Part shown: in pieces, positions 1 to 64,000 of the stretch
Position numbering within the stretch: position 1 is the stretch's first letter
How the letters are laid out: the number at the start of each line of letters is the position of its first letter
Source of the DNA: a phage
Direction: 5' to 3' (one strand)
Assembly: GCA_019897865.1 (NCBI GenBank)
Contig: GCA_019897865.1_4532.1
DNA length: 64,000 bases
Position numbers and translations under genes: made by a program
Notes under the pieces: model-generated
The model's input: only the letters and a program-made list of their open reading frames with translations
Database searches by the model: none
Told to the model about the DNA's origin: nothing

Positions 1-296
1 AAAAAAACTTTAAATACTGTGGGCGCGCAAAATTTTTAAAATTTTCCTTGATTTTTGAGTTTTGTTTTGTATCTAACATTTTAAGATAATTTTCCTAAAC
101 TTTAAATTTTGGTTTTCAACTTTCACTTTTGTAAATTCTTAAAAAGTTTAAATAATTTGAGGGATTTTTGAGATAATGGATAGTGGGAATTTGATATAAC
201 CTTTAATCTTATTAGTAGACCTTCAGGAACCCACCTAGATCGAATCCTAGGGATGCAAACTGAAAAAGACAAGGGTTTGTATAGGACAAAATAATA

Positions 297-328
297 GGCT
301 CTCTACGGTGCTGTAGGAGCCTTATTTC
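297..328. terminator. Intrinsic terminator-like hairpin downstream of the leftward NADAR gene, T/A-rich on both sides
   Basis: ggctctctac/gtaggagcc stem with one bulge, followed by ttatttctg on + and tattatttt on the minus strand. Confidence 0.5.
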
Positions 329-377
329 TGTGCTACAAAGTGACACCTTTGTTCTAAAAATGAAAAAAGTTAAAATA

Positions 378-920
378 TCACAAATATCGTCTTTGCGGTA
401 TTTTGTCTGGGAAAAGTATTTCGATCAGTTTATTATGATATTTTCCTAAAAGATTCTGCCCTTTCCAGGTAGCAGGGTTTAGCACCCCTGGTTCATACAT
501 TCCCATTCCAATACCGTAAACCTTATCGTAAGGACTTGCTTCAACAAACGTTTTGTATTGGTAAAGGTGTAAGTCTGCATACAAATCTGGATTCTGTACA
601 TATTTCAAGCATAAGCCTCGCATAACAATACGCTCACGGTTCTCTTCCCACATATCATTATTAAAACCAGATACCGCTCGACCCATACGTTTGTAGTATG
701 CTTGTTTCCTCTCGTTGTCACGTATAGTTGAGTGATCAAGGATAGCTGCTGCAATCGCATGATCCTTGAACAGCAAAGCCTTACGCCACATCATATATTG
801 CTCAACACAACAGAAAGTCTCATTGTAACCTGGTTCAGTTTCTGTAAAGGGTGCAATATACCAATTACTAAACACATCTTTATGTGAAAAGAAGAATACA
901 TATTCATCAGTTATTCTCAT
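378..920 (-). CDS. NADAR-domain protein (YbiA-like ADP-ribose processing enzyme)
   Basis: 180 aa; FSNW, CVEQYMMWRKALLF, MGR and GIG..N.LG motifs resemble E. coli YbiA/NADAR. Confidence 0.7.
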   Translation of the reverse strand: MRITDEYVFFFSHKDVFSNWYIAPFTETEPGYNETFCCVEQYMMWRKALLFKDHAIAAAILDHSTIRDNERKQAYYKRMGRAVSGFNNDMWEENRERIVMRGLCLKYVQNPDLYADLHLYQYKTFVEASPYDKVYGIGMGMYEPGVLNPATWKGQNLLGKYHNKLIEILFPDKIPQRRYL

Positions 921-1096
921 TTTTTCATGCCTTCTAAAACTTTAGCTTGCCCGTCTTGAAAAGCTTTCATCAGAACTATCTTAAGATTGACTTCCAAACG
1001 TTCTTCATCCTCTCTATAACAATCCAACACTGCTTTAAGTTCATCATAGTGGTTCAGAATAGGTTTAAAGATTTCATGATCTGCTAAACGTGCCAT
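917..1096 (-). CDS. hypothetical small protein
   Basis: ORF in track (917..1132); second ATG at 1096 is preceded by AAGGAGA, first ATG has no RBS. Confidence 0.45.
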   Translation of the reverse strand: MARLADHEIFKPILNHYDELKAVLDCYREDEERLEVNLKIVLMKAFQDGQAKVLEGMKK

Positions 1097-1109
1097 AGTT
1101 TCTCCTTTG

Positions 1110-1475
1110 TTAGTCCATCCACCAGTAGCCATAAACTGCGTCTGCGTCGATGAGTTTGTGTTTGTTGTTCCGCATGTAGTCTAAGATAAGTAGACGTTTA
1201 TTGTATCTGGAGAGATTATGACCCTCTTTTCCGCCATAGTCAAAATATTTTGCAAGATCTTTACACTCAAACAAAATCAGTTCGGGAGTTTCTTCACACT
1301 GGTCTGTCTGGTACACTTGACGAATGATCATGTATACATCGTCGTCTTCCGCTAAATGCTCTACTGGTCCACATCCAGCAGGAACAAATTCATAGTCCCA
1401 TCTGATCAGATGTTTCTCTACTGCTTCAAAGAAGTCCATTCTTTCGTTGCGCATAATTTGAACGTCAACTAACAT
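1110..1475 (-). CDS. hypothetical protein
   Basis: 121-aa ORF, GGAGG-containing RBS upstream (rc of ctcctctctc at 1481-1490). Confidence 0.5.
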   Translation of the reverse strand: MLVDVQIMRNERMDFFEAVEKHLIRWDYEFVPAGCGPVEHLAEDDDVYMIIRQVYQTDQCEETPELILFECKDLAKYFDYGGKEGHNLSRYNKRLLILDYMRNNKHKLIDADAVYGYWWMD

Positions 1476-2929
1476 GTTTCCTCCTCTCTCATTATTCCAC
1501 CTGCTTGGTTGATAGCACTTAAGACGATAGCCAAATCCTCGCGCAGGAAGGTTTCACTATGACCATCTTTCATGTGCAAGCGTTCTACACAGCCAATAGA
1601 CGGTAGAATCTGATCAGTCTTAGACTTTAGCTTACTCTCTAACGCCCTGCAAGCTTGGTAGGACGGCAGATCGAACAATGCTATACGGCGCATAGAGTAA
1701 TTGTTGTTTGCATTCTGCCCTTTGATCCTGATATCACTGTCCTTTGCAATCCCCAACTTGTAAGCTCCCGTGTCTTCTCCGTACTCATCAAGAATAATAT
1801 TGATGTAAAATTCTTGCATATTTCTGTTCTTACAGCCTGGACAACCTTTCCCATTGAGATAATCGGTAGGTGTGATCGTTTGCTCTCCATGCTCCCTACA
1901 TAGATATTTAAACTTGCTGTTATTGCTTACCTTATCAATGAATCCTATAAATTGATCCCCTCGTTCCTGGCAAGCTTTGGTCATACGGTAGGCCCATTGT
2001 TCAGGAGTGTAATGATAATATTTAGAACAACGGCAAGGAAGGCCACCCCTTTTCAAATGACTCATCTTCATCTCAAATTTATTATCGCATAAGCCTTCTT
2101 TACAATAATCATCCTCTGCACATATAGGACATTCTACAATCCAGTAAACCTGACGACCTAATCTATCTACTCTATCGCTACGATAATATTTACGCTCTAC
2201 ATTATCAGGACAAGCTTTTATAAAATCTTCAACATGTTGTTTATCCTCCATTGTATTCCTTTGTTTCGTCATTTCTCTTTGACAACTGTAGCATCCAGTC
2301 CCTTGTTTAGCACTGTTTACAGTGGTAGTGCACCATTGACCATGAACCTTACACTCACAAATCAACTTAGTGCGGGAACCGTTCCACGGTTCCACATAGC
2401 CTCTAACAATCCAGGGTTTTTCTTTATAAGCTTCTTCTACTTCTTCTTTATGTTTCTCCCATGCAATCGATGTTCTTTCTCTGTTTGCTTCTCCCATACA
2501 CTTCCTGCATCCACTCCCGTTTTTCGCAGAAGATATAGAAGTAGACCTCCACTCCCCATGTAAAGCACAACAACAAACCAGTTTAGTATTCCATCCTTTC
2601 CATTCTCCGTGCCATCCTGTAACAGTCCAAAACTTACCTGCCTGATTGTAAGTGGTTTGCACTTCTTCTTTATATTGCTCCCAGGTTTTTGATTTGTTTA
2701 TAGATACTGCTTTACTTATAATCTCCCTACCGCATTCTGGACAACCCCTCCCTAGTTTAGCGGTATTTATGCTTGTTGTTTTCCATTCTCCATGCAGAGC
2801 ACAGATGCATCTAAGTTTAGTTTTATTGCCGTTCCACGGCTCAATATAATCTACAACAGTCCAAGACTTACCTTGATAAGCTTGTTTTATATCTGTTTTA
2901 TATTGTTCCCAAGTGACTATTTTTGGCAC
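1469..2929 (-). CDS. Homing-endonuclease-like protein: three tandem ~66-aa Zn-ribbon repeats plus GIY-YIG/T5orf172-like C-terminal domain
   Basis: 486 aa; repeated W..YK...W.G..TKL.C.CALHGEW...S.AK.G.GC..C units; C-terminus FYINI...YKLGIAKD...R...E; GTG start with GGAGG RBS. Confidence 0.5.
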   Translation of the reverse strand: MPKIVTWEQYKTDIKQAYQGKSWTVVDYIEPWNGNKTKLRCICALHGEWKTTSINTAKLGRGCPECGREIISKAVSINKSKTWEQYKEEVQTTYNQAGKFWTVTGWHGEWKGWNTKLVCCCALHGEWRSTSISSAKNGSGCRKCMGEANRERTSIAWEKHKEEVEEAYKEKPWIVRGYVEPWNGSRTKLICECKVHGQWCTTTVNSAKQGTGCYSCQREMTKQRNTMEDKQHVEDFIKACPDNVERKYYRSDRVDRLGRQVYWIVECPICAEDDYCKEGLCDNKFEMKMSHLKRGGLPCRCSKYYHYTPEQWAYRMTKACQERGDQFIGFIDKVSNNSKFKYLCREHGEQTITPTDYLNGKGCPGCKNRNMQEFYINIILDEYGEDTGAYKLGIAKDSDIRIKGQNANNNYSMRRIALFDLPSYQACRALESKLKSKTDQILPSIGCVERLHMKDGHSETFLREDLAIVLSAINQAGGIMREEETC

Positions 2930-3017
2930 ACCTCCCCCTTTAGCTATTAGTGCGAGCCTACAACAAAAGAATAACTAAAATCCCTCCATAACAAATGCCC
3001 CTTGCGGGGCATCTTTA

Positions 3018-4157
3018 TTAGAACACGCTACCAAGTGTAGTGGAACGTTGTGTTACAGGCTCCAGCACCACTCGCAAAGTGTTTCCTGGTGTAGTGCTCA
3101 TAACCAGAATCTTACCACCTTCAATCAGATCACAAGTTAGACCATCAGCCGTTGCACATAGATCAATATGTGGATCACCATCTTCATCCAGGATAACATA
3201 ACTGTTGGTTTCCATTGCTTCCACTTCATCATCTTTCAAACTTTGTAGATAGATGTTCAGGGAACAAGCACCCGACAAAAACTTAGTAGGGGTGAAGTCG
3301 TGCCAGTTATTGATCCAATTCACCTTCAAGGTTTTGCCATTAGCTACGATAGAAGCCACATTCCATTTAGCATCGTTCCCTAAAGAAATACCCATCATTT
3401 CAAGACATTCTTTAAAAGTCATTTTTGGATAGAAATTCAATTCTTCTACAATGCCTTGAATAACATCGAAAGACAACTCTGTGCTAACATCCCATAAACG
3501 TTGGAAGTTATCTACGTGCTTTTTATTTACCAAGTTCTTATCCAAGTAATCTAACATAGTTTCACTAGACAGTTTATCGTAATTGAAACTGTAGTAGATA
3601 CGACTAGGACGGTTTACAAAATATTCCGAGATATAACCACTATTTTTAGTGAGGATGTAAAGTTTATTCCCACTTCCTGTTCCATCCAACAAGGTCAACA
3701 GTGCTTCCTGATCTTCTTTCTTAGCGTACACTTTATCAAATTCGTCAAATAAAACAACAGCACGATCTGTAATTTTACTCATAAATTCTAAGAAGCCAGC
3801 ATCTGTGTAAGGCTGTGTAACCAAAATGGTTGGAATACCTAAACCTTCTGTGGACATTAGAGACATGCTAATTAGTTTAGCTAACATCGTCTTACCACTG
3901 CCTTTTGTCCCTGTCAGTAACACCCCAGTATTTTTACCTTCTTTACTACGACGAGCAAATGTTTTAATAACATGTGCGGCGCGATCTTTAGTTTCCCCAT
4001 AAAGAGTGTTCGGAAGAGAGAAACTTTCACCACGCACTAAAGAGTAGTTACCGTGCGGATCGCAGTTGACAACCCAAACTCCAGCAGGAAGTTTATTAGC
4101 TTCAACGCCATATTCCTTATTTACAACAGCTACATCTCCAAAAATAGTGTATTTCAT
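3018..4157 (-). CDS. AAA-type ATPase
   Basis: 379 aa; Walker A GTKGSGKT and Walker B VVLFDEFDK. Confidence 0.65.
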   Translation of the reverse strand: MKYTIFGDVAVVNKEYGVEANKLPAGVWVVNCDPHGNYSLVRGESFSLPNTLYGETKDRAAHVIKTFARRSKEGKNTGVLLTGTKGSGKTMLAKLISMSLMSTEGLGIPTILVTQPYTDAGFLEFMSKITDRAVVLFDEFDKVYAKKEDQEALLTLLDGTGSGNKLYILTKNSGYISEYFVNRPSRIYYSFNYDKLSSETMLDYLDKNLVNKKHVDNFQRLWDVSTELSFDVIQGIVEELNFYPKMTFKECLEMMGISLGNDAKWNVASIVANGKTLKVNWINNWHDFTPTKFLSGACSLNIYLQSLKDDEVEAMETNSYVILDEDGDPHIDLCATADGLTCDLIEGGKILVMSTTPGNTLRVVLEPVTQRSTTLGSVF

Positions 4158-4513
4158 TAGAACGTTTCTCCTTTTAAAATAATTACTGTAAACTTTGCAG
4201 TTTTTTCACTCTTAATATTCTTGACTAATAAGTATTCTCCTCCAGGGGCATCTTTGTATTGTTTAATAGCTACTATTTCATTTTTGCAAGTAGCTATAAT
4301 CGAATAAAAAGGACGTTCCGTGTTATCTTCTTTTCCCGTATATGCCTCAACATCTTTACACTCTTCTAGAACACCATTCCCAGGTGTATAGTAAAACTTA
4401 TTGCCTGTGATCACAACATCTTTACCAATATCTGTTTTAACTGCTACAAATTTTTGAGCGTAAGTGGTGAAGCTTACGGTAGCCAGCAATGTGGCTAAGA
4501 TTAGTTTTTTCAT
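4157..4513 (-). CDS. secreted/periplasmic protein with N-terminal signal peptide
   Basis: Track ORF 4157..4543; internal ATG at 4513 preceded by AGGAGGG; MKKLILATLLATVSFTTYAQ signal peptide. Confidence 0.55.
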   Translation of the reverse strand: MKKLILATLLATVSFTTYAQKFVAVKTDIGKDVVITGNKFYYTPGNGVLEECKDVEAYTGKEDNTERPFYSIIATCKNEIVAIKQYKDAPGGEYLLVKNIKSEKTAKFTVIILKGETF

Positions 4514-4524
4514 AAACTTCCCTC

Positions 4525-4689
4525 CTATTCCCACAACATACAAATCGCAGCGACAAACATATTAGCAATAGCCGCACCAAGAACTATAAACATCGCCAGT
4601 TCAGAACAATATTCACCAACCAAAGGGGATACTATTGCACAGAGTAACCCCAATGTCAAACACAAGTTGATGATGAAGTTTAAAATCAT
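4525..4689 (-). CDS. small hydrophobic membrane protein (54 aa), not in ORF track
   Basis: Hand-translated MILNFIINLCLTLGLLCAIVSPLVGEYCSELAMFIVLGAAIANMFVAAICMLWE; AAGGAGAG RBS upstream; fills an otherwise empty gap. Confidence 0.45.
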   Translation of the reverse strand: MILNFIINLCLTLGLLCAIVSPLVGEYCSELAMFIVLGAAIANMFVAAICMLWE

Positions 4690-4698
4690 ATTCTCTCC

Positions 4699-4890
4699 TT
4701 ACAACCAACCTTTTGCCTGATAGCCTTTAGAAAATCCATCTTCCCATTCTTCGAATTCCTTTTTGTGTGTCATTGGACAATATGGATTTACTTTATTAAA
4801 CATACCAAACTTGAACCCTGCGGTATACCCCTTCTTAAAAGCTATTGATTCTAAAGAGATCATATTCTTTCTCCTCTTAGAACTCGACAA
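4699..4890 (-). CDS. hypothetical small protein
   Basis: 63-aa ORF tiled in leftward operon. Confidence 0.4.
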   Translation of the reverse strand: MSSSKRRKNMISLESIAFKKGYTAGFKFGMFNKVNPYCPMTHKKEFEEWEDGFSKGYQAKGWL

Positions 4891-5128
4891 TGATTTTGTC
4901 TAAGTGTTCTGCTTCAACTTGGGATAATGTTAACACCTGCACCAAACCTCTGTCAATACCAATTTTAATGACTTGCAAATAATCACCAAAAAGATCTGAT
5001 AAAGAAATAGCATGTTCCGTAACTACAATAACTTCATTACCTTTAGTGTATTCTTTCCACACCCGACCACATTTATAAATGTAATCTTTTTGATCTTCAG
5101 TAATCATTTTAGGTTTGATACTTAACAT
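4877..5128 (-). CDS. hypothetical protein
   Basis: 83-aa ORF tiled in leftward operon. Confidence 0.45.
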   Translation of the reverse strand: MLSIKPKMITEDQKDYIYKCGRVWKEYTKGNEVIVVTEHAISLSDLFGDYLQVIKIGIDRGLVQVLTLSQVEAEHLDKIIVEF

Positions 5129-5493
5129 TACATACTCCCGTATTCTGGTTCAATATTATGTTTACGACAAATGGTATCCCAACGTTCATTACCAAAACTT
5201 CTTCCATGTAGAGCGTTAAATGCGAAATGCTCTGCCAACCACAATACTACATCATCAGGATCTGTGTCAAGAGGAATTCTAAACTCTCGATCATAACGCA
5301 TACGCAGAATAAAATCCTTATCATCTTCAAGGAGATACATGTGACTTTTAGCCCGTGATGCCAAATCAAAGAAAGGAGGCTCATCTTTCCAAACGTGACG
5401 CTCAACTTCAACACCATGATCTACTACCAGAGTAGCGATCACCTCTCTCATTTCTTTACTAAACATATTACCTCCATTAACCAATGAGTTCAA
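5128..5493 (-). CDS. hypothetical protein
   Basis: 121-aa ORF, abuts neighbours. Confidence 0.5.
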   Translation of the reverse strand: MNSLVNGGNMFSKEMREVIATLVVDHGVEVERHVWKDEPPFFDLASRAKSHMYLLEDDKDFILRMRYDREFRIPLDTDPDDVVLWLAEHFAFNALHGRSFGNERWDTICRKHNIEPEYGSM

Positions 5494-5665
5494 CTGCTTT
5501 GCAGATGTAGATCCAAACCGGAGTGAGCATAAGAGCTATACCGAATGCACAATTCCACTTAATTCCCATTTCCTCTATTAGAGACATGATTAAGCCAACA
5601 GCACTAATAATCAGATAGATCCCTAAGAAAGCCATTGTGAAGAATTCAGACATATTTAGCTCCAA
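5477..5665 (-). CDS. small membrane protein
   Basis: 62 aa with two hydrophobic helices. Confidence 0.4.
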   Translation of the reverse strand: MELNMSEFFTMAFLGIYLIISAVGLIMSLIEEMGIKWNCAFGIALMLTPVWIYICKAVELIG

Positions 5666-6012
5666 AGATTATCAAAATAACTAGCGAATAAAAGACGGCC
5701 CTCTAACCGTGCCTTCCTTTGATCTTCAGCATACACGATTTCTGGATTACCACTATCAATAAAAGCATTCTCCATCTTTTCTAAAATATTTAACCACTCT
5801 CTTCTACCTGTCTCCTCTTCTTCATCTGTATACGGCGCACTTCTATTTGGATACAAAACACGCATCAGTTTAGTGGGGATCATGACAAACGTGCTATTGT
5901 TTGCCTTCTCGCGGAAGGCTTTAATTCCTGCATAGATTACCTTCCCCAAAGCTGCATCCAAATCCATCAGGTCACTTTCTTCTATTTGAATTTCATCGTG
6001 TACAATTTTCAT
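5656..6012 (-). CDS. hypothetical protein
   Basis: 118-aa ORF. Confidence 0.5.
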   Translation of the reverse strand: MKIVHDEIQIEESDLMDLDAALGKVIYAGIKAFREKANNSTFVMIPTKLMRVLYPNRSAPYTDEEEETGRREWLNILEKMENAFIDSGNPEIVYAEDQRKARLEGRLLFASYFDNLWS

Positions 6013-6296
6013 CGTGCCTTCTCCCGATCTGCGTCCAATTTCAACAAGAAGGTTGCATACTCTTCTGAGCCTTGATGCAAGAACATACGATAAGAACTTA
6101 CCAGTTTCTTGGTCGTTGTATAACGTTCCATTTCCCCAACAACACCTCCACCCAGGGTGTAGAGCACAACACCCTCAAACCCAACATGAGTTACTACTTC
6201 AACCAAGTCTGTGTTATCCCAATGGTAGTTAGGTGACACAATAAGATCGCCAACTGCCAGTTTAATGTTTGCTACTTCATTTTGTGAATAATACAT
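6009..6296 (-). CDS. hypothetical protein
   Basis: 95-aa ORF overlapping neighbour by 4 nt. Confidence 0.5.
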   Translation of the reverse strand: MYYSQNEVANIKLAVGDLIVSPNYHWDNTDLVEVVTHVGFEGVVLYTLGGGVVGEMERYTTTKKLVSSYRMFLHQGSEEYATFLLKLDADREKAR

Positions 6297-6308
6297 TTGG
6301 TTCTCCTC

Positions 6309-6602
6309 TCACATTAAGACACGTTTTGTATCGATGGGTGCATTATCAAACATGTTAAGAACATTGTCAAGCAGTTTTACTAATTCATTTGTAATTTGTT
6401 CTTTTGAACGGGAGGAAGTGAGCACTTTGCTTTCACCAACGATATGCATAACTTTTATAGGAGCATCTAAAATAATGTTGTGCTGACGATCCTCTTCAAA
6501 AGAAGCCAACCATTTCTCGTTGTTACCGTGTAAGGCTACAATGACACCAAAACCGTTAATTGTCTCAGAAATATTCTTAGTTGCTAAAGTAATGTTCATC
6601 AT
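6309..6602 (-). CDS. hypothetical protein (first gene of leftward operon)
   Basis: 97-aa ORF; tandem ATG ATG preceded by GAGGT. Confidence 0.5.
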   Translation of the reverse strand: MMNITLATKNISETINGFGVIVALHGNNEKWLASFEEDRQHNIILDAPIKVMHIVGESKVLTSSRSKEQITNELVKLLDNVLNMFDNAPIDTKRVLM

Positions 6603-6627
6603 CTACCTCTCTTGTTAATGTTCATAT

Positions 6628-6686
6628 ATGATACCTGAAAATAATTTCAGATCAAGTATTGACATGCTTTTTAGTCCTGTTAAGAT
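6628..6686. promoter_or_regulatory. Divergent sigma70-like promoters: rightward TTGACA-N16-TGnTAAGAT, leftward TTGATC-N16-TATCAT
   Basis: Rightward -35 at 6659-6664, -10 at 6681-6686 with TG at 6678-6679; leftward -35 is rc of 6650-6655, -10 is rc of 6628-6633. Confidence 0.5.
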
Positions 6687-6716
6687 CAACTCATACAAAA
6701 CAAGAGGAGAAAACAA

Positions 6717-7151
6717 ATGCAAAACATCAAACTAACTTGGACCGAAGCTAAAGAAGCAATGAAGGAAGGTAGACGTGTTGAGCACAGTTATTTTTGCGGT
6801 GGTGAATGGTTTGAGATGCGAGATGGTGTTATTCTCGACGAACAAGGTTATAACATGGAAACTTGGTTCAGAGGGGAAGCTTGGCAGGAAGAGGGTTGGT
6901 CTGTAATTGAAAAAGAAGACAGTAAGGAAGAAGGCGTGTTGTCTAATGTAGAACGCAAGATGAGGGAAACAAAGATACCTGCTTTGGATTTTGTATACCT
7001 GGAAGAACTTGTGGCAGCATCTTTTGTAGCAGGAAATCTTTGGAATACACCTGTTAGCCGACTGGAGAACCAAAATAACCCATCTGCTCGTAATCACAAG
7101 CTTTATAAGGGTAAAGGTCACAACAAATTAAAGAAAGGAAAGAAGAAATGA
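6717..7151 (+). CDS. hypothetical protein; N-terminal region weakly DUF2829/Tad2-like
   Basis: 144 aa; EAKEAMKEGRRV...GEAWQEEGWSV pattern; lysine-rich tail. Confidence 0.5.
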   Translation: MQNIKLTWTEAKEAMKEGRRVEHSYFCGGEWFEMRDGVILDEQGYNMETWFRGEAWQEEGWSVIEKEDSKEEGVLSNVERKMRETKIPALDFVYLEELVAASFVAGNLWNTPVSRLENQNNPSARNHKLYKGKGHNKLKKGKKK

Positions 7152-7294
7152 TCTACAAAAACAAGTTCACTGGTTGTCTCCGTAAATTTATCGATAAGAA
7201 AGGGTATGTTTCTCTTGACAACGGGGTTACATGGACAGAGAATGGCACTTCAGAACAGCTGATCAAAGCTTTGCCTTACTACGAGGAGGTTTAA
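7148..7294 (+). CDS. hypothetical small protein (48 aa), not in ORF track
   Basis: ATG overlaps upstream stop; ends at TAA immediately before next ATG. Confidence 0.35.
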   Translation: MIYKNKFTGCLRKFIDKKGYVSLDNGVTWTENGTSEQLIKALPYYEEV

Positions 7295-7618
7295 ATGTCA
7301 AACAGTTTGTTTAGCGTGTCAATTGCACCACGTGTCAACATCCGTTGTCAGTTTGTTACTTTACCTGGTGTAACGCATATCACATTAGAATACGATCCTC
7401 GCTCACGAGACAACCCAATCACAGGGAAAATTGATTGTGCTTATGGAGACTTTGTTATGGATCACCAAACCCTCTTATGCTGTGTGCAACGCTTACAGGC
7501 AGGATCTTTATACATCTTTAAGAAAACAGTGTTCCAAGAGATTGCTCAAGCAGTTGAAAGCGGTATGGAGACTCTTAACGTTATGATTGAAGCAGCCAAC
7601 CAGAAGGAGGTTTTATGA
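7295..7618 (+). CDS. hypothetical protein
   Basis: 107-aa ORF with GAGGAGG RBS. Confidence 0.5.
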   Translation: MSNSLFSVSIAPRVNIRCQFVTLPGVTHITLEYDPRSRDNPITGKIDCAYGDFVMDHQTLLCCVQRLQAGSLYIFKKTVFQEIAQAVESGMETLNVMIEAANQKEVL

Positions 7619-7872
7619 CACTTTATCACGTAACCACTGAAGGCGATACCGAAGGTCGTACTACGAAAGATTTAGGGTATGTTGAAGCAGATTCCCCTGA
7701 ACACGCAATTAAGTATTTGCATTCCATCGGTAAATATGCGACTTATGAATATACTATCTACAAGGTTGAAGTTAGCCCTATACAAGTGGCAACTCCTATG
7801 GTAGAGTTGAAACATCTTAAGGCAAAAGTAAGACCTGGTATAGTGTCCGATTACAAAGGGGAAGTAAAGTGA
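7615..7872 (+). CDS. hypothetical protein
   Basis: 85-aa ORF, 4-nt overlap with upstream gene, AGGAGG RBS. Confidence 0.5.
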   Translation: MTLYHVTTEGDTEGRTTKDLGYVEADSPEHAIKYLHSIGKYATYEYTIYKVEVSPIQVATPMVELKHLKAKVRPGIVSDYKGEVK

Positions 7873-8081
7873 GTGGATGGATTAAAGTATCTGGTACCGA
7901 GGATGTTCCTATCGGAGAGTGGCTTGTAATCATGGCAAACGGCAAGAAGGGATTCTGTGAAGTTAACAAAACACGCAATGGCACGATAGCTGTTATCAAT
8001 GGTCATTTTTATTTTGACTTGGCACCTGTGATCGCATACCATGCACTACCAACATATGAAGAGGAGATTAACAATGGCTAA
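7869..8081 (+). CDS. hypothetical protein
   Basis: 70-aa ORF, GTG start overlapping upstream stop. Confidence 0.45.
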   Translation: MSGWIKVSGTEDVPIGEWLVIMANGKKGFCEVNKTRNGTIAVINGHFYFDLAPVIAYHALPTYEEEINNG

Positions 8082-8397
8082 CAAAGAACCACATGTATAC
8101 ACTGCACTGGTAAAGCACTTGAACAAAGAACGTAACAAGATCATTGCAGATTATCGTAAATTTAAACGTAGTAGTCTAAATCGTAAATACATGCCACATG
8201 CAGCTTTTGACGCTACACGTGCAGTGTTTCGTGCAAAGATTGCAGAAATGGATAATCTGCTTAAGCTTGCACGATTATCTATTCAGGCATCCAAAGTAAC
8301 AGGAGTCACTCACTTCTTTGACTTCGATACTAAAGCACTATATGCACCAGAAGCAGGTGAACAATTGATTTATCTACTTACCAAAAATAAGTGTTGA
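8074..8397 (+). CDS. hypothetical protein
   Basis: Track ORF 8041..8397; ATG at 8074 preceded by GAGGAG. Confidence 0.5.
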   Translation: MANKEPHVYTALVKHLNKERNKIIADYRKFKRSSLNRKYMPHAAFDATRAVFRAKIAEMDNLLKLARLSIQASKVTGVTHFFDFDTKALYAPEAGEQLIYLLTKNKC

Positions 8398-8439
8398 CTT
8401 TTTTCAAAAAATATGCTACCCTAACCCCGAAGGGTCGAG

Positions 8440-8548
8440 CGATAGCGAGTATAGATTATGTAATAGATTAATCTCTATCGTTAGATGTTCGAAGAACAGA
8501 GATTTAAGTACTTGTTCTTATCGGTAGATGATCGTAAGATCAAGAACA
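8440..8548 (+). promoter_or_regulatory. Repeat-rich intergenic control region (direct and inverted repeats, candidate weak promoter TTGTTC-N17-TAAGAT)
   Basis: cgatag/ctatcg inverted repeat; tagatta x2; tcgttagatgttcg vs tcggtagatgatcg direct repeat; aagaaca at 8492-8498 and 8542-8548 with inverted copy at 8513-8519. Confidence 0.4.
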
Positions 8549-8566
8549 ATAATAGGAGAGTGTGTT

Positions 8567-8764
8567 ATGTTAGTCAGTGAAATACTACCTGACTCTAATG
8601 GTAATCAGATCACTATTGATTGGTTTCCTGGTACTGGTACACTAGATCTAACTGCTGAATGGTCTGGTGATATTTATGGAGAAGGTGTATTATCCTTGTC
8701 TACAGAACAAATGATCATCCTTCGTGACTTCTTAATTAGTTTAGATCTAGGAGAAAACAAATGA
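8567..8764 (+). CDS. hypothetical protein
   Basis: Track ORF 8528..8764; ATG at 8567 preceded by AGGAGAG. Confidence 0.45.
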   Translation: MLVSEILPDSNGNQITIDWFPGTGTLDLTAEWSGDIYGEGVLSLSTEQMIILRDFLISLDLGENK

Positions 8765-9030
8765 GTAAAACTTCTGTTGAGTTTATCGAGAAATCCCCTG
8801 TTCCAAAGTTATACCGTTTATCTGAAATTGAACCTATGTCTGTTTTCTATTACTACAACTCAGAAGTAAATGAACAAGAACGGGACTACTACTTAGCTAC
8901 AGATACAGGTGCAGTTTGCTTAACAGGTTCTCGTGCAGGAGAATACATTGCAAATAGTCGTTTTAATGAAGCAGATTCCTGTTGGGCTAAGGTTGAAACT
9001 AAGATCGTCATCAACATCATCAATCATTAA
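8761..9030 (+). CDS. hypothetical protein
   Basis: 89-aa ORF overlapping upstream stop. Confidence 0.5.
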   Translation: MSKTSVEFIEKSPVPKLYRLSEIEPMSVFYYYNSEVNEQERDYYLATDTGAVCLTGSRAGEYIANSRFNEADSCWAKVETKIVINIINH

Positions 9031-9052
9031 GATTAATCTCACAAAGAGTTAC

Positions 9053-9082
9053 TTGACATGTGCAAAGCTCTTTGTGTAGAAT
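9053..9082 (+). promoter_or_regulatory. sigma70-like promoter TTGACA-N18-TAGAAT overlapped by an 8-bp inverted repeat
   Basis: -35 at 9053-9058, -10 at 9077-9082; acaaagag (9041-9048) and ctctttgt (9068-9075) are reverse complements. Confidence 0.5.
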
Positions 9083-9112
9083 AAAGATTCACTTACTAAG
9101 GAGACTTTATAA

Positions 9113-9310
9113 ATGGCTACAAAGAAACAGAAAATGAAATGTCTTACTCTTACTGAACTGGGTCAAGCTTCCAACTGCGTTACTGTTGGTAAGATTTATT
9201 CTACAGTTCTTGATAAAGACAACAACAGTTTTACTTTCAAAGATGATAACGGAAACCCTCAAGTTGGAATCTACCCTTCCTGTGCTTTTGGTACTTGGGA
9301 AAAAGTGTAA
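9113..9310 (+). CDS. hypothetical small protein
   Basis: 65-aa ORF with AAGGAG RBS. Confidence 0.5.
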   Translation: MATKKQKMKCLTLTELGQASNCVTVGKIYSTVLDKDNNSFTFKDDNGNPQVGIYPSCAFGTWEKV

Positions 9311-9353
9311 CTAATTAGAGGGTATACTTGTAAACAAGATTAAGGAGGCATTT

Positions 9354-9527
9354 ATGGGAGATAAACAAAGTAACATCCGTTACGCGCTTTATGGAAGAAT
9401 GGGTGCAGATTGTGAATGGATGCTTCTGTCGCAACGTATACCCTCTTACAAAGAGGCTCTTGAAAAAAGAGACTATTATAAACAAACATGGCGTTTTGTC
9501 ATTTGTAAACACTATTTGGAGGCGTGA
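9354..9527 (+). CDS. hypothetical small protein (57 aa), not in ORF track
   Basis: Perfect TAAGGAGG RBS 6 nt before ATG; preferred over antisense track ORF 9315..9542. Confidence 0.45.
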   Translation: MGDKQSNIRYALYGRMGADCEWMLLSQRIPSYKEALEKRDYYKQTWRFVICKHYLEA

Positions 9528-9835
9528 TGAGTACATTATCATTAGCAGTTATGGTACATCAACAGTATGAAGAAGCTGTGAAAGATTCAGAAAACCCTTC
9601 TACATTGGTGTTTGAAGATCGGACTGGTCTTAAATGGGTAGAATCTTGTGGTGAACTTTACTTTTGGTATCCACAAGGTTGCACAAGTAATTCTAATCTG
9701 TATAGTTATGAATTGGAGTATCGTGCGCCTGTAGACGAAGATGATAATTACATCATGTATTATGTTAATAATGGTTGCGGTGAAATGTTTAATGTAGTAT
9801 TCTCTAAAGCCTTGAAGTCCGACGAGGAGATGTGA
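9527..9835 (+). CDS. hypothetical protein
   Basis: Track ORF 9524..9835; ATG at 9527 overlaps upstream TGA. Confidence 0.5.
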   Translation: MSTLSLAVMVHQQYEEAVKDSENPSTLVFEDRTGLKWVESCGELYFWYPQGCTSNSNLYSYELEYRAPVDEDDNYIMYYVNNGCGEMFNVVFSKALKSDEEM

Positions 9836-10194
9836 TGAGAAAAGTGCTGTTTGCCTTGCTGTTATTAGCCTCTACTGGTGTTTTTGCTCGTGACGGCTTT
9901 AAGGTTGGGGCAGATCGCACTAAATTCTTCACATGGTTCGGAGGTGAAGCACTTTACCAAGACGGTAAAGATAAAATAAAATGTAAGTATGTAGAAACAT
10001 TAAAAGGTGTGGATGATTGGGGCGATGCTTATCAAGCAACAGGCTTCTCTTGTAAGAAACACCTTTACATTGTAGTAAAAGAGTTTCAAGATATAAATAA
10101 ACAACTTTTTATTTTAGTAGATCCTAGTAAATTTAATGAACGGGCAGCTTATGAAGTTGACATGTTCTTAGAATACAAGAAGGAGGAAAAATGA
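9835..10194 (+). CDS. secreted protein with signal peptide
   Basis: MRKVLFALLLLASTGVFA signal peptide; GAGGAG RBS. Confidence 0.5.
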   Translation: MRKVLFALLLLASTGVFARDGFKVGADRTKFFTWFGGEALYQDGKDKIKCKYVETLKGVDDWGDAYQATGFSCKKHLYIVVKEFQDINKQLFILVDPSKFNERAAYEVDMFLEYKKEEK

Positions 10195-10553
10195 GAGAAA
10201 CGATTGTAGATGTTGTTATTAATGGTCAACGTTATGTGCCTGTTGTAGATAAAGCTGAACCAGATGCTTTAGATGTTGTTTTTGAAGACGATGATCTTGG
10301 CACTGTTACTGTGCGTGAATATTTCAGACGACTGCTCTCTACACTTTGGGAAGAAGAAGACAGTTTCAGTGGAAAACGTCCTTTCGGTAATTCTTGTTGG
10401 CAGTTCGATTTGATTATTGGTTTGATCGATGCTGGGTACTTGGAAGGTAAAGTTTATCGTGACGAAGATGGTGGTATAGAAGATACCGACTATGATCGAG
10501 AAGAAGCAGATAAACTAATTCAAGGTCTGATCGCACGTATGTGTTTAGGTTAA
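10191..10553 (+). CDS. hypothetical acidic protein
   Basis: 120-aa ORF overlapping upstream stop. Confidence 0.5.
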   Translation: MRETIVDVVINGQRYVPVVDKAEPDALDVVFEDDDLGTVTVREYFRRLLSTLWEEEDSFSGKRPFGNSCWQFDLIIGLIDAGYLEGKVYRDEDGGIEDTDYDREEADKLIQGLIARMCLG

Positions 10554-10554
10554 T

Positions 10555-10923
10555 ATGAAGGTATTAAACTTTTACCATTTAGGCAAAACAATCCCAGAAG
10601 GTGCTGTTTATATTGGTAGAGCAATGCCACACATGGGACTAAAAGCCTCCAAGTTTGCAAACCCTTTTAAGTTAAAAGATGATGAACCACGAGGATCAAC
10701 TATACAAAGGTATAAAGAGTGGTTGTGGGAGCAAATTCGTTGTGGTAAGATCACTCTTGAAGATTTATTAGAGCTAGAAGGGAAAGATTTAGTTTGCTTC
10801 TGCTCCCCTCAACCTTGTCATGGAGATGTATTGATAGCAGCCGTGGCTTGGGCTAGAAAAGAGTGGGACAAAAGGCATTCTACTTATGTAGACAATTATT
10901 GGATTTGGGAGGAGAATTTTTGA
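10555..10923 (+). CDS. DUF4326-like protein
   Basis: 122 aa; VYIGRAMPHMGLKASKFANPF motif typical of DUF4326. Confidence 0.45.
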   Translation: MKVLNFYHLGKTIPEGAVYIGRAMPHMGLKASKFANPFKLKDDEPRGSTIQRYKEWLWEQIRCGKITLEDLLELEGKDLVCFCSPQPCHGDVLIAAVAWARKEWDKRHSTYVDNYWIWEENF

Positions 10924-11273
10924 AAAATATTATTGATGTAGATGTGTTTGGTATCACAACACTACAAGACAAACAAGCAACACTGTATTATCATAAAAAA
11001 GAGGACCAAGCTTACATCTACATCGGGGCAGAAAAGTTTGGTGTTGGAGATATGGTTTTAAATGTTGAAGGAGATCTTCCTTTAGAACAAAAGTTGAAAG
11101 TTTTTCGTTTCACAGGAGATGTTAAACTAGACGGCGTTATCGCAATCCTACAAGAAGACCATTATTATATGGTAACTTTCGTTACTCCTGCTTTCTCTGG
11201 CCTTAATGGAGAAGAAGCCCTTAACGATGTTATTATCTTAAAGATTGGTAATGCTCTAAACGATGTAAACTAA
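10920..11273 (+). CDS. hypothetical protein
   Basis: Track ORF 10863..11273; TTG at 10920 is 5 nt after GGGAGGAG. Confidence 0.4.
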   Translation: MKNIIDVDVFGITTLQDKQATLYYHKKEDQAYIYIGAEKFGVGDMVLNVEGDLPLEQKLKVFRFTGDVKLDGVIAILQEDHYYMVTFVTPAFSGLNGEEALNDVIILKIGNALNDVN

Positions 11274-11283
11274 AGGAGGGAGT

Positions 11284-11793
11284 ATGTTCTTTGATGCAAA
11301 TTCTCTTTTTGTATCTACAGCAGGGCAATCTGCTGTTAATGCAGAATTTGAGGAAAGAGAAGAATGGATTGATAATCACAACTATGATCCAAGTAATTTA
11401 AACTGGTGCAGTTTGGATGTTGGTAATCTTAGTAGAGATAATGCACTTAGAGCATACTACTCTGTATATACTGTTGACAATCTTTATCAATACTATGTGT
11501 TTCGTAGTCTTATTGTTAATCTTAATTTAGCTGGACGTTTAAAGAACAATAAGGCATTCACATTGGGACATTATATTCCCTTCCGTAAAGGTGGTGTGCA
11601 TTTTCCATGTAATTGGATTATTCAAACACGAAAAGAAAACAGTTTAGCAGGAGATACCATGCCAAGATTTAAAGATAAGTGGACATGGGAAAAACAAATG
11701 GGATACATTAATGCACATTTGCCACCTAATCTAAAAGAACCTTATGCCAGCAGAGCTAAGGAAATGATGAGGATTGTCAAGAGTTTTTATTAA
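11284..11793 (+). CDS. hypothetical protein, possibly HNH-like nuclease
   Basis: 169 aa; GHYIPFRKGGVHFPCNWIIQTRKEN loosely fits an HNH H..P..GG...N pattern. Confidence 0.35.
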   Translation: MFFDANSLFVSTAGQSAVNAEFEEREEWIDNHNYDPSNLNWCSLDVGNLSRDNALRAYYSVYTVDNLYQYYVFRSLIVNLNLAGRLKNNKAFTLGHYIPFRKGGVHFPCNWIIQTRKENSLAGDTMPRFKDKWTWEKQMGYINAHLPPNLKEPYASRAKEMMRIVKSFY

Positions 11794-11807
11794 GAGAGGA
11801 GAAATAC

Positions 11808-13400
11808 GTGTCTACACAATTGAGTTTTACACCTACCGACGAACAATACGCTATTGAAAGTGGGTATCAAGAAAATCGTTTCGTTACAATTCAAGCTAAA
11901 TCTGGATCAGGTAAAACGTCAACGCTGTATATGTTGGCTAATGGCACAAATGATAGTATTCTATACTTGGCGTTTAACAAAAGTATGGCAGAGGAAGCTC
12001 GACGTAAAATGCCGCCTAATGTTATGTGCCGAACGCTACATTCAATCTGTTACCAGCGTCTTCCACAAAACCTTCGACACAAATTGTCTCGTCCAGAAGG
12101 TCAATATGTTAACGTAGCTGGAACTGGTAGTGAGATTGCCAAAAAATTCAAGATTCAGAACTTGATTGATAAGAATGGTAAAGTGCTACTGACTCGTGCA
12201 ATGATCGGGTTAATGGTAAAACAAACTTTAGCTAAATATGAGTTTTCTGACGATGAACATATTGGACATAAACATTTTCCTAAAGTACATATGTCAGATC
12301 TTAAACGTAAGAACATCAACGAACAAAAACTTATTAACGAAGTTGTTAAATATGCGAAGCAACTTTGGCGTGAGCGTATTGATCCTAAATCAGAAACCAT
12401 TATGACTCATGACACCTATGTGAAACTCTTCGAATTGAGTAAAGAAGATTTAGGATACGATATTATTTTTGGAGATGAATTCCAGGATGTTAACCCTGCA
12501 TTCCTGTCTATCCTTCGTAATGCTAAATCGGCTAAACGTATTGTTGTTGTGGGTGATGAATTTCAGAGTATTTATCAGTTCCGTGGAAGCCAGAACATGA
12601 TGAAGCAAACGGCTACATATGGGGTTGAGTTGCCTCTGACAGCTTGTTTTCGCTTTGGTCCTAAAGTTGCGGACATTGCTAATGCGATCCTTTCTGATCG
12701 TTCACCTCTGAAGCATCCGCTGGTAGGCAAAGGTTATGATACTGTCACTGGAAGTTTTCATTCTGATGTGGTAGATTATAGTAAACCTTACACCATTATT
12801 TTCCGTAAGAATTTGACCCTGTTGCTCGAAGCTATGGATCGAATCGCTAACGGAGAAGAGATTATTATTAACGTAGATACCAAAGATTTCATTTCTATGG
12901 TTGATAGTGTTAATGCTTTACGTAGAGGTGATTTGGACAAAGTTAAGCATGAGACAGTTCTACCTTACACTTCTTGGGAAGAATTTGTAGAGTGTGCAGA
13001 ATCAGATCCTGATGCAAAACGACTTTTAAACATTGTTGTTTCTGGTAAAGCTAATAATATTGCATACACTTTACGTATGCACCGTAACTCTCCAACGGCT
13101 AAAGTTACTTTAACTACAGCCCACAAATCAAAAGGTTTGGAATGGGATCAGGTTATTGTTGCAAATGACTTCCCTTCTAATTATGATAAGAAGGGTGAGT
13201 GGGTAGGTCTTGAAGAATCAGAACGAAATCTCCTGTATGTTGCACATACACGTTGTATTAAATGTCTGCAATGGAACCGGACTGTTCAAGAGATTTTAGA
13301 CATGCATCGTTTAGGTAAGAGCACGGCTCCTGTATCTGAAGAAGATAAGCTTATAGCTGCCCTTGCTCGTAAGATTAATCAAATCAGAGAGGATCGTTAA
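11808..13400 (+). CDS. UvrD/PcrA-like superfamily 1 DNA helicase
   Basis: 530 aa; motif I AKSGSGKTSTL, motif II IIFGDEFQD, motif III VVVGDEFQSIYQFRGS. Confidence 0.75.
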   Translation: MSTQLSFTPTDEQYAIESGYQENRFVTIQAKSGSGKTSTLYMLANGTNDSILYLAFNKSMAEEARRKMPPNVMCRTLHSICYQRLPQNLRHKLSRPEGQYVNVAGTGSEIAKKFKIQNLIDKNGKVLLTRAMIGLMVKQTLAKYEFSDDEHIGHKHFPKVHMSDLKRKNINEQKLINEVVKYAKQLWRERIDPKSETIMTHDTYVKLFELSKEDLGYDIIFGDEFQDVNPAFLSILRNAKSAKRIVVVGDEFQSIYQFRGSQNMMKQTATYGVELPLTACFRFGPKVADIANAILSDRSPLKHPLVGKGYDTVTGSFHSDVVDYSKPYTIIFRKNLTLLLEAMDRIANGEEIIINVDTKDFISMVDSVNALRRGDLDKVKHETVLPYTSWEEFVECAESDPDAKRLLNIVVSGKANNIAYTLRMHRNSPTAKVTLTTAHKSKGLEWDQVIVANDFPSNYDKKGEWVGLEESERNLLYVAHTRCIKCLQWNRTVQEILDMHRLGKSTAPVSEEDKLIAALARKINQIREDR

Positions 13401-13652
13401 ATGGCGGGGTATCACATAACAGACATTAAGAAACAACCTTATGGCAGCATAGAAAAGATTAAAGAGGAAGTAGAAGAACTTTTTGATGCTGTTGAACAGG
13501 ATTGCAAAATAATGCAACTTGTTGAATTATCAGATATTATAGGTGCTGTGGAGGGAGTTTTAGAACAACAGTTTCCAGATATGACTTTACAAGATTTAAT
13601 CATTATGTCCAGCATTACTAAACGCGCTTTCCGCACAGGAGGAAGATCATGA
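13401..13652 (+). CDS. small helical protein, possibly MazG-like
   Basis: 83 aa; EEVEELFDAVE and ELSDIIGAVE acidic helix motifs. Confidence 0.3.
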   Translation: MAGYHITDIKKQPYGSIEKIKEEVEELFDAVEQDCKIMQLVELSDIIGAVEGVLEQQFPDMTLQDLIIMSSITKRAFRTGGRS

Positions 13653-14203
13653 ACGTAGCTGTTATTGCTCAAGCTATTGATTACTACGGGCGATTTGCGG
13701 AGATGTTGGAAGTCCCTTATCTTGTAGATGCGGATATCCTTGCATATACATTACCAGAAGGTAAAGAGGATCGCCCCTTGGGGCATCCTAATGGTAAGTT
13801 CTACGTAGCCAGTGCAGAGCAGTCTTTCCTCCAGATGGAGAAAGACGGGTTTGAATTTTCAACAGATCATCCTTATATGGCTCTAACACCTTGCTACCGA
13901 ACAGAAGAAGAGTTAGATGATGTTCATTTTAACATTTTCTTGAAGTTGGAAATTATTGAGTTTTATCCAGGAGCATCCATCAAAGAATATGCCGAAACTA
14001 TGCGCTATTTCTTTTGGACGTATTACAAAGTTCAAACTCAAATCATAGAGACAGATATTGGTCTTGACGTGGAAGATATGTATGGGTTAGAATTAGGTTC
14101 GTTTGGGATGAGAACTTCTCCACAAGGTCATCCGTATTTATACGCCACTGGTATCGCAGAGCCTAGGGCATCTATTGCAATAAAACGAGGAGGGTTATTA
14201 TGA
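13649..14203 (+). CDS. hypothetical protein
   Basis: 184-aa ORF overlapping neighbours. Confidence 0.5.
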   Translation: MNVAVIAQAIDYYGRFAEMLEVPYLVDADILAYTLPEGKEDRPLGHPNGKFYVASAEQSFLQMEKDGFEFSTDHPYMALTPCYRTEEELDDVHFNIFLKLEIIEFYPGASIKEYAETMRYFFWTYYKVQTQIIETDIGLDVEDMYGLELGSFGMRTSPQGHPYLYATGIAEPRASIAIKRGGLL

Positions 14204-15549
14204 ATGTATATACACATAAGCAAGATTTGGTAACAGCGGCAAACAATCGGGGCTTGTTCGATAGGCTTTGCAAAGCTATTGAAATTGCATATGGTTGGAC
14301 TAAAGAGACAGATCCTAAACTTACAGGACAATATGCTCTTTTACACGGTTGCACAAATTTTCCATACGTCTGTCACACAGTCGGGACCAATGAATTTTCT
14401 GGAGAGCCGACAGTAGGAGATAATGAGCTACGTTTTACAGGAGATGCAATGCTAGATTTAATTCTTAAGAAAACTAAAATGTTAAAAATTGAAGATGTTT
14501 ACACAGACACTAGTAACCTTTCTGAAGAAGAAATTGGAGAAATGATTACTACTTTCAATAATACAACAGGGAAGAGTTTTTGGACTAAAAGCGATGCTTC
14601 CCGTCTTAAACGAGTAGACCCTGCTATTCCAGAAGACGGTAAGAAGTATCGAAAAGTTATCTTTTACGATAAAATGGCAGGTCTGGATGCGCTGCATCTT
14701 GAGTGTGGAAGCCTTGTGCCTCCGGCTGTCAGAGAACATGAATTTGCAGTTGAGGTTGAAGCACAGGAGTTTAAAGATATGTTTTATACTAAGCATGTAA
14801 GGAAAGTGGAAGATATGGAACAACAAAAAGAGACTTTTGAACCAGAAGACACAGAGCCTACCTATATTCCTAATACAGGTATTCAACCTTGTGAAGACTT
14901 TGTTCAAGTCCGTTACAAAAATGGTGTTTTAGAAGTATGCAAAGCCAACCACTTTGAATGGGAGAAATACGATAGTGAATGGCAGATTGAAGAATATTTT
15001 GTTCTCCCAAGAACAGCAAAATACCAAGCCCACATTGGAGGTAAACGCCCTTGTGATGGTCCTGTTGATGTTCTTTTTCGAAATGGGGACCAAGGAAAAG
15101 GTTTGTCGGCAGAGACGCTTTATTGGAGCCACTCTGGAGATGGATCAGACATTGTAGGTTATATTAAACTTAACCCGTCTCCACGTTACCGCAAGCGTCG
15201 TCAGAAGCCGCCAGTAGGTAAGAAGAGTGTCGTTCGTGTCCTCTACACTACACAACAGACCTACACATTTAAAAATGTGGTAGACGTGCAAGTGACTGAG
15301 GAGCGAGTTTATATCCAATATGATCGTGAAGTTACAGAGGGTATCAAAGAATCGGTTACTACCGAAATTGAAAATAAGCTTGTTATGGCGATCATTGTGG
15401 AAGAAAGTAAAGTAGAGAACGGTAAAGCCTACACTGTTCGTGATAGCTTCTTGCGTAATATCGATGGAACTTGGGATTATAATGGACATGATGGGACCGC
15501 TGTAAAGAACGGTAAGATTATGGGAAGACAATTCCTCTCCAAACAATAA
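14200..15549 (+). CDS. hypothetical protein
   Basis: 449-aa ORF, followed by terminator. Confidence 0.55.
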   Translation: MNVYTHKQDLVTAANNRGLFDRLCKAIEIAYGWTKETDPKLTGQYALLHGCTNFPYVCHTVGTNEFSGEPTVGDNELRFTGDAMLDLILKKTKMLKIEDVYTDTSNLSEEEIGEMITTFNNTTGKSFWTKSDASRLKRVDPAIPEDGKKYRKVIFYDKMAGLDALHLECGSLVPPAVREHEFAVEVEAQEFKDMFYTKHVRKVEDMEQQKETFEPEDTEPTYIPNTGIQPCEDFVQVRYKNGVLEVCKANHFEWEKYDSEWQIEEYFVLPRTAKYQAHIGGKRPCDGPVDVLFRNGDQGKGLSAETLYWSHSGDGSDIVGYIKLNPSPRYRKRRQKPPVGKKSVVRVLYTTQQTYTFKNVVDVQVTEERVYIQYDREVTEGIKESVTTEIENKLVMAIIVEESKVENGKAYTVRDSFLRNIDGTWDYNGHDGTAVKNGKIMGRQFLSKQ

Positions 15550-15555
15550 AACTTA

Positions 15556-15578
15556 AAGGCGCACTTTGCGCCTTTTTT
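15556..15578 (+). terminator. Rho-independent terminator
   Basis: aaggcgca ctt tgcgcctt hairpin followed by TTTTTT. Confidence 0.75.
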
Positions 15579-15649
15579 GATTTTCCTCAAAGCTTTTTTC
15601 GGTTGGAAGAGGTAGAATAATAGTTCTACTCACAAAATAAGGATTAATA

Positions 15650-17464
15650 ATGAAAGATTTGTACCAAGATGTTTTTTCTTTTTTAGATCGCACTTCAGAA
15701 ACATACACTAGAGAGAATGCAAACAAACCTTCCCACCTCGTTAACACGCATAGGGATCTCTTGGCGGGGATTTTAAGCAAACATATGGCAATGACACAGA
15801 TACTGCCAAAAAACTTGTCAGAATGGCATACAGAAGGTTTTGGACATATTCACGATTTGGATTATCTACTCTCTCCTCTTACAAACTGTTGTCTTGTTAA
15901 TTATCAAGATATGTTAGAGAATGGTTTTAAGATCGGAGCCGCACAAATAGAAAAACCAAAATCTATTGGGGTAGCTACTACAGTGCTAACTCAAATCATT
16001 CAAGCTGTTGCCTCCAGTCAGTATGGAGGTCAGACGTGTGCGCACATTGATAAAGGTCTTAGTCCTTATGTTGAAGCTAGTTTCCTTAAAAACATGGAGA
16101 TAACTAAACGTCGCTACGGTTGTTATGCAAGGAAAGAAGCCCTAGAAATGACCGAACAAGATGTATATGATGCTATGCAAACTCTCTTGTATCAGGTTAA
16201 TACTTTAATGAGTGTAAATGGACAATCTCCTTTTATTACAATTAGTATGGGTCTGGATACCTCTGTTTTTGGCAGAATGATCACAGCTAACTATCTTAAA
16301 GTGCATAGTAATGGTCTAGGCAAAGATCATGTAACACCTGTATTTCCTAAAGTTATTTTCTTTTTACAAGAAGGTGTTAACATGAAACCTAGTGATCCTA
16401 ATTATGACCTTAAGCAACAAGCTTTGGCATGTTGTGCTGATCGCATTTATCCAGATTTTATTTCTGTTCCTTTGAACAAAGAAGTTACGGGATCAGCAGA
16501 TGGTACTGTTACGAGTATGGGTTGTCGTTCCTTTTTGTCGTACTATGCCACCGAACAAGGAGAAAAATATGATGGACGATTCAACCTTGGAGTAGTTTCT
16601 ATCAACTTGCCTCTGATTGCTGCGGAAGCGAGAAGTAAAGGAGAATCTTTCACCGACCTCCTTAATAAACATATGGAGATAGCCTACGATGCTCACATGT
16701 TACGTGTAAACCGTATTAAACATACCAAAGCATCTGAAAACCCTATTCTTTTCATGGAAGGGGCTTTAGCGCGTTTAAATGCCAACGATGAAATTGGTGT
16801 TTTGTTTGAAGATGGTTATGCTTCTATTAGTATTGGTTATGTAGGTCTTGCTGAAGCTTTGGAAATCCTTTATCCAGAAGAAAAAGATAAAAAGGAGCTA
16901 GGTAAAAACATTCTGCAACATATGAAAGATGTGTGTGCTGTGTTTAAAGAGCGATCTAAGCTGGCATTTAGTCTCTATGGAACTCCAGCAGAATCTTTGT
17001 GCTATAAGTTTGCAACAGCTTTAAATGAAAAATATCCAGGTCTGGTAGAAAGAGATTATCTTACTAACTCTTTTCATCAACCTGTATGGTTGGTAACAAA
17101 TCCTTTTGAAAAATGGGATTATGAAGCAGGTTTTGCACAGATTAGTAATGGTGGTAACATAAGTTATGTCGAAACACCAAACTTAAAGAATAACTTAGAA
17201 GCTTTGGAGACTTTAGTAGACTACGCTTATGAACATATTCACTATTTTGGTATTAATCAGCCCGTGGATCAATGCTTTAAGTGTGGTTTTCATGGAGAAT
17301 TTAAGGCAACGGCTAAAGGGTTTGAGTGCCCTGATTGTGGCAACCATGAAGAAGAAACTATTTCTGTAGTTAGACGTGTATCAGGGTATCTTTCTGCTCC
17401 TAATTCACGGCCTTATAACAAAGGTAAAATGCAGGAAGTTTTGCAAAGGGAGAAACATCTTTGA
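15650..17464 (+). CDS. nrdD: anaerobic ribonucleoside-triphosphate reductase (class III)
   Basis: 604 aa; C-terminal Zn ribbon CFKCGFHGEF...CPDCG and glycyl-radical motif RRVSGYL. Confidence 0.85.
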   Translation: MKDLYQDVFSFLDRTSETYTRENANKPSHLVNTHRDLLAGILSKHMAMTQILPKNLSEWHTEGFGHIHDLDYLLSPLTNCCLVNYQDMLENGFKIGAAQIEKPKSIGVATTVLTQIIQAVASSQYGGQTCAHIDKGLSPYVEASFLKNMEITKRRYGCYARKEALEMTEQDVYDAMQTLLYQVNTLMSVNGQSPFITISMGLDTSVFGRMITANYLKVHSNGLGKDHVTPVFPKVIFFLQEGVNMKPSDPNYDLKQQALACCADRIYPDFISVPLNKEVTGSADGTVTSMGCRSFLSYYATEQGEKYDGRFNLGVVSINLPLIAAEARSKGESFTDLLNKHMEIAYDAHMLRVNRIKHTKASENPILFMEGALARLNANDEIGVLFEDGYASISIGYVGLAEALEILYPEEKDKKELGKNILQHMKDVCAVFKERSKLAFSLYGTPAESLCYKFATALNEKYPGLVERDYLTNSFHQPVWLVTNPFEKWDYEAGFAQISNGGNISYVETPNLKNNLEALETLVDYAYEHIHYFGINQPVDQCFKCGFHGEFKATAKGFECPDCGNHEEETISVVRRVSGYLSAPNSRPYNKGKMQEVLQREKHL

Positions 17465-17931
17465 ATTTTGCAGGATATGAACCTGTAGATCTTATTAATG
17501 GTGAGGGAGTTAGGTGCTCCCTCTGGGTTAGTGGTTGTAGCCACGGTTGTCGTGGCTGTTTTAACCAAAAAGCCTGGTCTTATTCTTATGGGAAACCGTT
17601 TACTGACGAAAATGTAGAGCAAGTTTTAAAAGATTTGTCAAGACCATTTGTAAAAGGTTTAACAGTTTTAGGAGGAGAACCATTAGATCCGCAGAATATT
17701 CACAATGTTAAAAGCCTTATAGAAAAGGTTAGAGACGTTTATGGGTCAAGCAAAGATATAATGGTGTATACAGGATATACTTTTGAGGAAGTGCCTTTGT
17801 ATATTAAAAATCTTGTTGACATTATTGTAGACGGAAAGTACGAAATAAACAATCCAACTACAAAACCTTTCAGAGGGTCAGATAATCAAAGATTATGGAC
17901 CAAAACGGCAAGTGGTTGGCAATCAGATTAA
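17461..17931 (+). CDS. nrdG: anaerobic ribonucleotide reductase activating protein (radical SAM)
   Basis: 156 aa; CSHGCRGC radical-SAM cluster motif; TTG start overlapping nrdD stop. Confidence 0.8.
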   Translation: MNFAGYEPVDLINGEGVRCSLWVSGCSHGCRGCFNQKAWSYSYGKPFTDENVEQVLKDLSRPFVKGLTVLGGEPLDPQNIHNVKSLIEKVRDVYGSSKDIMVYTGYTFEEVPLYIKNLVDIIVDGKYEINNPTTKPFRGSDNQRLWTKTASGWQSD

Positions 17932-17944
17932 CTTAGGAGGTTTC

Positions 17945-18136
17945 ATGGTTACATATTTTGCTGTAGGAGATAGAGTAGGGACGGCAGGAGAACTGTTGAA
18001 GAACAGTGATCGGGACGTTAAGGAGATTCTTGCAACCCTTGTGGATATTTTACAAAGAAAAGAGTTGCTTTCTGATCGAGATGTTGCTAAATTACTTGAT
18101 ATCGGAGGAGATGAACTTCAAAGACTTCCATTTTAA
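17945..18136 (+). CDS. hypothetical small protein
   Basis: Track ORF 17912..18136; ATG at 17945 preceded by AGGAGG. Confidence 0.45.
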   Translation: MVTYFAVGDRVGTAGELLKNSDRDVKEILATLVDILQRKELLSDRDVAKLLDIGGDELQRLPF

Positions 18137-18151
18137 GTGAGGAGATAAGTA

Positions 18152-18757
18152 ATGCAACATAGTGTAGTAGTCAACATGCCGAACAGCGGAGATAAATCTT
18201 TTGGTGTCCCTGCTAAAAAAGTGTGGAAAGCCCATTTTCATCTTACTTTATCTAACGTTAGTTCTGAAGAGTTGATGAAAGCAGCTAAGATTATTGGTGC
18301 CAAATGCACAACAATTGATTTACATCGGGATACAAAGTCTCAACGTGATCGTATGTTAACAAAGTATCAAAGCGATCTCGACACTACTTTAATGTTGCAA
18401 TGTGTAGAAAAACTTGAGAATGCAGGTTTCAATGTTGTTCGTTACAAACTGGAACGAATGTTTAAACATGTTGCCTGTGTTCTTTTCATGGATCTAAGTA
18501 AAGAAAATTATGGAGAAGTTCACATTAAGACTTCAGCAAGTGATCCCGAAGTAGAAACAAACTTCTTCCGTATTTCTTCTAATGCTGAAGAAATTGATTA
18601 CCGATTTTATAATGCTCGCTTATATTCCGCAGAAGATAAGTTGCGTTTCAATGAAGCGTATGATATGCTCTTGAACAGTGGGATACAGATAAAAGGCTAC
18701 CACATAGAACAAGTTGTGGTAGACAGTAACTTAAATCTTGATGCGTGGTGGGCCTAA
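18152..18757 (+). CDS. hypothetical protein (first gene of Ter-like cluster)
   Basis: 201-aa ORF, GAGGAG RBS. Confidence 0.5.
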   Translation: MQHSVVVNMPNSGDKSFGVPAKKVWKAHFHLTLSNVSSEELMKAAKIIGAKCTTIDLHRDTKSQRDRMLTKYQSDLDTTLMLQCVEKLENAGFNVVRYKLERMFKHVACVLFMDLSKENYGEVHIKTSASDPEVETNFFRISSNAEEIDYRFYNARLYSAEDKLRFNEAYDMLLNSGIQIKGYHIEQVVVDSNLNLDAWWA

Positions 18758-18758
18758 T

Positions 18759-19415
18759 ATGACAATAAAACATATCTCTTTTGATGTATGGAACACTCTT
18801 ATTTCTGCCAATCAAAACTATGCAGATGCACGTACGCACACTATTGCGACATATGGTAGAATGTCTGAACGTGCCGCAAAAGAAGCATATAAAGATGCCA
18901 AAGAAATTATGGATAATGCTGCACTAAATGGGTGTGCAGAAGGTGTAGCATATGCATGGAATATGTTGGGAAGAAAAATAGGTTTAACCCCTGTAGAATC
19001 TGCACAAATGCGTTTTGAGTGTGAACAATGGTTTCTTAAATTTCCTCCACATATTGCTTTAGATTTGCCAGTTTGTTTGCTATACTTGTCTGGTAAATAT
19101 GATCTTAGTATTAAAAGCAATACTAATTTTATATCTGGGGATATTTTGCGTCGTGCTTGTATGTTCGATAGTTGGAATTGTTTTGAATTTATGCATTTTT
19201 CAGACGAACATCTGTTGTGTAAACCAGATCCTAGATTCTTTGTTAGGACCGCCACATATTCAAGCATTCCTTTGAAGGCTGAAGAGATTTTACATGTTGG
19301 GGACAGCGAAGAATTTGATGGTAAATGTGTTGACATAGGGATTAACTTCTGTCATATTAAGAACCCTAACGACTTACTAGAGAAACTTAAAAGAGGAGAA
19401 ATTGTAAATGCGTAA
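18759..19415 (+). CDS. HAD-superfamily hydrolase
   Basis: Motif I ISFDVWNTL, motif III CKPDPRFF, motif IV HVGDSEEFD. Confidence 0.6.
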   Translation: MTIKHISFDVWNTLISANQNYADARTHTIATYGRMSERAAKEAYKDAKEIMDNAALNGCAEGVAYAWNMLGRKIGLTPVESAQMRFECEQWFLKFPPHIALDLPVCLLYLSGKYDLSIKSNTNFISGDILRRACMFDSWNCFEFMHFSDEHLLCKPDPRFFVRTATYSSIPLKAEEILHVGDSEEFDGKCVDIGINFCHIKNPNDLLEKLKRGEIVNA

Positions 19416-20235
19416 TCAAATTCAAATTTTTGCAAATAAATTTGATGACCTGGAAACTGCTACTTTTGATATTAAAGATTATTCAAAATTGAAATTTGGT
19501 AGTAACCAGGCTGCGCGTCGTATGGGTAAAGAATTGGCACTTCAGTTTTTTGCTCAAGTGGCAATGAAACATATTGGGGAACAATTTGTTATCATCCCTT
19601 CTCCTTATAACCATGTGCATAATGCTGCAACAATGATGACAGATCATTTTATTAATTACTTTAATATGTTGCAAGCACAATATGATCAAGGTCGTTCAGC
19701 AGAACTGGATATTATTCATCGTAAAGTTAGCTATATCAACGATTATGGTTTCTTGGATAAAGCTAGTCGTAAGAAACTTATTGATGGGGATACATTCTAC
19801 TGCAACAAAGAATTCTGGGGTGATAAGAAGCTTGTGTTCATTGATGATGTAAATATCACCGGAACTCATGAAGACAAACTGATTGAGATCCTTGATGAAA
19901 ATCAAGTTAAAAATGATGTTTACTTCTTGTATTTTGCAAAATATGAAGGTAATCAAGCAGATACCGAAGCTAAACTGAATTTTAATTATATTAATACACC
20001 AGAAGCGTTTGTTAAAATGATTAATGAAGAACGTGATGCACAGTGCCTTGTTCGTCCTATTAAGTATCTTATGGGCCAAAATCACGAAGACTTCAAAATC
20101 ATTCTTAGCCAATTGCCACACTACTATGTAGAGCAACTTTTCTTTGGATGTTTGGGAGAAGGTTACAACCGAATTTCAAAGTATGCTGAAAACTTTGAAT
20201 TCTTGGATCGTTACACAAAACAACATGTTCTGTAA
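19408..20235 (+). CDS. type I phosphoribosyltransferase (PRTase)-like protein
   Basis: 275 aa; PRPP-binding-like motif KLVFIDDVNITGTH. Confidence 0.6.
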   Translation: MRNQIQIFANKFDDLETATFDIKDYSKLKFGSNQAARRMGKELALQFFAQVAMKHIGEQFVIIPSPYNHVHNAATMMTDHFINYFNMLQAQYDQGRSAELDIIHRKVSYINDYGFLDKASRKKLIDGDTFYCNKEFWGDKKLVFIDDVNITGTHEDKLIEILDENQVKNDVYFLYFAKYEGNQADTEAKLNFNYINTPEAFVKMINEERDAQCLVRPIKYLMGQNHEDFKIILSQLPHYYVEQLFFGCLGEGYNRISKYAENFEFLDRYTKQHVL

Positions 20236-20248
20236 TAAGGAGCTAAAA

Positions 20249-20722
20249 ATGCTTAAAATGAAAACAGGTAATCTTATTGATGCCGCTAAAGCAGGCGAAG
20301 TAACTGTTATTGCTCATTGTTGCAATTGTATGTGTAATATGGGAGCAGGAATTGCTCCGCAAATTAAACGAGCATTCCCTTATGCATATGCGGCAGATTT
20401 AGACACAATGGCTGGTGATCAAAGTAAGTTAGGTTCTTTTAGTTTAGGGGTGCCAGACGAACAATCGGACCCTTTGGTATATAATCTATACGGACAATAC
20501 CGTTACGGATACAATGCTAAAGGTCGTCAGTTGGACTATGATGCACTTTACGATGCACTAATAGCTATGGCTAATGATTTGCTTCTCCGTGACCAAAAAT
20601 GTAAGATCGGCTTACCTATGATTGGCGCTGGATATGCTGGAGGTAATTGGGCTATCATCCAAGTGATGATTGAAGAAACTTTAGTAAAAACAGGTCACGA
20701 TGTGACTATTTATAAACTTTAA
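20249..20722 (+). CDS. macro-domain protein (ADP-ribose binding/hydrolysing)
   Basis: Track ORF 20144..20722; ATG at 20249 preceded by AAGGAG; VTVIAHCCNCMCNMGAGIAPQI macro signature. Confidence 0.6.
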   Translation: MLKMKTGNLIDAAKAGEVTVIAHCCNCMCNMGAGIAPQIKRAFPYAYAADLDTMAGDQSKLGSFSLGVPDEQSDPLVYNLYGQYRYGYNAKGRQLDYDALYDALIAMANDLLLRDQKCKIGLPMIGAGYAGGNWAIIQVMIEETLVKTGHDVTIYKL

Positions 20723-20734
20723 GAGGAGATTAGT

Positions 20735-20956
20735 ATGGGTGTTTTTGCAGGTATTGTTGCAGTGGTAAGCTTTTTTGTTATTGCTTTTATGCTTAGTTTG
20801 ATTCCAGCTTGGTTACTGTTGCTGGCTTACAACTATGTTGCTGAAGTTATGGGTCATGCAGATATCACTGTCCCAGTAACCTTCTGGACCGTGGTTTGTG
20901 TTTCGTTTATTCTGGCGGTATTACGAGGAATCTTTTCCTCTCATTCAACAAAATAA
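20735..20956 (+). CDS. small integral membrane protein
   Basis: 73 aa, two hydrophobic helices, AGAGGAG RBS. Confidence 0.5.
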   Translation: MGVFAGIVAVVSFFVIAFMLSLIPAWLLLLAYNYVAEVMGHADITVPVTFWTVVCVSFILAVLRGIFSSHSTK

Positions 20957-20959
20957 GTG

Positions 20960-20987
20960 TTGACATAGTTCTTAAAAAGAGTAAGAT
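20960..20987 (+). promoter_or_regulatory. sigma70-like promoter TTGACA-N16-TAAGAT upstream of TerC
   Basis: -35 at 20960-20965, -10 at 20982-20987; followed by 8-bp stem-loop gcggggaa/ttccccgc at 21000-21018 in the 5' UTR. Confidence 0.5.
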
Positions 20988-21035
20988 ATATCACATGAAG
21001 CGGGGAATAGTTCCCCGCAAAGAGAGGAGAAAAGA

Positions 21036-22010
21036 ATGCAACTCGGTTTCCCAATTATTGATGTAGTTGTTTTAGTTGGTATTTTGGCATTGTCTATTGG
21101 TATCGATTTCTTTGGTCATAAAGAGAATAAAGAAATTGGAATTAAATCTGCTTTGCTTTGGTCTGTTTTTTGGATTGCTTTAGCTTTAGGATATTACGCA
21201 TTCATTTGGGTAGAGCATGGTAAAGAGTTTGCCGCACTTTTCCTAAGTGGATATGTGTTGGAAAAGAGTCTTTCTGTTGATAACCTAATGGTGTTCATGG
21301 CAATTTTTGCAAGCTTTGGAATTAAGAGCACACATCTCCAACATAAGATTTTACTTTGGGGGATTGCAGGAGCCATTGTCTTCCGAGGTATTTTTGTTGC
21401 AGCAGGGACCGCTTTGTTTAACCTTCATTGGTCGGTCCAAGTGTTGTTCGGTTTGATTGTAGCTTGGTCTGCCGTGGCTATCATCAAAGGTGGTGACGAA
21501 GAAGAGGATATTGATTACTCTAAGCATTGGGCTGTTCGTTTAGTAGGTAAAGTTCTGCCTGTGCACAATGCACTGGATGGTGAAAAGTTCATCACCATTA
21601 AGAATGGTATTAAATATGCAACTCCTGCTCTTCTTTGTGTGTTTGTTATTGAGCTTACAGATATTGTCTTCTCTTTTGATTCAGTTCCGGCTGTGATCGG
21701 TGTGACACAAGAACCTCTGCTAGTTTATTCTGCAATGCTGATGGCTGTTCTTGGTTTACGTGCACTTTTCTTTGTGTTAAGTGTAGCTGTGAAATATCTG
21801 GTTCACTTAGAGAAAGCTGTTGCTGTGGTTCTGGTGTTTGTTGGTGCTAAACTTATGTATCACCCGTTCGGTGAAACACTTCATGCCAAGTGGTCATTCC
21901 TCCCGCATGATATTTCCCCTAACGTAAGTCTGATGATTGTTCTAGGCACATTAGCTCTTGGTGTTATTGCAAGCTTTATCTTCCCTGAAAAAGAAGAAGC
22001 TGCTGTTTAA
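21036..22010 (+). CDS. TerC-family integral membrane protein
   Basis: 324 aa, multi-pass hydrophobic; TerC-type motifs including LEKSLSVDNL. Confidence 0.7.
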   Translation: MQLGFPIIDVVVLVGILALSIGIDFFGHKENKEIGIKSALLWSVFWIALALGYYAFIWVEHGKEFAALFLSGYVLEKSLSVDNLMVFMAIFASFGIKSTHLQHKILLWGIAGAIVFRGIFVAAGTALFNLHWSVQVLFGLIVAWSAVAIIKGGDEEEDIDYSKHWAVRLVGKVLPVHNALDGEKFITIKNGIKYATPALLCVFVIELTDIVFSFDSVPAVIGVTQEPLLVYSAMLMAVLGLRALFFVLSVAVKYLVHLEKAVAVVLVFVGAKLMYHPFGETLHAKWSFLPHDISPNVSLMIVLGTLALGVIASFIFPEKEEAAV

Positions 22011-22016
22011 TAGATG

Positions 22017-22041
22017 AGCCTCCTTCGGGAGGCTATTTTAT
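22017..22041 (+). terminator. Rho-independent terminator
   Basis: agcctcc ttcg ggaggct hairpin (UUCG tetraloop) followed by ATTTTAT. Confidence 0.7.
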
Positions 22042-22052
22042 AGGAGAGACTT

Positions 22053-22403
22053 ATGAATAATTTTGATGAAATTCAAGAACTTGTTTGGGATTTATCTGGT
22101 GATGTGGATTACGTTTTAGATTATCTTTCAAAAGTTTACCCTGGGGTAAGCGTTATGATCGTGACCAAAGATCCAATTAATTTGCCTCCTAATGTGGTAG
22201 CTTGTTGTGGGAGTGGTTCAGGGGCAGTGGAGCCTGTATCCCGTTGGGAATTAACTAAAGCTGTTTCAAAACGAAACGGTGAAGTTTTGAATATTGATAT
22301 CGAGCAAATATGGACTTCTCCAGCAGCTAAATGGAATGATCCGAATGGTTGGGACTTGTTCTTCTGGGATAATGAAACTGATGATGAGGTATTTTTAAAA
22401 TGA
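22053..22403 (+). CDS. hypothetical protein
   Basis: 116-aa ORF with AGGAGAG RBS. Confidence 0.5.
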   Translation: MNNFDEIQELVWDLSGDVDYVLDYLSKVYPGVSVMIVTKDPINLPPNVVACCGSGSGAVEPVSRWELTKAVSKRNGEVLNIDIEQIWTSPAAKWNDPNGWDLFFWDNETDDEVFLK

Positions 22404-22645
22404 AATACTTGTTGGTTGTGTTTGAAAATATTTGTTTTGCAATAGGGTTGTTTGTTGTAATTTTTGTATTGACAAGCGTAATCAACGGCAGTAAAGTGAG
22501 TTTATACCGAGATGGAGAGCAACTTTATTGCTTCTCTGGAGATTTCAAACACAGATGTATTAATAGCCAAAACGAGGAAAGCAAATATGAAAAAACTAGC
22601 CCTGATTTTAATTGGTTGTATCTTTTTAACAGCTTGCGAGGATGA
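22400..22645 (+). CDS. putative small membrane protein (overlaps lipoprotein gene; extent uncertain)
   Basis: 81-aa ORF with hydrophobic N-terminus; 3' end overlaps 22587..23024 by 59 nt. Confidence 0.3.
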   Translation: MKYLLVVFENICFAIGLFVVIFVLTSVINGSKVSLYRDGEQLYCFSGDFKHRCINSQNEESKYEKTSPDFNWLYLFNSLRG

Positions 22646-23024
22646 AACAAATCCTGCACAATACCAACAACCTCCTCAACAATACGCTCAACAAGGATCT
22701 GAAGGAGATACAACTATTATCAACAATGGTGGCGGTTCTAGTAGTAGCGGTGTTGGTGAGTTTGCTACAGGTATGTTGTTAGGGCATATGATGAGTGGCG
22801 GTAGTAATCGTAGCAGTGGGGATTATAACGATAACAGAACGATTATTAATAAGCATTATAATACACCTAAACCGAAAACTAATTTTTATGGTAAGCCTAA
22901 ACAAGAGATAAAAACTTATGAAAAGCCGAGACAAACTTTTAAAACAAATAGTAGCTATACAACTCGTAAATCTTACAATAGCCCTTTAAGTAAAAAGAGT
23001 TCATCTCGTAGCAAGCGACGTTAA
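22587..23024 (+). CDS. lipoprotein (signal peptidase II lipobox), Gly/Ser/Asn-rich
   Basis: MKKLALILIGCIFLTAC with L-T-A-C lipobox; track ORF 22512..23024 has internal ATG at 22587. Confidence 0.6.
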   Translation: MKKLALILIGCIFLTACEDETNPAQYQQPPQQYAQQGSEGDTTIINNGGGSSSSGVGEFATGMLLGHMMSGGSNRSSGDYNDNRTIINKHYNTPKPKTNFYGKPKQEIKTYEKPRQTFKTNSSYTTRKSYNSPLSKKSSSRSKRR

Positions 23025-23038
23025 TAAGGAGAAAAACA

Positions 23039-23632
23039 ATGACAATTTCTATTCGTACTTCCATTGTAGGTGTTAAAAGGTTGCCTAATGCTTTGCAAAT
23101 CACACGCGCTTTGAGGGATACATTCTCTGCTGTGGACGAGCATAAGATGCTTGATAATCTTTCAAATTGGCCCTATTTCCATTATTTTAAAAATGAAGAT
23201 GACGAGTTTATAGACGCTGTTTCTTATGGTTATGATTTCGGTAAGGAGGTTTCTGCTGAAGAATTTGTAGCTATGGTGTTCCCAAACGGTTTGCCTACTC
23301 GCAGTAAACGTAAAAAAGGACCAAAAAACAAGAAACGTGCTACTAATAAAGCTACCATTTTCTTTACTGATGGCACACAATATACGATTAAAGATTTTGA
23401 AGAGGTATCTTATACAGCAGGTGGGAATCTTTCTTTCTACACCATCAAAAAACAAAACTCTACGTTCAGCCATGTTTCTAACATGATTGAAATGTTAGTA
23501 GAAGATATTGAAAGCGTAGCTGTGTTAGGTATGCATAAAAGCTTTTTAATTACAAATATTTCAGATTTCAGTGCACGTTTATCTGGCCCTGATTTTGAAG
23601 CCACGACCACGCATTTCACTTTTAAGGTGTAA
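23039..23632 (+). CDS. hypothetical protein
   Basis: 197-aa ORF. Confidence 0.5.
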   Translation: MTISIRTSIVGVKRLPNALQITRALRDTFSAVDEHKMLDNLSNWPYFHYFKNEDDEFIDAVSYGYDFGKEVSAEEFVAMVFPNGLPTRSKRKKGPKNKKRATNKATIFFTDGTQYTIKDFEEVSYTAGGNLSFYTIKKQNSTFSHVSNMIEMLVEDIESVAVLGMHKSFLITNISDFSARLSGPDFEATTTHFTFKV

Positions 23633-23635
23633 GTT

Positions 23636-24226
23636 ATGTATACCGAGAGAGACTTGCAACTCTTGTGGTGGGAAGTGATGCAGGAAATAAAAGAAGATTT
23701 TCCTGTTTACTACAACATGTTACGTGAAGCAGGATATAAAGCTTGCGTTAGAAACAAAGTGAATAACTCTTTCGGTTGGTGCAACTACCGAGATAAAATT
23801 GTTGTTGTAAATTGGCACTTGCATAAGAACTCTACAAGAGATATGATCGTGGATACAATGAAGCACGAAATTGCTCATGCTATTGATGGTTGTATGGGTA
23901 AGTTTAGTCGGCACGGTGCTCATTGGCAAAAACTGGCAGCAGAATTAGGGGCAAACCCTAAAGCTACTTCCAAAGAGCCGTTGAACCATGAATATAAATA
24001 TGTTCTTGTTTTGGTGGATAGGTTTGCGACAAGATGTGTTAGAGGGTATAATCGTAAACCTAATCGCATGTATCCAGGTAAGCAACCTAATATGTGGTTA
24101 AAATCAGATAAAGAAGGAACAGAAGGAAAATTATGGTTGTATAAATGGGACGATTGGGTTAAAGTAGCTAAAGAATACGGTGTTTCACCATATATAAGAG
24201 ATGCAGAAGAGGAGAATGAAGAATGA
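23636..24226 (+). CDS. SprT-like zinc metalloprotease-domain protein
   Basis: 196 aa; HExxH motif in MKHEIAHAIDG. Confidence 0.45.
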   Translation: MYTERDLQLLWWEVMQEIKEDFPVYYNMLREAGYKACVRNKVNNSFGWCNYRDKIVVVNWHLHKNSTRDMIVDTMKHEIAHAIDGCMGKFSRHGAHWQKLAAELGANPKATSKEPLNHEYKYVLVLVDRFATRCVRGYNRKPNRMYPGKQPNMWLKSDKEGTEGKLWLYKWDDWVKVAKEYGVSPYIRDAEEENEE

Positions 24227-25335
24227 CAAGTCCGTTTTTAAAAGCAGCTACTGGTGGTCAGAAGAAGTCTGAAATGAGTGTATTCACTGCAACAACAGAT
24301 GCAAGTAAATCTGTATTTGCTCCAACCGTGTTAGATGCCAGTCCTGTTTATGCACCAGCCGCACCGCAAGAAGTCCCAGTTTTGCCTTCTATGACACGAC
24401 AAGAGATCGAAGAGATCGGGGCAGAGGCAGGAACAACCTTGCGTTCCTTGAATGCCGAGGTATTAAAACATCAACGTAGTAATCAAGGCGATCAGATGAG
24501 TGAACGACTCACAGCTTTGATTAAACAGGCAAAACAACTTGATCCAAACTCTATTAAACAAAGCAAAGGTATTACTAAACTCATTAAAAAAGTTATGGGT
24601 ATGAAAGAAGACCTGTTTGGGGAGTTTGATAATGTTAATAACCGTATTGAAGAGTTGGTAAAGAACCTTCAAATGGATATTCGCAAAGAAGAAGATTCCT
24701 TGGTATATCTTGAAAAGCTACATCAAGCTATTGGACAATATGCTGCAAGTTTGAACCGAGATATGCAGCTTCTAACAGCAACCTATGAAAAAGAAGAACA
24801 AGCTTTGGCTGCTCTTCCAAAAGATGCGGTAGAACAGCGACAAGCGATCCGAGATACCTTGGATCTTCTGGAGATTCGTATTGCGGATTTAAAAGCATTG
24901 CGCCTACTGTGTGTCCAAATGGGACCACGTGTGCAAGGTATGCAAAAAGTTTCTGCAAGCTTAATGCGATCTGCGCGTAACATAGTAAATAATGTTATTC
25001 CTGCTTACTCTGCTAACTTCTCAATGTATATTGAGAGCTTACGTCAAATGAAAGCCGCAGAGACACAGAATAACGTTCTTGATGAATTTAACCTGGCAAT
25101 TAAACTGGGTAGCGATCTTGCCACACAGAATCAGATCGAAGCAGCAGCACTGGCTAACCGTCAAGTGTTGGATATTGAAACTCTGCGTCACGATCAGGAA
25201 AACTTGGTCAAAATGTTGGAAGAAACTAACCGCATCAATACGGAAGCCCGTGCTGCCCGTGTTGATTACATCAATGAAGTTCAATCTCTCGAAGATGGGA
25301 TGGTTGACGCTGTTAAGAAGGGGTTGGGTAAATGA
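24223..25335 (+). CDS. TelA-like (toxic anion resistance) helical protein
   Basis: 370 aa, Ala/Pro-rich N-terminus then long helical region; size and context fit TelA/KlaA family. Confidence 0.4.
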   Translation: MTSPFLKAATGGQKKSEMSVFTATTDASKSVFAPTVLDASPVYAPAAPQEVPVLPSMTRQEIEEIGAEAGTTLRSLNAEVLKHQRSNQGDQMSERLTALIKQAKQLDPNSIKQSKGITKLIKKVMGMKEDLFGEFDNVNNRIEELVKNLQMDIRKEEDSLVYLEKLHQAIGQYAASLNRDMQLLTATYEKEEQALAALPKDAVEQRQAIRDTLDLLEIRIADLKALRLLCVQMGPRVQGMQKVSASLMRSARNIVNNVIPAYSANFSMYIESLRQMKAAETQNNVLDEFNLAIKLGSDLATQNQIEAAALANRQVLDIETLRHDQENLVKMLEETNRINTEARAARVDYINEVQSLEDGMVDAVKKGLGK

Positions 25336-25538
25336 GAATCCGTGTATACATGCTTGACGAACAAGCTGGAGAAATAGGTGTTCGTTATGACGAAGAGAAA
25401 CGCTTTGCCCCAATGACCCAGCTACAAACTCCAGATATTTTTGCAGCTTGTCGTGATGGATATATCTATGAAGGTTGTCGTAACTTTGGTAGATTTAAAG
25501 TTATTTCTGATGTGGACTTTAATGAGGAAGAAGAATGA
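25332..25538 (+). CDS. hypothetical small protein
   Basis: 68-aa ORF. Confidence 0.45.
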   Translation: MRIRVYMLDEQAGEIGVRYDEEKRFAPMTQLQTPDIFAACRDGYIYEGCRNFGRFKVISDVDFNEEEE

Positions 25539-25708
25539 AAACTTTACGAGTGAATATTGAAACTGCTTGGTGTGGATGCAATGAGGTTGTGGATATCGAA
25601 ATTGAAGATGATATGTCTCAAGAGGATATAGAAGATCTTGCACACGAAACCTTTCAGGACTATTGTAGCTATGGGTTTCATATTTTAGAGGAGAAAGAAG
25701 ATGCATAA
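25535..25708 (+). CDS. hypothetical small acidic protein (57 aa), not in ORF track
   Basis: ATG at 25535 after GAGGAAG; MKTLRVNIETAWCGCNEVVDIEIEDD... Confidence 0.4.
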   Translation: MKTLRVNIETAWCGCNEVVDIEIEDDMSQEDIEDLAHETFQDYCSYGFHILEEKEDA

Positions 25709-25898
25709 TCCAAAACCTGATACCATTACGTTGACTCGACAGGAACTGATCACAATCATTGAAGATGCTTTTATTGATGGTTGGAATACACAAGATAATG
25801 ATTGGGGTGGACCTGAAGCTTTTCTAGAACATCATAAAGCGTATGGAGAATTTTGTGAAACCACTGTAGCTCTTGATAATCTGAAGGAGGGTTTGTAA
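25701..25898 (+). CDS. hypothetical small protein
   Basis: 65-aa ORF. Confidence 0.45.
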   Translation: MHNPKPDTITLTRQELITIIEDAFIDGWNTQDNDWGGPEAFLEHHKAYGEFCETTVALDNLKEGL

Positions 25899-26461
25899 TG
25901 GGTTGTTTTAGCTTTTTGTGTAAGGAATCGGGCAAAGCTGCCCTTTCTACTTCTTTCGACGGATCACCTTGCTATCTCTTTCTTTTGAAGGATGGTGTTG
26001 TTATTGAAGAGATGTATGGCAACTATGATAGTTATGGTTGTGTTTTCTCTGGAAAGGAGGATGAAAATGGCGTTCGTGAACGGTTCGAATGGGCTATGGA
26101 TTGGGGTAAGGTTTGTGATTTAATGCATTCCTCGAATCCAAGGGACGGTATCGCTATGGTGCTGGAAGAGTATTTTACAGGTGAAATCCCTACAGAACAA
26201 TCTGACGGAGATCCTAACCAAGGTTGGGGTGATGGCGAAGAAGATCCAGATTGTTTTTTCAGCACAGAAAAGAATAAGTTTAAACGTGTTGACAACCCTT
26301 ATCACAAAGTGCATAATACTCTCATTGAAACAGAAGATGACAAGATGGAAATTGAAGAAGATGATCCTCTTGTAACACTTCCTATAAGTGAGTTACAAAA
26401 GATCACTAAGGAAGCTTACGATTTGGGCTTCAAAATTGGTAGAGGAGGTATGCGTGTTTAG
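25898..26461 (+). CDS. hypothetical acidic protein
   Basis: 187-aa ORF. Confidence 0.5.
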   Translation: MGCFSFLCKESGKAALSTSFDGSPCYLFLLKDGVVIEEMYGNYDSYGCVFSGKEDENGVRERFEWAMDWGKVCDLMHSSNPRDGIAMVLEEYFTGEIPTEQSDGDPNQGWGDGEEDPDCFFSTEKNKFKRVDNPYHKVHNTLIETEDDKMEIEEDDPLVTLPISELQKITKEAYDLGFKIGRGGMRV

Positions 26462-26732
26462 ATTCAATATTCAAGAAGAAAAGTGTCAGGATTTACCTAT
26501 TGCTTTCGAAGATCTTGGCATAGGGGACACATTCATGTATTATGATGCCTATGAAGACGCAGGGTTGGATACCTACCGTAACTTGGTGTTCATTAAAAAT
26601 TCCACAAACAGTGCGATCTGTATTAATGGATCACTAGCACAACGAGGCTATACTCATTGCATCCCACCAGATACAAATATGGTGGAAGTAGATTTAGAAG
26701 TTACCAATATTACACTTAAGAAGGAGAAATAA
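26454..26732 (+). CDS. small protein, paralog A of duplicated module
   Basis: GTG start 6 nt after AGGAGG; about 40 percent identical to 27754..28023 product (shared DLxxGDTFxY..A.E..GLD and EV.L.VT.ITLK). Confidence 0.5.
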   Translation: MFRFNIQEEKCQDLPIAFEDLGIGDTFMYYDAYEDAGLDTYRNLVFIKNSTNSAICINGSLAQRGYTHCIPPDTNMVEVDLEVTNITLKKEK

Positions 26733-26733
26733 T

Positions 26734-27528
26734 ATGTCCGAGAAAATCAGCCTGAAAAAACGTCAAGAAAACCTTGCTTTCTCTCTGAAAAAGAATAAGA
26801 ACCTGAACGAAGGTAAGATTGTTCTTCGTGTAGCATGTGCTCTAGATATTTCTGGTAGTATGCATGGTCTATATACTCGTGGGGTAGTGAGTGATTTTGT
26901 AGGTAAACTGCTTCCTTTTGGTATGCTGTTCGACGATAATGAACAAATTGACATGTGGGCCTTCAATACGAGTTCTCAAGAGCTTACTCCAGCAACAGCA
27001 GACGTTTACGATGACTACGTTGGTAAATGTATGCGTAATGTTCGTATCGGAGGTGGAACAAATTACGCCCCTGTAATGGCAGATATCTACGATGAGTATT
27101 TTGGCACTGTTACCAAATATGTTACCACTAAACAAGTGGTACAAGAGGAGGCTCCAAAGAAAGGCTTCTTTAATCGTCTGCTTGGTAAAACTGAAACAGT
27201 GTCTGTAGAGCGTGAAAAAGTTGTAGCTGTATCTGAACCAGGTGCTGACGTTACCCCTGGTGTTGTATTCTTCCAGACGGATGGTGAGAATGGTGATCCT
27301 AGTGCTGTTCGTCGTCTTATTGAAGAGAATAAGAATAAACCTATTTATTGGTTCATGGTTGGCGTTGGTAATGAGAAGTTTGGCTTCCTGAAAGAACTGG
27401 CAAATGCTTATGATAATGTTGGTTTTATTGGCATTAAAGATTTAGACTTGACAGATTCAGAGCTTTATGACAAACTCTTATCTGAAGAGTTCGGAGAGTG
27501 GGTTGTTAAAGTAGGTGCTAAAAAATGA
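26734..27528 (+). CDS. vWA-domain protein (TerF/TerY-like) with TerD-like N-terminal KISLKK motif
   Basis: 264 aa; MIDAS-like DISGSM; N-terminus MSEKISLKK mirrors TerD N-terminus. Confidence 0.55.
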   Translation: MSEKISLKKRQENLAFSLKKNKNLNEGKIVLRVACALDISGSMHGLYTRGVVSDFVGKLLPFGMLFDDNEQIDMWAFNTSSQELTPATADVYDDYVGKCMRNVRIGGGTNYAPVMADIYDEYFGTVTKYVTTKQVVQEEAPKKGFFNRLLGKTETVSVEREKVVAVSEPGADVTPGVVFFQTDGENGDPSAVRRLIEENKNKPIYWFMVGVGNEKFGFLKELANAYDNVGFIGIKDLDLTDSELYDKLLSEEFGEWVVKVGAKK

Positions 27529-27773
27529 TCGACGAGCTTGCCTCTCAAGTCATAGAAAATTATTGGCGCGAGAGAGAAGCTTTCATTATGCGCAGTCTCA
27601 AAGAGTATTTCATTGGGACTGTGCGAATGGAAGATATTGTAAGTAGAGTAGAGATTCATGTATGGCCTGATTATGAAGAATGGGTTGACAAAGAAAATGA
27701 AAATGCTATAATTCTTCGTATATACAAACCGGAGATAACATTAGGAGGAAGAAGTGTTAAACTTCGAAATTGA
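27525..27773 (+). CDS. hypothetical small protein
   Basis: 82-aa ORF. Confidence 0.4.
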   Translation: MIDELASQVIENYWREREAFIMRSLKEYFIGTVRMEDIVSRVEIHVWPDYEEWVDKENENAIILRIYKPEITLGGRSVKLRN

Positions 27774-28023
27774 TGAGCAAAAAGTAAATAAACGATGCCT
27801 TACCATTAAAGATTTGGATGTAGGAGATACTTTCGTCTATGAAAATGCATTTGACGAAAATGGTTTAGACCTTAGTGAAATCATTGTTTATTTAAAAGTA
27901 GATGATGGGGAAAATGATTATTCTGCTGTAGAACTAAACCATCATGCACAATTAGTATCAATCCAAAACACATCTAAGCTTTTGGAAGTAGAATTGACTG
28001 TAACTGGTATTACACTTAAATAA
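27754..28023 (+). CDS. small protein, paralog B of duplicated module
   Basis: GTG start after AGGAGG; paralog of 26454..26732. Confidence 0.5.
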   Translation: MLNFEIDEQKVNKRCLTIKDLDVGDTFVYENAFDENGLDLSEIIVYLKVDDGENDYSAVELNHHAQLVSIQNTSKLLEVELTVTGITLK

Positions 28024-28038
28024 TAGAGGAGACAAAAG

Positions 28039-28641
28039 ATGACTGATAAAATTTCCCTGAAAAAAGGCTCTAGCGAAAAAATTTCCCTGAAGAAAGTTGC
28101 TCCGGCTCTGAAAGAACTGCGCCTGGAATTCTCTTGGAAATCTGATTCTAAACTAGATCTGGATGTAAGTGCACTGGTTTGTCGTCATAATGCCGCTGGC
28201 AATCCTGAAATGCTGTCCGCACGTCATCTGGTTTGCTATGCTAATAAGTTTGATCCTGAACGTTCTACCTTCGCTGGTGACGATGTTCGTGATGGAACTG
28301 GCAGCATGGAGCAGATTGATATTACTCTGGCTAAAATCTCTCCTGATGCACAAGAGATTGCCTTTGTTCTGACTATTGATGATGATACAGGTCTGAAACG
28401 TTTTGGTCATGCTTCTGAAGGTATGCTTAAAATCTTCGACTCCGAGCGTAATGTGGAAATTCTGGATTTTGACTTCCTGGCTCCTGAAGTAGCTGGCAAC
28501 ACAATCTGCCACGTGGCTTCCCTGGTTCGTGAAGATGGAGAATGGAAGCTGAAAGCATATGGTGTAGGTAAAGCTGGTCTGGATATTTGCGATGTGGTGA
28601 TGGCCTTCGGTGGTAAAAAAGAATGGTATGAATGTCCATAA
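28039..28641 (+). CDS. terD: TerD-family protein
   Basis: 200 aa; ISLKKG...ISLKK, LDLDVSAL, GDDVRDGTG, GEWKLKAYGVGKAGL match the TerD fold signature. Confidence 0.8.
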   Translation: MTDKISLKKGSSEKISLKKVAPALKELRLEFSWKSDSKLDLDVSALVCRHNAAGNPEMLSARHLVCYANKFDPERSTFAGDDVRDGTGSMEQIDITLAKISPDAQEIAFVLTIDDDTGLKRFGHASEGMLKIFDSERNVEILDFDFLAPEVAGNTICHVASLVREDGEWKLKAYGVGKAGLDICDVVMAFGGKKEWYECP

Positions 28642-28659
28642 TAATTAACAAATGATTTT

Positions 28660-28679
28660 GAGGGGGAGAAATCCCCCTC
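28660..28679 (+). terminator. GC-rich hairpin after terD (weak U-tract)
   Basis: gaggggga gaaa tccccctc perfect 8-bp stem; only TT follows. Confidence 0.45.
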
Positions 28680-28708
28680 TTGCAATAAAGCCTCTATCGT
28701 GTTATACT
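28680..28708 (+). promoter_or_regulatory. sigma70-like promoter TTGCAA-N17-TGnTATACT
   Basis: -35 at 28680-28685; extended -10 TG at 28700-28701 and TATACT at 28703-28708. Confidence 0.55.
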
Positions 28709-28740
28709 AGAAGTTCGTTAACTTAAAAAGGAGGCAAAAT

Positions 28741-29262
28741 TTGCTGATAAAAAACTTTGTAACAGTTGCGTTACTATCCTTAACTGCTTTTACATTTACA
28801 CCTGTTGTGGCGAAAGCCGAAGCTGCAAACGTAAAAACCGCTAAAGTAGTTCACAAATGTACAAAGCAATATAATGATAAAATTCTATTAGCTTGTGCAA
28901 TTTACGCAGAAGGTCGCGGTCTGGGTAAAAAAGGAATGAATGCCGTTGGGAATGTGGTAATCAACAGAAGAAATGATGCCTACTTCCCTAACACAGTCAA
29001 GGGAGTCTTGTTCCAGAAAGGGCAATTCTCATATGCGAAAACTTTTAACGTGACAGAGAAAGATAAGTGGCAGGAAGCAAAAGCAATAGCGGAGCGTTTA
29101 CTTTATTTAGAGAAACATTTTCCTGAATTGCGGTCTGTTTTAGATGTTACTAAAGGTGCTCTATACTTCAAGAAACGGAATATAAGGACACACTGGGAGC
29201 GTGATATGCGTCTTGTTTATCGAGATAAAGTGCATGGTTTCTATCTACCAAAGGGGAGTTAA
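28741..29262 (+). CDS. SleB/CwlJ-like cell-wall hydrolase with signal peptide
   Basis: TTG start 6 nt after AAAGGAGG; signal peptide MLIKNFVTVALLSLTAFTFTPVVAKA; LLACAIYAEGRG...VGNVVINRR...GQF motifs. Confidence 0.6.
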   Translation: MLIKNFVTVALLSLTAFTFTPVVAKAEAANVKTAKVVHKCTKQYNDKILLACAIYAEGRGLGKKGMNAVGNVVINRRNDAYFPNTVKGVLFQKGQFSYAKTFNVTEKDKWQEAKAIAERLLYLEKHFPELRSVLDVTKGALYFKKRNIRTHWERDMRLVYRDKVHGFYLPKGS

Positions 29263-29263
29263 A

Positions 29264-29548
29264 ATGCAAGAAGATAATACTGTTGTTGTAGCAAGTTACC
29301 TGGTTGTCGGTCTTACCGAAGAGGACGTATACTACACCCGTAAACATTTGGAAGCATACGCTACTTTGTTTATGGAAGATGAAAAAGATGTAGATAAATA
29401 TAGCATTGATATGATCAACGACAGTATTTATCCTTGTATGGTTCTTAAAGTAGATGCTGTGCTGTGGGAGCGTTTTGCAAGGACTCATGATGCTGTAGAA
29501 TGCTCCGCAGTAATGTCTCAAAACAACATTTTAGGGGAGATTCACTGA
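29264..29548 (+). CDS. hypothetical protein
   Basis: Track ORF 29201..29548; ATG at 29264 follows AAGGGGAG. Confidence 0.45.
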   Translation: MQEDNTVVVASYLVVGLTEEDVYYTRKHLEAYATLFMEDEKDVDKYSIDMINDSIYPCMVLKVDAVLWERFARTHDAVECSAVMSQNNILGEIH

Positions 29549-29778
29549 TGGGAGAAGTCATTGAAGTAAATTTTCGCACTAAACAAAAAGTGCAAAAATA
29601 TGTTGTTATTAAAAACATTTGCGTTGTCTGCTTCAATACTGTAATATATGATTCACGACGCGGAGAAAACGAAAATGAACCTTACATTGAAATTTCTAAG
29701 AACAAAGGTCAATGTATTTGTAAGAACTGTGCAGTAGCTATTAAGGAGGTTGTAAATGAAAACGCTTGGGACCAATGA
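29548..29778 (+). CDS. small Zn-ribbon protein
   Basis: Track ORF 29500..29778; ATG at 29548; CVVCFN...CKNC cysteine pairs. Confidence 0.45.
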   Translation: MGEVIEVNFRTKQKVQKYVVIKNICVVCFNTVIYDSRRGENENEPYIEISKNKGQCICKNCAVAIKEVVNENAWDQ

Positions 29779-29947
29779 AACTGGCGAGATCTCTCTTCAA
29801 GAAGTGACAAACGACAAGCTGATTAAACTACGGGATGTAGCTCGTGACCATCTCCAAGAATCTTTTAAAGAATATATGGAAGCACGAGATCGTGTCATCC
29901 AAATCCAACAAGAAATGATTAAACGTGGGATTGTAGCTGACAGTTAA
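29756..29947 (+). CDS. hypothetical small protein
   Basis: 63-aa ORF with AAGGAGG RBS. Confidence 0.5.
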   Translation: MKTLGTNETGEISLQEVTNDKLIKLRDVARDHLQESFKEYMEARDRVIQIQQEMIKRGIVADS

Positions 29948-29963
29948 TATAACGGAGGGGAGA

Positions 29964-30527
29964 ATGATTTATTATATTACTCCCTATCTGACAGGAAATA
30001 TCGGCAAGGCTATCAATGAAGCTATTGCCGTTCTTCCAGATGATAGTTGGGTGTGCTTAAGAGATACCGATACAATGTTCCTCCTACCTGATCAACCATC
30101 TATGCTTGAAGAGCTTGTTATGTCAAACCCGCCTTTTGATGTAATAGGTGCAACTTGTAACAGGTTAGGTAGTGGTTATCAGCTTTTCTCTAACCAAATT
30201 AACGATGATCCAGATATTCTAAACCATATAGAATATGCTAAGATTGCAAGAGAATATCATAAAGTGAGTGTTGAAGAAGTTCCTTTCGGAACACCTCTGG
30301 CAGGTTTCTTTTTGCTTTTTAGAAAATCATTGTGGAATGAAATTCCTTTCGAAGAAAAATCTATCCAATTCGACCTAATTTTCTCTCGCACTTTACATGA
30401 AAAAGGAAAGAGGTTAGGATTGATGCGGGGAATGTATCTGTTTCACATTTACAGATTAGGTCAAACAAATCCTCAACGGTCTATACATCATTTATTACAC
30501 TGTCACGATCACAGTAAAACTATCTAG
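29964..30527 (+). CDS. putative GT-A-fold glycosyltransferase
   Basis: 187 aa; N-terminal ITPY...N.G and acidic CLRDTDT segment. Confidence 0.35.
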   Translation: MIYYITPYLTGNIGKAINEAIAVLPDDSWVCLRDTDTMFLLPDQPSMLEELVMSNPPFDVIGATCNRLGSGYQLFSNQINDDPDILNHIEYAKIAREYHKVSVEEVPFGTPLAGFFLLFRKSLWNEIPFEEKSIQFDLIFSRTLHEKGKRLGLMRGMYLFHIYRLGQTNPQRSIHHLLHCHDHSKTI

Positions 30528-30535
30528 GAGAGAAA

Positions 30536-31219
30536 ATGGAAAATATTAAAATCGGAGTGGGTGTTATCACTGTAGGTGTCCGTCCACTTAAAGACTATCT
30601 TGTAACAGATCCACATGCAGATTTTCGAGTATTCAACGATCCAGATCGTAAAGGTGTAGCTTACGCCAGGAATGAACTTATGCACCAGTTTTATGAAGAA
30701 GGTTATGATTATTGGTTTATTTTTGACGACGATTGCTACCCAATCATGGAGGGATGGGAAACATATTTTGTAGATCAAGCTGTCTCTGGAGGATGGGATT
30801 TCTTTGGTATGCCGGAGTATTTCAAAGATAAAGTTGTTGGGAGTAAAGGAGAAGTTATTCTCTGGGAACTTGCAATGTGTCAATTTGCAATGTATTCTCG
30901 TGCCGTTGTTGAGAAGATGGGTTATTTCCGCCCTTACACTCACGGCTATGGTTTTGAAGATGCTGAATGGGTACACCGTTTGAAAGCTGCTGGTTTGAAT
31001 CAGGGTATTCAGGCAATACCTTGTCCACTTCGTATCATGGCTTATATCCACCCAGACGATGTTTTTGGAAACAATCCTATGCCTTTTGCTAATCTGACAA
31101 AAGAAGAGAAAGAAGCTGCTATTGGCATTAACTGGGAAGAATATAAAGCGTCTTTAGAAGATATTAAAAATGGGAAAATCCGAATTTCTTATGAGGAGGC
31201 ACTGGCACATGTCAAATAA
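30536..31219 (+). CDS. putative GT-A-fold glycosyltransferase
   Basis: 227 aa; FIFDDDCYP (DxD-like) and GYGFEDAEW motifs. Confidence 0.4.
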   Translation: MENIKIGVGVITVGVRPLKDYLVTDPHADFRVFNDPDRKGVAYARNELMHQFYEEGYDYWFIFDDDCYPIMEGWETYFVDQAVSGGWDFFGMPEYFKDKVVGSKGEVILWELAMCQFAMYSRAVVEKMGYFRPYTHGYGFEDAEWVHRLKAAGLNQGIQAIPCPLRIMAYIHPDDVFGNNPMPFANLTKEEKEAAIGINWEEYKASLEDIKNGKIRISYEEALAHVK

Positions 31220-32156
31220 AAAACGGACTAAACTGAAAATTGATGCAAAACCTCACAGTGGTTGTGATTATCATCGTATTGTTATACCATTTAACAACAA
31301 TAATTTTCAGCCTAAGAAAGATGTTGTCGTGTTTAACCGTATTCATTCTAAAGGGGCAGAATACGTTCTGTCCCTGAAACGTCAAGGTGTTAAGATTGTT
31401 GTAGATTTAGATGATTTCTACCAACTTAATCCAGAACATTATTTAGCAAGTTTATATGAGTCAAACACTCATGCTATTGTAGCTATGGTTAAGCTTGCCG
31501 ATGTGGTCATTGTGACTACGGAATATTTGGCATATAAGATCCGTCACTTAAATAGGAATGTTGTTGTGATCCGAAATGCACTTCCTTTTGATAGCGGACA
31601 ATTCACTTTGTCAAATGATCGTTCATCCGGTACCCCTGTTGTATGGGCTGGAGGTGCTAGTCACGAACCCGATTTACGACTAGTCTCTAACACTTTTGAT
31701 GATGAACTTCTTACTATTGCGGGGTATGAAGCTTCGCAGAGTATCACAGGGCAAGAGTGGATTAAGATCCGTAGAAATTTACCAAATGCCAAATATAAAG
31801 CTGCTGTAAAAGATTTAGATAATTACATGAGTGTTTACGAAAGTCATGCTATTGCTATAGCTCCTTTGGTAGATAATGATTTTAATAATTGTAAAAGTAA
31901 TCTCAAAATCCTTGAAGCTGGGGCAAAAGGTATTCCGATTGTTTGTTCTAAGGTATTACCTTATTTTAACCCTGTAGATGCTCGCGCTGTTGCTTATGCA
32001 GAGAATAAAGCAGAATGGCATTACGAAATTGTTAAACTTCTTCGCAATCCGAACTATCGGGAAGATCGTGGCTTGTTCTTAGCGGAACATGTTCGAACAC
32101 ATTATAATCTGGCAGATGCAAACGAATTGCGACGCCAGGTTATTGAAAGTTTGTAG
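31209..32156 (+). CDS. putative GT-B-fold glycosyltransferase (paralog 1)
   Basis: Track ORF 31170..32156; ATG at 31209 after GAGGAGG; KSNLKILEAGAKGIPIVCS motif. Confidence 0.4.
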   Translation: MSNKKRTKLKIDAKPHSGCDYHRIVIPFNNNNFQPKKDVVVFNRIHSKGAEYVLSLKRQGVKIVVDLDDFYQLNPEHYLASLYESNTHAIVAMVKLADVVIVTTEYLAYKIRHLNRNVVVIRNALPFDSGQFTLSNDRSSGTPVVWAGGASHEPDLRLVSNTFDDELLTIAGYEASQSITGQEWIKIRRNLPNAKYKAAVKDLDNYMSVYESHAIAIAPLVDNDFNNCKSNLKILEAGAKGIPIVCSKVLPYFNPVDARAVAYAENKAEWHYEIVKLLRNPNYREDRGLFLAEHVRTHYNLADANELRRQVIESL

Positions 32157-32163
32157 GTGAAGT

Positions 32164-33108
32164 ATGGGACAAATAATTCTTGACAATCGTAACGGAATCA
32201 ATTATAGTGTCTGCGATTTCCATAGGGTAGTGCTGCCTTACTCAAGGCAGTTCTCTTCACAACCTAAACACAACGTTTTCGTTTTTAACGGAGTGCCAAC
32301 AAAAGGTAAAGAGGGCTTTTTAGCCCTTAAAAACCTAGGCTTTAAAATGGTTATGGATTTGGATGACTCTTTAGTTATTCCAAAAGGACACATGTTAGAA
32401 GGTATTTTTGAATCAGGTATTCGTGAACATTTAAAATGGTTTTTAGAGCACAGTGATCTTGTTACAACTACGACACCTGCCTTGCAAGTTGAACTTTCAC
32501 AATACAATGATAATGTGCACATAATCCCTAATGGACTTCCTTACGATGAAGGTCAATTTGTGTTGACCCGTGACCGCTACTCCAAAACTCCATTAGTCTG
32601 GGCTGGAAGTGAAACACATAAACAAGATTTGGCTATCTTGCCCGATTTTGGTAAAGATCTTACAATATGTGGTTTTCGTAGGGATTCTGAAGTTTTAAGT
32701 AGTCGTGAATGGTCTGTAATTAGAGAAAATGTAGCACCAACTTGTGTTTATGAAGGTGTAAGACCATATGCCAACTACATGGAATCTTACGATGGTCATC
32801 AAATCAGTCTTGCACCATTGATCGATAACGTGTTTAATAATGCAAAAAGCAATCTTAAAATTCTTGAGGCAGGTGCTAAGGGTTTACCTTTAATCTGCTC
32901 TCCTCGTGAGAATTATCATACACAAGAGTTTAAAGATTTGTTATTCTTTGCTGAAACACCTTCCGAGTGGAAAGATATTACGGAATACTTATTAAGTGCT
33001 CCCGATGTTTGCATGGAGAAAGGATTAGCATTAGCTAAGTATGTCAGGACTCATTATCACATTGATGTGTTGAATGAGCGTCGTAGACTTTTATTTGAGG
33101 AGCTATAA
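32164..33108 (+). CDS. putative GT-B-fold glycosyltransferase (paralog 2)
   Basis: 314 aa; shares CD(F/Y)HR(V/I)V(L/I)P and NLKILEAGAKG(L/I)P motifs with 31209..32156. Confidence 0.4.
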   Translation: MGQIILDNRNGINYSVCDFHRVVLPYSRQFSSQPKHNVFVFNGVPTKGKEGFLALKNLGFKMVMDLDDSLVIPKGHMLEGIFESGIREHLKWFLEHSDLVTTTTPALQVELSQYNDNVHIIPNGLPYDEGQFVLTRDRYSKTPLVWAGSETHKQDLAILPDFGKDLTICGFRRDSEVLSSREWSVIRENVAPTCVYEGVRPYANYMESYDGHQISLAPLIDNVFNNAKSNLKILEAGAKGLPLICSPRENYHTQEFKDLLFFAETPSEWKDITEYLLSAPDVCMEKGLALAKYVRTHYHIDVLNERRRLLFEEL

Positions 33109-33386
33109 TGATTAACACTTTTGATTTTGAATACACCACTCGTAACGGGAAAGCCTTGGTCGTGGAGGTGGATTACTATTATGAAGAACCTAATCCACTT
33201 TCTCGTGAAAGCGATTGGGATTACCACGGAGGGCTTTTAATTGACGGTATTCGTTTTTATGAAGGATCTACAGAAGTTTTTGAAAAAGATTTAAATGTAA
33301 CTGTAGCAGAAATTGCTTTCCAATTTAGAAAGCACATGGAAGAACTAGAAGCAGAATATATGATGGAGACTAACGAACCATTTTAA
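33108..33386 (+). CDS. hypothetical protein
   Basis: 92-aa ORF, start overlaps upstream stop. Confidence 0.5.
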   Translation: MINTFDFEYTTRNGKALVVEVDYYYEEPNPLSRESDWDYHGGLLIDGIRFYEGSTEVFEKDLNVTVAEIAFQFRKHMEELEAEYMMETNEPF

Positions 33387-33398
33387 CAGGAGAACAAA

Positions 33399-35177
33399 GT
33401 GTCGCACATTATAACTAAATATGGATTTGATGTTGATCTTAGCAAGGAAGGGCATACAGGTTGTCCGCGCTGCATGAAAAATGGCAAGGATCGCTCTCGT
33501 AATAACCTGATGGTTTATGGATTAGATTCTAATGGAGAGCATAAAGGTGCTAAGTGCTTTGCGTGTGAATACACTATTCCTAGCGTAGAATGGTTACGAG
33601 AAAATGGTGAAGTTTTAGAAGAAGAGGAGGAGATTGTGGGTTCGGAATTTAATAAACAGATTCATCGTAAAATTGTTCAAGAAACATCAACCAACCCACG
33701 TGGTTATCGAGGCATTAAAGAAAAAGTTTCATCTTTCTATGGTGTTCGTTATGAATACCGTCAGGAAGGGGATCAGATGGTAGTAGAAAGTTGTTTATAT
33801 CCGACTACCATCGGTAAAGAATTGGTTGGTTTTAAGCGTCGTATTCATCCTAAAGATTTCAGTAAACCTATTGGTCAAGTAGGTAAAGATGTAGATCTTT
33901 TTGGACAAATTCGTTTTGCAGACCGTTCTCATACTGTTGTAATTACAGGTGGTGAACACGATGCTCTGGCAGCTTATCAAATGCTATCTGAAAACTTGGA
34001 CAGTAAATATGAGCTTCCAGCCGTAGTAAGTGGCACAACTGGTGAAACCAGTATGTATAAACAAGTTCAGGCACAATATCCTTTCTTTGAAAAATTTAAG
34101 AAGATTATTGTTTGCATGGATAACGACAAAGCAGGTAATGAGGCATTTGAAAATATTGTTAAGGTGTTACCTCGTAACAAAGTCTACCGTATGCAGATGG
34201 ATCTTAAGGATGCCAATCAGTATCTGGAAGAAGGTCGTGCAAAAGATTTCGTAAAAGCTTTTTGGAGTGCTCGTCTATACACCCCAGCAGGTGTTTATGC
34301 TTCTAATGTCTTGTATGAAGCTGCATTGGAATGCTTGGAATCCAAGATGATTACCTTGCCTCCTTTTATGCGTGTTGCTGCAAATATGTTGGGGGGTGGT
34401 TTAGTAGAGGAAGAGATTACAGTCATCCTGGCAAAGACCAGTATCGGTAAAACTTTGATGGTGAACGAGATCACCAAACATATTATTGTTGCGCACCCAG
34501 AACATACCCTAGGTATTCTGTCCTTGGAAGCAACTTATAAGAAATATTCTCGTAACCTGTTGTCCTCGTTCCTGCATATTCCTCTACACAGGAAAACACC
34601 GGAAGAGAAATTTCAAATCTTGGAAGAGAATAAAGAAAAAATCCTAGATTTTTACGAAAGAGAAGATGGATCACCACGTTTTTATGTGTGTGATGATCGT
34701 GGAGCAGATGTGGAGTCTATCAAAGAAAAAGTTTTGGAGATGATCATCTATTTTGGAGTAACAATTCTTGTTATCGACCCTTATTCTGATTTGCTTTCTG
34801 GTATGGATGTTCAAGCCCAGGAAGAGTTAGCAACATGGTTGAAGCGCATCATGAAAGAGTATGCTATAACCATTATCGTCATCTCACACGTTAAGAAGTC
34901 GGCTAATGGTGGCAATGAACACTTAACAGAGGACGATGCAATGGGTAGTAGTTTCTTGGCTAAAGGTGCTGGTATTACCTTGGCTTTGGAACGAGATAAA
35001 GCCGCTGAAGACCCTGTAGAACGCAATACGACTCATTGCTTTATCCTAAAAAACCGTGAGTTCTCGGAAACTGGTCCGGCAGGGCAGTTTTACTATGACA
35101 TTAGAACTGCAACTCTGCATGACAAAGAGCAGTATTTCAACAATCCTGCTAATTTGCCTACGGATAGCAACTATTAA
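33399..35177 (+). CDS. bifunctional DNA primase/helicase (T7 gp4-like)
   Basis: 592 aa; N-terminal Zn finger CPRC...CFAC, central primase region, C-terminal DnaB-like ATPase with AKTSIGKT. Confidence 0.75.
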   Translation: MSHIITKYGFDVDLSKEGHTGCPRCMKNGKDRSRNNLMVYGLDSNGEHKGAKCFACEYTIPSVEWLRENGEVLEEEEEIVGSEFNKQIHRKIVQETSTNPRGYRGIKEKVSSFYGVRYEYRQEGDQMVVESCLYPTTIGKELVGFKRRIHPKDFSKPIGQVGKDVDLFGQIRFADRSHTVVITGGEHDALAAYQMLSENLDSKYELPAVVSGTTGETSMYKQVQAQYPFFEKFKKIIVCMDNDKAGNEAFENIVKVLPRNKVYRMQMDLKDANQYLEEGRAKDFVKAFWSARLYTPAGVYASNVLYEAALECLESKMITLPPFMRVAANMLGGGLVEEEITVILAKTSIGKTLMVNEITKHIIVAHPEHTLGILSLEATYKKYSRNLLSSFLHIPLHRKTPEEKFQILEENKEKILDFYEREDGSPRFYVCDDRGADVESIKEKVLEMIIYFGVTILVIDPYSDLLSGMDVQAQEELATWLKRIMKEYAITIIVISHVKKSANGGNEHLTEDDAMGSSFLAKGAGITLALERDKAAEDPVERNTTHCFILKNREFSETGPAGQFYYDIRTATLHDKEQYFNNPANLPTDSNY

Positions 35178-35196
35178 GGGCTTCGGCCCTTTTATT
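35177..35196 (+). terminator. Rho-independent terminator
   Basis: agggc ttcg gccct hairpin followed by TTTTATT. Confidence 0.65.
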
Positions 35197-35207
35197 AAAA
35201 ATACCTG

Positions 35208-35236
35208 TTGACAACTTTACGGAAGGGACTTATACT
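35208..35236 (+). promoter_or_regulatory. sigma70-like promoter TTGACA-N17-TATACT
   Basis: -35 at 35208-35213 and -10 at 35231-35236. Confidence 0.6.
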
Positions 35237-35269
35237 TGTCTCATCAACCAAACAAGAGGAGAAGTAAAA

Positions 35270-35701
35270 ATGCGTATGACAATCGATCTGAATGCAAAAG
35301 TTAAAGCTGCTGGTGCTCTGGGCGCTGGTGTTATTAAACACAAACAAGCGTTGGCATTTGCCATCCCACATATGATTGTTGAGGATCATCCTGAAGAGTT
35401 TGCTGTAAAAGTTGTTGAGAACAATGTCTCTGTTATTGAACATCTTCCAACTGGACGTTCTTACCGTGTTGTTTCTTCTAGAGGTTTCCGTTTCGATGTA
35501 AGCCCTTCTTTCACAAAAGGTGCTGGTCGTAGTAAAGTGGGTATTCTTTCTTACAAATATTATATCGATAAAGTTGCAGATGGTGTCGCATTCTGTCGTG
35601 TAAGTGAAGGTAAAGTAGATATCATCTTTAAAAATACCAAAAACATGGTTATTTCTGACGATGGGAAAGTTGACCTCACTATTGAGTTCGCTAACAACTA
35701 A
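35270..35701 (+). CDS. hypothetical protein
   Basis: 143-aa ORF with AGAGGAG RBS. Confidence 0.55.
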   Translation: MRMTIDLNAKVKAAGALGAGVIKHKQALAFAIPHMIVEDHPEEFAVKVVENNVSVIEHLPTGRSYRVVSSRGFRFDVSPSFTKGAGRSKVGILSYKYYIDKVADGVAFCRVSEGKVDIIFKNTKNMVISDDGKVDLTIEFANN

Positions 35702-35710
35702 GGAGGACTA

Positions 35711-36505
35711 TTGAGCAAGTTGAATACACTTGATCAATATTACACTAACCCCGCTTATGCGGGGTTCTTATGTGATAAGATCAAAGAAATTTTTGGAGAG
35801 GAAGCTAACTACGTAGAACCATCTGCGGGAGAAGGAGCTTTCTCTTCTTGTTTTAAAAACATAACTTCTTTTGATATTGACCCTAAGTTTGAAGATTGTA
35901 TTGAGGCAGATTTTTTAGCTCAATCTGTTGAGTCTGTTGGCAGTGTAACTGCTTTTGTCGGTAATCCTCCGTTTGGAAAAAATGCTAGTCTTGCCATTAA
36001 GTTCTTTAACCATTGTGCTGAAATGTTGGATAACGAAGGTGGTATTTGTTTTATCTTGCCTCGCACATTTCAAAAAATCTTTTTTGCACACAAACTAAAT
36101 CCCCACATGCATCTTCTTTACGAAGAAGAATGTCCAAAAGGATCTTTTATTCTTCATGGAGAACCTTGGGATGTTCCTTGTGTATTCCAGATATGGATTA
36201 AACGCAACGAGAAGCGTTCTCCCGTTGTTTTAGGAGAGAATCGACTGTTCGTATTAGGTAACAGTAAAGACTACGATATAGCCGTTAGGAGAGCGGGAGC
36301 AAGTGCAGGTAAAGTGTTATCAGAAGAAGATTCTTTATCTGAAGCATCTACCTATTTTTTAAAAGCCTTGACTTCTGATCTTAAAACGCGTATCATTGAG
36401 GCTTACCCGTTACTTAAAGCTGAAGCTAGTAAAACTGCGGGAGTAAGAAGTTTAAGTTTAAAAGAACTTCAGTGGGTTCTGGAGAACATTAGAAAGGAGG
36501 AATAG
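35711..36505 (+). CDS. N6-adenine (amino) DNA methyltransferase
   Basis: 264 aa; AdoMet motif EPSAGEGAF followed by catalytic NPPF; TTG start after AGGAGG. Confidence 0.65.
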   Translation: MSKLNTLDQYYTNPAYAGFLCDKIKEIFGEEANYVEPSAGEGAFSSCFKNITSFDIDPKFEDCIEADFLAQSVESVGSVTAFVGNPPFGKNASLAIKFFNHCAEMLDNEGGICFILPRTFQKIFFAHKLNPHMHLLYEEECPKGSFILHGEPWDVPCVFQIWIKRNEKRSPVVLGENRLFVLGNSKDYDIAVRRAGASAGKVLSEEDSLSEASTYFLKALTSDLKTRIIEAYPLLKAEASKTAGVRSLSLKELQWVLENIRKEE

Positions 36506-39102
36506 TGAGTAAGTTTACATGGGATATTGAAGCAAACGGATTGTTGAATAATGACACTATTGATTATTTAGCTAGTCCTTATCGTCTCAAAGACACATTT
36601 CAAATGCACTGTATTGTCTTAGAGAACCATGAAACAGGAGAAATAGTAGCTTTCCACGATGGCCCTAAATACATCTTTGATGGGCGTCCTTATGAAGAGT
36701 CAGATGGTAAATACACATATGTTCTTAAAGAGTATGTGGCGCAAGATTACACGCATTTTCAACTAAAAGATTTCCCAGACTTTATTAATCATGAAGGTTA
36801 TTTTAAAGACAAGCCTGAATATCTGGTTGAAATGGCTGTGGCTCACAACGGTATCAACTACGACTGGTTGGCTACAAAACTGTTTTATGGATTAGATTAC
36901 AGTGTTAAATATAATACGTGGGGCAAAAATAAGGTAAAACTTATTGACTCCTTGATTTTGAGTAAAGTGTTAAACCCAGATCGAAAGATTGAGGGCAAAT
37001 CAGGACATAGCTTGGCAGCACTTTCTCGAAAAGCAGGTGGTGATGTAAAAATAGATTTCCGTAAAGAGATTCCAGAAGAAGATCGATTTAAGACTTTTGC
37101 TGCGGATATGCTTTATTACTGTATCTATGACAACAAAGCCAATACGAGCGTATATAACTACCTTATGGAAGAATGGGGCGATTATGATAAATGGGAAGGT
37201 CCATTTGAACTTGAACAACGTGTAGCAGACATTATCACACGCCAAGAACACCGTGGGTTTGCTTTTAACATGAAGCAAGCAGAAGAGAACCTTGCTTTTT
37301 TGGATGCAGAAATGGAGCGTCTTCGTTTACTCGTTGAGCCTATTTTGCCACCTAAACCAGCAACAAAAGGCTATCTTAAGGCTTTTATTCCACCTAAGTT
37401 GCAAATTAAAAAGAACTTAGAGCCAACTAACCATATGATCAATTTTGCTAAGAAACATGATGGTCATTTGGAAGAGAGGGATGGCGATTGGTGGTTAGTT
37501 ATGTTGGGGAAAGAGTGGAAACTGCCAGTTGCAGCAGATGAACCTCTATGTGATCCTAACATCCCTGCAACATTGAACGATACAACCCATATTAAAAACT
37601 GGCTTGTAGGATTAGGTTGGGTACCGTCTGAATATAAAGATAAAGACTTGACCCTTAAATCTGGAACCAAGATTAAAAAGAGCGAGGAAGAACTTCAGAA
37701 AGGTATTCGAGCTTACGTTGAGCAAACTCTATCTTCTAATTTTTGTCAGGATCGTTGTGATCATCTGGAGTGCACACCGGAAACCTTGGAAAGGAAGATT
37801 CAAGAGCGTATAGCAAAAGGTAAAGGTCGCGGTCTTAAAGTATTGACTAACCCATGTTTTACCAAAGGTCAGGAAAAAGAAATTTGTCCTAACCTGCAAG
37901 CTTTGGGTGAGAAATTTCCTTATGCTACACAGATTGTAGAATACTTAACGTATAAACACCGTAGGAACTCTATTTTAGGTGGTGGTGCCGATTGGGAAGA
38001 AGACGAAGAAGATCAAGAATACGATAAAGGTTTCTTAGCCGCAGTAAGGGCGGATGGTCGTATTCCTACCCCAGCCGCTACATGTGATGCTGCAACCTCT
38101 CGTATGAAGCATAGATCTGTAGCTAATATTCCTCGTGTCACATCTTTGTTTGGATGGGAGATGCGTAACTTGTTTGGTGTGGAGGTTCCTAAATACTTCC
38201 AGATTGGTTATGACTTCGACTCTTTGGAAGCAAAGATTGAGTCACATTATTGTTGGCGCTACGAACCGGAGCCTCATGAATACTGTAACGCTCTCTTGTT
38301 AGAGAAGCCTAACGATGTTCATACCATGATGGCAAAACGTATTACAGACACTATTGGACGTAAGTTTGAACGTAGTCCAGCGAAATCTGTTAAATACGGG
38401 ATCACTTATGGTGCACAAGCAGACAAGGTTGCTAAAACAATTGGTAGCGATAAGTTTACAGGTCAGTTAGTGTTCGATGCTTTCTGGGAAGCTGCATTCC
38501 CACTGGCACGTCTTAAAGAACGTTTAAACGATTTCTGGGTTAAGACTGGTAAACAGTATGTTTTGGGTATTGACGGTCGTAAGGTTCCTACTCGTTCTGC
38601 TCACGCGATTCTTAACTCTCTGTTCCAAAGTGGTGGGGTTATCTGTGCTAAACGTGCAATGGTTATTTATGACGATATGATCGAAGAAGAAGGACTAAGT
38701 GTTGACTTCTTTAAAGATGACTGGAAGAATAAAGACTTCGTGCAACAAATGATTGCATACCACGATGAAGCCCAGCTTGAAGTTTCTCGTAACCTTGTAG
38801 AATTCAAATGGTTTTCACCTGAATCGTTAGGTTGGAAGAAAGTAGACGATCCTGAAGAACAAAAGAAAATTGATAAAGAATGCCTTGCTAAAGTTGAAGA
38901 ATGGAAGCATAATAAGGAAAAAGAGACGGGACAAATTTGGGCTAATATTCATGAATCTCCCAAAGGTGGATGGTTTACAGCCTATAGTCGGGCAGGTGAA
39001 CTTGCTGCCTTAGCTGTTACTAAGGCTGGAGAATTTTACAATCTTAATGTTCAGCTTACTGCCGGATATGACGTGGGTAATTCCTGGGCATCCTGTCATT
39101 GA
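36505..39102 (+). CDS. family A DNA polymerase with 3'-5' exonuclease domain
   Basis: 865 aa; Exo I WDIEANGL, motif A GYDFDSLEAKI, motif B RSPAKSVKYGITYG, motif C YHDEAQ; GTG start after AAGGAGG. Confidence 0.8.
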   Translation: MSKFTWDIEANGLLNNDTIDYLASPYRLKDTFQMHCIVLENHETGEIVAFHDGPKYIFDGRPYEESDGKYTYVLKEYVAQDYTHFQLKDFPDFINHEGYFKDKPEYLVEMAVAHNGINYDWLATKLFYGLDYSVKYNTWGKNKVKLIDSLILSKVLNPDRKIEGKSGHSLAALSRKAGGDVKIDFRKEIPEEDRFKTFAADMLYYCIYDNKANTSVYNYLMEEWGDYDKWEGPFELEQRVADIITRQEHRGFAFNMKQAEENLAFLDAEMERLRLLVEPILPPKPATKGYLKAFIPPKLQIKKNLEPTNHMINFAKKHDGHLEERDGDWWLVMLGKEWKLPVAADEPLCDPNIPATLNDTTHIKNWLVGLGWVPSEYKDKDLTLKSGTKIKKSEEELQKGIRAYVEQTLSSNFCQDRCDHLECTPETLERKIQERIAKGKGRGLKVLTNPCFTKGQEKEICPNLQALGEKFPYATQIVEYLTYKHRRNSILGGGADWEEDEEDQEYDKGFLAAVRADGRIPTPAATCDAATSRMKHRSVANIPRVTSLFGWEMRNLFGVEVPKYFQIGYDFDSLEAKIESHYCWRYEPEPHEYCNALLLEKPNDVHTMMAKRITDTIGRKFERSPAKSVKYGITYGAQADKVAKTIGSDKFTGQLVFDAFWEAAFPLARLKERLNDFWVKTGKQYVLGIDGRKVPTRSAHAILNSLFQSGGVICAKRAMVIYDDMIEEEGLSVDFFKDDWKNKDFVQQMIAYHDEAQLEVSRNLVEFKWFSPESLGWKKVDDPEEQKKIDKECLAKVEEWKHNKEKETGQIWANIHESPKGGWFTAYSRAGELAALAVTKAGEFYNLNVQLTAGYDVGNSWASCH

Positions 39103-39120
39103 TCTAACATGTTGTTTTAT

Positions 39121-39140
39121 AAGGGGCTTCTGCCCCTTTA
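39121..39140 (+). terminator. terminator-like hairpin after DNA polymerase
   Basis: aaggggc ttct gcccctt hairpin followed by TATA (weak U-tract). Confidence 0.4.
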
Positions 39141-39151
39141 TAGGAGAAGAT

Positions 39152-39343
39152 ATGAGTTACGATTTAGATTATTTTGGTATGCCTTACCTACCAGATGAAT
39201 TTGAAGGTGAAGAAGAATGTGAATGGGACGATGGAGATATCCGTTGTTGGTCTTGTGGTAAAGATATGTCCTATGAACAACATATGCACAATGATGGTTT
39301 CTGCATACATTGTTATAATGAAATTGATCTGGAGGAAGATTAA
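39152..39343 (+). CDS. small acidic Zn-ribbon protein
   Basis: Track ORF 39047..39343; ATG at 39152 after AGGAG; CWSCG...CIHC. Confidence 0.45.
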   Translation: MSYDLDYFGMPYLPDEFEGEEECEWDDGDIRCWSCGKDMSYEQHMHNDGFCIHCYNEIDLEED

Positions 39344-39510
39344 TGGGAAATGGTATCATGATTTGCTATAAAATTGTGCGTATTGTCGGAGACGAAATTA
39401 CCACTCGGTATTTTATGATAGAGTCTCAAGCCGATGAGGTTTACAATGACTGGCTTGAAAAAGGTGGATACGATTTTGTATCTAAAGAAACTTTCCGTTT
39501 AGAGGTATAA
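39343..39510 (+). CDS. hypothetical small protein (55 aa), not in ORF track
   Basis: ATG at 39343 after GGAGGAAG; ends TAA at 39508. Confidence 0.4.
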   Translation: MGNGIMICYKIVRIVGDEITTRYFMIESQADEVYNDWLEKGGYDFVSKETFRLEV

Positions 39511-39520
39511 GGAGAAAACA

Positions 39521-39739
39521 ATGCGTAAACTAGTGAGCTTTAATGTTTCAATTCTTATTGATGAACAAAATGAAGATGTTATTAAAGGTCTTGCAAATAA
39601 GATTGCAGGTGGAATGACGGAAGCTGAAGTGTGGGAAGAATGTGCTCGACTTTATGAGGAAGGTGTTATTGAGGTCTTGGGGGATGAGATTAATATGGAC
39701 GATGTTGTAAAAGTAACTGTGGAGCGTATCAATGACTAA
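39521..39739 (+). CDS. hypothetical small acidic protein
   Basis: 72-aa ORF with AAGGAG RBS. Confidence 0.5.
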   Translation: MRKLVSFNVSILIDEQNEDVIKGLANKIAGGMTEAEVWEECARLYEEGVIEVLGDEINMDDVVKVTVERIND

Positions 39740-40328
39740 ATCAAAACAAATCAATATTGCCAAAGAAATTCTTACCGTATTAAAGATCGCTGATCCTAAT
39801 TCTGTCTTGGCTGGCGGTGCTGTTCGTGATTGGCGTATTCTTGATATTGCTGGACGTGATCTGGATTTTTACACGTCTCTTCCTGCACATCGATCAGAAG
39901 AGCAAATACAAGACTTGATTGCATCTGCTTTGATGGGAACTAATATTCGTAAACTAGGAAACAAAGAGGCTTCTGATAACTACGAGGGTGTTACTGGTCT
40001 TAAACACGTTTTTGAATTTGAACGTGATGGTCAGCTTTGCAACCTTATGATTATGGACCCAAATGTAATGACAACCTTTCTGAATGAGTTTGATCTGTCC
40101 ATCTGCCAGGCTGCATTTGATGGAAAGGATTGTTATTACTCTAAAGATTTTGAAACAACTTTGGAAACAGGGATCTGCTTCTTGCACAAAGATGTTAGAG
40201 AAGATGCCAAACATGTTATTAAAATCGCTACGCGTTTCCCATATCTTCGCTTTGTTAAAGAGGTTAAGGTTCCACGTCCACCTCAAGTAGATACCAAATC
40301 GGAAGAAGAAGATGATATTCCTTGGTAA
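39732..40328 (+). CDS. minimal Pol-beta-superfamily nucleotidyltransferase (CCA/poly(A) polymerase head-like) with SSB-tail-like C-terminus
   Basis: 198 aa; LAGGAVRDWRIL...DLDFY matches the GGAVRD...D.D head motif; C-terminus EEEDDIPW. Confidence 0.5.
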   Translation: MTKSKQINIAKEILTVLKIADPNSVLAGGAVRDWRILDIAGRDLDFYTSLPAHRSEEQIQDLIASALMGTNIRKLGNKEASDNYEGVTGLKHVFEFERDGQLCNLMIMDPNVMTTFLNEFDLSICQAAFDGKDCYYSKDFETTLETGICFLHKDVREDAKHVIKIATRFPYLRFVKEVKVPRPPQVDTKSEEEDDIPW

Positions 40329-40373
40329 TTAAAGCTTGACAATATTAAACATTTTATGATAGGATAGCATTCA

Positions 40374-40766
40374 ATGACTGAACGTTCTAAGATAGCTGTT
40401 GAAACTGTTTATGGAAACTATACCAGTTTGACACTAGTTGAGAAAAATGTTGTAGGTCTTGACAACTCTTTTTATTTTCAAATTTTGGTTATTCAAGGTG
40501 GAAACAAGAAGCTAACTGCTCGTGTTGAAACATCTGAAATAATTGAAACCACTGTTACAAACAAAGAATTCATTTCACTGCAAGATACAATCCGAAACGT
40601 TATAGACGAAGAAGGCAAAGCTGCCACAATTAAACTCGGAGGTTTCCCAGTGCAAATAGTTCATTTTCCTAATGGTGAAATTGGAGTTGGAATAGGTAAA
40701 GGTAAATACCTGTTAGAGCAAGATGATATGGAAAGACTCCGCTCTTTCTGTGCAAAATTAATGTAA
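40374..40766 (+). CDS. hypothetical protein
   Basis: 130-aa ORF; no obvious SD. Confidence 0.45.
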   Translation: MTERSKIAVETVYGNYTSLTLVEKNVVGLDNSFYFQILVIQGGNKKLTARVETSEIIETTVTNKEFISLQDTIRNVIDEEGKAATIKLGGFPVQIVHFPNGEIGVGIGKGKYLLEQDDMERLRSFCAKLM

Positions 40767-40782
40767 TGTAGAGGAGATAATA

Positions 40783-41670
40783 ATGTCCGTAATTAATACT
40801 GAAACTGATCGTAAAGGCAAAACCGTAACTTATGCAACTGGTATCGTAGACTACGTTAAACTGGATAAATTCGCTGAACCTAAAACTTTTCATTGGGAAG
40901 GAAAAACGATTGTTTCAACTCACCGAGCCTCTCTTGTTCTGAAAGAGAAAGGTGCTAAACCAGATGAGAAAGGTGTTTGGATTTCTCTTGGTGACATTGA
41001 ACTGAAAGAAGGTTATGAAAACCTGCAAGTCAAAGAAGGTGATAATTGGATCACTATTGAAAAAGGTGTAGAAGTAAGTATTGATATTGATCGCGTTGAT
41101 AATAAAGGCGGTAAAACTTACTACAATACTAAAAAATCTCGTATTACAGTATTGTCTACCGATGGTGTTCAGAAGTCTAACAAATCTTCTGGCAATAAAG
41201 GTTCCAACGATGCTGCTCCTAAGCAGTCCTATAAAAAACGTGATACTGTAGGTCTGGAAACTGGTCACGCAGTAAATGGTGCACTGGAACTGATTCGTAA
41301 TGGTGTTAAAGGCGATGCTTTCGATATCGCTGGGGTTGTTCAATCTGCAACTGTCACGCTGAAATCTGAAATTGCTGAATCTCGTGGCGTTGATATTAAT
41401 GATTATGATCTTGGGGCATCTGTTGGTCACGCTATTCTCAATGCTTGTAAAGACCATACCATTAAGACTGTCTCTGTAGAAGATCTGATTGAGTCTGCTC
41501 GTAAAGTTCTGGCTCTGTCTGATAAAGTTGCTGCTGCCATTCGTGGTTCCGCAGAACAGCCTAAGAAAGAAGAGAAGAAAGAAGTTAAGAAACCTGAACC
41601 ACAACCAGAACCAACTCCAAGTAATCAAGAAGAACCTCCAATGGACTTCGACGATGATATTCCATTCTGA
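40783..41670 (+). CDS. single-stranded DNA-binding protein-like protein with host-SSB-type C-terminal tail
   Basis: 295 aa; last residues PSNQEEPPMDFDDDIPF match the E. coli SSB tail; acidic Pro-rich linker; GAGGAG RBS. Confidence 0.6.
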   Translation: MSVINTETDRKGKTVTYATGIVDYVKLDKFAEPKTFHWEGKTIVSTHRASLVLKEKGAKPDEKGVWISLGDIELKEGYENLQVKEGDNWITIEKGVEVSIDIDRVDNKGGKTYYNTKKSRITVLSTDGVQKSNKSSGNKGSNDAAPKQSYKKRDTVGLETGHAVNGALELIRNGVKGDAFDIAGVVQSATVTLKSEIAESRGVDINDYDLGASVGHAILNACKDHTIKTVSVEDLIESARKVLALSDKVAAAIRGSAEQPKKEEKKEVKKPEPQPEPTPSNQEEPPMDFDDDIPF

Positions 41671-41705
41671 TCTTATTGATTTATAAAGAGTTTTTTATAA
41701 AAGAA

Positions 41706-41736
41706 AAGGGAACCTTTGCGGGTTCCCTTTTTTATT
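41706..41736. terminator. Bidirectional Rho-independent terminator between convergent SSB and fibre genes
   Basis: gggaacc tttgcg ggttccc hairpin flanked by AAAAGAAAA upstream and TTTTTTATT downstream. Confidence 0.75.
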
Positions 41737-44410
41737 AGTCGTAATATTTCAAACCTGTAATGAACTTCGATCCCCAATCCGCACTTGCGGCGGTGAACGT
41801 CAACATCCAAGTTGTAGCTGTACCAGTGAAGACCTCTCGTTGCACAGTACCATCAGTGTGGTAAATGTCCACGCCAGTATGTCCATTCTTAGGAATAGTG
41901 AAGGTAACAGCACTGGTAGTGTCTCGTGCATAAGAACAAACAAATGGTGTCCCCGCCCAAACTGGATTTGTCATATCACCCATCTCAAGCTGTGGAACCC
42001 AAGCAATAAGACCTGCCGTACCATCTCCTGCGAAAGTGTCTGATCCACTTGCATTCAAAGCTATAATCTCATAGGTTATAGATGCTTGTTTGGCAACTGT
42101 CACTTTGTGTAGAATTACACGATACCAACCATTCCCCATATCGATTATGTTTGCATCTGCACCTGTAAATGTTCCAGCTACAAGATCATAAGTCCCTTCG
42201 TTAATCTCATCTCCTGAAGTCAATTTGAGTTTCACTTTAGTGATCCCGTCTGGCTTCAAGAATACGGATGCCGCCCAGTGCTTACCTGCTGTAATATCAG
42301 AAGCTGTATTCACTGCTGATAAAATATGTTGTCCTGAAGTTGTAGAAGGTGTTAACTTGTAAGTGTTAGCCGTAGTTCCAACCGGAGAGTTGATTGTTGA
42401 TGCTGTGACTGTCAAGTTCGTCTTCAACCACGGGGAAGCTGTTGTCAAGTTATTGTTGATAAAGATATGTGTACGGTTGGCTGCTACAACACGTCTACCT
42501 TGTGGAGTTGTACCAACATATTCTAAAGGTGCTACGGGAGCAGAACTCTCTGTAGGTACAAGGATATCTCCAGAAGCCCTGGCATAACGGTTACTCCTAT
42601 TGACCTTTACATCCGTTGGAATAGTTTCTTGCGTCAAATCATAGTCCATCACAATCACCACAGCATTCACTGCGAGATAAGAACTATCTTCGGCAGTTAC
42701 CACACCTTGATAAGTTGCTCTACAACCGATACGACAATCCCCATCAGCAACCGCTGTAATAACGCCTGTAACGGGGTCAACTGTTGCTACCGTAGGGTCA
42801 TTAGAGAAATACTCAACAACCATACCAGGTAAGCTTGCTGCTCCTGTTGGTGTTATTTCTGCTACCATTGTTTGTGTTGTTCCTACATCCATCGCAGATA
42901 AGCTAGGGGTGTAAACGCTCAATGTTGAAGCATATCCTCCAGAGGTATCTGATAAAGTTGTTCCTTCAGCGTTTAAGGCTGTCATACCTGCATCAAAACC
43001 ACCTTCTGCATGGAAAGTCATTAAACCAGTAGATGATATTGTCATGTTTGCAGGGGCAGAAGAAGTGTATTTAATATTGAAAAGTTTACCTCCTTCTGGT
43101 CTAACAGAATGTGTCAACTGTTTAGTTCCACCTACAATACAAATTCCTAAAGAATCTGTAGTTAAGCCAGTTGCCAGAATATCGCCCGTAATCACGGAGC
43201 TTGCTATTGGTGTGAATTTATTATAGTTTAGACCACTATTGAACAGATACGAGGCTTTCCCATCTTTCCAAATACCGGAATAATACATATCTCCATTATA
43301 AACGAAAAAGGTTCCTTGATAACCTAATTGGTTAGTAACATCCATATTCAGCGTATGAACGCTTGTGAGCTTGTTTATATCCCAAGAACCCACTCCTTCA
43401 GGTTTAACTGGTTTTCCCACTTGGAGTGGATCTCCGCTCGCAGAATCATACCCCAAACCTAAGTTTGCAGTGTAGTTCTTACCAATAGCCCACAAGGAAT
43501 TATTGATCCCAACGAAAAAAGAGTGGCGGCTTGGTGGAAACTTCCATGTTGAGAAACCTGCTGCAAAGGTATCCAGTTTAGTGTAGGTTGTTTCTGTATT
43601 AGATCTAACATATAAGTAGTTTACTGTACCCGTGCCACCGGAGGTATCTCCTACAACTATTGTCTGGGAAACTGTATTGATGTAATCTTTGACATACACT
43701 GTTTCAGTAGCGGATATCTTGGCATTGACAAAAGCTGTTGTTGTGTTATTATTACCTGCTAAACCTTTACTAGCTCCACAAACACGCAAGGTTCCCACAT
43801 TGTTGACATAAGAACATTGGTTGTAACCTGCATCAAAAGCAACTGCTGCACTTGTTATCTGACGAGGAGTAGAAACTTCGTTAGTAGTACTTGCACCTAA
43901 ACTACCTACTGTGTTTTGACCTGATCCATAAAGAACACCACTATTCATTAACCAGAGAGTATTGTTATATCCTCCCTTAACCTCTTTAAGATTAGCTAAA
44001 GAGATAGTCCCTGTTATTACAGATGGAAAGCTGGTCCAAGTAGTTACACATGCGTCCGTACCACCTGCTGCTATAGATCCTACCAATCCTGCTGTCAATC
44101 CTGAATATTGCCATCCTCCACTGTTAGTTTTAATAACAAAACAACGATCTGCGGTAAACACATCCGCTACTACAGTAGAAGCTAAGTGGAAATTATTGAA
44201 TCGTGCACTACGAGTTCCATCTGCAATCTCACCAAAAAGGTTTGCGCCTTGAGTAAACAATCTACCATCATTAAGCAAAATTGCTAAACTGCTATTAGAA
44301 TTACCAGCATTATCTGGGTAATCTAAAGTGATTACTTTTTTAACAATACCTGCTGGCAGAGGAACGACACCAGTGCTGGTCATAATAGTAAATATTGGAA
44401 TTGGAAACAT
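41735..44410 (-). CDS. tail fibre/adhesin-like structural protein with RCC1-like repeats and Ig-like (BIG2) domain
   Basis: 891 aa; N-terminal RCC1-like repeats; mid BIG2-like VTAVADGDCRIGCRATYQGV; Thr/Ser/Gly-rich. Confidence 0.5.
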   Translation of the reverse strand: MFPIPIFTIMTSTGVVPLPAGIVKKVITLDYPDNAGNSNSSLAILLNDGRLFTQGANLFGEIADGTRSARFNNFHLASTVVADVFTADRCFVIKTNSGGWQYSGLTAGLVGSIAAGGTDACVTTWTSFPSVITGTISLANLKEVKGGYNNTLWLMNSGVLYGSGQNTVGSLGASTTNEVSTPRQITSAAVAFDAGYNQCSYVNNVGTLRVCGASKGLAGNNNTTTAFVNAKISATETVYVKDYINTVSQTIVVGDTSGGTGTVNYLYVRSNTETTYTKLDTFAAGFSTWKFPPSRHSFFVGINNSLWAIGKNYTANLGLGYDSASGDPLQVGKPVKPEGVGSWDINKLTSVHTLNMDVTNQLGYQGTFFVYNGDMYYSGIWKDGKASYLFNSGLNYNKFTPIASSVITGDILATGLTTDSLGICIVGGTKQLTHSVRPEGGKLFNIKYTSSAPANMTISSTGLMTFHAEGGFDAGMTALNAEGTTLSDTSGGYASTLSVYTPSLSAMDVGTTQTMVAEITPTGAASLPGMVVEYFSNDPTVATVDPVTGVITAVADGDCRIGCRATYQGVVTAEDSSYLAVNAVVIVMDYDLTQETIPTDVKVNRSNRYARASGDILVPTESSAPVAPLEYVGTTPQGRRVVAANRTHIFINNNLTTASPWLKTNLTVTASTINSPVGTTANTYKLTPSTTSGQHILSAVNTASDITAGKHWAASVFLKPDGITKVKLKLTSGDEINEGTYDLVAGTFTGADANIIDMGNGWYRVILHKVTVAKQASITYEIIALNASGSDTFAGDGTAGLIAWVPQLEMGDMTNPVWAGTPFVCSYARDTTSAVTFTIPKNGHTGVDIYHTDGTVQREVFTGTATTWMLTFTAASADWGSKFITGLKYYD

Positions 44411-44423
44411 TTAAACCCTCCAT

Positions 44424-44448
44424 AAAAAGAAAGCCCCTTTCGGGGCTT
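44424..44448 (-). terminator. Rho-independent terminator (minus strand) after collagen-like fibre gene
   Basis: aagcccc tttc ggggctt hairpin; minus-strand downstream UCUUUUUAU. Confidence 0.6.
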
Positions 44449-44451
44449 CTG

Positions 44452-46476
44452 TTATCGTGTTACAACAACCATGTCCACGATATCACCCACACCAGGATAC
44501 GTTAATTGCAAAATTGTTACTGCGTTAGCAGTAGTTGCTATTTCTGTATCATTTAGTGCTCCATAAGACGCATCTAGTGTAACCGTGTGTCCCGTTGTAT
44601 CTTGAATCAAATAAATCATTGCTGAAAACGCTTTAGGTTTTGTAGAGCCAGTGACACCAGGCCATGCTCCAACTGTCAGAGCGTCAGTTACTGTAACAAC
44701 ATACATATTGGAAGTTCCAGAAGGAGTCCAAGATGCTCCAGAGTTGGCAGTAGTTGTTTCAAGTTCCATGAAACCTGCTGTAACTCTAGTTGGTGTTATA
44801 GCTTCCGTAGGATCTGATCCGGATATTTCGATCCAATTTCCATCAGACCTACCATACGTCAAGCCGTCTTGAGGGGCTTCTGGTATACTAGGAAGAGTGC
44901 CTATAAGCGTCCACGTAGAAGAATCTGTTTTCTTAAACACTGCTCCAGTGGTAGTATTGAAGGCGTAATCATTGATAACACCGTCTCCTGCGACTGGATT
45001 AGTTGTTGCTACAAACCACTGTGCGCCGTCCTTACCGTTGGTCCCATCAGTACCGTTGGTTCCGTTTGTTCCAGGATCACCCTTATCTCCTTTATCCCCT
45101 TTTTCACCTTTGTCGCCTTTAATACTTCCCATGTCAACAAAAGATGCGGAATTGGTGTCTTGATCGTAGGTATAGATGTAAAGATTACTAGTGTCTTCAG
45201 TTAAATAGGCATCACCGTAGTTATTATAAACAGGGAGAGCTTCACTGTTCGGAACATGACCTTTAGCTGTAATTGATGTTCCTCCAAGACTGCCAACATT
45301 CATCCATTCCGTAGCATCTTGAACCCAAACATACAAATCATTATTAATTTTATATGCATCACCTACTTCTCCAGTAGGAGGAAGTTCAGCTTCGCTGTTC
45401 AGAACCCCGATAATCTCTAAACCTGATCCTGTTGCACCCACTGGTCCTTGTGGACCTAGTTCACCTTGTGGACCTCGCTCTCCTTGATCACCCTTGTCTC
45501 CTTTTGGACCTTTAAGTGAGGCAATAAAATCTACTTCTGTCCCTTCATTACCAGCATCCAGCCAACTTTGATATGCAGATTTCCCTTCATCTCCATCTGT
45601 TCCATCTAGACCGTCTTTTCCTGCCTCGCCTTGTGGACCTTGAGGACCAACAATATTACCCATGTTGACCCAAGCTGTCCCATTAGAGACATAAAGATTA
45701 CCATTGATAGAATAAGCTTGGCTTACGTTTTCAGAGTTAGGTTGTGGTAAGTTACTTGTAGAAGGCAAATCTCCACGATAATCAAAACCGTTGGCGTTAA
45801 CACCAGGTGCTCCCTGTGGCCCTGTAGGACCAACATCGCCTTTATCACCTTTTATAGAGGTAAGGAAATCATAAACAGATCCTGTATTACCATCTGCCAA
45901 CCATACCTCGTAAGCTGATTTACCTTCTGGCCCAAGAGAAGAAATAAGTTTCCAAACAGAACCATCCCAAGCGTAGATTACATCACCTACGATATAACCA
46001 TCCCCTGCAACGTTACCTGTGGATGGTAGTTCACTAGTGCTTGCTAATGATCCTTTAATATTAAGTTGAGCACCAGTATCCCCTTTCAAAGAGGCAAGCC
46101 ACTGTGCTTCTGTTCCAACAAAACCATTATCAAGTGCGATCTGATAAGCCGATTTACCAGCTTCAGGTATTGTTTCCGACAGATCATCAATCTGTTGCTG
46201 CATTGCCGTAAACTTGGCATTGATAATTGCTATATCATCAGCGGTCCCAACACTTTGCCATGCAAGGGAAGAAATACCACCTGTGGTGGCTGGCGTAGAG
46301 TTTGCTGGAACCACTTTAGGAAAAGTTCCTTTCCATTGGTAATAATTCCCTTCTGCTGCTAACAGCAAAACTTCACGGGAATTACGTAATGTAAAACCTG
46401 CCTCAAAGCTGCGACGTTTTCGATAAGTAGCTTCTACCAGATCGGCTATCGCACTATTAGGTCTTGTTAAATTCAT
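44452..46476 (-). CDS. side tail fibre protein with collagen-like Gly-X-Y stretches and phage tail fibre repeats
   Basis: 674 aa; GDKGEKGDKGDKGDPGTNGTNGTDGTNGKDG and KGPKGDKGDQGERGPQGELGPQGPVG; three GKSAY..WL..G..G....F..S.KG repeats. Confidence 0.7.
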   Translation of the reverse strand: MNLTRPNSAIADLVEATYRKRRSFEAGFTLRNSREVLLLAAEGNYYQWKGTFPKVVPANSTPATTGGISSLAWQSVGTADDIAIINAKFTAMQQQIDDLSETIPEAGKSAYQIALDNGFVGTEAQWLASLKGDTGAQLNIKGSLASTSELPSTGNVAGDGYIVGDVIYAWDGSVWKLISSLGPEGKSAYEVWLADGNTGSVYDFLTSIKGDKGDVGPTGPQGAPGVNANGFDYRGDLPSTSNLPQPNSENVSQAYSINGNLYVSNGTAWVNMGNIVGPQGPQGEAGKDGLDGTDGDEGKSAYQSWLDAGNEGTEVDFIASLKGPKGDKGDQGERGPQGELGPQGPVGATGSGLEIIGVLNSEAELPPTGEVGDAYKINNDLYVWVQDATEWMNVGSLGGTSITAKGHVPNSEALPVYNNYGDAYLTEDTSNLYIYTYDQDTNSASFVDMGSIKGDKGEKGDKGDKGDPGTNGTNGTDGTNGKDGAQWFVATTNPVAGDGVINDYAFNTTTGAVFKKTDSSTWTLIGTLPSIPEAPQDGLTYGRSDGNWIEISGSDPTEAITPTRVTAGFMELETTTANSGASWTPSGTSNMYVVTVTDALTVGAWPGVTGSTKPKAFSAMIYLIQDTTGHTVTLDASYGALNDTEIATTANAVTILQLTYPGVGDIVDMVVVTR
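45030..45125 (-). repeat. collagen-like Gly-X-Y triplet repeat within tail fibre gene (second block about 45425-45520)
   Basis: Plus strand shows periodic acc/tcc/ttt...cc triplets encoding Gly-X-Y on minus strand. Confidence 0.7.
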
Positions 46477-46512
46477 TTATCTCTCCTATCATTAGACCAT
46501 TCTATTGGAAGA

Positions 46513-46532
46513 AGAGGGGGAATCCCCCCTCT
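46513..46532 (-). terminator. GC-rich hairpin after tailspike gene
   Basis: agaggggg aatc ccccctct perfect stem; modest U content downstream on minus strand. Confidence 0.45.
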
Positions 46533-46538
46533 ATTCCA

Positions 46539-49500
46539 TTAGGTTGTTGGCACATCTACTACTGGCGTTGGGCGAATAACCGCAGTATTACCTACAGAAA
46601 CATTACTGGAATCATTAGGTATGGTTTTAATTCTAACTCCAGCACTTGTAGGCGTTACAATTGGATCTGCAATGTCTATTTTAACTGGGTTAGTCCACGT
46701 ATCATTATCTTGATAAGGTGCACGAGTAATAACTGTGTCCAAATCTGCTCCACCTACGCCAGCACCAGGAATACGGATACGTGTCCCTGCTGACAGAGGG
46801 TAATGATACAACCAAGAAGCATTTGTTGCTGTCCCGTTAGGAGTCAAGTTCTGTGTCAGGAAGGTATCTCCTGCCTGTGTAGCTCGAATACCGAAAGCTG
46901 GGATATCTGGAATATATGCCCCACTTGTTGTTACAAGGAAGAACGTATTATCCGCTTTGACTATCATATCACCTTTGTCAAACTCTTTCCCTGTTGGGAA
47001 ATGCATTCCATCAATGTTTCGACTAGGATTAGGCTCTAAGTAATAAACTTTGCCCGTTGTCCCTACAATAGCTCCAATACCACCTGCGATATTGGTATAC
47101 ATATTAGCTTCAACATTACAGTTGACACGATGAATATCCGAGTAACGGCAACGGCTCCACTGTGGACGACCAGTAACCATCGTCTTGCCATCTGGGTAAC
47201 AGTTTACGTTAACCATTTCAAGAACAGATTTTTCTCTACGGAAGAATCCATCATAAAATGTTCCTGGACCAGATTCAGGTTGACCAACACAATCGAAGAT
47301 ATTACAGGTGATGTTAGACATTGAAAGCCAAGAAGCTATACCGAACAACTGCAATGCAGCGCAACGAATATTTTCAAAGCTAACTCTGTTTTCATAACCT
47401 GGCCCAGCGGAAACTCCCGCAAAAACACGCCCAGTTTTGGTGTGAATGTTACGAACAGAATAGTTAAAACATGGGTTTGAAGGTCTACCCTGTGCCGGAA
47501 CTACCGGATTACCCTCTTCGTCCAGAACTGCGTTAGTTCCCCACTCCAAATAAATCATACGGATATTACTTGCAAGTGTGCTACCGTCTGTTTTAGGCTC
47601 TCCATAAACACCGTCAATCGTAAAATCTTTACTTCCATACATTACAACTGCGCCAGTTGCCAAACCTGTCCCAACAGATACGGTTTGATCTGGATCGCCA
47701 TGAATGTTTTCGATAGAAATATTACGACCAACTTCTACGTGGACAATCTGACGGCAACGTTTTGCAAAAACGTTACGAATTGTAATATTCTTGCAATATT
47801 GATCATCAGGGATTCCGTAACCATATGGTCCTTTACCAGCTACACCGATACCGATACCCCAGTTGGACAGAGGAATAGGAGCGTTAGTCCCATCGATATT
47901 AGACAGGTAAATATTCTCAATCACACAACCATCATCATAATGTTTATTGATGACATTCAGTTCTATCGCATCACCTTGCATGTCCATGAAGGTAAGGTTA
48001 CGGAAGACACCGCGTGTTACTGGTTCTCCTGTCCCTTGTTGAAGGATGCCATATAACCCGTTTTTAAAAGTACAATTATCAATTTCAAAAGTACCTGATA
48101 TTGGGTTGCCTTGGAATACCAAGCTACCAACTTGACCTGCGCGAGGAGCACCGTCCCACAAACAATCGAACATGCGCACAGCACCACCCCAATACATAAC
48201 ACGAGAGTTACGGAAAGTTGTGCCTTCTACTGTAGCATTCTGCACACGATAGTCGCGTTGACCACGGAACACACCACCACGCAAAGTGATACCTTGAATA
48301 TCAAAAGAGCTTGTCGTGAAAGTCATATCGCAACCGTAAGCATCGAGAATCTTACTTTTCGAAGCTTTTGCTGCTAACAGTGCCGCCTGGAAAGCTGCTT
48401 CTGGTGTGGTATAGGTAGTTGTATTGTTAGCAAATTCTGACAAGTAGACAACATCGAATAAATCGTTGTATGTTCCACCACGAGGGGTTAACAGTCCTTC
48501 CGTATTAGTTAGAACCCATGCGTTTGGACCTAATCCACCGCTTGTCTCTAACGTGTCAGAGGCCAAAATACTTTTTGGTAAACTTCCAGCCCAACGATAA
48601 CGACCAGCACCACGTCCAATCGTCTGATTTTTAGCTGTCAGAGTTACATTATTACCAAAGCTTGTAGGCAAATGAACAAACTGTCCACGTTCAACAGCTA
48701 ATGCAGAAAGATCTACAGATCCGCCAGAATAAGTCATTACTCCAGAAACAGACAAAGATGTTAAAGTCCCTGTGATGTTAGGAGGCAATGTGTAGGAAGA
48801 TTGTGCTACTGGATCATACAGAGCTTTAATCCCTGTTAATGATTGACCCGCTGTTGCGTAAGCTACTTCATCATCCAACAAACCGTATTTACGAGCAATA
48901 GTTTGTAAAGGTACTTTATCCATGCTTTCTGTCAGTTCTTCAGTTTTTGTTTCTAAACTGACAAGACGGTTCTCTAGATTAGGATCTGTATCTGCTGAAG
49001 CTACGATTTTACCAATATAAGCGAAAAGCTTGTTTGGCAGTCCTGTTGCAGGATCGTGTCCCAAAGGTTCAGATAAGATGATCTTACTATCTTCTATACG
49101 GAAAGCTTCCCCCAGAACCTGAATAACACCATTGATCGTAACAATAGCACTATCAAAGATGTAAGGAGGACTGATTACTGTTTCATAACCAGTTGCACCA
49201 GAATATACCCAAGGTGTGACTTCTGTTGCCAATTGTTCTGTCTTCAATCCCCACAATACCCAGTTGTTATCTCCTACTGGAGTACCTTGCATAGGGATTG
49301 GGTTTACCAATGTAGCATTAGGAGCATAATAATAACCGCTCAATACCCCATTCTGAAAATAACGTAGTTGGTTAAAAACTGTTTCGTTTGTGCCTTGCGC
49401 CCAATCCAATGGGCTTTTAAAGAAAAAGTTGTCAACAAGGGCTTTTCTCAGGGTTGGTATCAACCCTGATTCTGTTTCAATACTCTCTGTAGCACTTCCA

Positions 49501-49592
49501 TTAATAACATCATGGAGTTGGTTAGATGAGAAAATAACCAGGTCTACGCCCTGTTCGAGAGACGTTGCTGGATATGTTGGGAATGTTGCCAT
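46539..49592 (-). CDS. tailspike protein with right-handed parallel beta-helix (pectate-lyase-like, putative depolymerase)
   Basis: 1017 aa; repeated NxxIxNxxG-type beta-helix rungs (IENIYLSNIDG, ITIRNVFAKRC, ISIENIHGD); N-terminal anchor region. Confidence 0.65.
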   Translation of the reverse strand: MATFPTYPATSLEQGVDLVIFSSNQLHDVINGSATESIETESGLIPTLRKALVDNFFFKSPLDWAQGTNETVFNQLRYFQNGVLSGYYYAPNATLVNPIPMQGTPVGDNNWVLWGLKTEQLATEVTPWVYSGATGYETVISPPYIFDSAIVTINGVIQVLGEAFRIEDSKIILSEPLGHDPATGLPNKLFAYIGKIVASADTDPNLENRLVSLETKTEELTESMDKVPLQTIARKYGLLDDEVAYATAGQSLTGIKALYDPVAQSSYTLPPNITGTLTSLSVSGVMTYSGGSVDLSALAVERGQFVHLPTSFGNNVTLTAKNQTIGRGAGRYRWAGSLPKSILASDTLETSGGLGPNAWVLTNTEGLLTPRGGTYNDLFDVVYLSEFANNTTTYTTPEAAFQAALLAAKASKSKILDAYGCDMTFTTSSFDIQGITLRGGVFRGQRDYRVQNATVEGTTFRNSRVMYWGGAVRMFDCLWDGAPRAGQVGSLVFQGNPISGTFEIDNCTFKNGLYGILQQGTGEPVTRGVFRNLTFMDMQGDAIELNVINKHYDDGCVIENIYLSNIDGTNAPIPLSNWGIGIGVAGKGPYGYGIPDDQYCKNITIRNVFAKRCRQIVHVEVGRNISIENIHGDPDQTVSVGTGLATGAVVMYGSKDFTIDGVYGEPKTDGSTLASNIRMIYLEWGTNAVLDEEGNPVVPAQGRPSNPCFNYSVRNIHTKTGRVFAGVSAGPGYENRVSFENIRCAALQLFGIASWLSMSNITCNIFDCVGQPESGPGTFYDGFFRREKSVLEMVNVNCYPDGKTMVTGRPQWSRCRYSDIHRVNCNVEANMYTNIAGGIGAIVGTTGKVYYLEPNPSRNIDGMHFPTGKEFDKGDMIVKADNTFFLVTTSGAYIPDIPAFGIRATQAGDTFLTQNLTPNGTATNASWLYHYPLSAGTRIRIPGAGVGGADLDTVITRAPYQDNDTWTNPVKIDIADPIVTPTSAGVRIKTIPNDSSNVSVGNTAVIRPTPVVDVPTT

Positions 49593-49595
49593 TAA

Positions 49596-49931
49596 TTACC
49601 CCTTATTCTGTGTACGTTTAACTATGTCATCTAGCATCATTTGGATAGTCGCATTCTTGAGGTCCATAATCTTTTCAATTTTTTGCTCAAGGGTGTTATT
49701 ATTTGCCATTAATGTAGAGTTAATTTGATTTAGCATCTGGGTAAGTTCGGCTTTAGTTGCATAAGTTGATTCAACAAAGACCAACTTCTTCTCTAGCTCT
49801 CGACTTTTCTCCTCCATTTCCTCAAGATCAGAGCCGAATTTATCCATTTTTTGTTTGAAAAAGAACCAGATGACTCCGATTAAAGGGATTATTGCATCCT
49901 TTGCAAGTCCCCATGCTTCTTGAAATTCCAT
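49596..49931 (-). CDS. membrane-anchored coiled-coil protein
   Basis: 111 aa; N-terminal TM helix IIPLIGVIWFFF then heptad-like helical region. Confidence 0.45.
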   Translation of the reverse strand: MEFQEAWGLAKDAIIPLIGVIWFFFKQKMDKFGSDLEEMEEKSRELEKKLVFVESTYATKAELTQMLNQINSTLMANNNTLEQKIEKIMDLKNATIQMMLDDIVKRTQNKG

Positions 49932-49940
49932 AGTGATCCC

Positions 49941-50486
49941 TTATTCTGTCGGTAATGTAGGCCAATCTATAGCGTAAGGATAGTCTTTTTGAAGCGGAAC
50001 ACGATTTAGTTTAACTACATAAACTTGAAGATTTTTAAGATAAGCTAATTCGTCTTCAGTAGCCATTTCTAAATCTTTAGCATACTGTAAAGGTGTTATA
50101 AGTGCTACCGCTGTTTCTTGTAAAGAGCGAATTTTTGCACTAGCTTGTGTCATCAACTCTTCACGGGAATACTCTTTATTCTTAAGAGTTAAGGTTTCTA
50201 AATCCAGAACCTTGTTCCTAATATCCTCAAAAGTATCTATGTTAAAGTCTACTTGTGCTATAGAAAGATCTTCAGGGCAAAGTAGTGTAGGATCAGTATT
50301 CCAAAACACAATACGATTTTGATCATCAAAAACGACTTTCATTTTATCGTTATTGAATTCTGTGCTACGTAAATCATACCAATCGTAACCTTGATCGCAA
50401 CGAAGAAAAAGAATGTTCTCTGCTTCTACCAATTCTTTTAGTTCAGGGTCTTCAGGAATATATTTTTTAAAGTTTGTAAATATCAT
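49941..50486 (-). CDS. tail fibre assembly protein (Tfa/gpG-like chaperone)
   Basis: 181 aa; C-terminal ATEDELAYLKNLQVYVVKLNRV...IDWPTLP typical of tail fibre assembly proteins; directly downstream of fibre gene. Confidence 0.7.
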   Translation of the reverse strand: MIFTNFKKYIPEDPELKELVEAENILFLRCDQGYDWYDLRSTEFNNDKMKVVFDDQNRIVFWNTDPTLLCPEDLSIAQVDFNIDTFEDIRNKVLDLETLTLKNKEYSREELMTQASAKIRSLQETAVALITPLQYAKDLEMATEDELAYLKNLQVYVVKLNRVPLQKDYPYAIDWPTLPTE

Positions 50487-51548
50487 TTAGCCTCCAATAT
50501 CGTACCAGTTTCCGTTAACGTTGCGCTGGAGGCGTTTGAAGTAAACCCCACCGATGTTATCCGCAGAGCTACGTCCTGTTTCCTGTACGATAATACCAGA
50601 AAGAACATAACCAGAAGAACAGATATAAGTCCAAGAAACCTCGTTCCCTGGTGGATAATACACACCTTGGCTAGTATAACGAATATCTCTTACAAAGGTT
50701 CCGTTAGCATAGTTGTAGTTATTTGTAATCTGACTTTGATGATTACTTTCTACATTGTTTATACGAGAAGAGAGGTTGTTGTTAACATTATTCAAGTTGT
50801 TTTGAACAGTGTTAATATTCGTCTGCAATGTGTTCTGAAGGGAAGTCAAACGAGAGTTCAGATAATCTAAACGAACTAAAGCATTTCCGTTAGAAGTGTC
50901 TTGTCCACTGTTTGATCTTGGATTATCTATTAGAACATAACCTGCATCATATAAACGAACACCTGCCGATACACTACCTGTGCTAGGATTTCTACGATAG
51001 ATGTAAAGCTGACCTCCGCTTTGATACTCGGCAGAAATCTCACCATTCGTTTGTCCTGCAAAGTTTTTGAAGAACAGTGTTGCAGGATCTGTTGTGGAAG
51101 TACCGTTAACATAAACATCACCACCATAAATAGCACCACCCGCATCACGTTTTACCAACACGTTTGGTGTTACTGTTGAACTAGTGGCATCCGTAATGTT
51201 TGCCGACAAGTGATTATGACTGTTATCTTGAACCTGGATAGATAAAGTAACTTCTTTGTTACCGTTCCAAGTAGCCTCACCAGTAGCATCACCTGCCATT
51301 GTAATCTTAGTTCCCACTAAAGGCAAGTAGGTATTAGGTAAAGTTGGAAGAAAGTCATCCACCAAATAGCGAATCCATAAACCGATATTATTAAGAATCC
51401 AGTTCATTTCTTCGCAAGTCATGATTTGACCATAATCCATACCAACTGTGCGGATGGTTTCTTTAGGTCTAATTTTGTTTGTGTTTAAAGTTCCTGGGAG
51501 CGTTACAGTTTGTGTAGCCCAGTCAGGATAATATATTGGCTTCGCCAT
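50487..51548 (-). CDS. tail fibre protein
   Basis: 353 aa; Asn/Thr-rich with coiled-coil LQNTLQTNINTVQNNLNNVNNNL; followed by Tfa. Confidence 0.65.
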   Translation of the reverse strand: MAKPIYYPDWATQTVTLPGTLNTNKIRPKETIRTVGMDYGQIMTCEEMNWILNNIGLWIRYLVDDFLPTLPNTYLPLVGTKITMAGDATGEATWNGNKEVTLSIQVQDNSHNHLSANITDATSSTVTPNVLVKRDAGGAIYGGDVYVNGTSTTDPATLFFKNFAGQTNGEISAEYQSGGQLYIYRRNPSTGSVSAGVRLYDAGYVLIDNPRSNSGQDTSNGNALVRLDYLNSRLTSLQNTLQTNINTVQNNLNNVNNNLSSRINNVESNHQSQITNNYNYANGTFVRDIRYTSQGVYYPPGNEVSWTYICSSGYVLSGIIVQETGRSSADNIGGVYFKRLQRNVNGNWYDIGG

Positions 51549-51557
51549 TTAAACTCC

Positions 51558-52187
51558 TTAATCTATTTGCTTGAGAAGCGTACACATGCGTCCTGTTTCA
51601 TCCCCAGTAGATTCCATGTACAGGGAACCTAAACCACCAATACCATGAGGCGGTTTGGTAGCATAATAAGAACTAAAACCAAAAGCTGATCCTGCTTTTG
51701 CTCCAAGACGGTAGCTACTAATAATAGGGAAAACACTTAGCAACTGCTCTAAAGCTTGATCAGATTGAAGACACAGGTTGTAGAAAAACACATCAAAGGT
51801 TTTATTCAAACCTACGTAAGTATTAAGCGTTTCACGCTCTGTTCCTGTGAAACGGGCGAAGATATCAATTATGTCACCACGAGTCCCCGATGAGGCTACG
51901 CGGTAAGCCCTGATTTTTAATATTGTTCTATACTCTTCATCATCAGAGCCATTACGTTCGATCCCCATTTCTTCTCCTAAGATATCTAGGTATTTGCCTG
52001 TGGCTGTGGAGATCAAGCGGTGTTTAGCAAGATAGATCATTGCCTGATCTATCTTTTGCTTTTCACTGGATACGATGTAGAGGAGCTTGACAATGTTAGG
52101 AGAAGATTTAAAATCTTCAATCAGAAGGTTTTTAACGTCTTCATTGATACTGGCCCAAGTTGTTACATGGTCAACACTCACTGCCAT
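51558..52187 (-). CDS. baseplate/tail formation protein (P2 gpI-like)
   Basis: 209 aa; position immediately downstream of baseplate J homologue. Confidence 0.4.
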   Translation of the reverse strand: MAVSVDHVTTWASINEDVKNLLIEDFKSSPNIVKLLYIVSSEKQKIDQAMIYLAKHRLISTATGKYLDILGEEMGIERNGSDDEEYRTILKIRAYRVASSGTRGDIIDIFARFTGTERETLNTYVGLNKTFDVFFYNLCLQSDQALEQLLSVFPIISSYRLGAKAGSAFGFSSYYATKPPHGIGGLGSLYMESTGDETGRMCTLLKQID

Positions 52188-52189
52188 TT

Positions 52190-53677
52190 TTACACTCCAT
52201 ACTCGTAAGAAATGTTATCAAGGTCAAAAGAAGGGACAACATTATAAGCAGGAACTATATTATTCTCTGTATATTTACTGTCATCCTCAGTATTAAGTTT
52301 AACATAAACACGAAGAGAAGTCAAGCGTCCAAAAGCAAGTGCTGCATAAATAACACCTTTGATTTGATCGTTCGTTACTGAAGAACCTAACTCAAAGTAA
52401 GCTTGCAGGTTTTGTAAAGCTTCTACGATGTTTTGTTTTTCTGTTCCACTTAAAGTTGTTCCGTTGACAGTTTGATAAACAAGTTTTACGGAATACATAG
52501 CAGAAGCACCAGGAGAGAAGCGAATAATTTCTTGTCCTCCATCTTCTGTTGTAACTGTTATGTTTGTTGTTCCGTGTGTCAAAGTGTTGATTGGTTTGGT
52601 TTTATAGATAACATTTGCAATTTCTTCTGCACTGCCACCATAAACTATAGTCTGGAAAGTCATAGCTGGAGCATGTTCTTGATCATGTAATGTAGGGTTA
52701 TCATAAATCTTCACCTTAGTAACACCATCTGTAAGTAGCAGAGCTTTCACAATAGCTGCTCGTGTCCCTGCGTTAGCTTCGTCAACGTTGTCATTGAAAC
52801 GAGAGCGGAATTCTGCGTCTGTCTCAACATCTCGACCAGGGGAAAATGAATAGAAGTTACCACTATCAAGATAACCTGTAAAGGTAGAAGATATCCCTGT
52901 AATAGACTCCACACCCACCGGATTGTATCCTTTCTCTGCTGCAACTACCGGAATTTCACTCCATTTGGTTCCAACTGGAACACTAGCATAAAATTTGATA
53001 GGAGTTACTAGTCCCACTGGAGTATCACTGGTTAAAGAAGTAAAACCAATTGACAAGTTACCAGAATCAGAAAATACAAGACTACGATCAGCCTCTGTTA
53101 AGTTTGCCTTGATAAAAGTTTCAAGATCGGCTATAAATGTAGAAGAACCAGGTGCAAGTGTTTTACTGTTTAGTCCTCCATCTATCGCACTTTGTGCATA
53201 AAAAGTAATATTTGGAACACCTGTAGCAGTTGCATTAGCACGAGAAATTTGATAAGCTGCAATCTTAGCATTCAACATAGTTGGTGTGCTAACATAGTAG
53301 TTCATATCGCTATCAGAGTTGAAATAAATATCTGTGCCTAACTCGTAAGTCCAAGCTGCTTTGTTATTACTTTTAACATATGCATATCCTGTACTTGCTG
53401 CCGCCCCTGCTCGATAGAAACCACGTTTAGAAAAGATTTCATCAAGATAAATACCTTCTGCACCATCCAGTGTTTGAGTATTATAAACCCCTTGCATACC
53501 TTCCCACAATGTGTAATCTGTGTATGCAATTATTCTAAACAGTTGTCCGATCACAGTATCTTCCGAAGTGGCTGCATCTGCACCAAATGTGTTTTTTACT
53601 GCTGTCATGTAGTTGTTTAAAACATCGTCAAAAGTCGGGATTACAAATCCCGCATCTGTCAAACCATATTCGTCCAT
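52190..53677 (-). CDS. baseplate J-like protein (T4 gp6 / P2 gpJ family)
   Basis: 495 aa; N-terminus MDEYGLTDAGFVIPTFDDVL...GQLFRIIAY...AEGIYLDEI...GFYRAGAAASTG fits Baseplate_J pattern. Confidence 0.6.
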   Translation of the reverse strand: MDEYGLTDAGFVIPTFDDVLNNYMTAVKNTFGADAATSEDTVIGQLFRIIAYTDYTLWEGMQGVYNTQTLDGAEGIYLDEIFSKRGFYRAGAAASTGYAYVKSNNKAAWTYELGTDIYFNSDSDMNYYVSTPTMLNAKIAAYQISRANATATGVPNITFYAQSAIDGGLNSKTLAPGSSTFIADLETFIKANLTEADRSLVFSDSGNLSIGFTSLTSDTPVGLVTPIKFYASVPVGTKWSEIPVVAAEKGYNPVGVESITGISSTFTGYLDSGNFYSFSPGRDVETDAEFRSRFNDNVDEANAGTRAAIVKALLLTDGVTKVKIYDNPTLHDQEHAPAMTFQTIVYGGSAEEIANVIYKTKPINTLTHGTTNITVTTEDGGQEIIRFSPGASAMYSVKLVYQTVNGTTLSGTEKQNIVEALQNLQAYFELGSSVTNDQIKGVIYAALAFGRLTSLRVYVKLNTEDDSKYTENNIVPAYNVVPSFDLDNISYEYGV

Positions 53678-53919
53678 TAGTCATCCTCTTTGGTAGATTG
53701 TGATCTGCCCCAGCGTAAATCAATAAGATTTTTCATGAGGCGAGAAGGAGTTATCATGAAAACAAAAGCCCAACCCATCCATTCAGGAATTTCTTTTTCT
53801 ATTCCTAAAAAGATAAACATGCCTGTCATGGTTAGCATTCCCAGTGCGTTCCACACTTTAGTAGAACTGATTTTGTTGTTTGGATAAGTACAAAACATTC
53901 CGATTAAAAACTTTCTCAT
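53677..53919 (-). CDS. small membrane protein
   Basis: 80 aa with two hydrophobic helices. Confidence 0.4.
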   Translation of the reverse strand: MRKFLIGMFCTYPNNKISSTKVWNALGMLTMTGMFIFLGIEKEIPEWMGWAFVFMITPSRLMKNLIDLRWGRSQSTKEDD

Positions 53920-54227
53920 GGTGCGTTCTCATTACTTTTTAAATCACGATATACAGCTAATTCCCCAAGGTCTACAGAACCCGCTGAATGCACAAGTACA
54001 GCAGCAGTACTAAGGCTTATAGCAGTAACCCCAGAACCAAGGTTAGCTGGTAAGGAGTAAGCACGCTGTGACACTTTGTCATAAATGACTTTGTAACCAC
54101 CTAAGTCTACACCTACAGCAAAGTAGACTACTTCATTCTGTTTAACACCAAACTTACGAGCAATGGCTTGTTTATTGGTAAGAATACCAGTGGAGCCTTT
54201 ACCACCTTGACTAAACATTTCGTTCAT
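53916..54227 (-). CDS. small protein homologous to an N-terminal segment of the 1017-aa tailspike
   Basis: 103 aa; YDKVSQRAYSLPANLGSG...AGSVDLGELAV aligns with YDPVAQSSYTLPPNITG...GGSVDLSALAV in 46539..49592. Confidence 0.5.
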   Translation of the reverse strand: MNEMFSQGGKGSTGILTNKQAIARKFGVKQNEVVYFAVGVDLGGYKVIYDKVSQRAYSLPANLGSGVTAISLSTAAVLVHSAGSVDLGELAVYRDLKSNENAP

Positions 54228-54247
54228 ATGTACCTCAAATTATTTTA

Positions 54248-54270
54248 CCCCCCTCCTTCGGGGGGTTTTT
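54248..54270. terminator. GC hairpin with U-tract on the plus strand, inside leftward late operon
   Basis: cccccc tccttc gggggg followed by TTTTT on +; on minus strand followed by UAAAAUAAU and an RBS. Confidence 0.45.
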
Positions 54271-54272
54271 CA

Positions 54273-56543
54273 TTATCTGACTACGAATTTACCAAGGCTA
54301 ATATCGTTTATCAGAGTTGCAACGATGTTTGCCAGTTGGGTGGTTGTTAACGTGTTCACATCACCACCACGCAACTGTCCAGCGTTGGTGAACGGGAATT
54401 GTTGCGGGGTTGCGCTATTGGCAAACTGGTTGTTAGCCTCATAACGTTTTGTTGGTACAGGGTTGTACCCAATACTGCCTGTGGTTGTGTCAGGAGCCAC
54501 GCAGTTCGTAATATTCACTATAGCGGCAGAACCACTACCATTTGTATATATTGGCCTGTTAACCGTTCCGAATGGTTGCACAGCTACCAGTCTGTTAACA
54601 ATAACACTCTGTGAGGCTAGCGCCTGTAAATAAGATTCTGCGCTCCCGTTGCACCCCCTCAAGTTCACATTATCAACATCTATGTGGCGGCAGTTAATGA
54701 TGACGATATAATGCCCATTTTCTGTGTTAGGGTAAGCGCCTACTATGCGAACATTTTTTAATGTTAAATCCGTGGTTGGAACCGCAGCAGGCCCACCGTT
54801 GAAAACAAACCCTTTTGCACCATTTGCAAGTGCGTGTATCGTAATGCCGTCAAACTCGATGTCGGCAAGATTAGTCGTGGTATTGGCTGAGTTTGCCAAA
54901 AAATAAACAGCCTCAGCAGAGCAACCTGATATCAAGAAGTTAGAAAAACGCATCCTTGTGTTTTCTACCGGATAGAAGCGGCATAACAAACCCTGCGAGC
55001 AGTTACGAATAACAACGTTATCGTAGGATACGTCACTAGCTCCTTCAATTGCGACACCTGCGTTCGAACTTTCTACATATAGTCCAGTAACTACTCCATT
55101 ACGGAAATTCCCTCGAAGACCGTGGCTTTCACAGTTTTTGATTGTAACGGCGTTTATGTTAACTCTTGTGATAGCAGTGCCATCACCATAACCGTTCACA
55201 AGGTCGTCTGACTGAATACGCAAACCGTTACCACCAGAGGTATTAATGCTCACATCGTTAATCATAAGATTAAGCGTACGGTTTGGGCGACGTGATGAGA
55301 AGAACAAGGATGAGGCCCAAGTGTTTCTGCAACGGATATGATGGACGTGCGCCTCTGTGGGGTCGTTAACAATAATTGCCATGCCTTGACGATTGCTGCC
55401 GTCCGGCTGTTGGATTTTCCCACGTCCACAATCGTGTGAATACAGACTGTCAGCCAACGCCCAGCGACCATAATCCATTGTTACGTTACTGTTCCACGCA
55501 CCTTGTAATTCACACCCTGAAAGCTCAAGCGTGCCAGTGGATTGCATAGCTAGCCCAACCCCAGGGTCAAATGACGCATCCTGTCGGTAGAAATCGAACA
55601 GGAAGTTGCCAACAATGCGGATGTCATATGGCGTATAGTCATATTCCTGGTTTGTTTCGTTCCAGGTTCGTGGTGATCTCAACCAGAACTGACGTGAATC
55701 AACGGTTACTTTTGGCAGCAATGGCTTGAGTCGGATGTCTCCCTGAATAATGAAGATTCCTTCAACATTCACAGGAGAATAACCAATGTAGATATTACCA
55801 GCCTTTGGCAACAAACGAGTAAGCTGTGCATCATTCTGGGCAATCTTCCATCCAGTAACTACTTCGTTAAAAAATGATGCCGGGAATAGCTCGTATGTCT
55901 CATTAATTACAGTTTGATCAAAACTGGTCACAGTCACCGATGAAGTAAGTGCAGAATCTAGCATCATCAGTTTGCCATTCACCCTAATAAACATTACTCC
56001 GGACGGGATAACATCACCGACAGACAACGAACGATTGTTCTCTGTTGGGAAGCAGGAACCACCGTAAAAACCTGATGATACGTTGGTAGAAAAATCACTG
56101 TATTTCACCCAGGCATTTGACGATACTCCGCCAGTACTATCCGGAGTAGAATTATCAGAAATAGTTTTTGGGAAAGAGCCTGCCCAGGTGTAACACTGAC
56201 CCGCTGCGATATGCCAAACCGCATCCTCTTTACTGTTTACTGTAGCGCCTTCTTCAAAGCTACCATTGACAAGGGTTAACCCTGCCTCAGCAAGACTACG
56301 ACGCCACTGTTCACGATCATTAAGAAGATTGTTATTCAACTCTTCCTGAACAGTATTACCATTTGAGGATTGTATTAAATCTGCTCCATCTGTATCTTTC
56401 AACTGGGTGGCTAAAACCACCCCAATGTCAGTAAGAAAGTTGGAAACTGTGCTTTTAACAGTTTTATCAGGTTGATCTAAAACCAGGTAATCTGAACCAT
56501 TAACTTTTGATGTTTCGGGTAAATTAGTAATTGTAGTTGACAT
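54273..56543 (-). CDS. tailspike protein with parallel beta-helix (putative depolymerase)
   Basis: 756 aa; distinct N-terminal domain; beta-helix rungs (VTIKNCESHG, VVIRNCSQG, FLISGCSAE). Confidence 0.6.
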   Translation of the reverse strand: MSTTITNLPETSKVNGSDYLVLDQPDKTVKSTVSNFLTDIGVVLATQLKDTDGADLIQSSNGNTVQEELNNNLLNDREQWRRSLAEAGLTLVNGSFEEGATVNSKEDAVWHIAAGQCYTWAGSFPKTISDNSTPDSTGGVSSNAWVKYSDFSTNVSSGFYGGSCFPTENNRSLSVGDVIPSGVMFIRVNGKLMMLDSALTSSVTVTSFDQTVINETYELFPASFFNEVVTGWKIAQNDAQLTRLLPKAGNIYIGYSPVNVEGIFIIQGDIRLKPLLPKVTVDSRQFWLRSPRTWNETNQEYDYTPYDIRIVGNFLFDFYRQDASFDPGVGLAMQSTGTLELSGCELQGAWNSNVTMDYGRWALADSLYSHDCGRGKIQQPDGSNRQGMAIIVNDPTEAHVHHIRCRNTWASSLFFSSRRPNRTLNLMINDVSINTSGGNGLRIQSDDLVNGYGDGTAITRVNINAVTIKNCESHGLRGNFRNGVVTGLYVESSNAGVAIEGASDVSYDNVVIRNCSQGLLCRFYPVENTRMRFSNFLISGCSAEAVYFLANSANTTTNLADIEFDGITIHALANGAKGFVFNGGPAAVPTTDLTLKNVRIVGAYPNTENGHYIVIINCRHIDVDNVNLRGCNGSAESYLQALASQSVIVNRLVAVQPFGTVNRPIYTNGSGSAAIVNITNCVAPDTTTGSIGYNPVPTKRYEANNQFANSATPQQFPFTNAGQLRGGDVNTLTTTQLANIVATLINDISLGKFVVR

Positions 56544-56551
56544 TTTTACTC

Positions 56552-58705
56552 CTATATATAAAATTTTTGTGTTGTTACTAAATCTTCTCCAGATTTAGTG
56601 GCTAATGTAATTCCACTTATGGTGGCAATCTCAACATTTACCTGTTTAAGAGTGATATCCTGTAAATAAACGTTCAAAGGCACGTTACCCATATAGAAAA
56701 CTTGGGATTGAGAATTAACTACCGTGATAGAATCGTGCATTATTTGAGGATAGGCCCATATATATTGTGTAAGTCCGTCAAACTTATTGGCGTTCAACAC
56801 TATGTTACCTATAATCATTTTCCAAAGATACGTGCGGTAGTTTGATTCAGGATCAAAGCCATACAAAGGTGCAAGAGTAGCATCTGGAACAAAACCTGCA
56901 AGATAATGTATCTTATCATAACTAAAACCTAATTGTTCATTAGGTATTGTGATAGCGTCAAAAGATTTTTCCATCTTACCTTCCAACAACCAGTCATAAC
57001 ATTCTGAACAATAAAAGTCGAAGTTTTCTGGGATATAATAATCTTTAGGGAAGTTAACAAACTCCATCATACCGTTACCTAAAATGGATGGCACAAATGG
57101 TAATAATGTAACTTTAGCTCCAGGATAGGCTAATCTAGTATCTGTTGCAAACTTTGCAACTCTTAATCCTAGTTTACGAGACAAAAATGCATAGTATTCG
57201 TCAAACGGTGTTCCTGTTTTATAATTATCTATTGTTCCTACATCTTGTGCAAATAAACCTGTTTCTGTGTTGAATGCTAGTTTAGTAGTGTAATCGTATA
57301 TACAAGGCATTTTACTCGCTGTATTATACCACCACCAAGGCTCACCAATTTGAATGACAACTGGAATATTATTAGCTTGCGAAATAGATGCTATTTTATT
57401 AATAACATTTTGCAAATATTTCATACCTTCGTCAATAGTTGGAGACAACACGTAACTAGGAGGCTTATACCCTGTTGCTGCAAGAGCATCGTTCCAATCA
57501 TGCTGGACCCATTCAACAGGACAAACTGTGCTCATCAACTCAAAACTTAAAGAGTTCATTATTGTGTAACCCTTCTCGTTCGCTATAGAATGGAAACTAT
57601 TTAGCCAAGCTTCTGTAGCTGGATTCAGGAAGACAGATCTATTTAAAGCCCAAGATGTTCCGTTCCATGAGAACTCATAATAGTGAGACATTCCATTGTA
57701 ATGGTTAATCATTCCACGATAACCTAGCGCATATGTATTATAAATAACTCTCTCTGGAGTCAGATTATACATATCGTCATAAGATGTGCACATGCGAATA
57801 TCATGTTCAGGCTGGACAAGGTTACTGACTTTCATCATACTATAACCAGAAGTAGGTTCAAGAAGAGTGAAAGTAAACCAAGCCTCTTGACTATCAATAG
57901 GCACAATCTCTTCTATTTCTTCATACCTTGCTGTAATCAAAGAGAAGAAAATATTATCTACAGCACTCATGTCCAAAGGAATATCATTATTAGGACCAGA
58001 GAAGATATTACCAAAATCTAATTTGATTGTAGCTGTTTTACCATCTTCTGAAATATCTGAAGCATAAAATCCTAAACTAACATAGTGGACACTTTTATCC
58101 AAGAGAGTTACAGTCAAAGTTGGCACCAAAGGTTCTTCTTTAAAACCTGGCATGTTTTGACTAATTTCCATTTTAAACCAAAGTTTCTCTGAACTTAAAT
58201 CTGTGTGGGGTAAATACCCAACACCTTTATGGTCATATTTGTCAACTGTGCTCCAGATAACCCCTGCCAAACCTGCTGTTGTTCTGTTTACAAATCTTGC
58301 AGTAAAAGAGTCTCCATGAGATACAATAGAACAACTTTCCGTTGCTTGAGAATCTATTGTCCAATACATAGGAGAGAACATTTTAACGTCTTTTGTAGTC
58401 CAAGTTATTGGAGTAGTATTTTCTTGGATCGTAGTTATAATACAGTTGATGGTCGTTTCAACCATCATGTTATTTTGACTAATCCCTGAAACTTGGAGGG
58501 AGAAGTTAAGATCTATTGAGTTCTTTGGTCGTTCAAATACTTCAACCACAATGGTAGCAGAATCAGCATCATCAGGGAACACAAGTGTTCCCGATTTTGC
58601 AATATAATCTCTACCAGCGACTGCTGTTCCGTCAACAGTCGTGTAGTTAAATGAACTCGCATTTACTCTTTTGTCTCGCGTGACAGTAAATATAGCTTGT
58701 TTCAT
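56552..58705 (-). CDS. baseplate/tail-associated protein with N-terminal Calx-beta-like domain
   Basis: 717 aa; FNYTTVDGTAVAGRDYIAKSGTLVFPDDADSATIVVEVF resembles Calx-beta. Confidence 0.45.
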   Translation of the reverse strand: MKQAIFTVTRDKRVNASSFNYTTVDGTAVAGRDYIAKSGTLVFPDDADSATIVVEVFERPKNSIDLNFSLQVSGISQNNMMVETTINCIITTIQENTTPITWTTKDVKMFSPMYWTIDSQATESCSIVSHGDSFTARFVNRTTAGLAGVIWSTVDKYDHKGVGYLPHTDLSSEKLWFKMEISQNMPGFKEEPLVPTLTVTLLDKSVHYVSLGFYASDISEDGKTATIKLDFGNIFSGPNNDIPLDMSAVDNIFFSLITARYEEIEEIVPIDSQEAWFTFTLLEPTSGYSMMKVSNLVQPEHDIRMCTSYDDMYNLTPERVIYNTYALGYRGMINHYNGMSHYYEFSWNGTSWALNRSVFLNPATEAWLNSFHSIANEKGYTIMNSLSFELMSTVCPVEWVQHDWNDALAATGYKPPSYVLSPTIDEGMKYLQNVINKIASISQANNIPVVIQIGEPWWWYNTASKMPCIYDYTTKLAFNTETGLFAQDVGTIDNYKTGTPFDEYYAFLSRKLGLRVAKFATDTRLAYPGAKVTLLPFVPSILGNGMMEFVNFPKDYYIPENFDFYCSECYDWLLEGKMEKSFDAITIPNEQLGFSYDKIHYLAGFVPDATLAPLYGFDPESNYRTYLWKMIIGNIVLNANKFDGLTQYIWAYPQIMHDSITVVNSQSQVFYMGNVPLNVYLQDITLKQVNVEIATISGITLATKSGEDLVTTQKFYI

Positions 58706-58713
58706 TTTACCCC

Positions 58714-61590
58714 TTACTCGGTAACGTCCACACTAATGTTTGCCATTGTCAAAACAGTAAGTGCAGGAATATTGCTCGAATCCAAAACAGGTAATGCATT
58801 TTGGGGATTAAGTTTTTTGTATAAAGCATACAACCCAAAACCACGTAACAACTCTCCAGCGTGGAAGCCAAAGAAGACTCCGTTATCACTATCTGGTCTA
58901 GGAGCGGCACTCCAACAACCATTCATGACGTGATTAGGACCAAGAACAATATAGTTTTCCTGAATAAGTTCAAAACAGCGGTCTGCTACTATTTTAATGT
59001 TAGGAATTTCTGAATCATATCCAGCCATCCCCATTATAGCACATCCCGCCATAAAGAGCGCAGACATGTGACTTGTAAAGTCATCTACAGGCGCAGCCAC
59101 TTCTCCATTGGGATAAAATATTGTTGGTGTTCTTCCTTCGTTGTTATCTTGGAACCATTTCAGATAGTTGATCCAGTTTTTACAAACTGTTAAAAGTTTT
59201 TCAGGAACTTCTGCTCCTCGTTGTTTCAGTTCGTATACTGTATGACACGCACAGAAGAATGCTCGTGCTTCATAACCATCCCAAGCTTTATCGTTCCAAT
59301 GATACATTGTGAACTCATTCTTGTTTCCGTATTTATGAGCATCCCAACGATCCCAAACATAAGCTTGTGCCATTGGTCCAGGCATCACAGGGGCAAACTT
59401 ATTATAAAACCACATTTGTGAATCATATAAAAAGTCTATACTGTTGTTCATACGAACCCAATCAATATCTCTCCCTTTAAAACAATATAAGGATGGGTAT
59501 TGATAACCTGGGTAAGGAATACCACGCCAACCGTCATATAAGGCTGTGTTAGGATCACTGATATTGGAAAATGGAATGATTCCTGGAGTATAATTCAAAC
59601 TGTTAAGTTTGTAGTCCAGTATTGTACAATCTCCAAGTTTTGCTGTATAAGGATTTTCAGATGAAACTGTAACCCTGAAATACATTGTGTAATCATCACC
59701 AGTGGCTGAAGAATACAAAGATGGGATATCGTTAACGCAATAAAAATCGATTGCCCCTGTCAAGCCATTTGCAGGTTCAGAATCCAATGCAATATTGATC
59801 TGATCAACAGCAGTCAGGTTTATTGACGAAGGTTTTGCCTCTGTGTCTTCGTGATTAGGTTGCCAAGTACTTAATTTGAAATCGGCAGGACTTAAAGCTT
59901 TAGTAACCCATGCAGAATTTGTTTTTTCTAACATGGCCCACCATCTCCAACCTGCAGAATCCGTAATAGTGATGTTAAAATCATCTGCGTATGAACGATA
60001 CGTAATAGATTTTAAATTGGCTGTTTTAGTTGGTGTTAACCAAAACCCAACAGTAAAACCACCATCTGAATCCATATTAGCAGAAACTATCTGATCACTA
60101 TTTGTCCCAGCAATACCAGTTGCATATTTATATTGTATCACAGTATTGCTTCCCCAGTCAACAATGATTCTAGGTTCAGCAATAATATATACACCACCTC
60201 CAGGAGGTTCGGTGCGCATAAAACTGGATAAAGGTATATCCATCTTAGTCATATTAGCTGCACCAAGAGGTAAGCCACAACGATATGTCACTGTGTCTGT
60301 TTCACTCTTAGTCTTGCTTAATTCTAACTCTGGACGGAAAAGAACACCTTCCCCTGCATCATCTACACCTTGAAACTCAATACGCAGTTTTGAATTCTGA
60401 TCCACTCTGAACCAAACTGCCTGTTGTTCTAGAGTTGTTTGTGCTGCAACATCTTGGCGAATTACTGTGTATCCTAATTCATCACGAGAATATTTAGGTA
60501 TTGCTGTAGATGGGTATGAGTAATCATACGAGATACCATCTGTAAAAGGAATTATTGCTGTCGTAGATCTACGGAAGAATTTATCAAACATATCGATGTT
60601 TGAGTAGTCTTGACACAACAATAAAGAAGATTGCCAGCAAAGCCAGTATTTTCTCTCTCCTGTGATCTGATACATCAAGTAGTTTGCATCACACCACCAC
60701 GTTTCAGCATCGGAAGCATTATCTTGATAACCTAACTCTACCGGAACGTTTACAGGACGGTTATGCCACATCTCATTACGCTTAAGCAGATATCCACCGT
60801 GTTCTACAGGGTTGCATGTAGCGTAGTTGAATTTATAATCACCGTTCACAGAAGCATTTTTAAGTTGCACTGTTCCATATTCTGCGAAGCTGTGACCTGT
60901 AGATAAAATGTTACCATCCCAATCAACTTTACGTCCTAGACGGTCTATAATCCATTCAACGTCCCACTGATCTCCATATTCTTTCCAGTTGGTTGAACCA
61001 TCTGGGTTAGTTGCATACACTGTTGCGTTAACAGAGTTCCAACCAAGATTACCATTGAAAGCAAACCAAGCTTTATCTAAGTATTCTCCCCAGTGTGGCG
61101 CACCTTTAGGAATAACAGTCCTTCCGTTAATCCAAGTCATCATGCTACCTTTGAACCCGCCGTGCGTAGGATATCCATCATCTGTGAGAGGGTAGTGTGC
61201 TAAACGTGGTTCTTTACCATTGATGATCCAGTTGGGACGATATTTAGCCGGAGGATCAGGAATAGGTTGGCCCCCGAAGAAGTGATCTATATAGGCTTGC
61301 CAATACTTCTCGGCAGATTCAAGATATTTTTTATCCCCTGTAGCCAAATATGCATAAGCAAAACCAGTGATAAGCACAGATTGACCTTCGGTAGTAGCGT
61401 CACCGTTTGGTTGCCCTTCCTGCGCTGTCCAGTTAATAAAGTGTCTGTTGTTCGCCAATACGTTTTGTGGGTTGATAATGTAGTGCTGAACCGTAGGATC
61501 TATAGTAAGCCCAGTATTTCTTTCCAGAAACTGAACCAACCCTTCAATCAACTGAAACGTGTTGTCAATATTGTGCTTAACTCTTGACAT
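58714..61590 (-). CDS. large baseplate/tail-associated protein, possible glycan-degrading enzyme
   Basis: 958 aa, Trp/Tyr-rich; no secure motif. Confidence 0.4.
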   Translation of the reverse strand: MSRVKHNIDNTFQLIEGLVQFLERNTGLTIDPTVQHYIINPQNVLANNRHFINWTAQEGQPNGDATTEGQSVLITGFAYAYLATGDKKYLESAEKYWQAYIDHFFGGQPIPDPPAKYRPNWIINGKEPRLAHYPLTDDGYPTHGGFKGSMMTWINGRTVIPKGAPHWGEYLDKAWFAFNGNLGWNSVNATVYATNPDGSTNWKEYGDQWDVEWIIDRLGRKVDWDGNILSTGHSFAEYGTVQLKNASVNGDYKFNYATCNPVEHGGYLLKRNEMWHNRPVNVPVELGYQDNASDAETWWCDANYLMYQITGERKYWLCWQSSLLLCQDYSNIDMFDKFFRRSTTAIIPFTDGISYDYSYPSTAIPKYSRDELGYTVIRQDVAAQTTLEQQAVWFRVDQNSKLRIEFQGVDDAGEGVLFRPELELSKTKSETDTVTYRCGLPLGAANMTKMDIPLSSFMRTEPPGGGVYIIAEPRIIVDWGSNTVIQYKYATGIAGTNSDQIVSANMDSDGGFTVGFWLTPTKTANLKSITYRSYADDFNITITDSAGWRWWAMLEKTNSAWVTKALSPADFKLSTWQPNHEDTEAKPSSINLTAVDQINIALDSEPANGLTGAIDFYCVNDIPSLYSSATGDDYTMYFRVTVSSENPYTAKLGDCTILDYKLNSLNYTPGIIPFSNISDPNTALYDGWRGIPYPGYQYPSLYCFKGRDIDWVRMNNSIDFLYDSQMWFYNKFAPVMPGPMAQAYVWDRWDAHKYGNKNEFTMYHWNDKAWDGYEARAFFCACHTVYELKQRGAEVPEKLLTVCKNWINYLKWFQDNNEGRTPTIFYPNGEVAAPVDDFTSHMSALFMAGCAIMGMAGYDSEIPNIKIVADRCFELIQENYIVLGPNHVMNGCWSAAPRPDSDNGVFFGFHAGELLRGFGLYALYKKLNPQNALPVLDSSNIPALTVLTMANISVDVTE

Positions 61591-62063
61591 TAAATAACTC
61601 CTGCTAAAACTAAGCTACCTGTCCAAGTTGCTCCATTATCATAACTGATAAACTCAAAAGTGTCTGTTGCACCTTGACGATAACTCAAAACTGGGGAACG
61701 ACCAAAACTCCATTTTACAGAAGAAGGCCATACGACTTTATTTGCACCACTTCCTTGACGCAAAGCTAAAGTAAAGTTTAAAACTGCATTTGTTGCTACT
61801 GGAATATTAGTAAAACTAATTGTGCACGTTGCAGAAGATAAAGTTGCTGAAAAATATTCTGCCGAACTAATATCTAATGCCAAGGTGCTAGTTACTGTTC
61901 CCCGTGCATTCAGACGGTTTCTAGTTACCCCTGCACCACTCAACAGCACTTTCAAAGAAGTTTTCTTTGTTATTCCAGCCTGATCTGTTACAAAGAAATC
62001 TGTATCAGACACAGAGGTTGTTTGTGTAAGATCAGAAATTTTGATCGTAGTTAAATCTGCCAT
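61590..62063 (-). CDS. tail/baseplate structural protein
   Basis: 157 aa Ser/Thr-rich; overlapping start/stop with neighbours. Confidence 0.45.
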   Translation of the reverse strand: MADLTTIKISDLTQTTSVSDTDFFVTDQAGITKKTSLKVLLSGAGVTRNRLNARGTVTSTLALDISSAEYFSATLSSATCTISFTNIPVATNAVLNFTLALRQGSGANKVVWPSSVKWSFGRSPVLSYRQGATDTFEFISYDNGATWTGSLVLAGVI

Positions 62064-62689
62064 TACTCTTCTACTCCTGTCATAGCTGTTATACCGAAGT
62101 CATTGTTTGTAGCTAATGCATCACCTTTTTCGTTAACCATGATTCTTTCCACTGCTGACTCTGTAGACCATTCATTCCACCAAGTAGAGTAGGTATCACG
62201 TGGCAAACCAACAAAGTTGATAAAGCGATAAAGTCTATTCGAATTCTCAACAATACTGTAAGCTTCACAAATGATCGCTGCATTGTCTTCACCAGCTTCA
62301 GGGTAAATAAACTCTTCAGAAGGTTGAGTATTGAATATAGATGTTACTGTATCTGCTCCAACTGTGACCATAACTGTCATTGAGTAATAACGTTGATCCA
62401 TATCATAAGCAGATTTATAACTGTTTATTGTATCTATGTAAACGTTTTTGGCAATCTCTGCTAAAAATATTCTGTCTACAATATCTTTCTTTCTAGCAAC
62501 ACCAATAATCTCTTGTAAGTAAGGAACACCGAAGTTAGTATTTAAAAACCACTCCCCACGATACGTGTTCAGAGTTATCCCAAGAGTTTGTGCTGCAATT
62601 TCTGTTCTGGTTGTAGTGAGGACCAAATCCCCATCATCCATGATGAGGTCGTTGTTTGGCCCAAGTTTTAAGTCAAAAGGGATTCCCAT
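62063..62689 (-). CDS. baseplate wedge protein, gp25/gpW-like
   Basis: 208 aa; YRGEWFLNTNFGVPYL at residues 43-58 matches the GPW_gp25 G....FG...L motif. Confidence 0.55.
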   Translation of the reverse strand: MGIPFDLKLGPNNDLIMDDGDLVLTTTRTEIAAQTLGITLNTYRGEWFLNTNFGVPYLQEIIGVARKKDIVDRIFLAEIAKNVYIDTINSYKSAYDMDQRYYSMTVMVTVGADTVTSIFNTQPSEEFIYPEAGEDNAAIICEAYSIVENSNRLYRFINFVGLPRDTYSTWWNEWSTESAVERIMVNEKGDALATNNDFGITAMTGVEE

Positions 62690-62690
62690 G

Positions 62691-63425
62691 TTAGGCTCCT
62701 GTTGGTTTTAAGGACTCGGCACTTGAGTTACCGCTCTGAATGTTACGAACCGTGTGCGTGTGAGTATGGAATCCGATGCCATTACCATCTGTCATCAAAC
62801 CGTTCTGGTCTATTTTAAGACCATTGATATCTGCCACGCCGCCTTTGAAAGTTAAATTACCACCTTTTAGATCCAAAGTCCCTGTGCCATCTGTAATAGT
62901 AATACCGGAGGTAGTAATATCTATTTTCATCCCTTGACTATTCCATATTGAAATATTACCTGTAGGGTCGAAAGAAGCGTACGTGTTTTTGTTATTAGAA
63001 ATAACTACCTTTTCAGAATCTACAGCTTCTGTTGAATCTGTTCCTGTAGCTATTTTGGGAATAAAACAAATAGGGTATAATCCACAAGGCTGCATAAAAG
63101 TGGATGATGAAGAGGTTTCTCCACTAGTTTGCAGTGCATTAGAAGGATCTCTTTCAGAAAATATAACAGTTCCTAAATCGCCAGCTTTAATAGGAAATGA
63201 GATTCTTCCTGTCCCACCCCCATTAACCATAAAAGGAACATCTTCAAAAGTAGGATAATCTATTTCATCTTCACTAGATCGTGTGTTTTTAACAATAGAT
63301 TCTAAAGTGACAGTTTTAGCACCATAATTAACGCCAGTCACACGGACTGGCAAGGCTGTATGGACTTCTGCTAATTGTTCTGTCATTAAGCCACGCATTG
63401 CTGTGACAAAATTCAATGCATCCAT
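62691..63425 (-). CDS. central baseplate spike protein (gpV/gp5-like) with HxH apex
   Basis: 244 aa; N-terminal OB-like region; C-terminal Gly-rich beta-helix ending GIGFHTHTHTV. Confidence 0.6.
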   Translation of the reverse strand: MDALNFVTAMRGLMTEQLAEVHTALPVRVTGVNYGAKTVTLESIVKNTRSSEDEIDYPTFEDVPFMVNGGGTGRISFPIKAGDLGTVIFSERDPSNALQTSGETSSSSTFMQPCGLYPICFIPKIATGTDSTEAVDSEKVVISNNKNTYASFDPTGNISIWNSQGMKIDITTSGITITDGTGTLDLKGGNLTFKGGVADINGLKIDQNGLMTDGNGIGFHTHTHTVRNIQSGNSSAESLKPTGA

Positions 63426-63922
63426 TATTTCTCCTTAGTCATTATTTCAGACACGGATACACACTCCACCTCAGTAACCCACTCTTTACCCTCTTTATCA
63501 CCATTGTGAGAAACAGAAACAACCTTAAATGGACCATCATAATCTCGGCTTTTTAACCAGATTGTTTTTTCTGGTAATATTGCACCATTCATTTGGCATT
63601 TGAATTTAACACCGTCTGTAGGTTTCTTTGCCTTCTTAGAGGACTTGGTAACTTTTTTAGTAGGTTTTATATCGTTGTGGAATGGTTCTGGACTTCCTAT
63701 CAAACCAGTTTCAGGACTAATATAGGCGCTACGTGCACTAGACATTTGTGAACGAGGAGTGACATAAACAGATCCATCTTGTATTGACACATTGTGATCA
63801 ATACTTTTACAAATATGTTCTAGGTAATGTGAAGTGTTTCCACACATAGCTGTTGCTGAAGATAAGGTTTGATCATTATCTACGTGTATATTACCTTCTG
63901 TAGTTCCTAAATCCTTTACCAA
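63425..63922 (-). CDS. structural protein, Lys-rich; 5' end uncertain
   Basis: 165-aa ORF whose TTG start lacks an RBS; may extend upstream. Confidence 0.35.
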   Translation of the reverse strand: MVKDLGTTEGNIHVDNDQTLSSATAMCGNTSHYLEHICKSIDHNVSIQDGSVYVTPRSQMSSARSAYISPETGLIGSPEPFHNDIKPTKKVTKSSKKAKKPTDGVKFKCQMNGAILPEKTIWLKSRDYDGPFKVVSVSHNGDKEGKEWVTEVECVSVSEIMTKEK

Positions 63923-64000
63923 ATCTGTAACAACACGTTTGATTTTAGTTCCTTTTGGATAACTGCGGCTTGTTCTTGCTTCTGCAATGTTAATACCGCC

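Follow-up and report, generated by a model that had tools for sequence, protein, structure and literature searches.

A repeated cassette of a putative promoter and a hairpin with a conserved TACCCT/mini-hairpin core in a 169-bp intergenic region of a phAPEC8-type phage

We analysed a 64-kb stretch of phage DNA (64,000 nt, referred to here as the window) and identified, in a 169-bp gap between two small genes, a repeated promoter-plus-hairpin cassette with a conserved TACCCT/mini-hairpin core. The cassette, or module, is about 60 nt long, consists of a putative promoter and a core hairpin, and is found in two to three copies per genome across the Stephanstirmvirinae. The gap as a whole is probably an early promoter with a transcribed structured leader for the two genes that follow it, which encode 65 and 89 amino acids and span 8567-9030. 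A link of the module to replication initiation and to chromosomal islands is possible.

The 1.8 kb around the gap showed 99.9% identity to Escherichia phage ESCO13 and to other Phapecoctavirus genomes (phAPEC8 group, Stephanstirmvirinae). The gap, at 8398-8566, is truly non-coding and lies within a plus-strand cluster of small genes; its limits had been set correctly by the first-pass annotation, with the TGA of the upstream ORF before it and the ATG at 8567 after it (Table 1). The 65-aa gene matched phrog_25113 over its full length, and no regulator or replication gene was recognised among the neighbours of the gap. Its A+T content is 64%, as compared with 61% for the window, and sigma70-like promoters were also predicted by the promoter scan in other gaps of the same gene cluster, at 6659 and 9053. 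Across seven close relatives, 3 of 195 columns varied in the gap as opposed to 22 of 354 and 31 of 202 in the flanking coding sequences. A 31-aa ORF at 8485-8580 was considered as a small gene within the gap and rejected; coding is excluded because this ORF loses its ATG and is frame-shifted in the phiWec phages.

In a low-stringency BLAST search, phi92-like phages (Justusliebigvirus) and a Klebsiella phage matched 8390-8468 at about 80% identity, unlike the genes flanking this segment, which had no DNA-level match in those phages. By the same search, 8474-8554 was 90% identical in the phiWec phages. A protein-anchored search for more distant loci of this kind returned near-identical contigs only.

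Table 1. Features of the gap and its borders, with coordinates in the window; promoter elements and hairpins are predictions
Feature	Coordinates	Strand	Description
-35 element	8394-8399	+	TTGACT; 5/6 of TTGACA; includes the upstream stop TGA
Stop codon of upstream ORF	8395-8397	+	TGA; from the sequence and the ORF list
Spacer, 17 nt	8400-8416	+	T-tract, A-tract, then TG at 8414-8415 (extended -10, TGc)
-10 element	8417-8422	+	TACCCT; T-12, A-11 and T-7 kept; CCC at the centre unusual
Mini-hairpin 1	8426-8434	+	CCCGAAGGG; CCC-GAA-GGG (CCGAAGG type); spans the predicted start
Core hairpin	8436-8449	+	C-GA-GC-[GAUA]-GC-GA-G; hallmark of the module; unique in the window
Mini-hairpin 2	8439-8446	+	GCGATAGC
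Variable linker	8450-8469	+	holds two (A)TAGATTA copies
Unit A	8470-8504	+	outer stem AAUCUCU/AGAGAUU around AUC-GUUA-GAU and GUUC-GAA-GAAC
Direct repeat, copy 1	8476-8491		TATCGTTAGATGTTCG; within unit A
Mini-hairpin 3	8477-8486	+	ATCGTTAGAT
Mini-hairpin 4	8486-8498	+	TGTTCGAAGAACA
Unit B	8512-8549	+	outer stem UUGUUCUU/AAGAACAA around AUC-GGUA-GAU and GAUC-GUAA-GAUC
Direct repeat, copy 2	8519-8534		TATCGGTAGATGATCG; within unit B
Mini-hairpin 5	8520-8529	+	ATCGGTAGAT
Mini-hairpin 6	8529-8542	+	TGATCGTAAGATCA
Shine-Dalgarno sequence	8555-8561	+	AGGAGAG; from the sequence
Start codon of 65-aa gene	8567-8569	+	ATG; from the sequence

The promoter-like block at 8394-8422 (TTGACT, 17 nt, TGcTACCCT) is conserved across genera and was missing from the first-pass annotation; it overlaps the upstream stop codon and lies partly outside the interval that was annotated. 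The promoter scan omitted it as well, because its -10 matches TATAAT at only 3 of 6 positions, which is under the scan threshold. When the lineages were aligned, they shared TTGACT, a 17-18-nt spacer containing T- and A-tracts, TG-N-TACCCTA, 11-16 variable bases and CGAGCG-N(1-3)-AGCGAG. Judged from the sequence, this shared block is built like a sigma70 promoter of the extended -10 type, and transcription is predicted, from the usual spacing, to start at about 8429-8430. The CCC within the -10 suggests that the promoter may be weak when acting alone, or dependent on supercoiling or on a factor, although this is speculation. Other promoter types were also considered. Readings of the block as a MotA box or as a sigma32, sigmaE or sigma28 promoter were rejected by eye, as either the spacing or the sequence did not fit, and its similarity to a sigmaS-like -10 (GCTAcnCT) we take to be a mere resemblance.

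To collect a family, we scanned viral, genome and metagenome collections for patterns of the module and kept the matches with a -35, which gave 52 distinct instances. The -35 was TTGACT in 31 instances, TTTACT in 11, TTGACA in 9 and TTTACA in one, a variation confined to promoter-compatible forms. A 17-nt spacer was seen in 41 instances and an 18-nt one in 10, the last being a parse artefact; its start, next to the -35, was enriched in T, and the bases that lead up to the TG were enriched in A. The TG upstream of the -10 was present in all instances, although the metagenome pattern demanded it. The scans also demanded TACCCTA and GAGCG..AGCGAG, so the invariance of those letters, and that of the core stem, is in part a product of the search. 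Both strings are nevertheless carried by the copies that BLAST or synteny identified; among these, TACCCT was seen in four lineages and at three genomic positions, preceded by TGC, TGG or TGA. Over these lineages and positions the -35, the 17-18-nt spacing, the TG and TAnnnT are retained, and the central part of the spacer is variable. As for the scan of genome contigs, its 18 specified bases were too few and its matches were nearly all due to chance, and it became useful after the -35 filter.

With the 59-nt module as BLAST query, each Phapecoctavirus record matched at two places and each phi92-like record at three. The module was 100% identical in 87 phage records and had no variable column among relatives whose flanking coding sequences vary at 6-15% of columns. 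The copy in the examined gap, referred to here as c1, lies 5' of small genes and is the sole copy inside the window. A second copy in phages of the window's type (c2) is located in a 360-bp gap in a cluster of genes that are all on the minus strand, and it points antisense to them; it has no gene to lead, and a conserved hairpin of its own is found downstream. In phage nieznany, c2 is upstream of c1 by about 27 kb. The third copy (c3) is located in a 477-bp divergent intergenic region, where five GTACT repeats and two blocks of about 40 nt of pure A/T come after the module; in phage Ro121c4YLVW its distance from c1 is about 75 kb. Comparison of phiWec179 with phiWec190 showed that the leader remains with the promoter despite deletion of the next gene in phiWec179.

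Apart from phages, the module was detected in the chromosomes of Citrobacter sp. OP27 and of a Scandinavium MAG, and in related contigs. Within these islands it follows an integrase-like gene and heads about 900 nt of conserved non-coding DNA, past which the genes include those for endonuclease VII and for a primase-like DUF5906 protein. The islands match the phages over the module only, and they are absent from complete E. coli genomes. An origin of the module from the host was considered and rejected, as none of 5,426 complete E. coli genomes gave a match.

At the centre of the core hairpin is a GCGNNAGC mini-hairpin, in which two G-C pairs form the stem and the loop is of the G...A type; tandem G.A pairs flank it, and a C-G pair closes the whole. 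Its loop in the 52 instances was GAA (24), GATA (16), GCA (7), GAAA (2), GGGA (2) or GTAA (1). Mini-hairpins were counted as C-G(N)NA-G extended by one pair or more, and the gap was found to hold six of them on the plus strand and none on the minus strand, against a background of 1.36 per kb. Six were reached in 0 of 5000 shuffles, and the gap is the densest 169-nt stretch of the window. Over the first 170 nt of the family members, the mean was 2.0 on the plus strand vs 0.16 on the minus strand, and the phiWec copy of c1 has seven mini-hairpins, one of them inside a lineage-specific insertion. The element at 8426-8434 varies in sequence among copies and is often ACGAAGT; it cannot be an RNA structure, because the predicted start falls inside it.

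Sequences of the types GCGNAGC and GCGNNAGC were described as 'extraordinarily stable' DNA mini-hairpins, with RNA versions that are much less stable, and are known at the priming origins of G4, St-1 and alpha3, at RSF1010 ssiA, of which CCGAAGG is the mini-hairpin sequence, and at the N4 early promoters (PMC13037366). The definition covers GCG-N(1-2)-AGC and also C-GAA-G when G-C/C-G pairs close it. Both GCGATAGC and CCCGAAGGG fall under this DNA definition, as do four further C-G(N)NA-G hairpins of the gap. The frequent loops GAUA, GUUA and GGUA are non-GNRA and fit the DNA rule GCGN(N)AGC. A K-turn reading of the core hairpin was rejected, as the bulge and the G.A pairs are in the wrong order. 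This same core, 13 nt long and with covarying stems on its flanks, also occurs as a dispersed repeat in many unrelated bacteria.

Downstream of the core hairpin, the linker is replaced in the phiWec lineage by a different segment with its own CCC-GTTA-GGG hairpin, and units A and B follow. An alignment of the window-type and phiWec-type sequences showed that 98.6% of the cells in the two units pair, vs 34-51% in slid controls. In the outer stem of unit A, the phiWec lineage has double changes at two pairs (AU to GC and CG to UA), and a C to U change of unit B in KKP 3954 leaves a G.U pair. Covariation for the two units comes from this single sister lineage. Fold prediction for the plus strand, proposed by the first-pass annotation as a check, gave z = -3.07 for the gap, and unit B had z = -2.2. 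The two-unit fold has an energy of -16.9 kcal/mol vs -31.9 for the minimum-energy fold, which is also the RNAalifold consensus. In this competing fold, where part of unit A pairs with 8436-8458, the core motif (8436-8448) pairs with the first repeat (8478-8492), and TAGATTA pairs with TAATCT; it has no backing from covariation.

The c1 copies of the Klebsiella phage and the phi92-like phages have one long hairpin at the same place, with C-GUA-G or C-GUUA-G at its apex. Five of its pairs are changed on both sides, with pairing of 100% and 97.5% in its helices. Its covariation score was 0.231, vs 0.076 in shuffles (reached in 0 of 500) and at most 0.043 in slid controls, which is stronger evidence than that for units A and B. 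U.G pairs in the stems of this hairpin are tolerated on the plus strand only.

The first-pass annotation had described the gap as packed with direct and inverted repeats resembling operators or iterons. A motif search recovered all the motifs that it listed, within the interval that it gave: the inverted repeat CGATAG (8440-8445)/CTATCG (8475-8480), the two (A)TAGATTA copies (ATAGATTA; 8451-8458 and 8463-8470), AAGAACA (8492-8498)/TGTTCTT (8513-8519) and a further AAGAACA at 8542-8548. The direct repeat is present, but it is 16 nt long with 14 of 16 identities rather than 14 nt. The exact 6-8-mer direct and inverted repeat counts were within the range of dinucleotide shuffles (P 0.07-0.2), and the 16-nt repeat pattern, expected 0.19 times in 64 kb, was observed twice, 43 nt apart. 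These 16-nt repeats are kept in the phiWec type but are absent as sequence from the phi92-like and Klebsiella-phage copies. The proposed promoter TTGTTC(8512)-N17-TAAGAT(8540), enclosed by unit B, also exists as sequence, but it matches the consensus at 7 of 12 positions, is below the scan threshold and is confined to one lineage. The earlier view of a constrained regulatory non-coding region with a promoter holds, except that the promoter named in it is not the cross-genus one. The operator or iteron reading fared worse, as the repeats seem to behave as strand-specific hairpin stems, with pairing kept where the sequence changed, rather than as sequence-conserved protein sites.

For the promoter and leader reading, which we consider probable, the following course of events is proposed. 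Host sigma70 RNA polymerase would bind TTGACT(8394)-17 nt-TGc-TACCCT(8422) and initiate near 8429-8430, so that C-GA-GC-GAUA-GC-GA-G, the conserved hairpin, would fall within the first 20 or so transcribed bases. Two tandem units, each with an outer stem and two C-G(N)NA-G mini-hairpins, would occupy the following 100 nt or so and end 6 nt before the Shine-Dalgarno sequence. The hairpins would act in cis on the plus strand, with RNA as their likeliest substrate, and may serve in protection or processing of the message, in insulation of the ribosome site from read-through, or in control of elongation or termination. The sequences themselves show the promoter-like anatomy kept across genera, the multi-copy family, strand-specific hairpins with compensatory changes, a constraint on the gap that exceeds that of its flanking genes, and a leader that travels with the promoter. 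We infer both the promoter activity of the block at 8394-8422 and the working of the hairpins as RNA. Points against this leader reading are the -10 with CCC at its centre and 3 of 6 matches, the predicted start inside the first mini-hairpin, the non-GNRA loops, the better energy of the competing fold, the single sister lineage behind the covariation of units A and B, the letters fixed by the search patterns and the gene-less, antisense c2 copy.

It is also conceivable, though unlikely, that the gap is a transcription-primed replication origin or a single-strand priming signal. Transcription would open the DNA or make an R-loop, the displaced non-template (plus) strand would fold into GCGN(N)AGC mini-hairpins, and these would exclude SSB and recruit primase or a primosome, in the manner of G4/ssiA, T4 oriF/oriG and ColE1. 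The core and the five other hairpins fit the DNA mini-hairpin definition exactly, with RNA forms that are much weaker (PMC13037366), and they are strictly strand-specific, as this reading would have them. Consistent with it are also the number of module copies, only 2-3 per genome of about 150 kb, the G-rich first transcribed bases (GAAGGG...GCGAG(GGG)), the origin-like c3 with its repeats and A/T blocks, and the islands, where the module heads the stretch of about 900 nt of non-coding DNA that lies upstream of the primase-like DUF5906 gene. However, c1 lacks an A/T-rich unwinding block, a DnaA box (searched with up to 2 mismatches) and iterons, and it leads straight into a ribosome site and a gene; the GC-skew minimum is located at the divergence point at 6602-6717, where it tracks gene orientation. 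The covariation of the stems fits RNA and single-stranded DNA equally and does not tell one from the other. An iteron-type origin was rejected, as two 16-nt repeats 43 nt apart are present vs the at least three tandem repeats of about 17-22 bp that are required. There is little probability, on the other hand, that the gap gives a short non-coding RNA or acts as an attenuator, where transcripts would mostly end at unit B, before the gene, either as a trans-acting RNA of about 120 nt or with read-through controlled by a nut/put-like factor at the 5' hairpin. The gene-less c2 with its own conserved hairpin is in line with this, and so are the Klebsiella-phage copies, where UUUUCUUUU, with a U-tract, comes after the leader hairpin in the manner of an intrinsic terminator, and the annotation of unit B as a terminator by WebGeSTer in phage ASO2A; a promoter-proximal hairpin that occurs 2-3 times per genome recalls nutL/nutR of lambda and putL/putR of HK022. 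Against it, unit B of the window is A/U-rich and is followed by UAAUAGGAG, which has no U-tract, and the terminator scan gave no plus-strand match, so that an intrinsic terminator on this strand was rejected. A terminator-like match on the minus strand (8435-8418) is a mere reverse of the CCCGAAGGG element and the A/T tracts of the spacer. Moreover, no boxA was found in the gap with up to 3 mismatches, and covariance models matched no Rfam 15 family or tRNA to any copy at a score reaching or approaching the gathering score, unrelated tRNAs being the only hits. A c2 RNA acting as antisense to the c1 leader was rejected, as the duplex energies equal those of shuffles (z about 0).

That the 16-nt repeats and AAGAACA/TGTTCTT are double-stranded sites, operators or iterons, for an early regulator or a replication initiator is very unlikely. 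The repeats are 43 bp apart, about four helical turns, their sequence is kept in window-type and phiWec-type phages alike, and the gap is strongly constrained; binding of a protein to them is conceivable because their sequence is also conserved. However, pairing is kept where the sequence changed, both in the unit A outer stem and in the sister-lineage hairpin, the motifs are on one strand only, and the phi92-like and Klebsiella-phage copies keep a hairpin instead of the repeat sequence. Two repeat copies only, with no regulator or replication gene recognised nearby, also speak against such sites. Finally, it is hardly credible that the repeats arose by chance and that the gap does nothing except keep two genes apart. 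The exact k-mer counts, which lie within the shuffle range, would agree with chance, but the gap is conserved above its flanking genes, the module is conserved across genera, and both the mini-hairpin enrichment and the compensatory changes stand against it.

Among known systems, the closest architectural analogue is the PeSL (promoter-early stem-loop) cassette of T4-like phages, in which an early promoter is joined to a stem-loop and which recurs at many sites of hyperplastic regions (PMC2839356, PMC4122927). Both have a conserved sigma70-type early promoter, putative in the module, with a stem-loop, are repeated within the genome among small ORFs and sit at boundaries of gene gain or loss, as seen here for phiWec179 and phiWec190. 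Unlike PeSLs, which occur in dozens and have a -10 of TAYWAT or TATAAT, the module is present in 2-3 copies per genome, has TACCCT as its -10 and a fixed 14-nt hairpin core, and carries its hairpin downstream of the -10, in the region that would be transcribed, so that the order of elements differs.

The nut site of lambda is composed of boxA and the boxB hairpin, and nut and HK022 put are promoter-proximal antitermination RNAs. The module resembles them in having a short conserved hairpin with a G...A loop just past putative early promoters, in 2-3 copies, with terminator-like hairpins downstream in some of these copies. It differs in that the gap has no boxA (CGCUCUUA-like, up to 3 mismatches), in its loops of 3-4 nt instead of a GNRA-like pentaloop, in a stem and loop unlike those of boxB, in a promoter that belongs to the conserved unit, and in having one copy (c2) without downstream genes. 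N- or Q-like proteins are not known from these phages.

With the mini-hairpins of G4, St-1, alpha3, RSF1010 ssiA and N4, the module shares the core GCGAUAGC and the CCGAAGG element, which match their defining sequences (PMC13037366), as well as the location on one strand only, at an initiation region. Those hairpins act on the single-stranded DNA of phages and plasmids or use the N4 virion polymerase, whereas the hairpins of the module lie in duplex DNA past a putative sigma70-type promoter. The N4 virion polymerase is not known from this phage group. Promoter-primed origins include T4 oriF/oriG, ColE1 RNA II and the T7 primary origin. As in these, a promoter transcript would enter non-coding DNA, the copies are few, and A/T-rich blocks lie downstream in c3; unlike these, c1 is without an A/T-rich element for unwinding, and a gene follows it directly.

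Full-text literature searches yielded no description of the motif, and neither a transcriptome or transcript map nor an origin of replication was found there for phAPEC8/phi92-type phages. These phages are widely isolated therapy candidates, and the module gives a concrete handle on their early regulation. It is possibly also a handle on replication starts and on satellite-like elements that exploit these phages. In addition, it provides a natural dsDNA-phage setting for the GCGN(N)AGC mini-hairpins, hitherto known mainly from ssDNA phage origins, ssiA and N4 promoters. Perhaps, and we put this forward as a tentative idea that is more doubtful than assured, the module is a dedicated, undescribed control element of the Stephanstirmvirinae that is recognised by a factor specific to the phage or the host and that was captured by the islands. 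It would serve either in replication or priming, primed by transcription and working through mini-hairpins of the non-template strand, or in a nut/put-like control of elongation. If this is true, the Citrobacter and Scandinavium islands would have taken the module to time their own non-coding RNA or replication module to phage infection.

Two paralogous copies of the promoter/mini-hairpin module lie outside the window, in phages of its type. The second copy, c2, in phage 10C3_SA_NWU, occupies a 360-bp gap within a minus-strand gene cluster, in antisense orientation; its TACCCT is preceded by TGG, and 3′ of the module a hairpin GUUUCAU...AUGAAAC is found around CUCAC-GAUA-GUGAG. We regard c2 with its hairpin as a candidate non-coding or antisense RNA. 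The third copy, c3, was identified in phage Schickermooser (99.9% window type), in a divergent intergenic region of 477 bp. Five GTACT repeats and two pure A/T blocks of about 40 nt each come after the module there. Of the sites seen in the window's phage type, c3 most resembles an origin.

Coordinates of the module copies and other features
Feature	Sequence	Position
Module copy c2	L016	2050-2216
Module copy c3	L241	430-735
Divergence point	window	6602-6717
Promoter TTGACA-N16-(TG)TAAGAT	window	6659-6686
Start-stop ORF	window	8458-8463
Equivalent of segment with gene loss in phiWec179	window	8550-8770
Inverted repeat, CACAAAGAG	window	9040-9048
Inverted repeat, CTCTTTGTG	window	9068-9076
Promoter TTGACA-N18-TAGAAT	window	9053 (TTGACA), 9082 (TAGAAT)
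Integrase-bearing island	L041	1821-8575

Within the window, minus- and plus-strand gene clusters diverge at 6602-6717, a region that contains the promoter TTGACA-N16-(TG)TAAGAT, and the cumulative GC skew minimum also falls at this point. The arms of a perfect 9-bp inverted repeat flank the −35 box and spacer of the next promoter after the module, TTGACA-N18-TAGAAT, and this arrangement could represent a stem-loop/promoter composite or an operator.

In the variable linker, a minimal start-stop ORF (ATG TAA) separates both TAGATTA copies; it is probably there by chance, and the segment carrying it is exchanged for another in the sister phages of the phiWec lineage. Comparison of phiWec179 with phiWec190 (L002 vs L003) revealed that the 198-nt first gene is absent from the former. 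The deletion edge is exactly the Shine-Dalgarno GAGGAG, by which the leader became fused to the start of the next gene, and its position in the sequence suggests recombination between two ribosome-binding sites.

Many unrelated bacteria carry the 13-nt core of the module, CGAGCG-N-AGCGAG, as a dispersed repeat with covarying stems on its flanks (genome contigs L083, L088, L114, L119, L130, L138, L149, L168, L173 and others). One example is TGTCATTCC-GAGCGAAGCGAG-GGAATCT; another, from a Planctomycetaceae MAG, reads GCTCCGCGAGGC-GAGCGCAGCGAG-CCGAAGCGGAGC. The repeat matches none of the Rfam families.

The same module was also detected in integrase-bearing islands of Citrobacter sp. OP27, a Scandinavium MAG and related contigs (L041, L123, L117, L202, L231 and L232). 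There it lies 3′ of an integrase-like gene, at the head of about 900 nt of conserved non-coding DNA, with genes for endonuclease VII and a primase-like DUF5906 protein downstream. These islands may be satellites of Stephanstirmvirinae phages.

Follow-up and report, generated by a model that had tools for sequence, protein, structure and literature searches.

The window analysed here is a 64,000-nucleotide stretch of phage DNA. In it, a gene for a stand-alone macrodomain protein (hereafter macro) lies in a tightly packed run of same-strand genes that also includes those for anaerobic ribonucleotide reductase; this run fits expression of macro together with nucleotide-metabolism genes. The positions of the flanking genes (Table 1) confirm the initial annotation in placing macro between PRTase_3 and TerC, and reveal a further gene that it had not listed, encoding a 73-residue membrane protein (tm73), between macro and TerC. 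Other Ter genes in the surroundings (TelA, vWA-TerF and TerD) are, like TerC, genuine, and a NADAR protein is encoded elsewhere in the same phage. The adjacent proteins of 201, 184 and 449 residues had no match in Pfam or NCBIfam, nor did the 201- and 449-residue proteins match any entry in the PDB.

A mechanical list of open reading frames extends the macro frame upstream to a TTG at position 20144, a stretch shared with the 3' end of the PRTase gene. We place the start at the downstream ATG instead, because a Shine-Dalgarno-like sequence precedes it. In RefSeq, ESCO5 and Schickermooser are annotated with the same start, which also agrees with the N-termini of 38 homologues. On the minus strand opposite the gene, no open reading frame of at least 60 codons was found.

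Table 1. Genes, signals and conserved motifs at and around the macro locus, in window coordinates.
Feature	Position	Strand	Basis or remark
NADAR protein gene	378–920	−	
PRTase_3 gene	19408–20235	+	stop 13 nt before macro start
Shine-Dalgarno-like AAGGAG	20238–20243	+	5 nt 5' of macro ATG; read from sequence
macro gene, stand-alone macrodomain protein of Tk.4/AdfM type	20249–20722	+	157 aa plus stop; ATG and stop codon read from sequence
H23-C-C-N26 motif	20315–20326	+	H23 and N26 align with SCO6735 His24 and Asn27; invariant
G32-A-G34 substrate-binding loop (macrodomain GxG motif)	20342–20350	+	alignments
N79-L-Y-G-Q83	20483–20497	+	Q83 at the SCO6735 Gln85 position; HMMER alignments to SCO6735 and TARG1
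P123-M-I-G126-A-G128-Y-A-G-G132-N-W134 phosphate-binding loop	20615–20650	+	conservation and alignments
tm73 gene	20735–20956	+	starts 12 nt after macro stop
TerC gene	21036–22010		Pfam scan of window ORFs

Profile searches, matches to PDB entries and an AlphaFold2 model all bear out the earlier call of a macrodomain protein. The Pfam match (PF01661; residues 23–135 on profile positions 2–112 of 118) scores 23.3 bits with E = 6.5e-5, a narrow margin over the gathering cut-off of 22, and the match to phrog_335 has E = 7e-55. Against the PDB, phmmer returned SCO6735 (5e-13), BT1257 (8e-9), TARG1 (1.7e-6) and Thermus aquaticus DarG (2e-6), and the family profile returned BT1257 (8e-23), SCO6735 (3e-20), TARG1 (7e-18) and T. 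aquaticus DarG (1.5e-10). The AlphaFold2 model (mean pLDDT 93.5, pTM 0.90) has a three-layer α/β/α architecture in which the central sheet is mixed and the ADP-ribose cleft contains the GxG loop. The fold, on which the initial annotation had staked its call, is thus that of a macrodomain, and the assignment lies far above chance level.

The protein belongs to phrog_335, together with T4 Tk.4 and PhiKZ gp104; about 6% of sequenced phages carry a member of this family. Between alleles with dS of about 1, dN/dS was 0.08–0.12, which indicates purifying selection and therefore a functional gene. The sole NCBIfam and PADLOC matches were to the macro part of DarG. We rejected assignment as a DarG2 antitoxin, since the NCBIfam model (NF048014) gave 34.3 bits, far below its cut-off of 250, and was matched only at profile positions 2–147 of 338. 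The PADLOC match covers profile positions 1–144 of 329 and, unlike DarG2, the macro protein has neither a C-terminal DarT-binding domain nor an adjacent DarT.

The active-site comparison that had been proposed as a check found the catalytic residues of SCO6735 kept. In a set of 39 homologues with 46–91% identity, H23, N26, G32, G34, N79, Q83, P123, G126 and G128 are invariant, as are G132 and W134. G126 and G128 align with Gly126 and Gly128 of SCO6735, and Q83 aligns both with SCO6735 Gln85 and with K84 of TARG1, in the segment YLITK. The Gln85 position is equivalent to the catalytic Lys84 of TARG1 and Lys80 of DarG, and mutagenesis of SCO6735 indicates that Asn27 positions the catalytic Gln; the substitutions N27S, Q85A and G128E each abolished or strongly reduced hydrolysis of thymidine-ADPr (PMC9411070). 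Around the catalytic residue, an eight-sequence MAFFT alignment misplaced TARG1 and PhiKZ gp104, so their placement at this site was taken from the HMMER profile alignment and the published structural equivalence.

The mobile loop that follows Q83, where pLDDT falls to 81, aligns without a gap to SCO6735 and BT1257 and with a gap of five residues to TARG1; it exceeds the TARG1 and DarG loops by about five residues, as is typical of Gln-type enzymes. On these sequence features we assign the protein to the ALC1-like class, as a Gln type resembling SCO6735 and BT1257. Two lysines of SCO6735 that position the DNA backbone, Lys34 and Lys89 (PMC9411070), are not conserved, their places being taken by A33 and Gly87. 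These lysines are substrate contacts of one enzyme and do not define the class.

In the PDB, macro is closest in sequence and fold to SCO6735 from Streptomyces coelicolor (PDB 5E3B) and BT1257 from Bacteroides (2FG1/2AFC). Both share with macro the Gln in place of the catalytic Lys, the Asn, the His, the two phosphate-loop glycines and the long mobile loop, at about 27–28% identity. They differ in the substrate loop, which is GWGKGF in these two proteins and MGAGIA, as in TARG1, in macro. They also differ in origin, being chromosomal housekeeping or stress proteins, whereas macro is a phage gene. Human TARG1/OARD1 (C6orf130) is ALC1-like too, and the 'AHC...MGAGIA' and 'PRIGCGL' loops are common to both proteins. 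However, where TARG1 has the catalytic pair Lys84/Asp125, macro has Gln83/Ala130; TARG1 also has Ser at the family's Asn26 position and a shorter mobile loop.

Among phage proteins, T4 Tk.4 is likewise a stand-alone macrodomain, of about 155 residues, and is 37% identical to macro over 124 residues (E = 1e-21). The two share the motifs H-x-C-N, MG[AS]G, NLY-x-Q and P-x-IGAG, score similarly against the PADLOC DarG model (macro 38 bits, Tk.4 36 bits) and carry the same RefSeq label, 'phosphatase' (A1pp motif); the Schickermooser orthologue is annotated with the NCBI tk.4 domain (PHA02595). However, Tk.4 has five residues fewer in the loop that follows its catalytic Gln, and its gene is flanked by tk.3 and vs, whereas macro adjoins PRTase_3 and tm73. 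The similarity to PhiKZ gp104 is marginal (BLASTP E = 0.012, compared with 1e-25 for gp104 against DarG). Both gp104 and DarG carry a catalytic Lys (K78 and K80) where macro has Gln (PMC9411070, PMC13309987). We rejected direct orthology with gp104, a Lys-type macrodomain of the DarG clade, although the PHROG is common to both. The chimallivirus protein also comes from a nucleus-forming phage, and no phage nucleus is involved here.

The initial annotation had further suggested that macro processes an intermediate of a Ter-like pathway. Such a role could mean handling an ADP-ribosylated or phosphoribosylated intermediate, or switching off the nucleoside-like product of HAD and PRTase_3, in concert with TerC, TelA, the TerF-like vWA protein and TerD. 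The genuine Ter genes nearby and the same-strand packing, with gaps of 13 and 12 nt, are what such a module would look like, and the order HAD–PRTase_3–macro–tm73–TerC is shared by Phapecoctavirus, Justusliebigvirus and relatives (loci L001, L002, L008, L009, L011, L014 and L169). The adjacency of macro, PRTase_3, HAD and TerC is real and is limited to Stephanstirmvirinae and close relatives. Beyond them the genes part company. The macro family occurs in 2,938 phage records, compared with 157 for PRTase_3 and 175 for TerC, which makes it about 19-fold more common in phages than PRTase_3. The PRTase_3 loci were surveyed by tblastn against the phage collection, as a single-protein PRTase_3 query in IMG/VR gave just one close relative. 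About 70 of 80 viral macro loci have no Ter gene nearby, and none was found near any of 79 bacterial macro loci. The Xanthomonas, Rhizobium and Brevundimonas phages XaC1, RHph_TM21B and Kabachok, from three unrelated groups, have the HAD–PRTase_3 pair with no macro within 7 kb, whereas four related phages of 140–150 kb (L003, L006, L007 and L013) have macro without HAD–PRTase_3. Even where the order is kept, a further gene of 188 codons can separate PRTase from macro, as in L011 and L014 and also in KP13-26.

Allelic variation points the same way. In Schickermooser, nucleotide identity is 78% for macro but 96% for PRTase and 99% for TerC, so that macro alleles are exchanged as a cassette between well-conserved flanks. 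In SKA64 and ECO340P1, by contrast, macro is 96% identical and TerC just 73% at the protein level. Macro and TerC alleles thus assort independently among near-identical phages and, given this independent divergence, are not co-adapted. Upstream of TerC, the spacer contains a promoter-like site, and the gene is followed by a terminator-like hairpin; these hint that TerC may form its own transcription unit. This hint is weak because promoter-like sites were no more frequent than in shuffled sequence (30 observed vs. 31.6). The Ter components enumerated in the summary of Iyer et al. (2021; PMC7824862) are PRTases, HAD, TerB/TerD, TerC, TelA and the TerF vWA protein, with no macrodomain on that list, and the biosynthetic module described there after Anantharaman et al. 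(2012) consists of PRTase and HAD. In our data, the core of the Ter-like biosynthetic unit is likewise the HAD–PRTase_3 pair, travelling alone.

Because macro and HAD–PRTase_3/TerC occur and vary separately, the proposed role in the Ter pathway is not supported; we consider it highly improbable for this protein, and a general association was rejected, whether in viral contigs, in annotated phage genomes or in bacterial genomes. Models of the phage Ter-like pathway are better built without macro. A local version, in which the Stephanstirmvirinae macro was recruited as a Ter partner that hydrolyses or switches off an ADP-ribose-like nucleoside conjugate made by HAD–PRTase_3, would put the phage Ter system under the control of an ADP-ribose-type small molecule. 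The gene order on which it draws has held in at least three genera, but every comparative test that we ran points to mere adjacency, and we give this version only a slim chance.

Instead, the evidence favours the other proposal of the initial annotation, an independent anti-defence ADP-ribosyl hydrolase, which is backed by homology to Tk.4 and gp104 and by the catalytic residues shared with SCO6735. We propose, with a probability of about 65%, that macro is a DNA ADP-ribosylglycohydrolase that counters DarT2 and stands outside the Ter pathway. Both T4 Tk.4 and PhiKZ gp104 have been named AdfM, for anti-DarT factor macrodomain (bioRxiv 10.1101/2025.11.20.689424; PMC13309987). In T4, tk.4 was the single significant gene that is conditionally essential on DarTG2, and its clean knockout sensitised the phage (bioRxiv 10.1101/2025.11.20.689424). 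The gp104-type proteins of PhiKZ and PhiPA3 are required for growth on DarTG2 hosts, and PhiKZ gp104 strips DarT2 marks from DNA, an action seen in vitro (PMC13309987). SCO6735 cleaves thymidine-ADPr on single-stranded DNA and rescues cells from DarT, and all four ALC1-like enzymes tested, TARG1 included, reverse thymidine-ADPr (PMC9411070).

In this reading, the host DarT2 toxin ADP-ribosylates thymidines in single-stranded phage DNA and so blocks replication. By analogy with SCO6735, macro would bind the ADP-ribose in the cleft between the G32-x-G34 and G126-x-G128 loops, where Q83, held by N26, would position the distal ribose for hydrolysis of the N-glycosidic bond. Free ADP-ribose would be released and the template would become usable again. 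Macro would do this alone, apart from the neighbouring HAD–PRTase_3 and TerC genes. Several observations temper the proposal. Identity to Tk.4 is modest and the similarity to PhiKZ AdfM marginal, as described above, and the DNA-contacting lysines of SCO6735 are missing. The macro protein is also acidic (pI 5.6), whereas SCO6735, BT1257 and TARG1 are basic (8.7–9.7). Its acidity is not decisive because PhiKZ AdfM, a validated DNA enzyme, is equally acidic (5.05), and for that reason we dropped net charge as a discriminator between DNA and small-molecule substrates.

The genomic company kept by the family bears on a different substrate. Over 80 viral loci, the commonest neighbours were Nampt (23), NADAR (20), an RNA-repair-type HAD (HAD_SAK_2; 19), YAcAr SLOG (9) and a NadM-like Nudix protein (7), and recurrent bacterial neighbours were NadE, NADAR, PncB, a PncA-like isochorismatase, ARH and NrtR. 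These are NAD+ salvage genes and not DNA-repair genes, a counterpoint to the anti-DarT2 reading. They raise the possibility that macro acts on soluble 1''-linked ADP-ribose derivatives, thereby disarming NAD+-based immunity, feeding NAD+ recycling, or both. Candidates include ADP-ribose-1''-phosphate, which RES/MbcT-type toxins or RNA repair generate as a toxic product, as well as O-acetyl-ADP-ribose, His-ADPR and glycocyclic ADPR immune signals. It has been argued from genomic context that phage macrodomains mostly target soluble derivatives, and ALC1-like macrodomains may be among those that do (Iyer et al., 2022); the acidity of the protein and the absent lysines would suit such a substrate. 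However, the phenotype of the genetically tested T4 and PhiKZ relatives is specific to DarTG2 and in vitro gp104 works on DNA, while SCO6735, the closest characterised structure, favours thymidine-ADPr DNA over protein (PMC9411070). Moreover, no NAD+ salvage gene adjoins macro in this phage. DNA and soluble activities are compatible with each other, and we regard a primarily soluble substrate as unlikely.

ALC1-like macrodomains also act on protein: SCO6735 and TARG1 both remove Glu/Asp-linked ADP-ribose (PMC9411070). Macro might therefore reverse ADP-ribosylation of protein or RNA, laid down either by host defence transferases (for example, CmdT-like mRNA ADP-ribosylation) or by an ADP-ribosyltransferase of the phage, in which case it would tune host takeover. 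The family profile matches TARG1 and SCO6735 nearly equally, the MGAGIA loop is TARG1-like, and RNA-ADP-ribosylating defences have been proposed as possible targets of further phage enzymes (Johannesman et al.). Yet the catalytic pair of TARG1 is replaced in macro, and SCO6735 cleared ADP-ribose thoroughly from DNA but not from protein (PMC9411070). The phenotype of the T4 knockout was specific to DarTG2 (bioRxiv 10.1101/2025.11.20.689424), and no ADP-ribosyltransferase was detected among the 47 window ORFs scanned against Pfam. A protein or RNA substrate is, in our judgement, very unlikely. Macrodomains also come up in a paper on Migulavirinae and Thoeris, which was set aside because it concerns the host ThsA protein and not a phage macrodomain.

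If macro does counter DarT2, AdfM function would reach a third large group of myophages beyond T4 and the nucleus-forming phages, and phrog_335 as a whole would appear to be largely an anti-DNA-ADP-ribosylation family whose active site is built on Gln instead of Lys. Phapecoctavirus and its relatives would then carry a counter to DarTG2 along with a NADAR protein that may counter DarTG1. Phapecoctavirus-type phages are frequent therapy candidates against avian-pathogenic and multidrug-resistant E. coli, so carriage of anti-DarTG genes bears on the prediction of host range for strains with DarTG. As for the second of these genes, NADAR-type enzymes undo the guanine marks of DarT1 (PMC11825919).

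Finally, the protein shows fold and profile similarity of the type seen with yeast Poa1p (PDB 6LFQ), an ADP-ribose-1''-phosphate phosphatase; the single-sequence match is weak (1e-3) and confined to the N-terminal half. Neither the window ORFs that were scanned nor the family's recurrent neighbours included a tRNA-splicing, KptA or 2H partner. In BIS47, an RNA ligase 2 gene lies about 0.5 kb from the family member.

The macrodomain gene is bounded as first annotated, with an ATG at 20249, 5 nt past AAGGAG, and a product of 157 aa (hereafter the window protein). A longer mechanical ORF from TTG 20144 was rejected, as it overlaps the PRTase gene and is contradicted by the annotated orthologues and by the N-termini of 38 homologues. 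The Pfam match (PF01661) barely exceeds its gathering score (23.3 vs. 22 bits). Searching PDB sequences with phmmer returned SCO6735 (5e-13), BT1257 (8e-9), TARG1 (1.7e-6) and T. aquaticus DarG (2e-6), and a 39-member family profile matched BT1257 (8e-23), SCO6735 (3e-20), TARG1 (7e-18), DarG (1.5e-10) and Poa1p (3e-10). The AlphaFold2 model has a mean pLDDT of 93.5, and Foldseek against viral models returned phage macro proteins, one of them a 'tk.4' protein. These independent results agree on the macro assignment; the modelled fold is macro, and the non-macro fold that the initial annotation had named as grounds for refutation was not seen. Between allelic forms in closely related phages, dS is ~1 and dN/dS 0.08-0.12; the gene is under strong purifying selection as an enzyme and is not decaying.

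We consider it probable (roughly 0.65), judging from homology, that the window protein is a stand-alone anti-DarT2 DNA ADP-ribosylglycohydrolase, which would take DarT2-placed, thymidine-linked ADP-ribose off DNA through a Gln-based active site as in SCO6735. Fold, subclass, catalytic residues, selection and independence from Ter are established by the analysis, whereas the substrate and the phenotype are inferred. An independent anti-defence hydrolase was one of two roles initially proposed, and it is backed by similarity to T4 Tk.4 (37% identity over 124 residues, E = 1e-21) and by membership of phrog_335, the PHROG family that takes in Tk.4, PhiKZ gp104, an rV5-like BIS47 homologue and the window protein. 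Tk.4 and the window protein share the H-x-C-N, MG[AS]G, NLY-x-Q and P-x-IGAG motifs and score alike with the PADLOC DarG model (36 and 38 bits). The function of the macro family is already genetically supported in T4, where a clean tk.4 knockout is sensitive to DarTG2 and the gene has been called adfM (bioRxiv 10.1101/2025.11.20.689424). This finding answers why T4 without adfA and adfN stays DarTG2-resistant (PMC11825919). In independent work, the chimallivirus macro protein gp104 of PhiKZ takes DarT2 marks off DNA and is required on DarTG2 hosts (PMC13309987). Unlike the window protein, however, gp104 is a Lys-type macrodomain of the DarG clade, and their pairwise similarity is marginal; thus, the window protein is of the T4 rather than the PhiKZ type.

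By sequence, the closest solved relatives all belong to the ALC1-like class. Invariant in the family alignment are H23, N26, G34, D50, K60, N79, Q83, P123, G126, G128, G132 and W134, and HMMER aligns H23, N26, Q83, G126 and G128 with SCO6735 His24, Asn27, Gln85, Gly126 and Gly128. Gln85 sits where TARG1 and DarG have a catalytic Lys, and the ability of SCO6735 to hydrolyse thymidine-linked ADP-ribose on ssDNA is lost or much reduced in the mutants Q85A, N27S and G128E (Hlousek-Kasun et al., PMC9411070). SCO6735, DarG and TARG1 alike reverse DarT marks, and a longer 'mobile loop' distinguishes the SCO6735/BT1257 subclass (PMC9411070). The window protein shares with SCO6735 the Gln, the Asn, both Gly and the long loop, but neither of its two DNA-contacting lysines, having Ala33 in place of Lys34. 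The MGAGIA substrate loop is like that of TARG1; TARG1 Asp125 is replaced by Ala130. Identity with DarG itself was rejected, given 34 bits against a 250-bit cut-off and neither a C-terminal DarT-binding domain nor a DarT neighbour.

A role on soluble ADP-ribose derivatives (ADP-ribose-1''-phosphate, O-acetyl-ADP-ribose, His-ADPR or cyclic ADPR signals) is plausible though much less likely, and could coexist with action on DNA. It is favored by NAD+-salvage neighbourhoods across the family, an equal fold similarity to Poa1p, the acidity of the window protein and the case made by Iyer et al. (2022). Removal of ADP-ribose from protein or RNA, possible for the ALC1-like class, we regard as improbable. 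The other role initially proposed, a step in the putative Ter metabolite pathway, is very improbable: the family is far wider than PRTase_3 or TerC, the HAD-PRTase_3 pair occurs elsewhere without macro, and the alleles assort independently.

The Ter-like cluster around the macro gene is real, with TerC, TelA, a TerF-like vWA protein and TerD. The gene lies in a block of early-type genes, all on the plus strand (see table). The 5 kb around it share 99% nucleotide identity with OZ035743, vB_EcoM-Ro121lw, ESCO13, ESCO5 and phAPEC8 relatives, Phapecoctavirus E. coli myophages of 145-152 kb (subfamily Stephanstirmvirinae). Downstream of TerC, the genes for SprT-like, TelA, vWA and TerD proteins, with small genes of unknown function among them, complete the phage-borne Ter-like set.

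Genes of the macro block, in order, followed by other features of the window
Feature	Coordinates	Strand	Remark
UvrD-like helicase, then two unknown proteins		+	gene order 1
NrdD, NrdG, then 201-aa unknown protein		+	gene order 2
HAD hydrolase	18759-19415	+	
ComF-like PRTase_3	19408-20235	+	
Macrodomain protein	20249-20722	+	
73-aa membrane protein	20735-20956	+	
TerC/Alx	21036-22010	+	
SprT-like metalloprotease	23636-24226	+	downstream of TerC
TelA	24223-25335	+	downstream of TerC
TerF-like vWA	26734-27528	+	downstream of TerC
TerD	28039-28641	+	downstream of TerC
NADAR protein, 180 aa	378-920	-	
486-aa CapR-repeat protein	1469-2929	-	
AAA-type ATPase	3018-4157	-	
DUF4326 protein	10555-10923	+	
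184-aa protein	13649-14203	+	
449-aa protein	14200-15549	+	
Glycosyltransferase-like gene	30536-31219	+	

By tblastn, the macro family occurs in 2,938 of 50,697 phage records (T4-like, Felix O1-like, PaoP5-like, rV5-like, Vi1-like and jumbo phages), PRTase_3 in 157 and TerC in 175. Only ~10 of 80 viral contigs with a family member have a Ter-cluster gene within 8 kb of it, and the five with both PRTase_3 and TerC beside macro are all 150-kb relatives of this phage. Six more related contigs (L003, L006, L007, L010, L012 and L013) match other genes of the block; in L003, L006, L007 and L013, macro lies beside TerC, TelA or vWA but without HAD or PRTase. Recurrent neighbours in other viral loci are Nampt (23), NADAR (20), RNA-repair-type HAD (19), YAcAr SLOG (9) and NadM-like Nudix (7). 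None of 79 bacterial loci has a Ter gene near macro; NadE, NADAR, PncB, PncA-like isochorismatase, ADP-ribosylglycohydrolase and NrtR recur weakly there. In some Stephanstirmvirinae, such as Klebsiella phage KP13-26 and loci L011 and L014, a 188-aa gene separates PRTase from macro (L169 6847-7410; L011 4024-4590; L014). Its product has no Pfam match and by eye resembles all-alpha MazG-type NTP pyrophosphohydrolases.

HAD-PRTase_3 forms a mobile unit of two genes, also present in unrelated phages with no Ter genes nearby. It is kept in the Xanthomonas jumbo phage XaC1, in Rhizobium phages and in jumbo phages of Brevundimonas, where neither macro (hmmsearch, E up to 1) nor Ter genes were found within 7 kb. 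The two genes abut in the window (18759-20235, +) and in three compared loci (L163 6333-7816, L164 4308-5613, L165 6330-7843). In Kabachok, TerC is ~40 kb from the pair, and Rhizobium phage TM21B has an NMN adenylyltransferase/Nudix gene ~250 bp downstream of the pair. The pair may merit separate study.

The macro-TerC region is a patchwork of swapped alleles. In Schickermooser, macro has 78% nucleotide identity against 96-99% for HAD, PRTase, the 73-aa gene and TerC; in 3A1_SA_NWU, macro (81%) and the 73-aa gene (79%) lie between flanks of 97-99%. A more distant contig, L002, has macro at 91% aa vs. 66-86% aa for HAD, PRTase, TerC and NrdD, and SKA64 and ECO340P1 have macro at 96% but TerC at 73%. 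TerC/Alx is dimorphic in otherwise near-identical Phapecoctavirus genomes (99-100% vs. ~73% protein identity), and the macro dimorphism affects a different set of genomes. From the patterns in these phages, macro and Ter alleles assort independently. A TTGACA-16-TAAGAT site in the 79-nt spacer upstream of TerC and a strong hairpin-plus-T-run downstream of it are only a hint, since shuffled sequence yields promoter-like sites at least as often. Taken together, six tests (distribution, both neighbourhoods, insertions, mosaicism and transcription signals) establish a lineage-specific adjacency, with macro behaving as a separate cassette.

Macrodomains occur in 41% of myoviruses (Iyer et al., 2022), and GenBank records of this phage group label the gene 'phosphatase' or 'macro domain-containing protein'. 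The novelty is modest: the Stephanstirmvirinae gene is placed in the Tk.4/AdfM type and the Gln-type ALC1-like subclass, and its location within the Ter-like cluster is shown to be incidental.

The NADAR protein (PF08719, E = 3e-35; phrog_1017; PADLOC PDC-M42C) and the DUF4326 protein (PF14216, E = 1e-21; RefSeq 'ribonucleotide reductase NrdA-like') both fall within the NAD+/ADP-ribose network. Phage NADARs (AdfN) undo the ADP-ribosylation of guanine by DarT1 (PMC11825919), and this phage may carry NADAR and macro erasers ~20 kb apart on opposite strands. Public records name the 184-aa protein 'histidyl tRNA synthetase' and the 449-aa protein 'ribonucleotide reductase', which looks unfounded: Pfam and NCBIfam gave no match for either, nor PDB sequences for the latter. 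The 449-aa protein is unusually divergent among close relatives (58% in ESCO5). Five CapR-homology repeats (PF21817, E = 1e-28) are present in the 486-aa protein, whose gene adjoins that of the AAA-type ATPase. At 96-99% identity to these E. coli phages, records named as Campylobacter, Acinetobacter, Pseudomonas and 'Dompiswa' phages seem to be contaminated or to carry a wrong host label, and JAEZZU010000159 (L082), binned in a 'Proteobacteria bacterium' MAG, is a Phapecoctavirus fragment. Finally, in a run of three glycosyltransferase-like genes, the one listed matches the TET-associated glycosyltransferase family (PF20691, E = 1.3e-3) only weakly and below threshold, a possible sign of DNA or glycan modification.

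Follow-up and report, generated by a model that had tools for sequence, protein, structure and literature searches.

A small phage-specific gene, probably duplicated on its own, beside the TerD and TerF-type vWA genes of a phage Ter cluster

How did a phage Ter cluster come to hold two related small genes, each directly in front of a gene for a different Ter protein, and what might the small proteins do there? Ter systems are widely distributed and are linked to tellurite resistance, phage inhibition and colicin resistance. A bacterial Ter-dependent stress-response system (terZABCDEF/telA) was reportedly set out by Anantharaman, Iyer and Aravind in 2012, and to our knowledge the mode of action of Ter systems is still unexplained despite their wide distribution. 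A preliminary description of the locus had read it as an ancient tandem duplication of a whole two-gene module followed by domain swapping. We propose instead that the small gene alone was duplicated within the Ter cluster and that its products have an accessory role; taken as a whole, we hold this best explanation to be probable.

The 3′ end of a phage-borne Ter cluster

The locus lies in a window of 64,000 nucleotides (the whole stretch of DNA analyzed) and is the 3′ end of the Ter (tellurite-resistance-type) cluster borne by a phAPEC8-like Escherichia coli myophage; Phapecoctavirus genomes match the window at 98.6% DNA identity over 6 kb. Pfam matches place a Ter-type PRTase, TerC, TelA, a TerF-type vWA protein and TerD on one strand between positions 19408 and 28641, and the genes at the 3′ end are closely packed, with overlapping or 1-nt junctions. 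TerB, TerA and TerZ were not seen in the examined part of the window, and PADLOC models gave no match for the eight proteins of the cluster. The first five features below, each a Pfam match, form the upstream part of the cluster.

19408-20235, + strand: PRTase_3
20144-20722, + strand: Macro-domain protein
21036-22010, + strand: TerC
23636-24226, + strand: SprT-like protein
24223-25335, + strand: TelA
26289-26317, + strand: sigma-70-like promoter match (TTGACA-17-CATAAT, 11/12), inside a 187-aa ORF and 137 nt upstream of small A
26454-26732, + strand: small protein A, 92 aa, GTG start, directly upstream of the vWA gene
26734-27528, + strand: TerF-type vWA protein, 264 aa (PF10138)
27525-27773, + strand: 82-aa ORF of unknown function (phrog_22387, E = 8e-58)
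27685-27712, + strand: predicted sigma-70 consensus promoter (TTGACA-16-TATAAT with a TG extended -10), 42 nt upstream of small B
27754-28023, + strand: small protein B, 89 aa, GTG start, immediately upstream of the TerD gene
28039-28641, + strand: TerD protein, 200 aa (PF02342)
28660-28679, + strand: GC-rich hairpin (8-bp stem, GAAA loop), just past the TerD stop

The vWA protein scored 130.7 bits against the vWA-TerF-like model PF10138 (cutoff, 29.4) and carries a MIDAS-type DxSxS motif (ALDISGSM), in which D38, S40 and S42 do not vary among 18 homologues. Its start codon lies 1 nt past the stop of small A, and its stop is overlapped (ATGA) by the 82-aa ORF, which also extends 20 nt into small B. 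This ORF does not resemble the small family in profile comparison and is limited to Phapecoctavirus-type loci, being present in those of phages ESCO13 (L001) and phiWec179 (L003) and in L005 and L044, and absent from Justusliebigvirus alia (L002) and L004.

The TerD protein scored 98.9 bits against PF02342 (cutoff, 25.3; residues 5-179 on model positions 3-177) and aligned to the solved Klebsiella TerD 2KXT (E = 1.5e-15; query residues 5-183 on chain residues 3-180) and to the solved structure 3IBZ (E = 2.9e-14). At the position of the Ca2+-binding acidic motif of Klebsiella TerD, which we take to be GDN(R/L)TGEGDGDDE, the 2KXT alignment sets GDDVRDGTGSMEQ of the window protein opposite GDNRTGEGDGDDE, and the motif is partly conserved. 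Leucine is encoded by CTG at 17 of 19 codons in the TerD gene, a codon optimization consistent with high expression. The hairpin just past the stop codon (-17.2 kcal/mol; z = -3.2 versus shuffles) has a poor U-tail and was not flagged in a terminator scan; it is a possible end of the transcription unit.

Two small paralogs of a phage-only family

Small A and small B share 33% identity and 54% positives over their full length (BLASTP, E = 1e-14), and their Smith-Waterman score of 124 stands far above 2,000 shuffled controls (25.7 ± 4.6, maximum 48; z = 21.5). Both match phrog_11278 end to end, small A over residues 1-92 of 92 (E = 1.6e-49) and small B over 1-89 of 92 (E = 7e-45); the family itself is unannotated (unknown function). 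Judged from these alignments the two are genuine, old paralogs, as the preliminary description had held. A small protein as a fragment or relative of TerD, of the vWA protein or of the 82-aa ORF was rejected (hhalign probabilities below 1%).

That the small ORFs are not translated at all, being spurious frames or regulatory leaders for the downstream genes, would fit their GTG rather than ATG starts in the window and their failure to match any Pfam or NCBIfam model (nor did any PADLOC model match). However, each GTG stands behind an AGGAGG, as had been pointed out earlier; at a distance of 6 nt this is a strong Shine-Dalgarno sequence at ideal spacing, and homologues in other phages have ATG at the same position, supporting the choice of start. 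The reading frame is intact, with F4, G24, F27 and G37 conserved at 22-40% overall identity, and the conserved residues hold across about 15 clusters at 50% identity. With dN/dS values of 0.16-0.28, annotation of both as CDS in ESCO13 and a compact fold predicted with confidence from a sufficiently deep alignment, the small ORFs appear to be coding, in line with the initial assumption, and we give the untranslated reading next to no credence.

Searched exhaustively with HMMER, 1.84 billion representatives yielded as credible family members only standalone proteins of 87-93 aa, with no bacterial members among them. Giant repeat proteins (2,000-5,700 aa) from this search, in which Pfam identifies He_PIG, DUF11, HYR and even ankyrin repeats, were rejected as noise because their repeat types are too mixed and their scores sum over many repeats. 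The best hit in a PDB sequence profile search with the small proteins had an E value of 0.27; an alignment of the distant subgroup found no match in IMG/VR, and P0096 found none by tblastn against GenBank phages.

AlphaFold with a 20-sequence alignment gave a compact model of small A (pLDDT 85.7), superseding an earlier run with eight close sequences that was unreliable (pLDDT 68.7; other models, 34-42). The top match of this model in a BFVD fold search was the phAPEC8 orthologue of small B (TM 0.82), and the other matches were unnamed small phage proteins only. Foldseek found nothing significant in the PDB, where the matches were SH3-like only. The fold is predicted to be a generic SH3-like small beta-barrel; the barrels compared were FeoA, the C-terminal SH3-like domain of DtxR/IdeR, the C-terminal domain of ribosomal protein L2, KOW, Tudor and HspQ.

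Each small gene has a promoter-like site of its own, both calls being consensus matches. The site before small A recurs at the same distance in ESCO13, L005, L044 and Justusliebigvirus alia; in phiWec179, where the 187-aa ORF is missing, another 11/12 site stands 32 nt ahead of small A. The site before small B is the only 12/12 match in the 64-kb window (shuffles gave 0.07 per strand), and both of its hexamers are kept in the divergent relatives L003, L005 and L044. In relatives, a promoter-like site is also found before TerD or before small-TerD. Under host sigma-70, two transcription units would result, one running through small A, vWA and the 82-aa ORF and the other through small B and TerD, with the small gene first in each. 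To speak of a small gene plus a Ter gene, twice, is fair for gene order because each small gene lies directly 5′ of a Ter gene behind its own promoter-like site; the conserved 82-aa ORF, which the preliminary description had missed, intervenes between vWA and small B, and the layout is therefore no clean two plus two.

The KISLKK hairpin and gene order in relatives

The observation that the same motif heads the vWA and TerD proteins held up. In the six-frame translation of the 64-kb window, KISLKK occurs three times, once at the vWA N terminus and twice at that of TerD, and the pattern [IVL][SDN]LxK-x5-9-[IVLF]xLxK occurs only in these two proteins of the window. This likeness, together with the paralogy of the small genes and the promoter-like site before each pair, would suit an ancestral module (small partner plus KISLKK-headed TerD-like gene) that was duplicated in tandem, one TerD body then being swapped for a vWA domain. 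However, the hairpin, encoded at 26743-26793 in vWA (KISLKKRQENLAFSLKK) and at 28048-28095 in TerD (KISLKKGSSEKISLKK), precedes the vWA domain everywhere, including in unrelated bacteria. Eighteen diverse vWA-TerF-like proteins, bacterial ones (one from Neobacillus) included, all have L7, K9, L18 and K20; bacterial proteins carry the hairpin both in standalone form and fused to TerD, and in the TerD-vWA fusions it sits at the TerD/vWA junction. In TerD it falls inside the Pfam model, and ISLKKGSSEKISLKK aligns to residues 3-15 of the 2KXT chain, the N-terminal VSLSKGG-NVSLSK of solved TerD. The KISLKK head is thus an N-terminal xSLxK...xSLxK hairpin common to the TerD and vWA-TerF-like families everywhere (its presence before the vWA core is a feature derived here rather than a published criterion) and is therefore no record of local duplication or of a domain swap. 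Profile alignment of the two families covers only about the first 20 residues (hhalign 78%, E = 1.9e-5), and the window proteins have no similarity past residue 21; the proposed swap between TerD and vWA finds no support in this comparison.

Gene order in relatives also speaks against the copying of a module. We recovered 27 instances of the small family (20 distinct sequences), all of which adjoin vWA and/or TerD. The order vWA-small-TerD is found in L009, L042, L043, L048, L049 and L050, and likely in L051, whose short contig breaks off shortly before the small gene; in L046/L047 the order is vWA-small-small-TerD; the sister genera (L002, L004, L008, L013) have small-vWA-TerD; and Phapecoctavirus has a small gene at both positions. 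In seven contexts outside Stephanstirmvirinae-type loci (six distant relatives plus L009), a single small gene lies directly 5′ of TerD, between complete vWA and TerD genes. The sister genera have the vWA-proximal copy only, in one lineage two small genes are adjacent, and in the window the extra 82-aa ORF spoils the symmetry. Within the vWA-TerD layout of related phages, only the small gene changes place or number; of the ancient duplication first proposed, the age of the small paralogs stands and the copy of a module finds no support. We consider tandem duplication of a module with exchange of one TerD body very improbable.

Close relatives (L006 and L010-L017, with L013 listed also as small-vWA-TerD) have vWA-TerD without a small gene and with the hairpins unchanged. 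A relaxed HMM search for a diverged small gene hidden in such loci found none, and in L006 and L010 the ORFs at the place where it would sit are unrelated genes. The small protein is thus dispensable for TerD and vWA as such. Might it then be unrelated to Ter, a fast-evolving phage early protein placed by descent and a chance tandem duplication? The carriers are all phages of a single broad lineage, whose downstream SleB-type endolysin gene is equally syntenic, so that the adjacency could reflect descent rather than function, and the absence of the small gene from close relatives with a vWA-TerD pair points the same way. The small genes also evolve much faster than TerD, vWA and TelA, and a generic SH3-like barrel is common in small phage proteins. 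Nevertheless, the credible family holds standalone proteins alone, every retrievable context abuts TerD and/or vWA at vWA identities down to about 45-50%, and in distant loci the promoter-like site recurs before the small gene and not directly before TerD. On balance, we judge a placement unrelated to Ter to be rather unlikely.

Proposed history, accessory role and known Ter systems

We infer that small A and small B arose by duplication of a single gene. A neighbor-joining tree of about 87 columns groups the copies upstream of vWA in one clade and sets the Phapecoctavirus B copies apart on a deep branch; because the alignment is short and the tree carries no bootstrap support, the order of duplication and loss is tentative. 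The widespread layout is vWA-small-TerD, with the small gene in the position that small B occupies, and it is probably the ancestral one. A second copy, of which small A would be the descendant, may have become established ahead of vWA among the Stephanstirmvirinae, with the TerD-proximal copy later lost in Justusliebigvirus and in Klebsiella phage 05F01. Alternatively, Phapecoctavirus may have gained the TerD-proximal copy together with the 82-aa ORF by transfer.

The position of the small genes suggests that their products are accessory partners of TerD and vWA. Each small barrel could serve as an accessory or adaptor subunit that the phage can do without, binding or modulating whichever Ter protein is produced alongside it; the Ter assembly (TerC, TelA, vWA and TerD) would serve the phage in remodeling of the cell envelope and in the exclusion of competitors. 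A more specific and, in our estimate, improbable version is that the small proteins are subunits dedicated to recognizing the N-terminal ISLKK hairpin of both families, with A docking on vWA and B on TerD, or one copy on both; if true, the conserved hairpin would be a binding handle, and TerD and vWA would be coupled in one phage-specific Ter assembly. A phage-only protein strictly beside TerD and a TerF-type vWA protein is a concrete candidate partner in Ter systems, and the hairpin found throughout both families suggests that they have a structural or interaction element in common. By itself, neither lead alters the picture of Ter biology.

For phrog_11278, the link to TerD and vWA, the predicted fold and the proposed duplication history come from the present analysis. 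Clusters of TerC, TelA, a TerF-type vWA protein and TerD are already on record in phages, jumbo phages and Klebsiella phage phiKp34 among them, and a membrane-linked stress response or superinfection exclusion has been proposed as their role (PMC7824862, PMC8386662). As in bacterial TerF-type TerD-vWA fusions (e.g., Streptomyces P0065, with LSLRK...VSLRK), the hairpin in the window precedes the vWA-TerF-like domain; in the fusions TerD is part of the same polypeptide, whereas in the window vWA and TerD are separate genes in that order, with the small genes interposed. Like the described phage clusters and the bacterial Ter system, the window has PRTase_3, TerC, TelA, a vWA-TerF-like protein and TerD in one co-oriented block. 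It differs from them in its SprT-like and Macro-domain proteins and in the interposed family of predicted SH3-like proteins of ~90 aa, which is duplicated here.

Gene content of the Ter cluster

Over the 6 kb around the small genes, Escherichia phage AV126 is 98.6% identical to the window, and many further Phapecoctavirus (phAPEC8-like) genomes are 97 to 98% identical.

Genes in and around the tellurite-resistance-type (Ter) cluster
19408-20235, +, ComF-like PRTase_3
20144-20722, +, Macro-domain protein
21036-22010, +, TerC
23636-24226, +, SprT-like protein
24223-25335, +, TelA
25898-26461, +, 187-aa ORF
26454-26732, +, small protein A
26734-27528, +, vWA-TerF-like protein
27525-27773, +, 82-aa ORF (orf82)
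27754-28023, +, small protein B
28039-28641, +, TerD
28741-29262, +, SleB-type endolysin

Directly 5' of TerC (19408-20722) lie the genes for PRTase_3 (PF15610, E = 6.7e-42) and a Macro-domain protein annotated as "phosphatase" in phage ESCO13. Therefore, the cluster may possess a predicted nucleotide-derivative signaling arm besides its membrane components. The SprT-like metallopeptidase gene, immediately 5' of TelA, overlaps the TelA start, a pairing also present in distant relatives (L010-L015). An anaerobic ribonucleotide reductase, NrdD (E = 1e-164), and a radical-SAM activase are encoded just 5' of the Ter block (15650-17931).

Paralogy of the small proteins and the N-terminal hairpin

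The preliminary description held small A (92 aa) and small B (89 aa) to be paralogs, and alignment bears this out: they match over their full length, with 33% of residues identical (BLASTP E = 1e-14), with a Smith-Waterman score of 124 against 25.7 ± 4.6 (maximum 48) in 2,000 shuffles (z = 21.5). Both belong to phrog_11278, and both have the GTG start reported behind AGGAGG, at a spacing of 6 nt; the start position is shared by homologues, many of which have ATG there. Each is annotated as a gene in ESCO13, and F4, G24, F27, and G37 are invariant in the family despite overall identity of only 22 to 40%. The dN/dS of small A is 0.16 to 0.28 (versus Justusliebigvirus and phiWec179), small B is faster evolving (dN 0.51 versus phiWec179, dS saturated), and both evolve much faster than TerD, vWA, and TelA (dN/dS 0.04 to 0.16). 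Judged from sequence, the small ORFs are real genes. A further conserved ORF, orf82, which separates the vWA gene from small B, had previously been missed.

The KISLKK motif said to head both the vWA protein (264 aa) and TerD (200 aa) is likewise present, with three occurrences in a six-frame translation of all 64 kb, one at the vWA head and two at the TerD head. The motif belongs to an N-terminal xSLxK...xSLxK hairpin. In TerD, it falls within the Pfam TerD model (residues 5 to 179, model positions 3 to 177) and aligns with residues 3 to 15 (VSLSKGG-NVSLSK) of the solved Klebsiella TerD 2KXT. In the vWA protein, it is an N-terminal element of the vWA-TerF-like family itself: 18 aligned members, with identity down to 38% and one of them from Neobacillus vireti, all keep L7, K9, L18, and K20. 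In bacterial TerD-vWA fusions, the hairpin separates the TerD domain from the vWA core (e.g., KRLSLRKEQVAVSLRK in a Streptomyces protein). When the vWA-TerF-like and TerD profiles were compared with hhalign, only the first 20 columns aligned (probability 78%, E = 1.9e-5); no solved structure of any vWA-TerF-like protein was found. The likeness is real at the sequence level, but it is common to both families wherever they occur and is therefore uninformative on duplication inside this phage.

Distribution, gene order, and origin of the small genes

HMMER, run exhaustively against 1.84 billion representative proteins, returned only standalone proteins of ~87 to 93 aa as credible small-family members. 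Giant repeat proteins were rejected as heterogeneous (He_PIG, DUF11, HYR, and ankyrin repeats); the 92-column profile had reached an E value of 1e-26 against them by adding up many weak repeat matches, and whole-sequence E values need caution where small beta-rich profiles are used. Several GenBank records labeled Campylobacter, Pseudomonas, or Acinetobacter (MG065656, Campylobacter phage C3; OR584014, Pseudomonas phage PsgM04F; and others) carry the Stephanstirmvirinae region, with 56 to 62% protein identity to small A. Their host labels look doubtful, since the genomes seem to be of coliphage type.

A survey of 41 phage loci with a vWA-TerF-like gene, together with contigs of six distant family members, yielded five layouts.

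Layouts of small, vWA, and TerD genes
small-vWA-orf82-small-TerD: Phapecoctavirus (window, L001 [ESCO13], L003 [phiWec179], L005, L044, L045)
small-vWA-TerD: Justusliebigvirus (L002, L008, L013) and Klebsiella phage 05F01 (L004)
vWA-small-TerD: L009, L042, L043, L048, L049, L050; probably L051, whose contig ends just 5' of the small gene
vWA-small-small-TerD: L046, L047
vWA-TerD, no small gene: L006, L010-L017 (L013 is also listed under small-vWA-TerD), all more distant loci

A relaxed search and ORF lists confirmed the lack of a small gene in the last group; L007 has none either, its sequence stopping before any TerD. All 27 small-family instances (20 distinct sequences) adjoin vWA and/or TerD. 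In a metagenomic phage (L046, 1180-1725; L047, 257-802), tandem small genes of 90 and 87 aa lie between vWA and TerD, an independent pair from which it follows that the family duplicates repeatedly. Between TerD and the endolysin, Justusliebigvirus alia carries a 200-aa ORF (L002, 5788-6390) that is absent from Phapecoctavirus; it is of TerD length, with no obvious resemblance to TerD by eye.

In a neighbor-joining tree (no bootstrap values), copies 5' of vWA form one clade and Phapecoctavirus B copies a separate deep branch. The paralogs and the shared motif had been read as a two-gene module copied in tandem, followed by a TerD/vWA domain swap. While those observations stand, the interpretation is supported only in part: copying of the module with a swap is at odds with the layouts and the family-wide hairpin. 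On the simplest reading, vWA-small-TerD would be the older layout and the small gene alone would have duplicated, at least twice independently given the L046 pair. The copy 5' of vWA would have become fixed in Stephanstirmvirinae, and some genera would afterward have lost the TerD-proximal copy. Another possibility is that Phapecoctavirus acquired the TerD-proximal copy together with orf82 through transfer. We consider the evolutionary and structural description very probable.

Expression signals, predicted fold, and possible role

Inside orf82, 42 nt 5' of small B, is a TTGACA-16-TATAAT site with a TG extended -10 (27685-27712). No other site in the window matches the sigma-70 consensus perfectly (12/12; 0.07 per strand in shuffles), and both hexamers of the orf82 site are kept in divergent phiWec179-type relatives. 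An 11/12 site 137 nt 5' of small A (26289-26317) is kept in ESCO13, L005, L044, and Justusliebigvirus. Phages with the vWA-small-TerD layout have a 10-11/12 site ~58 nt 5' of the small gene, and those without small B have a 10/12 site directly 5' of TerD. Eight sites of at least 11/12 occur on the + (coding) strand (9053, 26289, 27685, 32180, 35208, 43725, 52087, and 56537), compared to ~1.6 expected, and are probably early promoters of the phage for host polymerase. Junctions between genes are overlaps or 1-nt gaps, and the consensus matches suggest two putative units, P-smallA-vWA(-orf82) and P-smallB-TerD. Beyond the TerD stop, a GC-rich 8-bp hairpin with a GAAA loop (28660-28679; -17.2 kcal/mol, z = -3.2, no proper U-tail) may be a terminator or RNA-stabilizing element. 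CTG encodes 17 of 19 leucines in TerD, 8 of 21 in vWA, and 0 of 12 in small B; TerD neighbors use it 0 to 2 times, in a genome of 39% GC. This bias suggests high expression: GC3 is not raised in TerD, which argues for selection of host-preferred codons rather than recent transfer.

From a 20-sequence alignment, AlphaFold2 gave five agreeing models (pLDDT 83 to 86; unreliable with 8 close sequences) of a five-stranded small barrel with a short helix. Foldseek found no significant match in the PDB (best, FeoA-like, E = 0.23); the BFVD search recovered the small B orthologue of phAPEC8 (TM 0.82), and its other hits were small phage proteins without names. The small-family profile had no similarity to those of TerD, vWA, or orf82. 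The modeled fold class is plausible but does not single out any family or function.

We tentatively propose that the small barrel would be a dispensable accessory or adaptor, co-expressed with the neighboring Ter protein and acting upon it. Such a partner role is possible but rather doubtful: the carriers of the small gene are all related phages, the endolysin is equally syntenic in them, and close relatives manage without the small gene. The phage Ter set itself would serve envelope remodeling or exclusion, as the literature proposes. Overall, we rate the full account, evolutionary and functional, as probable. Phage Ter clusters with TerC, TelA, TerF-type vWA, and TerD have been reported previously, and they are suggested to act either in envelope stress or in the exclusion of superinfecting phages (PMC7824862, PMC8386662). 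The system is a phage Ter cluster of this already known kind, in which a putative accessory family without earlier annotation has undergone duplication.
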